Below the pieces are notes generated by a model, which saw nothing but the letters and a program-made list of their open reading frames with translations, ran no database searches and was not told the DNA's origin. From assembly GCF_003334405.1 (NCBI RefSeq), contig NZ_QOWM01000004.1: a stretch of 64,000 bases of DNA; one strand, given 5' to 3'. Each line of letters opens with the position of its first letter. The stretch's first letter is position 1. This stretch comes from Escherichia coli. GTDB lineage: Bacteria; Pseudomonadota; Gammaproteobacteria; Enterobacterales; Enterobacteriaceae. Made by a program: the position numbers and the translations under genes. Below are positions 1 to 64,000 of this stretch, one piece after another.

Positions 1-661
1 AGCGGGAGAACGTATTTTGCCTGCGTTACCGCCACGTATCTCTGCTGCGGCCCACAACGAGCTAACGAAACTTGGCGTTCGCGTGCTGACGCAAACCATG
101 GTCACCAGTGCTGATGAAGGCGGCCTGCACACTAAAGATGGCGAATATATTGAGGCTGATCTGATGGTATGGGCAGCCGGGATCAAAGCGCCAGACTTCC
201 TGAAAGATATCGGTGGTCTTGAAACTAACCGTATCAACCAGCTGGTGGTGGAACCGACGCTGCAAACCACCCGCGATCCAGACATTTACGCTATTGGCGA
301 CTGCGCGTCATGCCCGCGTCCGGAAGGGGGCTTTGTTCCGCCGCGTGCTCAGGCTGCACACCAGATGGCGACTTGCGCAATGAACAACATTCTGGCGCAG
401 ATGAACGGTAAGCCGCTGAAAAATTATCAGTATAAAGATCATGGTTCGCTGGTATCGCTGTCGAACTTCTCCACCGTCGGTAGCCTGATGGGTAACCTGA
501 CGCGCGGCTCAATGATGATTGAAGGACGAATTGCGCGCTTTGTATATATCTCGCTATACCGAATGCATCAGATTGCGCTGCATGGTTACTTTAAAACCGG
601 ATTAATGATGCTGGTGGGGAGTATTAACCGCGTTATCCGTCCGCGTTTGAAGTTGCATTAA
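1..661 (+). CDS. ndh: NADH:quinone oxidoreductase II (NDH-2), C-terminal ~214 aa; 5' end outside window
   Basis: ORF 17..661 is open back to the window start; FAD/NAD-binding flavoprotein C-terminus recognised; synteny with ycfJ downstream. Confidence 0.9.
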
Positions 662-870
662 TCGACGTACACTGGCGGATGTGGCATAAACGCCTCATCC
701 GCCCTTGAGGAACAGCGCGATCGGCAGCCGCGTTGTATCAGGCATCCTTTCAGACTCCTCCGAATCCTTAAGTATTTCCAGCCATTCCCGCGCTTTTCAT
801 CTTCTGTCTGATAGCTGCTTTTCTCCTTCGCTTGCATGATTGGCATAACTGCAAAGAAGGAGGTGTTCCC

Positions 871-1410
871 GTGAATAAATCAATGTTGGCGGGTATCGGG
901 ATTGGTGTCGCAGCTGCGCTGGGCGTAGCGGCAGTGGCCAGTCTGAACGTGTTTGAACGGGGCCCGCAATACGCTCAGGTTGTTTCTGCAACCCCAATCA
1001 AGGAAACGGTTAAAACACCGCGTCAGGAGTGTCGCAACGTCACAGTGACCCATCGTCGACCGGTGCAGGATGAAAATCGCATTACCGGGTCGGTGCTCGG
1101 CGCTGTTGCTGGCGGCGTGATAGGGCATCAGTTTGGTGGTGGTCGCGGTAAAGATGTCGCCACTGTTGTGGGGGCGCTGGGTGGTGGATATGCCGGTAAC
1201 CAGATCCAGGGCTCTCTCCAGGAAAGCGATACTTACACGACTACGCAACAGCGTTGTAAAACGGTGTATGACAAGTCAGAAAAAATGCTCGGTTATGATG
1301 TGACCTATAAGATTGGCGATCAGCAGGGCAAAATCCGCATGGACCGCGATCCGGGTACGCAGATCCCGCTAGATAGCAACGGGCAACTGATTTTGAATAA
1401 CAAAGTATAA
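871..1410 (+). CDS. ycfJ: Small glycine-rich membrane-anchored protein YcfJ (179 aa)
   Basis: ORF 832..1410; likely GTG start at 871 giving MNKSMLAGIGIG...; Gly-zipper-like N-terminus; synteny. Confidence 0.85.
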   Translation: MNKSMLAGIGIGVAAALGVAAVASLNVFERGPQYAQVVSATPIKETVKTPRQECRNVTVTHRRPVQDENRITGSVLGAVAGGVIGHQFGGGRGKDVATVVGALGGGYAGNQIQGSLQESDTYTTTQQRCKTVYDKSEKMLGYDVTYKIGDQQGKIRMDRDPGTQIPLDSNGQLILNNKV

Positions 1411-1432
1411 CAAGGCTGTACTCTGCAATTTG

Positions 1433-1467
1433 GCCCCTCATTCGCTCAGGCTGAGGGGCTTTTTTTG
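1433..1467. terminator. Rho-independent terminator between convergent ycfJ and comR
   Basis: GC hairpin gcccctca...tgaggggc followed by T7 run. Confidence 0.7.
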
Positions 1468-1471
1468 CGAC

Positions 1472-2104
1472 TTATTTCACCAGTTCGGGCCATAAACGCA
1501 AAGTCGTTCCGGCAATCTGCATCAGTTTTTCCAGCGATGCACCTTCGCGTGCGCTGATCGACATCCCCTGAATAATACAATTAAGGAATTCTGCCAGATG
1601 TGTCACGTCACAGTGGGGCGGGATTTCCCCGCGCGCTTGTCGTTGACATAAAAACTGCTGCAAAGTGCGCTCTTGCATCGCATGGCGTGATTTCAACGTA
1701 TTGGCGATATCTCCTGAATCTGGGGAGAGGGTGGTGCAGTTGTTGATCATGAAGCAGCCTGCCGGGGTGTCTTTGCTGGTAAAGCAGTTGGCGATGGCAG
1801 CAAAATAGTCAGCCAGCGCAGACTCCACGCTTTTCTCTTCACAAAACAGCTGTGCTTCATGCTTAGCGGCAAAACGATCGATATAGCGGTCGAGAACGGC
1901 ACGAAATAACCCCTCTTTGTTGGTAAATTCCGCGTATAGCGTGGGCGCTTTGGCTCCGGTCGCTTCGACGAGGTCCGCAAGAGAAGTCGCTTCATAACCG
2001 TGTTGCCAGAACAATTTCATGGCCTTATCAAGCGCGGCATCCCTGTCGAACACTTTTGGGCGGCCACGGCTTTTTTTTACACATTGTGTTGAGTCAGTTG
2101 CCAT
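1472..2104 (-). CDS. comR: TetR-family transcriptional repressor ComR (YcfQ), 210 aa
   Basis: ORF 1472..2182; start placed at MATDSTQCVKKSRGRPK; TetR HTH near N-terminus; divergent from bhsA. Confidence 0.9.
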   Translation of the reverse strand: MATDSTQCVKKSRGRPKVFDRDAALDKAMKLFWQHGYEATSLADLVEATGAKAPTLYAEFTNKEGLFRAVLDRYIDRFAAKHEAQLFCEEKSVESALADYFAAIANCFTSKDTPAGCFMINNCTTLSPDSGDIANTLKSRHAMQERTLQQFLCQRQARGEIPPHCDVTHLAEFLNCIIQGMSISAREGASLEKLMQIAGTTLRLWPELVK

Positions 2105-2344
2105 GATGCCGTTGTACCTGGTGACTGTGAATGAAAGGTTATTATAAAAATAATCACCTCCGTTCACCAGTCCAGATCCCATAAAAATAATTGCTTTCTA
2201 TTTAACTGAAATTTAAAGATTTTTAAATTAATTAATGATTGTTATAAAAAATATCTTGTATGTGATCCAGATCACATCTATCATTTAGTTATCGATCGTT
2301 AAGTAATTGCTTGCGACGTCATTCATCTGCATAAGGCCACTATT

Positions 2345-2602
2345 ATGAAAAACGTAAAAACCCTCATCGCTGCGGCGATTTTAAGCTCCATGTCATTTGC
2401 CAGCTTTGCGGCTGTCGAAGTTCAGTCAACGCCAGAAGGCCAACAAAAAGTCGGTACAATCAGTGCTAACGCGGGGACAAATCTGGGATCGCTGGAAGAG
2501 CAGCTGGCGCAAAAAGCGGATGAGATGGGCGCAAAATCTTTCCGTATTACTTCTGTAACCGGTCCGAATACCCTCCATGGAACAGCAGTAATTTATAAAT
2601 AA
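2345..2602 (+). CDS. bhsA: Stress and biofilm outer-membrane protein BhsA/YcfR (85 aa, YhcN family)
   Basis: ORF 2345..2602 MKNVKTLIAAAILSS... with signal peptide; synteny. Confidence 0.92.
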   Translation: MKNVKTLIAAAILSSMSFASFAAVEVQSTPEGQQKVGTISANAGTNLGSLEEQLAQKADEMGAKSFRITSVTGPNTLHGTAVIYK

Positions 2603-2642
2603 GCATTAACCCTCATTAATGCCTGCTACTGCTGATTTTTTC

Positions 2643-2676
2643 CCCGCGACATGCCGTGTCGCGGGGATTTTTTTAT
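2643..2676 (+). terminator. Rho-independent terminator after bhsA
   Basis: Hairpin ccccgcgacatgccgtgtcgcgggg followed by attttttt. Confidence 0.75.
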
Positions 2677-2683
2677 CCGGGCT

Positions 2684-3649
2684 TTACAGCGTTTGTGGGC
2701 TCACTTGATGACGGCGGACATCCACCGGCATCCCGGAACGGACATCCATCACATGTTGCATCACTTCAGCGTCAGTTTGTGCTGCATCTTTAAATGATTG
2801 CATTGCGCTATTCAGCGTAATTGGCAGCAGCTGCGGATCGTCATCAATCTTCTCTGACAGCGGCTGATGTACTTCAACCAGACGCGCACCGTTTGGTTCG
2901 GCAGAGACTTTTATCGGAGTGTTGATGATATTCACTTTGGTGCCTGGGGTGACCTGGCTAAAGAGTGTTTTGATATCGTCATCCCGCAGACGAATACAGC
3001 CAGAACTTACCCGCATGCCAATGCCGAAATCGGCGTTCGTACCATGAAGCAAATAAACGCCGCCATAGGCCGCCAGACGAATCGCATGATGGCCCATTGG
3101 GTTATCCGGTCCAGCCGGCACTACCGCAGGCAACTCAATTCCCTGTGCTTTATAACGGGCGCGGATGTTTGCCGTTGGCGTCCAGGTTGGGTTTGCACGT
3201 TTGTCTGAAACGGTGGTCACCATTGTCGGTGTCAGCGTGTCACCACCTAACTGACCAATACCTATTGGATACACGGTTACCGAATTTTTACCCGGCGGGT
3301 AGTAATAGAGACGCAGCTCCGCAATGTTGATCACAATGCCTTCGCGCGGCGCATCTGGAAGTAGGGTTTGCAACGGGATCGTTAACACGCTGCCCGCGCG
3401 CGGTACGTAAGGATCAACGCCGGGGTTAGCCTGTAACAGAGCGAGAAAGCCGACGTTGTATTTTTTGGCGATGGCTTCCAGAGAACCACCGTCATTTTCC
3501 ACCACATGAAATTTGTTTTCGCCAACCAGACGACTGCCCGCTGGCGGCAGCGGCCAGGTGTTGGCTTTTGCCGGTAGCGCCAGCGCCACGGCAGCGGCGA
3601 ACGTAAAAAACGTTAGCCAGCGAGAAAAACGCGTTTTGATCATCACCAA
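2684..3649 (-). CDS. ldtC: L,D-transpeptidase LdtC (YcfS), LysM + YkuD domains
   Basis: ORF 2684..3649, 321 aa; signal peptide; catalytic motif ...HGTNADFGIGMRVSSGCIRL... Confidence 0.9.
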   Translation of the reverse strand: MVMIKTRFSRWLTFFTFAAAVALALPAKANTWPLPPAGSRLVGENKFHVVENDGGSLEAIAKKYNVGFLALLQANPGVDPYVPRAGSVLTIPLQTLLPDAPREGIVINIAELRLYYYPPGKNSVTVYPIGIGQLGGDTLTPTMVTTVSDKRANPTWTPTANIRARYKAQGIELPAVVPAGPDNPMGHHAIRLAAYGGVYLLHGTNADFGIGMRVSSGCIRLRDDDIKTLFSQVTPGTKVNIINTPIKVSAEPNGARLVEVHQPLSEKIDDDPQLLPITLNSAMQSFKDAAQTDAEVMQHVMDVRSGMPVDVRRHQVSPQTL

Positions 3650-3789
3650 AAATCCATAATAAATATAAGGTTATTGTAATAAACAGATAAGCCTGAATTA
3701 TGGATGGTGACAGTGTCGGATAGTGCAGGGAAGTGCAAAGAATTTGTAAATGTTGCAGATGGGGGCGCAGAAACGCCCCCGATTTACCA

Positions 3790-6700
3790 TTAAGCGATCG
3801 CGTTCTCTTCCAGTTCACGCATAAACTGGCGTACCCATTCGATACGCGTTTTCCGCTCACTCAAATCCTGAATAAATTTCAGGCGCGTCGGACCATCAAG
3901 GCGGTAATGCTGCGGCTGTTTTTGCAGCAAACCAATCAACCAGGCCGGATTAACGTGATTCTTCTCGGCAAATTCGATCACCCCGCCTTTCTCATTACCT
4001 TCCAGCTTCCTGATCCCCAGTTTCTGCGCTTGCTGGCGCAGACGGGCAATATCCAGCAGGGTACGCGCCGGATCTGGCAGCAGGCCGAAGCGATCGATAA
4101 GCTCGACTTTGATCTCTTCCAGTTCGTTTTCCGTTTTGGCGCTGGCAATACGTTTGTAGAACGACAGACGCGTGTTCACGTCAGGGATGAAATCATCTGG
4201 CAATAGCGACGGCATCCGCAGCTCGACTTCTGTTTGCTGGCTGGTGAGATCTTCCAGCGACGGCTCGCGTCCGGCTTTCAGTGCATCGACGGCGTTTTCC
4301 AGCAACTCCATATACAGCGAGAAACCGATGGTTTCCATTGAGCCGCTTTGTTCTTCGCCAAGCAGTTCACCCGCGCCGCGAATCTCCAGATCGTGCGTTG
4401 CCAGCGCAAAACCTGCCCCGAGATCTTCCAGCGAGGCAATTGCTTCAAGACGTTTTTGTGCATCGGTAGTCATCGCTTTTGGATGCGGTGTCAGCAACCA
4501 TGCATATGCCTGATGATGCGAACGTCCGACGCGACCGCGTAACTGGTGCAGCTGCGCCAGACCGAAGTGATCCGCGCGTTCAATGATAATAGTGTTGGCT
4601 GTCGGGATGTCGATCCCGGTTTCGATAATGGTTGTACAAACCAGCACGTTGAAACGTTGATGATGGAAATCATTCATCACCCGTTCCAGTTCGCGCTCGC
4701 GCATCTGCCCGTGACCGATGGCGATCCGCGCTTCTGGCACCAGTTCTGCCAGCCGTTCGGCGGCTTTCTGAATGTTTTCCACATCATTGTAGAGATAATA
4801 AACCTGTCCTCCGCGCAAAATTTCACGCAGGATCGCCTCCCGGACCACCATGCTGTCATACTCACGGACAAAGGTTTTAACTGCCAGACGACGGGCGGGC
4901 GGCGTGGCGATAATCGACAGGTCACGCATTCCGCTCATTGCCATATTCAGCGTACGTGGGATCGGCGTTGCAGTAAGCGTCAGAATATCCACGTTCGCGC
5001 GCATCGCTTTAATGCGCTCTTTATGACGCACCCCGAAGCGGTGTTCTTCATCGACAATCAGCAGGCCTAAATCTTTAAACTTGACGTCACTTTGCAGCAG
5101 TTTGTGCGTACCGATCAGAATATCGATTTTCCCTTCCGCCACTTCCGCAAGGATTTGCGTCTGCTCTTTGGCGCTGCGGAAACGGGAGATCATTTCGATA
5201 CGTACCGGCCAGTTGGCGAAACGGTCGCGGAAGTTGTCGTAATGCTGCTGCGCGAGAAGGGTGGTAGGCACCAGCACCGCCACCTGCTTGTGGTTATCTA
5301 CTGCCAGGAAAGCTGCGCGCATCGCCACTTCTGTTTTACCAAAGCCAACATCGCCGCACACCAGACGATCCATTGCCAGCGGCTGACACATGTCGCTAAG
5401 TACCGCATTAATGGCCTGCGCCTGATCCGGCGTGGTTTCAAACGGGAAGCTGTCGCAGAACAACTGATACTGCTCACGATCGTGTTTAAACGCGAAGCCC
5501 TCTTTGGCGGCGCGTTGCGCGTAGATATCCAGCAATTCCGCCGCCACATCACGCACTTTTTCCGCCGCTTTCTGCCGCGCGCGTGACCACGCATCGCCGC
5601 CAAGTTTATGCAGCGGGGCGTTTTCTTCCGCGCCACCTGCGTAACGGCTAATCAGATGCAGTGACGACACCGGAACATACAGTTTGGCGTCGTTGGCATA
5701 GGTGAGCATCAGATACTCGCCAGTAATGCCACCCGCTTCCAGCGTGGTCATTCCGGCATAACGACCGACGCCGTGCTCCAGATGGACCACCGGCTGACCA
5801 ATATGCAGTTCCGCAAGGTTACGGATCAGTGTATCGGGGTTGATGGTGCGGCGAGAATCCTGACGACGACGGGCAACGCGTTCACCGAGCAGATCGCTTT
5901 CGCAAATCAGCGCCAGATTACGCACCGTATCGACAAAACCATGTTCGGCAGCGCCAATCATCAGATAACGCCCACGGTCGCTGGCTTCATCAAGACGCAT
6001 AATGCGTTGCGGAGCAATTTTAATTCGTGCGAGCAGTTCACCCAGCGCTTCACGGCGACCTTCACTTTCTACCGAGAACACCACCGGACCGTCGAAAGTC
6101 TCGAGGAACTTACGCAGCGCATCCAGCGGCGCTTTTTGTTGTGCCTGAACGGCCAGGTCTGGCAGTTTCTGGAAACCTAAATTGGCATTCGCGGCTTTTG
6201 TCGGTAAATGTTCAGTTTTTAGCTGCACCCGGGGCCAGTTTTTCAGCTCTGAGAAGAGCTCGTCCACCCGCAGCCAGAGCGATTGTGGTGGCAACAGCGG
6301 GCGCATCGGATCGACGCCGCGATTCTCAAAACGCGCCAGCGTGTCAGCCTGGAAACGTTCGGCACTGGTTTCCAGATCGCCAGTATTCACGAGCAAGGTA
6401 TTGGCAGGGAAATAACTGAACAGCGGCGGCAGTGGTTCGCTGAAGAACAATGGCTGCCAGTACTCGATCCCGGCAGGTAATGTGCCTTTACTCACTTGCT
6501 GGTAAATATGTTCTGGATCGCGCTTCACTTCGAAGGTATCGCGCCACTGGCTGCGGAACAGTTCAATTGCCGCTTTATCGGTCGGAAATTCGTGCGCGGG
6601 CAGCAGATTGATCGCTTCTACTTCCTCCAGCGTGCGCTGGCTGTCGACGTCAAACACCCGCAGGCTGTCGATTTCATCATCAAAGAAATCAAGACGATAA

Positions 6701-7236
6701 GGCAGCTCACTCCCCATCGGGAAGAGATCCAGCAACGCGCCGCGCGTGGCGTATTCGCCGTGCTCCATCACCTGGTCAACATGGCGATAACCGGCGCTGT
6801 CCAGTTGGGTTCGTAATGCATCTCGTGACAGGCGCTGACCTTTTTTCATCACCAGCGCATGACCGTGGAGAAAACTGTGTGGGCAAACGCGCTGCATAAG
6901 CGTATTCACCGGAACAATCAGTACGCCACGCTGCATCGTCGGTAGCTGGTAAAGGGTGGAAAGGCGCGAGGAGATAATGTCCTGATGAGGCGAAAAACTG
7001 TCGTAGGGAAGAGTTTCCCAGTCCGCCAGATTCATCACCATTTGATCGGTAAACTGGCTGATTTCATCATGCAAACGCAGAGCATTTTGCATATCTGGTG
7101 CAATGAGTACCACCGGACCGGCGTGACGTTCGGCAATTTCCGCTACCAGCGTTGCACAGGCTGCGCCGGTTAACTCGCCCAGCAGACGCTGCTCACCCGC
7201 TTTGACGGGCAGCGTATAACGATATTGTTCAGGCAT
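3790..7236 (-). CDS. mfd: Transcription-repair coupling factor Mfd (1148 aa)
   Basis: ORF 3790..7299; start placed at MPEQYRYTLPVKAGEQRLLGEL; helicase motifs GDVGFGKTEVAMRAAF and LIVDEEHRFG present. Confidence 0.95.
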   Translation of the reverse strand: MPEQYRYTLPVKAGEQRLLGELTGAACATLVAEIAERHAGPVVLIAPDMQNALRLHDEISQFTDQMVMNLADWETLPYDSFSPHQDIISSRLSTLYQLPTMQRGVLIVPVNTLMQRVCPHSFLHGHALVMKKGQRLSRDALRTQLDSAGYRHVDQVMEHGEYATRGALLDLFPMGSELPYRLDFFDDEIDSLRVFDVDSQRTLEEVEAINLLPAHEFPTDKAAIELFRSQWRDTFEVKRDPEHIYQQVSKGTLPAGIEYWQPLFFSEPLPPLFSYFPANTLLVNTGDLETSAERFQADTLARFENRGVDPMRPLLPPQSLWLRVDELFSELKNWPRVQLKTEHLPTKAANANLGFQKLPDLAVQAQQKAPLDALRKFLETFDGPVVFSVESEGRREALGELLARIKIAPQRIMRLDEASDRGRYLMIGAAEHGFVDTVRNLALICESDLLGERVARRRQDSRRTINPDTLIRNLAELHIGQPVVHLEHGVGRYAGMTTLEAGGITGEYLMLTYANDAKLYVPVSSLHLISRYAGGAEENAPLHKLGGDAWSRARQKAAEKVRDVAAELLDIYAQRAAKEGFAFKHDREQYQLFCDSFPFETTPDQAQAINAVLSDMCQPLAMDRLVCGDVGFGKTEVAMRAAFLAVDNHKQVAVLVPTTLLAQQHYDNFRDRFANWPVRIEMISRFRSAKEQTQILAEVAEGKIDILIGTHKLLQSDVKFKDLGLLIVDEEHRFGVRHKERIKAMRANVDILTLTATPIPRTLNMAMSGMRDLSIIATPPARRLAVKTFVREYDSMVVREAILREILRGGQVYYLYNDVENIQKAAERLAELVPEARIAIGHGQMRERELERVMNDFHHQRFNVLVCTTIIETGIDIPTANTIIIERADHFGLAQLHQLRGRVGRSHHQAYAWLLTPHPKAMTTDAQKRLEAIASLEDLGAGFALATHDLEIRGAGELLGEEQSGSMETIGFSLYMELLENAVDALKAGREPSLEDLTSQQTEVELRMPSLLPDDFIPDVNTRLSFYKRIASAKTENELEEIKVELIDRFGLLPDPARTLLDIARLRQQAQKLGIRKLEGNEKGGVIEFAEKNHVNPAWLIGLLQKQPQHYRLDGPTRLKFIQDLSERKTRIEWVRQFMRELEENAIA

Positions 7237-7363
7237 AACGGTTGTCAGATTCTCGTTAGGATATGCCTCAACATATGGGGGCATATCTCTGATAAGCAAT
7301 GCTGTTCATTATCCGTAATCGACATGGTTTAGCAAATTGAATCGCCCCGGCTGGGGCGATGGC

Positions 7364-8437
7364 TTAGCGGGAGTAACTGACGGCAGCGGGCAGTGAAGGC
7401 GGGGAGAACAACAGATCGCTGAATGCACGCTGTGAAAGTTTTCTTACCAGCAAGCCCGCAACAGTACAGATGAACAAACTGACAAAGGGATAAACCAGCA
7501 GGAGTGTCAGTTCGACTTGCGGCGACCAGCGTGCTGCGTTCATTTGCGCAAGCAGAGTTAAGCTGAATATTTCAACCAGAATGCGATGGGTGGTGTAGAT
7601 AGCAATGGTGTTGGAGCCAATCACATTCAGCAGGCTGGTGGAGCGCATACCGAATCGTTGCTCGTATTGATAAAACAGCTTCATGATCACCACAATCGAT
7701 ACCAGCGACAACAGCAGCGAGATAGTAAACAACCAGGCACCGACCGCCAGAACGGTAAGCAAAGAAGCCATCAGCAGATGGCGGCGCAACGGCACCTCTT
7801 TAACACAGGTCATTATTGTTGCGCCAAACCATGCGCCAAGGCTGTAATAAGGCAAATTGCGGATCACACTGTTCATTCCCCACCACGGCGTGGGAACGAA
7901 ATTAACCGCCACACTCAGCAGTACAAACAAGGCGAATAGTGGCAGCGCCAGACGGCTAAAAATTTTACATACCACGAAATAGACAATTAACGCATACAGA
8001 TACCACAAGCTGGTGCTGGCGGTGATCATCCCGTGCAGGAACTCACCGGTGGAATCGGCATAAGCGGCATTGGAGGCATTGCTTAAATCGCGCTCAGGTG
8101 CCAGCCACTGGTTCAGCGCACTTAACGCCAGCCACTGCACCACGCCCCAAAGCGCCAGCACCCAGAAGATGTTCCAGATCCGTTTATCGAGACAATTTCC
8201 CCACGGTACGCTGTCGATATAGCGGCGAATCAAATAGCCGGATATAAAGAAAAAAACCGGCATACGAAAGGGGGCAAGGTAAAGATTGAAATAGATCCAG
8301 CATTTGCTCAGGACTTCCGATAACGGATGCTGAAAAGTGGTCAGATGCGGATAAAAGGTAATGACCGAGTGATAAATCACCACCAGACAAATACATAACC
8401 CTTTGATCTGGTTAATCCATAGCTCTTTTTGTTTCAT
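7364..8437 (-). CDS. ycfT: Inner-membrane acyltransferase-3 family protein YcfT (357 aa)
   Basis: ORF 7364..8437; multi-pass membrane protein; synteny between mfd and lolC. Confidence 0.88.
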   Translation of the reverse strand: MKQKELWINQIKGLCICLVVIYHSVITFYPHLTTFQHPLSEVLSKCWIYFNLYLAPFRMPVFFFISGYLIRRYIDSVPWGNCLDKRIWNIFWVLALWGVVQWLALSALNQWLAPERDLSNASNAAYADSTGEFLHGMITASTSLWYLYALIVYFVVCKIFSRLALPLFALFVLLSVAVNFVPTPWWGMNSVIRNLPYYSLGAWFGATIMTCVKEVPLRRHLLMASLLTVLAVGAWLFTISLLLSLVSIVVIMKLFYQYEQRFGMRSTSLLNVIGSNTIAIYTTHRILVEIFSLTLLAQMNAARWSPQVELTLLLVYPFVSLFICTVAGLLVRKLSQRAFSDLLFSPPSLPAAVSYSR

Positions 8438-8587
8438 CAGGACAACACGCTCTTTTTTAATTTACATGCGGTTGATCCTGCGGGTTATGACCCGAGGTGT
8501 AATGGGTATCTGTCTGTATTGGATGATTTTTCAGATTAAGATCAGGCGGCAAGATTGATGATAAAACATGGCAATTTAGCCGATTGA

Positions 8588-11836
<3,249 letters not shown>

Positions 11837-11864
11837 AGGCAGTACATTAAAACAAGGAGCGGCA

Positions 11865-12776
11865 ATGTATTACGGGTTTGATATTGGTGGAACAAAAATT
11901 GCGCTTGGCGTGTTTGATAGCGGTCGGCAGTTGCAGTGGGAAAAGCGGGTGCCGACACCGCGTGACAGCTATGACGCATTTTTAGATGCAGTGTGTGAGC
12001 TGGTAGCTGAAGCTGACCAACGTTTTGGCTGTAAAGGTTCTGTCGGCATCGGTATTCCGGGAATGCCGGAAACAGAAGATGGTACGCTGTATGCCGCCAA
12101 TGTCCCCGCTGCCAGCGGTAAACCGCTGCGTGCCGACCTGAGCGCACGTCTTGATCGCGATGTACGCCTTGATAACGATGCCAACTGTTTTGCCCTTTCA
12201 GAAGCCTGGGATGATGAATTTACTCAATATCCACTGGTGATGGGGTTGATTCTCGGCACCGGTGTTGGCGGCGGGCTGATTTTCAACGGCAAACCGATTA
12301 CCGGTAAAAGCTACATTACCGGCGAGTTTGGCCATATGCGTCTGCCGGTTGATGCGTTAACCATGATGGGGTTGGATTTCCCGTTACGCCGCTGCGGCTG
12401 TGGTCAGCATGGCTGCATTGAAAATTATCTGTCTGGTCGCGGTTTTGCGTGGCTGTATCAACACTATTATCATCAACCGTTGCAGGCTCCCGAAATTATT
12501 GCGCTTTATGATCAAGGCGATGAGCAGGCAAGGGCGCACGTTGAGCGTTATCTGGATTTATTAGCGGTTTGTCTGGGAAATATCCTGACCATCGTTGACC
12601 CTGACCTGGTCGTCATTGGTGGTGGCTTATCGAATTTCCCGGCAATCACAACGCAACTGGCGGACAGGCTGCCTCGTCATCTCTTACCTGTAGCTCGTGT
12701 TCCGCGCATTGAACGCGCGCGCCACGGTGATGCGGGAGGAATGCGTGGTGCGGCCTTCCTACATCTAACCGATTAA
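11865..12776 (+). CDS. nagK: N-acetyl-D-glucosamine kinase NagK (303 aa), ROK family
   Basis: ORF 11805..12776; start placed at [19 protein letters not shown] zinc motif CGCGQHGC. Confidence 0.93.
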
Positions 12777-12791
12777 ACAACAGAGGTTGCT

Positions 12792-13631
12792 ATGCTGTCG
12801 CGTCGGGGTCATCGGTTAAGTCGTTTTCGTAAAAATAAACGCCGCCTGCGCGAGCGTTTGCGTCAGCGTATTTTTTTCAGAGATAAAGTGGTGCCGGAAG
12901 CAATGGAAAAACCAAGAGTACTCGTACTGACAGGGGCAGGAATTTCTGCGGAATCAGGTATTCGTACCTTTCGCGCCGCAGATGGCCTGTGGGAAGAACA
13001 TCGGGTTGAAGATGTGGCAACGCCGGAAGGTTTCGATCGCGATCCTGAACTGGTGCAAGCGTTTTATAACGCCCGTCGTCGACAGCTGCAGCAGCCAGAA
13101 ATTCAGCCTAACGCCGCGCATCTTGCGCTGGCTAAACTGCAAGACGCCCTCGGCGATCGCTTTTTGCTGGTGACGCAGAATATCGACAACCTGCATGAAC
13201 GCGCAGGTAATACCAATGTGATTCATATGCATGGGGAACTGCTGAAAGTGCGTTGTTCACAAAGTGGTCAGGTTCTCGACTGGACAGGAGACGTTACCCC
13301 AGAAGATAAATGCCATTGTTGCCAGTTTCCGGCACCCTTGCGCCCGCACGTAGTGTGGTTTGGCGAAATGCCACTCGGCATGGATGAAATTTATATGGCG
13401 TTGTCGATGGCCGATATTTTCATTGCCATTGGCACATCCGGGCATGTTTATCCGGCGGCTGGGTTTGTTCACGAAGCGAAACTGCATGGCGCGCACACCG
13501 TGGAACTGAATCTTGAACCGAGTCAGGTTGGTAATGAATTTGCCGAGAAATATTACGGCCCGGCAAGCCAGGTGGTGCCTGAGTTTGTTGAAAAGTTGCT
13601 GAAGGGATTAAAAGCGGGAAGCATTGCCTGA
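12792..13631 (+). CDS. cobB: NAD-dependent protein deacylase CobB (sirtuin), long form with Arg-rich N-terminal extension
   Basis: ORF 12792..13631; sirtuin motifs GAGISAESG and [12 protein letters not shown]; internal MEKPRVLV start corresponds to the short isoform. Confidence 0.93.
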
Positions 13632-13637
13632 TGCACT

Positions 13638-13722
13638 ACGCTTATCAGGCCTGCAAGGGGACGCAATTAATTGAATTTGCGGGTTTTGTGGGCCGGATAA
13701 GGCGTTCGCGCCCCATCCGGCA
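13638..13722. repeat. REP (repetitive extragenic palindrome) elements between convergent cobB and ycfZ
   Basis: gccggataaggcgttcgcgccccatccggc and cttatcaggcctgcaag match the E. coli REP consensus. Confidence 0.6.
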
Positions 13723-13750
13723 TAATACACGCGCACTTTTCCGGCCTCTT

Positions 13751-14539
13751 TTATCGTTTACTCGTCAATAACAATGCGGCAATAAACGTACAGACACCAA
13801 TTAGCCCTGCCCAGAGTGGCGATATTCTGGTAATCGCAAAGCTATTATCGATATACAAACATAAAGCCTGATAACCCATATTGGCAATAGTCATCGCCAC
13901 TGCAAATTTTAACGCATAAATAAAACGAGTCGTGTAGTAAAAGATCCTGGAAAATAAGATAAACGTCGCAGCCCAGGCGATAAAACCTAATGTGTTGGTG
14001 CTGCCGGGGGGAGCATTTTCATGCTGTTGTCCTGGATGCGGATAATACGTTAGTGGCGGCGTCGATTGTTTTAATATCTGTGCTTGTAGAACAGCCAATG
14101 CATTATTGATTCCCTGATACCAGAGATCTGCATTTAAATAAGCCAGCGTGTGATTTTCTATCAGAAGGCCGAGATGTTTATCGTCCAGACCACTTTCAAC
14201 CTGGCCGTTGGTGATCATAATTAACCGTGGTTCGCGGGTAGTAAATAGTAACAGAACACTTCCTTTTACATCACTCAATGAAGATGACGCATGCGCCAGC
14301 ATCGCTTTACCATTTTGTCTGAGACTGGCTTCATTATTAATGTCGGGTAAAACCACAATAAACGGTGCAATTCCCGTTTGTTGGCGAAAAAGCTCGGCTT
14401 TATGCGCGATCTCTTCAGCATCTGGTACAGTACCGGTAACGTCCGTAAAAAGTGTCTTCATTATTGGAATTAATGGCTTGCTGGCTGCTGTCAGAGGCAG
14501 GAGTATCAGTAAACTGAGCAGTATAATGAATTTTTTCAT
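13751..14539 (-). CDS. ycfZ: TPM-domain inner-membrane protein YcfZ (262 aa), function unknown
   Basis: ORF 13751..14539; signal peptide plus C-terminal TM helices; start overlaps ymfA stop. Confidence 0.88.
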
Positions 14540-15006
14540 GGGCGGGACTTCCGTTTCCTGCGTGATTTTTTAGAGGAGGGCATACTTATTAATAAACCGA
14601 CGGCGATAAAAATAACGCCCATAATGCCGATAAACCCCCATTTAAAAAAATTAACCCACGGGTTATTTATCTCAGCCTTTTCAGGATGCCCGGGAGAATA
14701 ATAAACATTAACTTTATCGCCTTCGCTGTCTTCATAAAAATCGCTGCCGATACTCGAATTGAAAATTAGCGTGTAATCTGGCGTCGGTCGAAAGGCAACG
14801 ACGGGATACCACGAACCATCTTTACCCGTGCGATGAGAATGACTGGAGTGCCAGACGGTATCAACAATGACGCCTTCGGTATGAATCGCGTCTTTGCTAT
14901 AGGTGAACTGGTTATAAAAGACAACAACAGAAATGAGGATCAGTACCAGACCGATACCGAGGAATATACGAAAGAAAACTTTACTGTCCTGACTCATTAG
15001 CCACAT
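14536..15006 (-). CDS. ymfA: DUF3592 inner-membrane protein YmfA (about 153 aa)
   Basis: ORF 14536..15006; annotated start may be the internal ATG at 14997 (MSQDSKVFF). Confidence 0.85.
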
Positions 15007-15016
15007 CCTTGCTAAC

Positions 15017-15044
15017 TAAAAAACGGGCGGTAATACCACCGCCC
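15017..15044 (-). terminator. Rho-independent terminator downstream of potD (minus strand)
   Basis: Hairpin gggcggtaataccaccgccc with adjacent A-run on plus (T-run on minus). Confidence 0.6.
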
Positions 15045-15054
15045 GCTTGCTGAA

Positions 15055-16101
15055 TTAACGTCCTGCTTTCAGCTTCTGATAATACTCTTCATAAATGCTG
15101 CTGGCTGCGCCAACGTCATTCTGCCATTCGCCATTTTTAATGGTTTCAGCATCCGGGTAGAGTGTTTTATCGTTCGCCACTTCTGGACTTAACAGCTTAC
15201 GCGCCGCAAGGTTTGGCGTTGGATAACCGATAGTTTCAGCAACCTGTTTTGCCACATCCGGGCGCAGCAGGAAGTTGATCAATTTCAGCGCGCCTTCTTT
15301 GTTTTTGGCATTTGCCGGGATCGCCAGGCTGTCCATCCAGAAAATGCCGCCTTCTTTCGGCCACACCACGTCAATTGGCGTACCCGCCTGGCGTGCAACG
15401 AAAGCAGAACCGTTCCAGATCATGCCGAGGTTAACTTCGCCTTCCATGTACGGGTTCGCCGGGTTATCGGAGTTAAAGGCTGCCACGTTTGGCATCAGTT
15501 TTTTCAGCTCGTTATATGCAGCTTCAATCTCTTTCGGATCGGTGGTGTTACCGGAGTAGCCCAGCTTACGCAGCGCCATCTGGAACACTTCACGGGCATC
15601 GTCGGTCAACAGCAGGCTGCCTTTGTACTCTGGCTTCCACAGATCGGCCCAGCTGGTGACAGATTTCGGATCCACCGCATCACCGTTAACACCAATCGCC
15701 GTCGCACCCCAGATATACGGAATGGAGTAGTCGTTATTCGGGTCAAAAGGCTTGTTGAGCATGTCTGGATCGAGATTGCTGAAGTTTGTTAACTTCGACT
15801 TGTCGATCTTCTGGATCATCCCTTCTTTACGCATTTTATCAACGTAATAGGTTGAAGGAACCACCAGATCATAGGCACCGTCTTTGTATGTTTTCAGCTT
15901 GGCGTACATGGTTTCGTTCGACTCGTAAGTCGAATAGATAACCTTAATACCGGTTTCTTTGGTGAACTGTTCAAGCAGTCCTGGCGGCACGTACTCGGTC
16001 CAGTTGTAGAAATACAGCGTGTTGTTGTCATCGGCGTGAGCGGCGCTCATGCCCAGTGCCAGAGCACCCGCCGCGAGCAGGTGGCGTGACCATTTTTTCA
16101 T
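15055..16101 (-). CDS. potD: Spermidine/putrescine ABC transporter periplasmic binding protein PotD
   Basis: ORF 15055..16101, 348 aa, signal peptide; operon context potABCD. Confidence 0.95.
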   Translation of the reverse strand: MKKWSRHLLAAGALALGMSAAHADDNNTLYFYNWTEYVPPGLLEQFTKETGIKVIYSTYESNETMYAKLKTYKDGAYDLVVPSTYYVDKMRKEGMIQKIDKSKLTNFSNLDPDMLNKPFDPNNDYSIPYIWGATAIGVNGDAVDPKSVTSWADLWKPEYKGSLLLTDDAREVFQMALRKLGYSGNTTDPKEIEAAYNELKKLMPNVAAFNSDNPANPYMEGEVNLGMIWNGSAFVARQAGTPIDVVWPKEGGIFWMDSLAIPANAKNKEGALKLINFLLRPDVAKQVAETIGYPTPNLAARKLLSPEVANDKTLYPDAETIKNGEWQNDVGAASSIYEEYYQKLKAGR

Positions 16102-16892
16102 TTAACGTCCCCTGTGTTACCTTTCGTTTTATCACGAGCAATAAGCTGGCTGGCAATAACCATCACCAGCGACAGCACCAGTAATATGGTTGCCAGCGCG
16201 TTAACTTCCGGCGATACGCCGACTTTGACCATCGAATAAATTTTTAACGGCAGAATTTCATAACTTGGTCCGGTGACGAACGAAGAAACTACCACATCGT
16301 CCATCGACAGGGTAAAGCTTAACACCCAGCCCGCCGCCACCGCTGGCATTGCCAGTGGCAGAATGATTTTTCGCAGAATGGTAAATTCGCTGGCACCGAG
16401 ATCTTTCGCCGCTTCCAGCATTCGCACGTCAAAACCTTTCAGGCGCGAATACACCGTCACCACCACAAATGGCAGGCAGAAGGTGATATGCGAGAACAGC
16501 AGCGACCAGAAGCCAAGCTGAATACCCAGCAGCATAAACAGCACCAGCAGCGAAATCGCCATCACGATATCTGGTGACATCATCACCACAAACAGCATTC
16601 CGCTAACGAACGGCTTACCACGAAAGCGATAACGGTACAGCGCAACTGCCGTCAGTGAACCGATAAGCGTAGCAAACGTCGCCGAAAACACCGCCATTGT
16701 TAGTGAATGCTGCGCTGCCTGTAACAGGCTGTCGTTGTTCATCAGCAGGCTATACCATTTGGTGGTAAAACCCTGCCAGTTGATGCCAAAGCGCGAGCTG
16801 TTAAAGGAGTTCACAATCAAAATAATGATTGGGATATACAGGTACGCGTAGATAGCGGTCATAAAACCGCCGCGAAGCAGTCGACCGATCAT
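16098..16892 (-). CDS. potC: Spermidine/putrescine ABC transporter permease PotC
   Basis: ORF 16098..16892, 264 aa; start/stop overlaps with potB and potD. Confidence 0.95.
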   Translation of the reverse strand: MIGRLLRGGFMTAIYAYLYIPIIILIVNSFNSSRFGINWQGFTTKWYSLLMNNDSLLQAAQHSLTMAVFSATFATLIGSLTAVALYRYRFRGKPFVSGMLFVVMMSPDIVMAISLLVLFMLLGIQLGFWSLLFSHITFCLPFVVVTVYSRLKGFDVRMLEAAKDLGASEFTILRKIILPLAMPAVAAGWVLSFTLSMDDVVVSSFVTGPSYEILPLKIYSMVKVGVSPEVNALATILLVLSLVMVIASQLIARDKTKGNTGDVK

Positions 16893-17716
16893 TCGAGTTC
16901 CACCTTCTTATTCAGCAAACGAGAAGCGCGCCAGTAAACCAGCAACATCAGGCCCATTACGATAGTCAGCGTAATGCTGGTAGCTGCACCAAACGGCCAG
17001 TCACGAATATTAAGGAACTGGACCTTGATGACGTTACCGATCAGCAGGTTTTTCGCACCGCCCATCAGGTCGGATACATAGAACAGGCCCATCGCTGGCA
17101 GCATCACCAGCAGACATCCGGCAATAATTCCCGGCATCGTCAGTGGAATAATGATACGGATAAAAGTCTGTAACTTGCTGGCACCGAGATCGCGCGCCGC
17201 CTCAAGCAACGGCTTATCCAGTTTTTCGATACTGGAGTACAGCGGCATCACCATAAACGGCAGCAGAATGTAAACCAGACCGATAATCACCGCACTGGGC
17301 GTGAACATGATACGGATTGGTGTGTCGATAACGCCCAGCCAGAGCAAAAACTCGTTGAGATAGCCTTTGGTGCTGAGGAAAATTTTCAGCCCGTAGATAC
17401 GAATTAATGAGTTGGTCCAGAACGGAACAATCAGCAGAAACAGCAGCAGCGGACGCACCTTGTGTGGCAACTTCGCCAGAAACCAGGCAAACGGGTAGCC
17501 CAGCACCAGGCAGGCGAGGGTGGCGATCAGCGCCATATTCAGCGAGTGCAATAGCACTTCAAAATAGAGCGGATCGAGCAGACGCGTGTAGTTATCCAGC
17601 GTAAAGACCATTTTGACAAAACTGGCGTCGTCGCGGGTCAAAAAGCTGGTGCCAATGATCATCAGGTTGGGCAGAAAGACAAACAACACAAGCCAACCGA
17701 CAATAGTGACAATCAC
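16889..17716 (-). CDS. potB: Spermidine/putrescine ABC transporter permease PotB (275 aa)
   Basis: ORF 16889..17746; likely GTG start giving (M)IVTIVGWLVLFVF. Confidence 0.92.
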   Translation of the reverse strand: MIVTIVGWLVLFVFLPNLMIIGTSFLTRDDASFVKMVFTLDNYTRLLDPLYFEVLLHSLNMALIATLACLVLGYPFAWFLAKLPHKVRPLLLFLLIVPFWTNSLIRIYGLKIFLSTKGYLNEFLLWLGVIDTPIRIMFTPSAVIIGLVYILLPFMVMPLYSSIEKLDKPLLEAARDLGASKLQTFIRIIIPLTMPGIIAGCLLVMLPAMGLFYVSDLMGGAKNLLIGNVIKVQFLNIRDWPFGAATSITLTIVMGLMLLVYWRASRLLNKKVELE

Positions 17717-17729
17717 TACATTCTGGAAC

Positions 17730-18866
17730 TTACTTGTGTTCTTCATCAGCCAGTACGACCTCCCAGCTTTCTACCCAATTAATGGCCATTTTTTGGTCGA
17801 GAGAGTGGTCAAAGTCAGGATCGTCTTCATTGAAGAATTCGCTGACCATCACCATCTTGCCATTTTCCAGTTCAACAACCGACTCCAGCGTCATGCCTTT
17901 GTAGTTACGCTCGCGAACGTAACCAATCAGCCCTTCAGCGTGGTTGTCGTCGTTAATCTCTTCAACACGTAAGTCTTCCGGGCGCAGCAGAACATGCAGT
18001 TTTTGCCCCGGTTCAACGGCGAAGTTAACGTAGATATTACATTCGCGGCCTTCAACGTTGGCGCGTACGCGCTGCTCGTCTAGACGTTCGATGACAGTGG
18101 CGTTAAACATATTGATTTCGCCAATGAAGCCGGCAACAAACAGGTTTTTCGGCTCTTCGTAGATTTCACGCGGCGTGCCGTCTTGCTCAATGCGACCATC
18201 GCGCATCACCACAATCCTGTCTGACATGGTGAGTGCTTCTTCCTGGTCGTGAGTCACAAAGACGAATGTAATGCCAAGCTTACGCTGTAACGCTTTCAGC
18301 TCGTTCTGCATTTGCTTACGCAGTTTGTAATCCAGCGCTGAGAGCGACTCATCCAGCAACAACAGACGAGGCTTGTTAACCACCGCGCGAGCAATGGCGA
18401 CGCGTTGCTGTTGACCACCAGAGAGCTGATGCGGTTTGCGTTGAGCGAAGGTTTCCAACTGCACCATCCGCAGGGCTTCCATCACGCGGGGCGTAATTTC
18501 AGCAGCGGGGGTTTTTTGCATGCGCAACCCAAAGGCCACATTTTCGAACACGGTCATGTGGGGGAAAAGTGCGTAGCTTTGGAAAACAGTGTTCACATAG
18601 CGGTTTTCCGCCGGAACGTGGGTGATGTCCTCGTTATCCAGCATGATGCGTCCGGAATCAACAGTTTCCAGACCTGCAATCAGGCGAAGAACGGTTGTTT
18701 TACCGCAGCCAGAAGGGCCAAGCAGCGTGAGGAACTCGCCATTGTTGATAGTCAGATCCAGCTGGGGAATGACCTCTTTACCATCAAAGCATTTGCGAAT
18801 TCCCGCCAATTGCACCAGCGGTGAAAGCGAACTCGGTTGTTTATTCAATTTTTTACTCTGTCCCAT
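17730..18866 (-). CDS. potA: Spermidine/putrescine ABC transporter ATPase PotA
   Basis: ORF 17730..18866, 378 aa; Walker [10 protein letters not shown], signature [14 protein letters not shown]. Confidence 0.95.
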
Positions 18867-19115
18867 GTAAACGCAACGGATGGCTTACCGATGCGGGGTT
18901 TGTGGTTAACCACCTTGGTGACTCTTAATGAGGGCGGTAATTCTACGGCAAACCGCTTGAATCGCCAATCTTTGTTGTGAATTACTGGCTTAGCTTTATA
19001 TTCATTAAGGTAATGCTGATAAATATTCCCGCTTGCAGGGGTAAAAGTGACCTGACGCAATATTTGTCTTTTCTTGCTTCTTAATAATGTTGTCACAAAA
19101 AGTGAGGGTGACTAC

Positions 19116-20342
19116 ATGGATAAACTACTTGAGCGATTTTTGAACTACGTGTCTCTGGATACCCAATCAAAAGCAGGGGTGAGACAGGTTCCCAGCACGG
19201 AAGGCCAATGGAAGTTATTGCATCTGCTGAAAGAGCAGCTCGAAGAGATGGGGCTTATCAATGTGACCTTAAGTGAGAAGGGCACTTTGATGGCGACGTT
19301 ACCGGCTAACGTCCCTGGCGATATCCCGGCGATTGGCTTTATTTCTCATGTGGATACCTCACCGGATTGCAGCGGCAAAAATGTGAATCCGCAAATTGTT
19401 GAAAACTATCGCGGTGGCGATATTGCGCTGGGTATCGGCGATGAAGTTTTATCACCGGTTATGTTCCCGGTGCTGCATCAGCTACTGGGTCAGACGCTGA
19501 TTACCACCGATGGTAAAACCTTGTTAGGTGCCGATGACAAAGCAGGTATTGCAGAAATCATGACCGCGCTGGCGGTATTGCAACAGAAAAAAATTCCGCA
19601 TGGTGATATTCGCGTCGCCTTTACCCCGGATGAAGAAGTGGGCAAAGGGGCGAAACATTTTGATGTTGACGCCTTCGATGCCCGCTGGGCTTACACTGTT
19701 GATGGTGGTGGCGTAGGCGAACTGGAGTTTGAAAACTTCAACGCCGCGTCGGTCAATATCAAAATTGTCGGTAACAATGTTCATCCGGGCACGGCGAAAG
19801 GAGTGATGGTAAATGCGCTGTCGCTGGCGGCACGTATTCATGCGGAAGTTCCGGCGGATGAAAGCCCGGAAATGACAGAAGGCTATGAAGGTTTCTATCA
19901 TCTGGCGAGCATGAAAGGCACCGTTGAACGGGCCGATATGCACTACATCATCCGTGATTTCGACCGTAAACAGTTTGAAGCGCGTAAACGTAAAATGATG
20001 GAGATCGCCAAAAAAGTGGGCAAAGGGTTACATCCTGATTGCTACATTGAACTGGTGATTGAAGACAGTTACTACAATATGCGCGAGAAAGTGGTTGAGC
20101 ATCCGCATATTCTCGATATCGCCCAGCAGGCGATGCGCGATTGCGATATTGAACCGGAACTGAAACCGATCCGCGGTGGTACCGACGGCGCGCAGTTGTC
20201 GTTTATGGGATTACCGTGCCCGAACCTGTTCACTGGCGGTTACAACTATCATGGTAAGCATGAGTTTGTGACTCTGGAAGGTATGGAAAAAGCGGTGCAG
20301 GTGATCGTCCGTATTGCCGAGTTAACGGCGCAACGGAAGTAA
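19116..20342 (+). CDS. pepT: Peptidase T (tripeptide aminopeptidase), M20 family, 408 aa
   Basis: ORF 19074..20342; start placed at [19 protein letters not shown]. Confidence 0.94.
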
Positions 20343-20350
20343 GCGAAAAG

Positions 20351-20375
20351 GGATGCGGCATGTGATGCCGCATCC
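20351..20375. terminator. Hairpin (REP-like) between convergent pepT and roxA
   Basis: ggatgcggcatgtgatgccgcatcc palindrome immediately after the pepT stop. Confidence 0.5.
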
Positions 20376-20390
20376 GGCTTAAATCCAAAC

Positions 20391-21512
20391 TTACCCTTCG
20401 AAGAACCAATACCCGCTATTGACCAGCGCCGCGAGCATCGCGAGGAATGACGGATCTTCCAGCGCATCGCCAAAATTCTCCGCAGTCAGCGCAATGTTGC
20501 TGGCGAGTGCATCCAGTGCCGGACGGTGCGGGGAATCGATCTTCTCACCATTGGCATACACGTCGTCGCCAATGCGCAATACGCGCAGACCACCCAGGCG
20601 CACCAGCACTTCACCTTGTTTCAGCGCATCGTAGATTTCATCCGGCTGATAAGGCGGCTCTGGCGGCGCGATATCCAGTTCATGACGTGACTGGGATATA
20701 AACTCGCCAAACCATTGCTTAAAGTGTTCCGGCTGGTTGATCAATTCGAGCATCATCTCACGCAGTTTATCCATCTCTTGCGGCAGAACATCCGCAGGAT
20801 GAGCGCGAGGTGGAACATCCGGATCGCTGTAGTAGTTGCCGCCCAGTTCACGTTGCAGCACATAATCGGCAAATCCACTAATCAGTTCCCGCGTATTTGG
20901 CGCGCGAAAGCCCACGGAATAGTTCATCGCATTTTCCAGCGCGTAGCCTTCATGCGGGAATCCTGGCGGAATATAAAGAATATCACCAGGCTCCAGCTCT
21001 TCATCGATGATGGCTTCGAACGGATCGACCTGTAACAGATCCGGATGTGGGCAGTGCTGTTTCATTTGCAGCTTTTCGCCCACTCGCCAGCGACGACGTC
21101 CGGTACCCTGAATGATAAACACGTCGTACTGATCGAGATGCGGACCGACGCCGCCGCCGGGTACAGAAAAAGAAATCATCAGATCATCAATACGCCAGTC
21201 CGGTAGTTCACGGAACGGTCGCATCAGCGCGGCGGTCGGCTCATGCCAGTGGTTCACTGCCTGTACCAGTAATGACCAGTTGGTTTCACCGAGATGATCG
21301 TAGCTTTCGAACGGGCCGTGGCTGACCTGCCATTTGCCATCCTGGTGACTGACCAGTCGACTGTCAACTTCGCTTTCCATCGCCAGACCCGCCAACTCGT
21401 CTGGAGAGATCGGGTCAATAAAATTATTAAAGCCGCGTTTTAACACCACCGGGCGTTTCTGCCAGTGACGTTCAAGAAAATCGGGCCAGTTAAGAGTGAG
21501 TTGGTATTCCAT
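20391..21512 (-). CDS. roxA: Ribosomal protein uL16 arginine hydroxylase RoxA (YcfD), JmjC/cupin
   Basis: ORF 20391..21521; start placed at MEYQLTLNWPDFLERHWQKRPVVL. Confidence 0.9.
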   Translation of the reverse strand: MEYQLTLNWPDFLERHWQKRPVVLKRGFNNFIDPISPDELAGLAMESEVDSRLVSHQDGKWQVSHGPFESYDHLGETNWSLLVQAVNHWHEPTAALMRPFRELPDWRIDDLMISFSVPGGGVGPHLDQYDVFIIQGTGRRRWRVGEKLQMKQHCPHPDLLQVDPFEAIIDEELEPGDILYIPPGFPHEGYALENAMNYSVGFRAPNTRELISGFADYVLQRELGGNYYSDPDVPPRAHPADVLPQEMDKLREMMLELINQPEHFKQWFGEFISQSRHELDIAPPEPPYQPDEIYDALKQGEVLVRLGGLRVLRIGDDVYANGEKIDSPHRPALDALASNIALTAENFGDALEDPSFLAMLAALVNSGYWFFEG

Positions 21513-21587
21513 GTTAAGCATCCACAGGCTGGTATCTGCAACCGATTATAACGGATGCTTAACGTAATGCGTGAAGTATGGGCATAT

Positions 21588-23048
21588 TTATTCATCTTTC
21601 GGCGCAGAATGCTGGCGACCAAAAATCACCTCCATCCGCGCACCGCCCAGCATGCTCTCTCCGGCGACGATTTTACCCTCATATTGCTCGGTGATTTCGC
21701 GGGCTACCGCCAGCCCTACACCTTGCCCAGGGCGTAAAGTATCAACCCGTTGACCACGGTCGAAAATGACCTCTCGCTTGCTTAATGGAATACCGGGGCC
21801 ATCATCCTCGACCACAATATAGAGATGCTCGTCGGTTTGCCTTGCAGAAATTTCGACAAACTCGAGGCAATATTTACAGGCATTATCCAGCACGTTGCCC
21901 ATCACCTCGACAAAATCGTTCTGCTCACCGACAAAGCTGATCTCTGGCGAAATATCGAGAGAGATATTGACCCCTTTGCGTTGATACACTTTGTTCAGCG
22001 CTGAGGTGAGATTGTCCAGCAGTGGGGCGACCGGATGCAGCTCGCGGCTGAGCAATGTCCCGCCGCGCATACTGGCACGATGCAGGTAGTAGCCAATTTG
22101 CTGTGAAATGCGGCTGATTTGCTCCAGCATTACCGGCTCAGCATCACTGACGCTCATCTTTTCACTACGCAGAGAACGCAGCGTACTTTGCAGCACCGCC
22201 AGTGGCGTTTTCAGACTATGGGTCAGGTCGGTGAGCGTCGTACGGTATTTGTCGTAACGTTCGCGTTCACTTTTTAACAATCGGTTCAGGTTTCGTACCA
22301 GACTGGTCAGTTCTCGCGTTGTGGCTGGATTGAGCAATTCGCGGTTATGTTCTTCCAGTTCGCGGACTTCTTTTGCCAGGGCTTCGATGGGGCGTAAACT
22401 CCACCAGGCGGCGACCCACAGCAGCGGGATCACTAACAGCAGATTGGCTGAGAGCACATAGATAAACCAGCTCCAGACCATATAGGAACTTTTTAGCTCC
22501 ACCGGAATGGTATCCACCACCACAATGGTTAATTTTGGCATCCGCGATGTTGCCGGGTAGACGTTTACTGCCACCGAGTGGGTCATCTCCGCGTCGTCAT
22601 CATCTTCCCGCACTTCCTGCAACTGTTGCTGTATCGAATGATCTCCACTCAGCAAGAGGCTGGTATCGTTAACATCCGCTTCAATTTCATGAAAACCATT
22701 CGATTTCAGCCAGTCAGGCTGGATCATCTTCATCAGCCAGGGCACGTCACGTTGCGCCCATAAAAGCTGCCCGTTCTCATCATAAATTAGCGTCATGGTG
22801 GGGCTTTGCTTGTCGATATTTTCGGGTAACTCGACATGCAACTTATTGTTTTCCCACTTCGCAAGGGTATAGAACAGATTGCTCTCGCCACGTAACAGCC
22901 GAAACGTAGTTTTATCGAAACTGACGCTATAACCGATCAGCGCGACCATTCCGTAGGCAAGCGAAAGCACCAGTACTACCGCTGCCGTTGCCAACAGAAA
23001 ACGTACCCGCAGCGAGAGCGGGAAAAAAAGACGCAGTAATTTTTTCAT
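21588..23048 (-). CDS. phoQ: Sensor histidine kinase PhoQ
   Basis: ORF 21588..23048, 486 aa; overlaps phoP stop. Confidence 0.96.
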
Positions 23049-23719
23049 CAGCGCAATTCGAACAGATAGCCCTGGCCGCGAACGGTGGTAATCACTTCTT
23101 GGGGATATTGTGCCTGAATTTTTTTGCGCAGACGTCCCATCAGTACATCAATGGTATGGCTTTCCCGCAGCTCCGCATCCGGATAGAGTTGGAGCATTAA
23201 CGAATCTTTGCTGACCACTTTGCCATTATTGCGTATCAACGTTTCCATAATGGTGTATTCGAACGCGGTCAGTTTGATCACTTCGTCATTAATAGATAAT
23301 TCACGGCGAGAGAGATCAACCTGAAACGGGGGGAGCGAAATGACCTGTGAAGCCAGACCGCTATTACGCCGCATTAATGCCTGCATTCGCGCCATCACCT
23401 CTTCAATATGAAACGGTTTAGTCACATAATCATCAGCACCGGCACTTAATACTTCGACTTTGTCCTGCCAGCTTTCACGGGCGGTTAATACCAGAATCGG
23501 CAGTGAAACATCGTTGCTACGCCAGCGGCGAATCAGTGACAGACCGTCCTCGTCTGGCAATCCGAGATCGACAATCGCAATATCCGGTATATGTTCATTG
23601 AGATAATAATCGGCTTCTTTGGCATCTTCTGCGTCATCGACCTGATGACCAGCATCCTGAATCTGAACTTTAAGGTGGTGACGTAACAACGCATTGTCTT
23701 CAACAACCAGTACGCGCAT
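23048..23719 (-). CDS. phoP: Response regulator PhoP (OmpR family)
   Basis: ORF 23048..23719, 223 aa [40 protein letters not shown]. Confidence 0.97.
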
Positions 23720-23779
23720 TTTTATTTCTCCCTGTCTTAATTATTAAAATAGTGTAACGCGATTATGTGGTTATGGGGG

Positions 23780-23796
23780 TAAACATTAAATAAACC
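23780..23796 (-). promoter_or_regulatory. PhoP box in the autoregulated phoPQ promoter
   Basis: Minus-strand direct repeat GGTTTATTTAATGTTTA (plus strand taaacattaaataaacc), about 60-80 bp upstream of the phoP start. Confidence 0.75.
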
Positions 23797-23887
23797 AGCG
23801 GGGAGGGGAGGTAAAGTGAAAAAATAAAAAGCGGATAATCTTAATAAGCAGGCCGGACAGCATCGCCATCCGGCACTGATACGAGGT

Positions 23888-25261
<1,374 letters not shown>

Positions 25262-25903
25262 TCACAACTCCGGGGTTAAATGAGCAAGAATTTGTTTTGC
25301 CTGAGTGGTCAGGCGATTACGAGAAAACATCAGTTGCAGACGTCCGCCGCCGACCTGGTGCCAGAGCACGGCGGCGCGAATGCCTGCCAGCAGGGTTGCG
25401 CGAACTTTCGCCTGCACTTGTGGGCTTTGCAGTACAGCAGGGGAACCGGTGACCTGAATGCGCGGGCCAAGCGGGCTAATCACATCAACATAGATAGCAG
25501 CCATCGCGCTCATCAGCGTTTCGGACTGTAAATCGAAGTGTTCGAGCTGGCGTTGCAGGCCGTTGATCCGGTTGCCCAGAGTGTCGAGCGCGCCTTTCGC
25601 TGAGGAGAGTTTGCGCTCAAGCACCATCAAGCTGAGTGTGTAGCGGGTTAATTCGGCGTTTAAGCCCTGGCGACTGCTGGCATTGAGCACGCCGAGCAGG
25701 GTTTCCAGCCCGACGCGCAGGTTGGCTTCGCTACCGCCAAAAACCGCCAGCGTCGAGCTGGGGTTCATATCAATAATACTGTTGAGTGAGACGTGTAGCG
25801 CATCGGCATCACAATGCCCCTGGTGAGCGAGTTGTTGCACCAGGCGTGCCGACTGACAAATACCGGCCAGGGCGAGGGTGATGTCATAGTAATTCTTTGC
25901 CAC
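25262..25903 (-). CDS. hflD: High-frequency lysogenization protein HflD (213 aa)
   Basis: ORF 25262..25909; probable GTG start giving (M)[13 protein letters not shown]. Confidence 0.9.
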
Positions 25904-25938
25904 GTTCACTGCTTCCTTGTTTTAAGTAAAGATAATAA

Positions 25939-27560
<1,622 letters not shown>

Positions 27561-27569
27561 TTTGCATCC

Positions 27570-28223
27570 TTAATCTGTCACTTCTCGCCATTCACCATTG
27601 GCAAGATTATCCAAAGAGTAATCACCCATCGCATAGCGAATCAGTCGCAGCGTGGGGAAGCCAACATGGGCGGTCATGCGGCGCACCTGGCGATTACGTC
27701 CTTCATATAAGGTGATCTTCAGCCAGCTGGTGGGAATACTTTTGCGTTCACGAATTGGTGGATTCCGCGGCCATAACCACGCGGGTTCGTCAACCAGCTC
27801 CGCGCCGGCGGGCAGGGTAGGGCCATCATTTAAGGTTACGCCATTGCGCAAGGCTTCAAGTGCGTCTTGTGTGGGAATACCTTCCACCTGCACATAATAG
27901 ATTTTTCCGGTGCGTTTACCCGGCTGGGTTAAACGCGCCTGCAACGCGCCGTTATTGGTCAGCACCAGCAACCCTTCGCTATCGCGGTCAAGGCGACCTG
28001 CTGCATAAACACCCTGAACCGGGATGAATTCTTTTAATGTTTTGCGTCCGGCTTCATCGGTGAACTGCGGAAGAACATCGTAGGGTTTATTGAACAGGAT
28101 CACACGCGTGGGCTGGTTTTCAGGTTTACGCCTGGTAGAACGTTGCGAGCTGAATCGCTTAACCTGGTGATTTCTAAAAGAAGTTTTTTGCATGGTATTT
28201 TCAGAGATTATGAATTGCCGCAT
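27570..28223 (-). CDS. rluE: 23S rRNA pseudouridine(2457) synthase RluE (217 aa)
   Basis: ORF 27570..28223; RsuA-family motifs. Confidence 0.92.
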
Positions 28224-28394
28224 TATAGCCTAATAACGCGCATCTTTCATGACGGCAAACAATAGGGTAGTATTGACAAGCCAATTACAAATCATTAACA
28301 AAAAATTGCTCTAAAGCATCCGTATCGCAGGACGCAAACGCATATGCAACGTGGTGGCAGACGAGCAAACCAGTAGCGCTCGAAGGAGAGGTGA

Positions 28395-29645
28395 ATGGAA
28401 AGTAAAGTAGTTGTTCCGGCACAAGGCAAGAAGATCACCCTGCAAAACGGCAAACTCAACGTTCCTGAAAATCCGATTATCCCTTACATTGAAGGTGATG
28501 GAATCGGTGTAGATGTAACCCCAGCCATGCTGAAAGTGGTCGACGCTGCAGTCGAGAAAGCCTATAAAGGCGAGCGTAAAATCTCCTGGATGGAAATTTA
28601 CACCGGTGAAAAATCCACACAGGTTTATGGTCAGGACGTCTGGCTGCCTGCTGAAACTCTTGATCTGATTCGTGAATATCGCGTTGCCATTAAAGGTCCG
28701 CTGACCACTCCGGTTGGTGGCGGTATTCGCTCTCTGAACGTTGCCCTGCGCCAGGAACTGGATCTCTACATCTGCCTGCGTCCGGTACGTTACTATCAGG
28801 GCACTCCAAGCCCGGTTAAACACCCTGAACTGACCGATATGGTTATCTTCCGTGAAAACTCGGAAGACATTTATGCGGGTATCGAATGGAAAGCAGACTC
28901 TGCCGACGCCGAGAAAGTGATTAAATTCCTGCGTGAAGAGATGGGGGTGAAGAAAATTCGCTTCCCGGAACATTGTGGTATCGGTATTAAGCCGTGTTCG
29001 GAAGAAGGCACCAAACGTCTGGTTCGTGCAGCGATCGAATACGCAATTGCTAACGATCGTGACTCTGTGACTCTGGTGCACAAAGGCAACATCATGAAGT
29101 TCACCGAAGGAGCGTTTAAAGACTGGGGCTACCAGCTGGCGCGTGAAGAGTTTGGCGGTGAACTGATCGACGGTGGCCCGTGGCTGAAAGTTAAAAACCC
29201 GAACACTGGCAAAGAGATCGTCATTAAAGACGTGATTGCTGATGCATTCCTGCAACAGATCCTGCTGCGTCCGGCTGAATATGATGTTATCGCCTGTATG
29301 AACCTGAACGGTGACTACATTTCTGACGCCCTGGCAGCGCAGGTTGGCGGTATCGGTATCGCCCCTGGTGCAAACATCGGTGACGAATGCGCCCTGTTTG
29401 AAGCCACCCACGGTACTGCGCCGAAATATGCCGGTCAGGACAAAGTAAATCCTGGCTCTATTATTCTCTCCGCTGAGATGATGCTGCGCCATATGGGTTG
29501 GACTGAAGCGGCTGACCTGATTGTTAAAGGTATGGAAGGCGCAATCAATGCCAAGACCGTAACTTATGACTTCGAACGTCTGATGGAAGGCGCTAAGCTG
29601 CTGAAATGTTCAGAGTTTGGTGAAGCGATCATCGAAAACATGTAA
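28395..29645 (+). CDS. icd: Isocitrate dehydrogenase (NADP), 416 aa, intact
   Basis: ORF 28395..29645 [41 protein letters not shown]... Confidence 0.97.
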
Positions 29646-29668
29646 TCTCTCCATGTGTTAAATATTGA

Positions 29669-29700
29669 AACGGGCGTATAACACGCCCGTTGTTTTATTT
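29669..29700 (+). terminator. icd rho-independent terminator
   Basis: Hairpin aacgggcgt-ataac-acgcccgtt followed by tgttttattt. Confidence 0.75.
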
Positions 29701-29747
29701 ATGTGGATATTATTAATAGCATATCGAGCATATTTATATGAAGCCCA

Positions 29748-64000: not shown

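Follow-up and report, generated by a model that had tools for sequence, protein, structure and literature searches.

The reading frame of cobB in Escherichia coli lies open for 37 codons ahead of the conserved sirtuin core, which raises the questions whether this extension is a genuine part of the protein, what it contributes, and how a long and a short product arise from one gene. CobB is the sole E. coli sirtuin and a global eraser of lysine acylation, and the isoform present decides its response to c-di-GMP, polyphosphate, DNA and N-terminal acetylation. Here, we analyzed a 64,000-nt stretch of DNA (called the window) that carries the gene. The open reading frame, its composition, purifying selection, taxonomic distribution, the helix and linker predictions and the identity with the K-12 gene were computed in this study; production of both proteins, promoter intervals, ligand binding, oligomerisation and acetylation are taken from published papers. 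Taken together, it is very probable that cobB encodes two nested in-frame proteoforms with promoters of their own and that the N-terminal tail serves as a regulatory and interaction module. The biology of the tail is already published, and the isoform finding itself holds nothing new for the specialist; the additions made here are a survey of 80 species, the evidence that only Enterobacterales-type CobB carries the tail, 14 loci devoid of an internal start and a predicted helix-plus-linker N-terminus.

The nagK-cobB locus and annotation of the two isoforms

The gene order in the window is lolE, nagK, cobB, REP elements and ycfZ (E. coli chromosome). A 2-kb query taken from the window showed 100% identity to many E. 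coli genomes, and the comparison with MG1655 over 10,001 bases revealed 2 single-base differences, both outside nagK and cobB. Coordinates were converted throughout by the relation window position = MG1655 position - 1,166,728. The junction and the coding regions are organized as follows:

11865-12776, + strand: nagK (N-acetylglucosamine kinase), stop codon TAA at 12774-12776 (RefSeq; NCBIfam equivalog NF009835, 591 bits)
12777-12791, + strand: nagK-cobB spacer of 15 nt, with the Shine-Dalgarno sequence AGAGG at 12782-12786, at a distance of 5 nt from the CobB-L ATG
12792-13631, + strand: coding sequence of the long isoform CobB-L, 279 aa plus stop (ORF list; RefSeq WP_000952737.1, NP_415638.3)
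12792-12902, + strand: basic N-terminal extension of 37 codons (composition, conservation, dN/dS)
12903-13631, + strand: coding sequence of the short isoform CobB-S, 242 aa, starting at Met38 (MG1655 YP_010051180.1, 'CobB-S')

The original prediction, made from the sequence, held that the frame is open for 37 codons ahead of the MEKPRVLV core, and the ORF starting at ATG 12792 translates exactly as claimed. The span given for the extension, 12792-12905, was correct at its start, but its end takes in the codon of Met38 (ATG 12903-12905, from which the core reads MEKPRVLV), the extension proper being 12792-12902. Nor does the extension overlap the nagK-cobB junction as had been proposed: the nagK stop ends at 12776 and a gap of 15 nt precedes the cobB ATG.

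Equation of the extension with the known long isoform was borne out, as the window is identical to MG1655 across nagK-cobB (b1120; NP_415638.3, YP_010051180.1), there being no difference within cobB, and the K-12 annotation has both forms. The MG1655 RefSeq record contains two CDS for b1120, namely cobB (279 aa, 1179520-1180359) and 'CobB-S' (1179631-1180359). Both isoforms were detected in E. coli by western blot from plasmid constructs (Umehara et al. 2018, PMC6209979) and natively in MG1655 with an anti-CobB antibody (2026 study, PMC12926920); published blots thus show two bands and not only the short MEKPRVLV isoform. The feature is therefore already documented and annotated in the K-12 reference.

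Composition of the extension

The extension contains 12 Arg, 3 Lys and 1 His versus 1 Asp and 2 Glu, resulting in a pI of 12.0 and a net charge of about +11.6, whereas the 242-aa core has a pI of 5.4 and a charge of -10.5. Thirteen residues of the tail are hydrophobic (four Leu, three Phe, two Val and one each of Ile, Met, Ala and Pro). The strongly basic character that had been predicted, with 15 Lys/Arg among 37 residues, was hence confirmed. At least 15 K/R were present in 8 of 17,137 37-aa windows taken from 79 long ORFs of the 64-kb stretch, and all 8 belong to the N-terminus of CobB. We looked for two elements of a two-isoform gene and found both, namely an in-frame ATG with a Shine-Dalgarno sequence about 37 codons 5' of the core Met, followed by a tail of the type with ~15-18 basic and ~13 hydrophobic residues, and a second in-frame start at the onset of the catalytic core (ATG 12903-12905).

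Conservation and taxonomic range of the extension

To survey the extension across species, one genome per species was used, yielding 80 Enterobacterales loci whose DNA was read independently of annotation; the genera extended from Escherichia, Citrobacter, Salmonella, Enterobacter and Klebsiella to Yersinia, Serratia, Hafnia, Edwardsiella, Pectobacterium, Pantoea and Erwinia. An ATG, a Shine-Dalgarno sequence of the GAGG/GGAG type and a basic extension were present in 80/80 species, with extensions of 35-43 aa, 9-17 K+R and net charges of +7 to +14. Relative to E. coli, the dN/dS of the tail amounted to 0.06-0.22 (Nei-Gojobori, 36 codons, 34 gap-free Enterobacteriaceae) at synonymous differences (pS) of 0.4-0.79 over the same 34 Enterobacteriaceae, while the core exhibited a dN/dS of ~0.02-0.04, indicating that the tail is under looser purifying selection than the core. 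Three arginines of the tail (R8, R22 and R24) were invariant in 67 Enterobacterales sequences, and R17 was found in 35/35 Enterobacteriaceae. Within the species, a 164-nt segment covering the junction and the extension was present in 5,426/5,426 complete E. coli genomes, at an identity of at least 99% in 5,130 of them, the weakest match listed having 98.2%. The extension peptide is under purifying selection at the protein level, and its presence in 80/80 species together with the low dN/dS speaks against a frame that is open by chance.

The internal start was less uniformly kept. The codon aligned to Met38 was ATG in 51/80 species and GTG in 4/80, and a candidate internal start was present in 66/80 species if a nearby in-frame ATG, GTG or TTG was allowed. 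In the other 14 loci, which are Pantoea-, Erwinia- and Mixta-type, no internal start codon was found near Met38, so that the long form alone can be made there. As judged from these codons, the long form is universal in the Enterobacterales sampled and the short form is an option in only part of the order. One of the 14 loci is labelled Enterobacter cancerogenus M004 and carries a Pantoea-type sequence, i.e. it is mislabelled.

We determined the range of the tail beyond these genera with a filter-free phmmer search against 1.84 billion protein cluster representatives, which returned 993 homologues at E <= 1e-30. Of these, we considered the best 150, in which a basic tail (at least 14 K/R, aligning from residue 1-4) occurred only at 60% identity or more to E. 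coli CobB. For the remaining homologues among these 150, the alignment begins at query residue 38-44, and where their N-termini are longer they are not basic (no more than 7 K/R among the last 40 residues). Owing to its absence from distant homologues, the tail is best described as having been added, in Enterobacterales-type CobB, to a sirtuin core that is itself widespread. The core itself matched the Pfam SIR2 domain (PF02146) at residues 48-221 with E = 5.8e-54 over the full model (1-180). Residues G48, A49, G50, S52, A53, E54, S55, G56, I57, T59, F60, R61 and H147-G148 were invariant in the 67 Enterobacterales sequences, as were Y92, R95, C155, C174, C176 and C177. We take G48-R61 to be the NAD-binding motif and the His of H147-G148 the catalytic residue, as is general for sirtuins, while Y92/R95 (CobB-L numbering) presumably form the class III acyl-lysine pocket pair and the cysteines the zinc module. 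The curated NCBIfam equivalog NF001755 scored 599.8 bits (cut-off 318) and placed CobB residues 1-275 on profile positions 1-275 of 278, i.e. the profile takes in the N-terminal tail.

These data bear on the possibility of an annotation artefact, in which the frame ahead of the core would be open by chance and the MEKPRVLV protein alone would be made. A run of 37 sense codons has a chance probability of ~0.17 and is unremarkable by length alone, the solved structures of E. coli CobB (1S5P and the 6RXJ-6RXS series) all begin at residue 39 or 40, and homologues outside Enterobacterales begin near residue 38-44, as would be expected if the upstream frame were meaningless. Against this, ATG, Shine-Dalgarno sequence, length and basic character are kept in all 80 species, the dN/dS stays low despite near-saturated synonymous change, the Pantoea/Erwinia/Mixta-type loci leave the long form as the only possible product, NF001755 covers the tail, and western blots show the long form (PMC6209979, PMC12926920). 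The conservation data and the published detection of CobB-L refute the artefact, whose probability we regard as vanishingly small.

Predicted structure and role of the tail

Because the solved structures begin at residue 39 or 40, the tail is without experimental structure, and we used AlphaFold2 with a 67-sequence alignment (mean pLDDT 83), which gave the following two elements:

12795-12872, + strand: predicted single alpha-helix, Arg-rich, codons 2-27 (AlphaFold2, modest pLDDT of 57-67)
12873-12914, + strand: predicted flexible linker, codons 28-41 (AlphaFold2, pLDDT <50 for residues 26-37)

Disorder was predicted for residues ~26-41, with the first core strand at residue 43. In the predicted helix, the hydrophobic residues L2, L9, F12, L19, L23 and I27 fall inside a 100-degree arc with heptad-like spacing, and the resultant of this hydrophobic face was 0.81, where randomly placed residues gave 0.33 (P = 0.003). 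On the Eisenberg scale, the helical hydrophobic moment of the tail did not exceed that of shuffled controls (P 0.5-0.8), because the arginines cover the remaining surface of the helix. Hence, the hydrophobic moment ruled out a tail that is 'strongly amphipathic' in the classical sense, and the description as a narrow hydrophobic stripe was kept.

A basic N-terminus with a one-sided hydrophobic stripe might also act as an export or membrane-targeting signal, either Tat-like with twin arginines or as a membrane-binding amphipathic helix, which would relocate CobB-L. The tail begins with M-L-S-R-R (S-R-R at residues 3-5), resembling the start of the Tat motif S-R-R-x-F-L-K, and a role in localisation is among the possibilities raised for Salmonella in the statement quoted in PMC6209979. 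However, residues 6-32 contain 13 more K/R and 3 D/E and no uncharged stretch longer than 3 residues, i.e. the tail has no uncharged h-region, the hydrophobic moment does not exceed that of the shuffles, and the known substrates and ligands of CobB are cytoplasmic (PMC12926920, bioRxiv 10.1101/362293). A Tat or Sec signal peptide, taken as a basic n-region and, next to it, an uncharged hydrophobic h-region no shorter than 10-12 residues, was consequently rejected, and targeting of either kind is extremely improbable.

Published work instead connects the tail with ligand binding and self-association. Polyphosphate and, more weakly, DNA are bound by CobB-L only (PMC12926920). [quoted passage not shown] In Salmonella, CobB-L forms oligomers whereas CobB-S is a monomer (PMC10965786), and N-alpha-acetylation of Salmonella CobB-L reduces its activity according to the citing statements in PMC8603916 and PMC12299546. 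The predicted basic helix with its narrow hydrophobic seam fits the published self-association and polyanion binding. In the mechanism that we propose, the tail would consist of one Arg-rich helix of ~26 residues with a hydrophobic stripe, which a flexible linker of ~12 residues would connect to the acidic catalytic core, and would move the net charge of CobB from about -10 to about +2. It would not be part of the catalytic machinery but mediate self-association and bind the polyanions c-di-GMP (with inhibition of CobB-L), polyphosphate and DNA, and in Salmonella it would in addition be the target of N-alpha-acetylation that lowers activity.

Promoters and translation starts of CobB-L and CobB-S

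As to the production of the two proteoforms, CobB-L would initiate at ATG 12792 behind a canonical Shine-Dalgarno sequence, on a transcript starting from a promoter in nagK and possibly on a bicistronic nagK-cobB mRNA as well, and CobB-S would initiate at Met38 (12903) from a weak promoter within the 111 nt coding for the extension. The relevant intervals and candidate elements are:

12375-12762, + strand: CobB-L promoter interval (-417 to -30), by deletion in E. coli (PMC6209979, coordinates converted)
12445-12473, + strand: predicted CobB-L promoter (published BPROM), TTGCGT at 12445-12450, 17-nt spacer, TATCAT at 12468-12473 (PMC6209979)
12792-12902, + strand: extension-coding DNA that doubles as the CobB-S promoter interval (+1 to +111), by deletion mapping (PMC6209979)
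12842-12874, + strand: predicted CobB-S promoter (published BPROM), +51 to +83, -10 TATTTT at 12869-12874 (PMC6209979)
12884-12889, + strand: candidate -10 TAAAGT with a -35-like GCGTCA at 12860-12865 and an 18-nt spacer (positional scan)

Deletion analysis in E. coli showed that CobB-L needs sequence between -417 and -30, which lies inside nagK, the gene 5' of cobB (PMC6209979). A construct with 417 nt upstream yielded both proteins, whereas a construct with 30 nt upstream, spacer included, gave no CobB-L; fragments starting at -30 or at the CobB-L ATG still yielded CobB-S (PMC6209979). The absence of CobB-L from the -30 construct means that nothing just after nagK drives CobB-L, and the formation of CobB-S from the ATG-start fragment places the CobB-S promoter within +1 to +111. 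In the original prediction, a promoter within nagK or directly behind it was to serve both isoforms; this holds for CobB-L as far as nagK itself is concerned, but fails for the region just after nagK and for CobB-S, whose promoter is within the extension-coding DNA (PMC6209979).

At the level of motifs, the evidence was less distinct. A sigma-70 consensus scan of 11800-13800 at a threshold of 9/12 returned no site; the published CobB-L hexamers have 8/12 consensus matches and therefore stay below this threshold. Their TATCAT is retained in about half of 15 Enterobacteriaceae, a conservation that is inseparable from coding constraint. The BPROM -10 of CobB-S is not conserved, reading GATCTT in Salmonella and Citrobacter. 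Given the empty scan and the unconserved -10, the internal promoter is defined by plasmid deletion analysis alone, and where we name exact promoter hexamers we infer them. The sole positionally recurrent sigma-70-like candidate inside the extension was TAAAGT, which would leave a leader of ~7 nt. It reached at least 7/12 matches in 10/35 species, with CAGAAT or CATAAT in other genera, and was discarded as the named CobB-S promoter for being too weak. No base-resolution transcription start of E. coli cobB was present in the accessible supplements of Cappable-seq, translation-initiation and N-terminomics studies, nor was a cobB transcription start given in the IolR study. Rfam at the gathering threshold, run on the whole window, returned nothing near cobB.

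Alternatively, ribosomes initiating internally at Met38 of the CobB-L mRNA, and not a promoter of its own, might be the main source of CobB-S. Such a route is consistent with the lack of a convincing conserved sigma-70 promoter within 12792-12902, with the attribution of the isoforms to 'alternative translation start codons' (PMC12926920) and with the production of both proteins from the 417-nt construct (PMC6209979). The region 5' of Met38 is purine-/A-rich, and folding of the RNA from 12760 to 12960 revealed no unusual structure (z = -0.81), so that ribosome access is possible. Met38 is preceded by no strong, well-spaced Shine-Dalgarno sequence, the best being GGAAG at 12896-12900 (2 nt) and GGTG at 12890-12893 (9 nt). 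Opposed to internal initiation are the -30 and ATG-start constructs, which make CobB-S without CobB-L (PMC6209979): the -30 construct keeps the CobB-L Shine-Dalgarno sequence and yet gives no CobB-L, indicating that there is no read-through transcript and that the CobB-S mRNA starts inside +1 to +111. Internal initiation on the long mRNA may contribute and both routes may coexist, but the -30 construct argues against it as the sole route, and we consider it rather unlikely to be the main one.

The same constructs address the idea that the lower band results from proteolysis of CobB-L in the disordered linker. Disorder is indeed predicted for ~26-41, and segments of this kind are accessible to proteases. 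However, constructs devoid of CobB-L production still yield CobB-S (PMC6209979), Met38 or an adjacent start is conserved in 66/80 species, and the MG1655 annotation contains CobB-S as a separate CDS. On these grounds proteolysis was rejected as the origin of the lower band, for which it is a very improbable source, and a separately initiated CobB-S is retained.

Constraint at synonymous sites of the extension

If the extension-coding DNA also carries a promoter, constraint may extend to its synonymous sites. Over 35 Enterobacteriaceae, the tail showed less synonymous codon diversity than the core (normalised entropy 0.51 versus 0.71, p = 2e-4), and of the ten 8-codon windows of cobB with the lowest values, nine were located within codons 3-42. 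When arginine codons were treated separately, the difference vanished for Arg-only codons (p = 0.30) and was modest for non-Arg codons (p = 0.02, n = 15), which shows that the lower diversity of the tail is largely an arginine-codon effect; the constraint was accordingly downgraded to suggestive. Some sites in the codon table of the 35 Enterobacteriaceae were unusually fixed, namely F29 as TTC in 35/35, V33 as GTG in 18/18 and R42 as AGA in 29/33. R30 was the rare AGA in 28/30, while CGN codons were used almost exclusively at the ten further conserved arginines of the tail; Pantoea, Erwinia and Mixta have CGN codons at the equivalent arginine. The fixed sites F29, R30, V33 and R42 sit between the candidate -10 elements and Met38, and from this we infer that they may reflect an embedded promoter or 5' UTR. 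A more far-reaching interpretation, which we put forward as a tentative and on balance doubtful possibility, is that of dual-use DNA: the same stretch would encode the ligand-binding helix and harbour the promoter and 5' UTR of CobB-S, which would fix F29, R30, V33, R42 and the ATYTTTTTCAGAGA block, and the long form would be ancestral and the short form a lineage-restricted add-on that excludes Pantoea, Erwinia and Mixta.

Comparison with CobB of other Enterobacterales and with SIRT5

Salmonella enterica has the same gene order, nagK (ycfX) followed by cobB, and its CobB-L (273 aa) and CobB-S (236 aa) likewise differ by a 37-residue Arg-rich tail (subsp. diarizonae locus). CobB of the E. coli K-12 type has 6 more C-terminal residues (279 versus 273 aa). 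Over 36 tail codons, the two species are separated by 7.3 nonsynonymous and 13.7 synonymous differences, and Salmonella carries two Met codons in a row (M37, M38) at the place of Ala37-Met38 in E. coli. Two transcription starts and activity of both isoforms are reported for Salmonella (study of Tucker and Escalante-Semerena from 2010, as related in PMC10965786, PMC8603916 and PMC6209979). Erwinia amylovora CobB has a basic extension before the same sirtuin core but lacks an internal start, whereas E. coli keeps Met38 and is able to produce both isoforms. According to PMC8603916, which relates the same 2010 study, Erwinia encodes the long isoform only; our 14 Pantoea-, Erwinia- and Mixta-type loci without an internal start agree with this statement and widen it.

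Outside the prokaryotes, the closest structural relative by sequence was SIRT5, which aligns from CobB residue 41 or 42. SIRT5, a class III sirtuin, carries a mitochondrial presequence, i.e. a short Arg-rich, helix-forming N-terminal appendage with isoform-specific behaviour that serves organelle import. The two appendages are not homologous. Only Enterobacterales-type sequences carry the CobB tail. Unlike the presequence, the CobB tail is uncleaved, it is associated with ligand binding and oligomerisation instead of import, and its isoforms come from nested starts and promoters instead of splicing.

C-terminal end of CobB and the cobB-ycfZ intergenic region

The K-12-type CobB comprises 279 residues; the protein of the GTDB representative E. 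coli and of most Enterobacteriaceae comprises 273 and ends in ...LKGL. Comparison of the C-terminal coding ends (window 13611-13631 versus 2299-2322 of L002, a locus from the survey of 80 Enterobacterales species) placed the point at which the two diverge (GGATTAAAAGCGGGAAGCATTGCCTGA versus GGATTATAAATCAGGAGTAATTGCCTGA) directly at the border of the REP-like palindromes that lie 3' of cobB. REP/BIME-like imperfect palindromes make up the cobB-ycfZ intergenic region (window 13632-13746), with two pairs of inverted arms:

13678-13704 / 13709-13735, inverted arms, cobB-ycfZ intergenic region
13691-13701 / 13736-13746, inverted arms, cobB-ycfZ intergenic region

The six additional C-terminal residues of the K-12-type CobB appear to be a side effect of the junction with the repeat elements. 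A consensus scan for an intrinsic terminator directly 3' of cobB returned none.

Another locus of the survey, L047 (JRUP01000004.1), is labeled as Enterobacter cancerogenus M004; its CobB carries an N-terminal tail of the Pantoea/Erwinia type (MRIPRRRLRLARDKKNRRKVHQRFRQRIFERDRKAELAAHPQP) and is devoid of an internal start. The taxonomic label of this record is probably wrong.

Comparison with MG1655 and other E. coli genomes

Over 10 kb, only two differences were found between the window and MG1655:

13721, window C, MG1655 A, in the REP region 3' of cobB
16770, window A, MG1655 G, within potC (minus strand)

These two differences indicate that the source of the window is K-12-like and exclude MG1655 itself. 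Several non-K-12 genomes were 100% identical to the window over 11800-13800, and among the matches listed in E. coli genomes, the weakest to the segment spanning the nagK-cobB junction and the N-terminal extension was 98.2% identical.

Additional features of the window

A run of seven T is located within the extension, 5' of Met38 (window 12871-12877; ATT TTT TTC, codons 27-29 of the extension). In other genera its equivalent is a T5 (ATC TTT TTC) or is interrupted. A frameshift at this run would abolish the long isoform CobB-L and leave the short isoform CobB-S, which starts at Met38, intact.

Within codons 8-13 of nagK, approximately 0.9 kb upstream of cobB, lies a sigma-54-type motif, GTGGAACAAAAATTGCG (window 11887-11903, plus strand). 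This site was listed as intragenic, between nagK and cobB, in a sigma-54 ChIP-seq study (PMC4591121), and an RpoN gSELEX peak at the site was assigned to nagK-cobB (PMC8743547).

The sole Rfam match at gathering threshold in the 64-kb window, with a score of 111.9 bits, is unrelated to cobB:

48696-48774, plus strand, C0299 sRNA (RF00119)

Follow-up and report, generated by a model that had tools for sequence, protein, structure and literature searches.

What does a pair of overlapping membrane-protein genes contribute to Escherichia coli, when it is carried by few enterobacterial genera and is missing from part of the species itself? The pair, ymfA–ycfZ, follows potD on the minus strand of a 64,000-nucleotide stretch of E. 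coli DNA (the window; contig NZ_QOWM01000004.1 of assembly GCF_003334405.1), and its sequence is 100% identical to that of E. coli K-12 MG1655. RefSeq labels the MG1655 products "DUF3592 domain-containing protein" (ymfA) and "TPM domain-containing protein" (ycfZ). An earlier note on this DNA stated that neither gene has an assigned function, and literature searches for ymfA/ycfZ, DUF3592 and b1121/b1122 agree, returning nothing functional and mentions in screen lists only: first-round candidates of an ASKA D-alanine export screen, an indole microarray, a CRISPRi placental screen and amoeba-grazing gene lists, together with an old label, "homologous to virulence factor". These are already-annotated K-12 genes, and re-identifying them alone adds little. 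What is new here is the tiny range of the family, the invariance of the overlap, the fast evolution of both genes, their absence from about 11% of E. coli genomes and the existence of two old ymfA alleles. On balance, we lean towards the view that YmfA and YcfZ form a two-subunit inner-membrane complex with periplasmic domains, made at low level by coupled read-through expression, in which the TPM domain is a non-enzymatic module and the whole is accessory to the cell.

Results

An invariant overlap between stop and start codons

On the minus strand, ycfZ occupies positions 13,751–14,539 (262 amino acids plus stop) and ymfA positions 14,536–14,997 (153 amino acids plus stop), as given by the open reading frame list, by RefSeq, where the ymfA genes are 462 nt long, and by the Pfam matches described below. 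The earlier note had begun ymfA at 15,006, which is incorrect: the conserved start is the ATG at 14,997, yielding 153 residues as in RefSeq, and a start at 15,006 would add three non-conserved codons. Extension upstream of 14,997 is closed by a stop codon in E. whittamii, and in E. albertii the ATG upstream of the ymfA start is out of frame. Eight nucleotides before the corrected start lies an AAGGA Shine–Dalgarno element (15,006–15,010, minus strand) that is invariant in eight aligned loci.

The two genes share the four nucleotides ATGA (14,536–14,539, minus strand), which combine the TGA stop codon of ymfA with the ATG start codon of ycfZ; the same-strand overlap reported previously is thus borne out by the reading-frame coordinates. 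ATGA is the commonest type of gene overlap, and what makes it meaningful here is not its mere presence in one genome but its invariance, as (A/G)TGA, in ten diverged loci. These loci represent about seven lineages (E. coli alleles, E. whittamii, K. michiganensis, K. spallanzanii, Entomohabitans and the loci L009, L019 and L024), across which the surrounding DNA shows a mean column identity of about 65% and the proteins are 26–50% identical. In all ten, the DUF3592 gene immediately precedes the TPM gene and shares the (A/G)TGA overlap with it, the start in L009 having been re-called at 3130. A GGAAG Shine–Dalgarno-like element (14,548–14,552, minus strand) lies within the 3′ end of ymfA, 8 nt before the ycfZ ATG, and a purine-rich element is found at the same distance in 10/10 loci. 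Because the overlap has been kept in every lineage in which the pair was found, co-expression through translational coupling, as proposed in the earlier note, is strongly supported. Translation of YcfZ would then be tied to that of YmfA, and both proteins would be made together at a fixed ratio. As an obligate coupled pair, the two genes should be studied, deleted and expressed together.

Probable transcription past the potD terminator

Upstream of ymfA, an intrinsic terminator (15,018–15,048, minus strand) consists of a GC-rich stem of 12 pairs (15,048–15,021), a 4-nt loop and a T6 tract (15,023–15,018), with a folding energy of −28.8 kcal/mol (z = −4.3 against shuffled sequences). It follows the potD stop codon (15,055–15,057), and ymfA lies 57 nt downstream of potD on the same strand. 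The terminator is kept throughout Escherichia, E. albertii showing a compensatory change in the stem, and L024 has a different GC hairpin and T-run at the same place. The earlier note had seen a terminator-like hairpin about 12 nt before ymfA; the hairpin is real, while the distance from the end of the T-run is 20 nt, because the true start is at 14,997. This hairpin is the terminator of potD and not a feature of ymfA itself.

Between the terminator and ymfA, a search for sigma70-like promoters found none at 9/12 matches, and at 8/12 matches one weak promoter-like site appeared only upstream of the terminator. We therefore rejected a promoter of ymfA's own, none being recognizable between terminator and gene, and any transcript reaching ymfA must traverse the potD terminator. 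Since no promoter fits in this interval, the pair is most likely a low-level read-through extension of the potABCD transcript, despite the strong-looking hairpin; plasmid or knockout designs that overlook this probable reliance on read-through may mislead. At the other end, REP/BIME-type palindromic elements (13,631–13,750) form inverted repeats in the spacer between ycfZ and the convergent cobB, within which Rfam reported only a sub-threshold match to the REP-derived naRNA4 (13,691–13,728). These elements likely form the 3′ boundary of the ymfA–ycfZ transcript.

Predicted architecture of YmfA and YcfZ

Gene names, domain calls and topology given in the earlier note hold up against Pfam, RefSeq and AlphaFold2 models of the two proteins. 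YmfA matches DUF3592 (PF12158; E = 1.7e-6, 29.1 bits, residues 43–115, model positions 1–81 of 84), a family in which a beta-rich domain lies between N- and C-terminal transmembrane helices. The AlphaFold2 model (mean pLDDT 76.8) has this arrangement, with a helix at residues 2–36, five strands between 38 and 110 and a second helix at 113–138. The first transmembrane helix (about residues 8–33; 14,899–14,976, minus strand) coincides with a hydrophobic stretch and is among the more variable parts between alleles. It is followed by the five-stranded DUF3592 core (residues 38–110; 14,668–14,886, minus strand; strands 38–51, 61–72, 75–80, 95–101 and 104–110), predicted to be periplasmic. Within this domain a hypervariable loop (49–60), the most variable part of the protein with 45% identity among Escherichia alleles, precedes a highly conserved core (61–112), which includes a conserved run of 15 residues. 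For this domain, the fold search returned only weak OB-like or DUF2500-like matches. The second transmembrane helix is followed by a polybasic tail containing a 13-residue basic stretch (together 14,539–14,661, minus strand), modeled with low pLDDT; by the positive-inside rule the tail would be cytoplasmic, and the N-terminus is probably cytoplasmic as well.

YcfZ matches TPM (PF04536, TPM_phosphatase; E = 2.1e-6, 28.2 bits, residues 41–152, model positions 13–123 of 125). The Pfam matches of both proteins are weak, at E of about 1e-6, and the precomputed DUF3592 assignment is empty for many divergent YmfA alleles. A YcfZ family profile matched the TPM entry 7tbr in the PDB (E = 0.0018), with a weaker match to 5anp (E = 0.018). 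The AlphaFold2 model starts with a hydrophobic helix, continues with an alpha/beta domain (residues 31–155) and ends in three helices. A predicted signal peptide of 20 residues (14,480–14,539, minus strand) has an MKK start, a hydrophobic core and an A-x-S motif that marks a putative cleavage site; pLDDT is low at residues 15–22. The TPM domain (14,075–14,449, minus strand; pLDDT about 82–93), predicted to be periplasmic, gave nine top Foldseek matches in the PDB that are all TPM structures with probability 1.0, among them 7tbr, 3ptj, 5anp, 2kw7 and 8c7i, at target-normalized TM-scores of 0.56–0.79 except for the 404-residue Psb32 entry 8c7i; the single-domain entries among the five named here score 0.65–0.79. 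A proline-rich linker (residues 156–182, with a 12-residue proline-rich segment) leads into a three-helix membrane anchor (183–199, 205–230 and 241–260; linker and anchor together 13,760–14,074, minus strand). The most conserved residues of the YcfZ family lie in TM2 and TM3 (M216, Y223, Q224, L242, W243 and F252), and TM1 is a hypervariable patch, with 71% nucleotide identity in the interval 13,923–14,022 and saturated dS. Signal peptide, extracytoplasmic TPM domain and membrane anchor are thus all recognizable in the YcfZ sequence and model, with cleavage of the signal peptide presumed.

Is YcfZ an enzyme? The Pfam family name and the fold match to TLP18.3 and BA41, for both of which such activity has been reported, would be compatible with a periplasmic phosphatase or nucleotidase that has YmfA as its membrane partner or regulator, and the N-terminal FTDxTG motif of YcfZ resembles the canonical TPM motif of the YgcG-type matches. 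Yet the central YgcG-type motif, DRKxRIEVGxGLEG, is replaced in YcfZ by a different 16-residue sequence that varies within the family, and recent analyses doubt phosphatase activity of TPM domains in general, the literature favoring a chaperone-like role in membrane-complex assembly. We regard an enzymatic YcfZ as highly improbable, and analogy to other TPM proteins makes an assembly or scaffold module the most likely role of the domain. The suggestion in the earlier note that TPM proteins are often envelope-stress or repair factors is a family-level analogy, and nothing in our data links ymfA–ycfZ to stress.

A small, rapidly diverging family

The family is tiny. Homologs occur in Escherichia, some Klebsiella, Entomohabitans and two metagenome contigs, and among 100,044 species representatives only Escherichia, K. 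spallanzanii and Entomohabitans carried them (seven loci). NCBIfam contains no curated family for either protein. Wherever a ymfA-family or ycfZ-family gene was found, its partner was present too. The earlier note would have taken a lack of conserved co-occurrence outside Enterobacteriaceae, together with the lack of a predicted interface, as a refutation; there is no such co-occurrence, because by sequence the family is confined to a few Enterobacteriaceae, so that the criterion is ill-posed, even though within this range the partner is never missing. The pairing is no general rule of either domain family, given that the nearest generic TPM proteins (two YgcG-type neighborhoods were inspected) have no DUF3592 gene beside them, and that a distant DUF3592 protein has an unrelated neighbor gene and no TPM partner. 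In these neighborhoods no general DUF3592–TPM association was seen, and DUF3592 genes elsewhere have no TPM partner.

Identity to K-12 (YmfA/YcfZ) falls to 53/45% in Klebsiella, 51/43% in L009 and 32/28% in Entomohabitans, the two proteins diverging in parallel across lineages, whereas PotD remains 88–92% identical. Overall, the rate of evolution of YmfA and YcfZ is about five times that of PotD and CobB. This rate, together with the restriction to few enterobacterial genera, points to an accessory, niche-specific role and not to a core envelope function.

The genomic position raises the question of whether the pair belongs to polyamine transport, for example by modulating or assembling PotBC within the potABCD uptake system or by sensing periplasmic polyamines. 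Its place immediately after potD, on the same strand, in five groups of loci (Escherichia, Klebsiella, L019, L024 and Entomohabitans) would fit such a role, as would the need for transcription to pass through the potD terminator and the service of TPM proteins as auxiliary factors of membrane complexes. However, the terminator that separates potD from the pair is strong and conserved, most genomes with pot genes lack the pair, about 11% of E. coli keep potD without it, and in L009 the pair lies away from the pot genes; vertical inheritance alone can account for the synteny. We consider a function in polyamine uptake very unlikely. That the copy in L009, which is out of synteny, came from a plasmid or other mobile element was likewise discarded, as no plasmid carries the pair; the "plasmid" matches are partial ymfA sequences on E. 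coli replicons that are very large and probably mislabelled.

Two ymfA alleles and frequent loss

Within E. coli, ymfA is dimorphic, with about 3371 genomes carrying type 1, about 1470 carrying type 2 and almost no intermediates. The two types share 77% nucleotide identity and differ by a dS of about 0.9, compared with about 0.1 for the genes on either side. Type 2 most resembles the E. albertii allele. Silent-site divergence of this size is comparable to that between E. coli and Salmonella genes. Omega is 0.13–0.39 over the whole genes, 0.03 in the YmfA beta core at a dS of about 1.2 (1.21) and 0.46 in the variable loop. It exceeds 1 in no region, and we rejected positive selection. Judging by these rates, both ymfA alleles are old and under purifying selection. 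Three of the four possible ymfA/ycfZ haplotypes are common (1A, 2A and 1B) and the fourth is nearly absent; such free combination of allele types indicates that the allelic differences of the two genes are not tightly co-adapted. Type 1, type 2 and the null allele all occur naturally in E. coli and lend themselves to direct comparison.

Of 5426 complete E. coli genomes, 576 (about 11%) lack the pair, and potD and cobB occur in virtually every genome. Insertions of IS1, IS3 and IS621 within the pair and many truncated products were also seen, and a rare natural frameshift (P0013) fuses both proteins into a 414-residue product that is compatible with the proposed topology. A pangenome study, which found ymfA in 359 of 524 genomes, flagged it as a family remodelled by frame changes. 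Do these observations describe a decaying relic, without selected function in E. coli and under relaxed constraint before its loss? The deletions, IS insertions, frameshift fusions, truncations and frame changes would all be expected of a relic, and omega is several-fold above that of neighboring genes. But omega stays well below 1 in every comparison and reaches 0.03 in the YmfA core; intact reading frames, the overlap and the Shine–Dalgarno element are kept as far as Entomohabitans; at least 80% of the pair is retained in one place in 4828 of the 5426 genomes; and relaxed constraint cannot produce the high dS. A relic is, in our judgment, distinctly unlikely.

The same variation could instead reflect conflict, with the pair being exploited for entry by phages, colicins or contact-dependent inhibition (CDI) toxins, acting against such antagonists or serving as a means of exclusion, and its old alleles and presence/absence variants kept by frequency-dependent selection. 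The clean dimorphism and raised dS of ymfA, the concentration of variability in a putatively periplasmic loop, the 1.29-kb deletion allele, the rapid divergence between genera and a literature report of a single ycfZ mutation among phage-resistant APEC isolates are all in keeping with this idea. Against it, omega does not exceed 1 even in the variable loop, the haplotype pattern fits a simple clonal history, the phage-resistance report concerns one unvalidated mutation, and the pair occupies a fixed syntenic site between housekeeping genes and neither a defence island nor a mobile element. Neither gene matched a family in PADLOC (E up to 0.1), and a known defence system was rejected on this ground, or in PHROGs (E up to 0.01); the sole "phage" matches, two records containing ycfZ, represent a prophage inserted close to potC whose assembly took in the neighboring host sequence from potC to lolC, and a phage origin was dismissed. 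We hold a conflict-driven role to be unlikely. One particular form of it, a genus-level orphan envelope module maintained as an ancient balanced polymorphism of two ymfA classes, a ycfZ TM1 patch and a null allele, with a periplasm-exposed loop and helices exploited by or guarding against an antagonist, seems to us as doubtful as the relic. If true, the pair would be a new factor of the inner membrane that determines how susceptible a cell is to a phage, a colicin or a CDI toxin.

Discussion

A proposed accessory inner-membrane complex

We propose the following model, which we favor on balance. YmfA would span the membrane as a helical hairpin, its two termini and the polybasic tail being cytoplasmic, and would display a DUF3592 beta domain of about 75 residues in the periplasm. 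YcfZ would be exported via its signal peptide, placing its TPM domain in the periplasm, and held in the membrane by three C-terminal helices that bear conserved polar residues. The two subunits may assemble into a physical complex, in which the TPM domain most likely serves a membrane-linked partner as a non-enzymatic assembly or auxiliary module and not as a phosphatase. A dispensable, fast-evolving and frequently lost module of this kind would be accessory to the cell.

Comparison with known systems

YcfZ shares signal peptide, extracytoplasmic TPM domain and membrane anchor with the YgcG-type (COG1512) TPM proteins, which are often paired with LemA, and some RefSeq records name it "YgcG family protein". 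The distant sequence relatives recovered for YcfZ were limited to four YgcG-type proteins (P0166 and P0168–P0170; E = 1e-4 to 1e-6). Unlike these, which end in the glycine-rich sequence GGGGASG(G/S/R)W, YcfZ has no such tail and terminates directly after TM3; its anchor is a conserved set of three helices, whereas YgcG-type proteins have one or few helices and low-complexity sequence, and its partner is a DUF3592 protein instead of LemA.

YdjG–YdjH of B. subtilis, a membrane pair associated with PspA/YdjI, offers a parallel in gene arrangement. Its membrane-anchored TPM protein, YdjH, is encoded beside a small membrane protein that has a domain outside the cytoplasm, as YcfZ is beside YmfA, and has been proposed to aid assembly of a membrane-linked complex. 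In contrast to that system, no pspA or band-7 gene lies near ymfA–ycfZ, YdjG contains zinc ribbons plus an NTF2-like domain in place of DUF3592, the two systems belong to different phyla, and beyond the TPM fold no relationship by sequence was found. The same fold occurs in Psb32/TLP18.3, which functions in photosystem II assembly and repair, in the TPM subunit of the mycobacterial III2–IV2 respiratory supercomplex and in C. jejuni CcoZ; these are auxiliary or assembly subunits on the extracytoplasmic face of energy-transducing membranes. Sequence identity to YcfZ is 8–19%, and YcfZ is dispensable and occurs in few enterobacterial genera.

For YmfA, the best Foldseek match of the model in the PDB was KCNMB4, a beta subunit of the BK channel (E = 7.7e-4). 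The resemblance is one of topology only: both have two transmembrane helices, cytoplasmic termini and a domain between the helices, extracellular in KCNMB4, which is an auxiliary subunit. The mycobacterial DUF3592 protein ML2271, a predicted cofactor of the mannosyltransferase MptB, can be likened to YmfA by architecture, with two transmembrane helices around a small beta domain, although, unlike the dispensable YmfA, ML2271 is essential and broadly conserved among mycobacteria. In line with the prediction for ML2271, it is conceivable that YmfA is a small subunit with an accessory role in a membrane complex.

Gene organization and expression

The region, 100% identical to that of E. coli K-12 MG1655, has nagK and cobB in plus-strand orientation; the four genes after them, ycfZ, ymfA, potD, and potC, all lie on the minus strand. 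The interpretation in the earlier note was largely right, its start codon and the attribution of a hairpin excepted. The coupled reading frames that it described, with a four-base ATGA overlap, are present: ymfA and ycfZ (13751–14539, minus strand, 262 amino acids in the ORF list) share 14536–14539 on the minus strand. The start of ymfA, first called at 15006 (14536–15006, minus strand, 156 amino acids in the ORF list), is placed at the ATG at 14997 by RefSeq (462 nt, 153 amino acids) and by comparative data. A stop codon closes the upstream extension in E. whittamii, an upstream ATG falls out of frame in E. albertii, and the Shine–Dalgarno sequence AAGGA (15010–15006, minus strand), 8 nt before 14997, is invariant in the aligned loci; all three support this assignment.

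The terminator-like hairpin reported near ymfA is real, but it belongs to potD. Its 12-bp GC-rich stem with a 4-nt loop (15048–15021, minus strand) is followed by a T6 run ending at 15018, 20 nt from the true ymfA start, and its folding energy of −28.8 kcal/mol was reached by 0 of 200 shuffled sequences. It is kept across Escherichia, where E. albertii shows a compensatory change in the stem, and the metagenomic contig L024 has a different GC hairpin and T-run at this position. No sigma70-like promoter was found between terminator and ymfA, and a scan at relaxed stringency gave a sole candidate, upstream of the hairpin; transcripts entering ymfA must therefore cross the terminator. The pair is probably expressed by low-level read-through, which would extend the potABCD transcript. 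An accessory role in polyamine transport would draw its one argument from synteny with potD, from which, however, the terminator separates the pair. In Escherichia the potD–ymfA spacer is 57 nt and contains the terminator only (14998–15054). It is longer in K. michiganensis (267 nt; 5734–6000 of locus L001), a record labelled K. pneumoniae (149 nt), and Entomohabitans (124 nt), so that these lineages may have a promoter dedicated to ymfA.

Domains and predicted topology

Pfam matches YmfA to DUF3592 (E = 1.7e-6) and YcfZ to TPM_phosphatase (E = 2.1e-6), in agreement with the domains proposed from the sequence. Foldseek concurs for YcfZ, putting its model firmly in the company of TPM domains with solved structures (7tbr; TLP18.3, 3ptj; BA41, 5anp; PG_0361, 2kw7; Psb32, 8c7i; and BA42), with a weaker match to the TPM subunit of the mycobacterial III2–IV2 supercomplex. 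YcfZ does not keep the canonical central motif of its YgcG-type relatives, and neither protein has a match in NCBIfam, PADLOC, or PHROGs. The AF2 models, which rest on small family alignments, have mean pLDDT values of 76.8 (YmfA) and 80.2 (YcfZ). YmfA is modeled as a helix (2–36), five strands (38–110), a second helix (113–138), and a disordered polybasic tail; YcfZ as an N-terminal hydrophobic helix, an alpha/beta domain (31–155, pLDDT 82–93), and a proline-rich linker leading to helices 183–199, 205–230, and 241–260. Following the positive-inside rule, both termini of YmfA would be cytoplasmic and its beta domain periplasmic. YcfZ would lose its signal peptide by cleavage, exposing its TPM domain to the periplasm with its C-terminus in the cytoplasm.

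A small family that diverges as a pair

The ymfA–ycfZ family has remarkably few members. When a YcfZ profile was run against 1.84 billion cluster representatives, 48 proteins scored at E ≤ 0.001, mostly fragments, with full-length relatives limited to a handful of lineages; the next-best matches are generic YgcG-type TPM proteins (E 1e-4 to 1e-6). A scan of 100,044 species, one genome each, yielded seven loci (E. coli, E. whittamii, E. albertii, Escherichia sp., Klebsiella spallanzanii, and Entomohabitans teleogrylli), to which word-indexed searches added K. michiganensis, the record labelled K. pneumoniae, and two metagenomic contigs (L009 and L024). None of these searches detected a sequence homolog outside Enterobacteriaceae, and hence co-occurrence beyond that family, which the earlier note had set as a test, is not applicable.

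In every lineage found, the DUF3592 gene lies directly upstream of the TPM gene, and in all loci but L009 the pair immediately follows potD. An (A/G)TGA stop/start overlap is common to all ten aligned loci, counting L009 with its TPM-gene start re-called at 3130, which restores the signal peptide. All ten also have a purine-rich Shine–Dalgarno-like element 8–11 nt upstream, in DNA with a mean column identity of 65%. The two proteins diverge in parallel: identity to K-12 is 53% for YmfA and 45% for YcfZ in Klebsiella, 51% and 43% in L009, and 32% and 28% in Entomohabitans, with PotD at 88–92% in the same genomes. The partner gene is absent beside the nearest generic TPM proteins and beside one distant DUF3592 protein, and the pairing is thus a trait of this small family, not of both domain families generally. 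In a rare frameshift variant from E. coli (P0013, 414 amino acids), YmfA and YcfZ are joined into one protein, an arrangement that fits the inferred topology. A second E. coli variant (P0071, 196 amino acids, 13 member sequences) is an in-frame chimera of YmfA residues 1 to ~100 (...VNVYYP) and the YcfZ linker (HPEQKHEN...), apparently created by deletion between similar YYP(P/H)..HPE motifs of the two proteins.

The interval between ycfZ and cobB varies. In E. coli it holds only REP elements, the spacer of these convergent genes carrying REP/BIME-type palindromes (13631–13750) and a sub-threshold Rfam match to the REP-derived naRNA4 (13691–13728). Klebsiella has an extra small gene here (105 amino acids; L001 7311–7628) and Entomohabitans has two (117 and 103 amino acids; 6728–7081 and 7552–7863 of locus L010), all lacking a Pfam match; the record labelled K. 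pneumoniae has aldehyde dehydrogenase and AMP-binding genes. cobB of K-12 has six codons more than that of most E. coli strains (279 versus 273 amino acids; 13610–13631): one base is missing from GGATTA(T)AAAGC at its 3' end, so that the TAA stop used elsewhere is lost and CobB ends in ...LKAGSIA rather than ...LLKGL. On the other flank, some strains have a prophage integrase immediately beyond potC (L006 6309–7256, E. coli UC4224), and similarity to K-12 falls to noise past ~16923. A phage origin of the pair was rejected: the two GenBank "phage" records concerned (one L030, ON470619.1) are this prophage in one assembly with host DNA from potC to lolC, ymfA–ycfZ included.

Loss and allelic divergence within E. 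coli

Of 5426 complete E. coli genomes, 4850 carry the pair, and essentially all have potD and cobB. Pair-less genomes that we inspected share one junction, a 1.29-kb deletion that retains approximately the first 13 codons of ymfA, abutting REP elements by cobB; their lack of the pair is a loss and not an ancestral state. This common deletion terminates beside the REP/BIME elements of the spacer. Other genomes carry IS1, IS3, or IS621 insertions or encode many truncated products; IS1A/IS1B, IS3-family, and IS621 elements break ymfA or ycfZ in several genomes unrelated to one another (H1–H8, H94, and H101); such insertions seem to be tolerated by the locus or drawn to it. In strain JSMCR1, a strain-specific deletion (L005 3001–3436) removes ymfA and most of ycfZ and potD, fusing the last 55 ycfZ codons to potD codon 90.

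Across the pair, 68% of carrying genomes are only 90–95% identical to K-12; in the flanking genes, nearly all reach 95% identity or more. ymfA is cleanly dimorphic, with ~3371 genomes of the K-12 type (type 1), ~1470 of the other (type 2), and almost no intermediates. By Nei–Gojobori estimates, the two types (77% nucleotide identity) differ by a dS of ~0.9 at an omega of ~0.18, ycfZ alleles (89–91%) by a dS of 0.27–0.38 at 0.13–0.19, and nagK, cobB, potD, and potC (97–99%) by a dS of ~0.03–0.15 at no more than 0.05. Type 2 is nearest to the E. albertii allele (86% amino-acid identity). The divergent block runs from right after the potD terminator to near the ymfA/ycfZ junction, and ycfZ has a hypervariable patch of its own, ~100 bp encoding TM1 (13923–14022).

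A role in conflict, with phage, colicin, or CDI, would account for the old alleles as well as for the null allele. Yet the region-by-region analysis gave no sign of positive selection, omega nowhere exceeding 1 (0.46 in the most variable YmfA loop, residues 49–60), and the locus has neither a defence or phage signature nor an island or mobile context; we regard an antagonist-driven balanced polymorphism as unlikely. Of the haplotypes combining ymfA types with ycfZ classes A and B, 1A, 2A, and 1B are common and the fourth is nearly absent (~9 genomes), as a simple clonal history can explain. Strong purifying selection on the beta core of YmfA (residues 61–112; dS 1.21, omega 0.03) and an overlap that is kept from one genus to the next contradict the idea that the pair is a decaying relic.

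Interpretation and relation to known systems

The analysis establishes gene anatomy, folds, distribution, and evolutionary statistics; beyond these, the most economical reading is that YmfA and YcfZ form a stoichiometric two-protein inner-membrane complex whose domains would face the periplasm, because coupling is invariant, divergence is parallel, selection is purifying, and the predicted topologies match. The narrow distribution, roughly five-fold faster evolution, and frequent loss mark the pair as an accessory module. What would a TPM domain contribute to such a complex? The current literature sees in these domains chaperone-like factors that help membrane complexes assemble, and it questions the phosphatase label. 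Together with the fold, this points to an auxiliary role, perhaps as a scaffold, in which the TPM domain would serve a membrane-linked partner without catalysis. It may instead act enzymatically, for which we found no positive support.

As a pair the genes were known before, though uncharacterised: they are named and annotated in K-12, both domain families are in Pfam, and the literature consulted mentions them only in lists from screens. The population and comparative facts, above all the deep ymfA dimorphism, are mildly interesting and reveal no function. YcfZ fits best as an atypical relative of the YgcG-type membrane TPM proteins: unlike these, it lacks a glycine-rich tail, has a conserved three-helix anchor, and is partnered by a DUF3592 protein rather than by LemA. 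The nearest functional analogies to the pair are YdjG–YdjH of B. subtilis, Psb32/TLP18.3, and TPM subunits within respiratory complexes.
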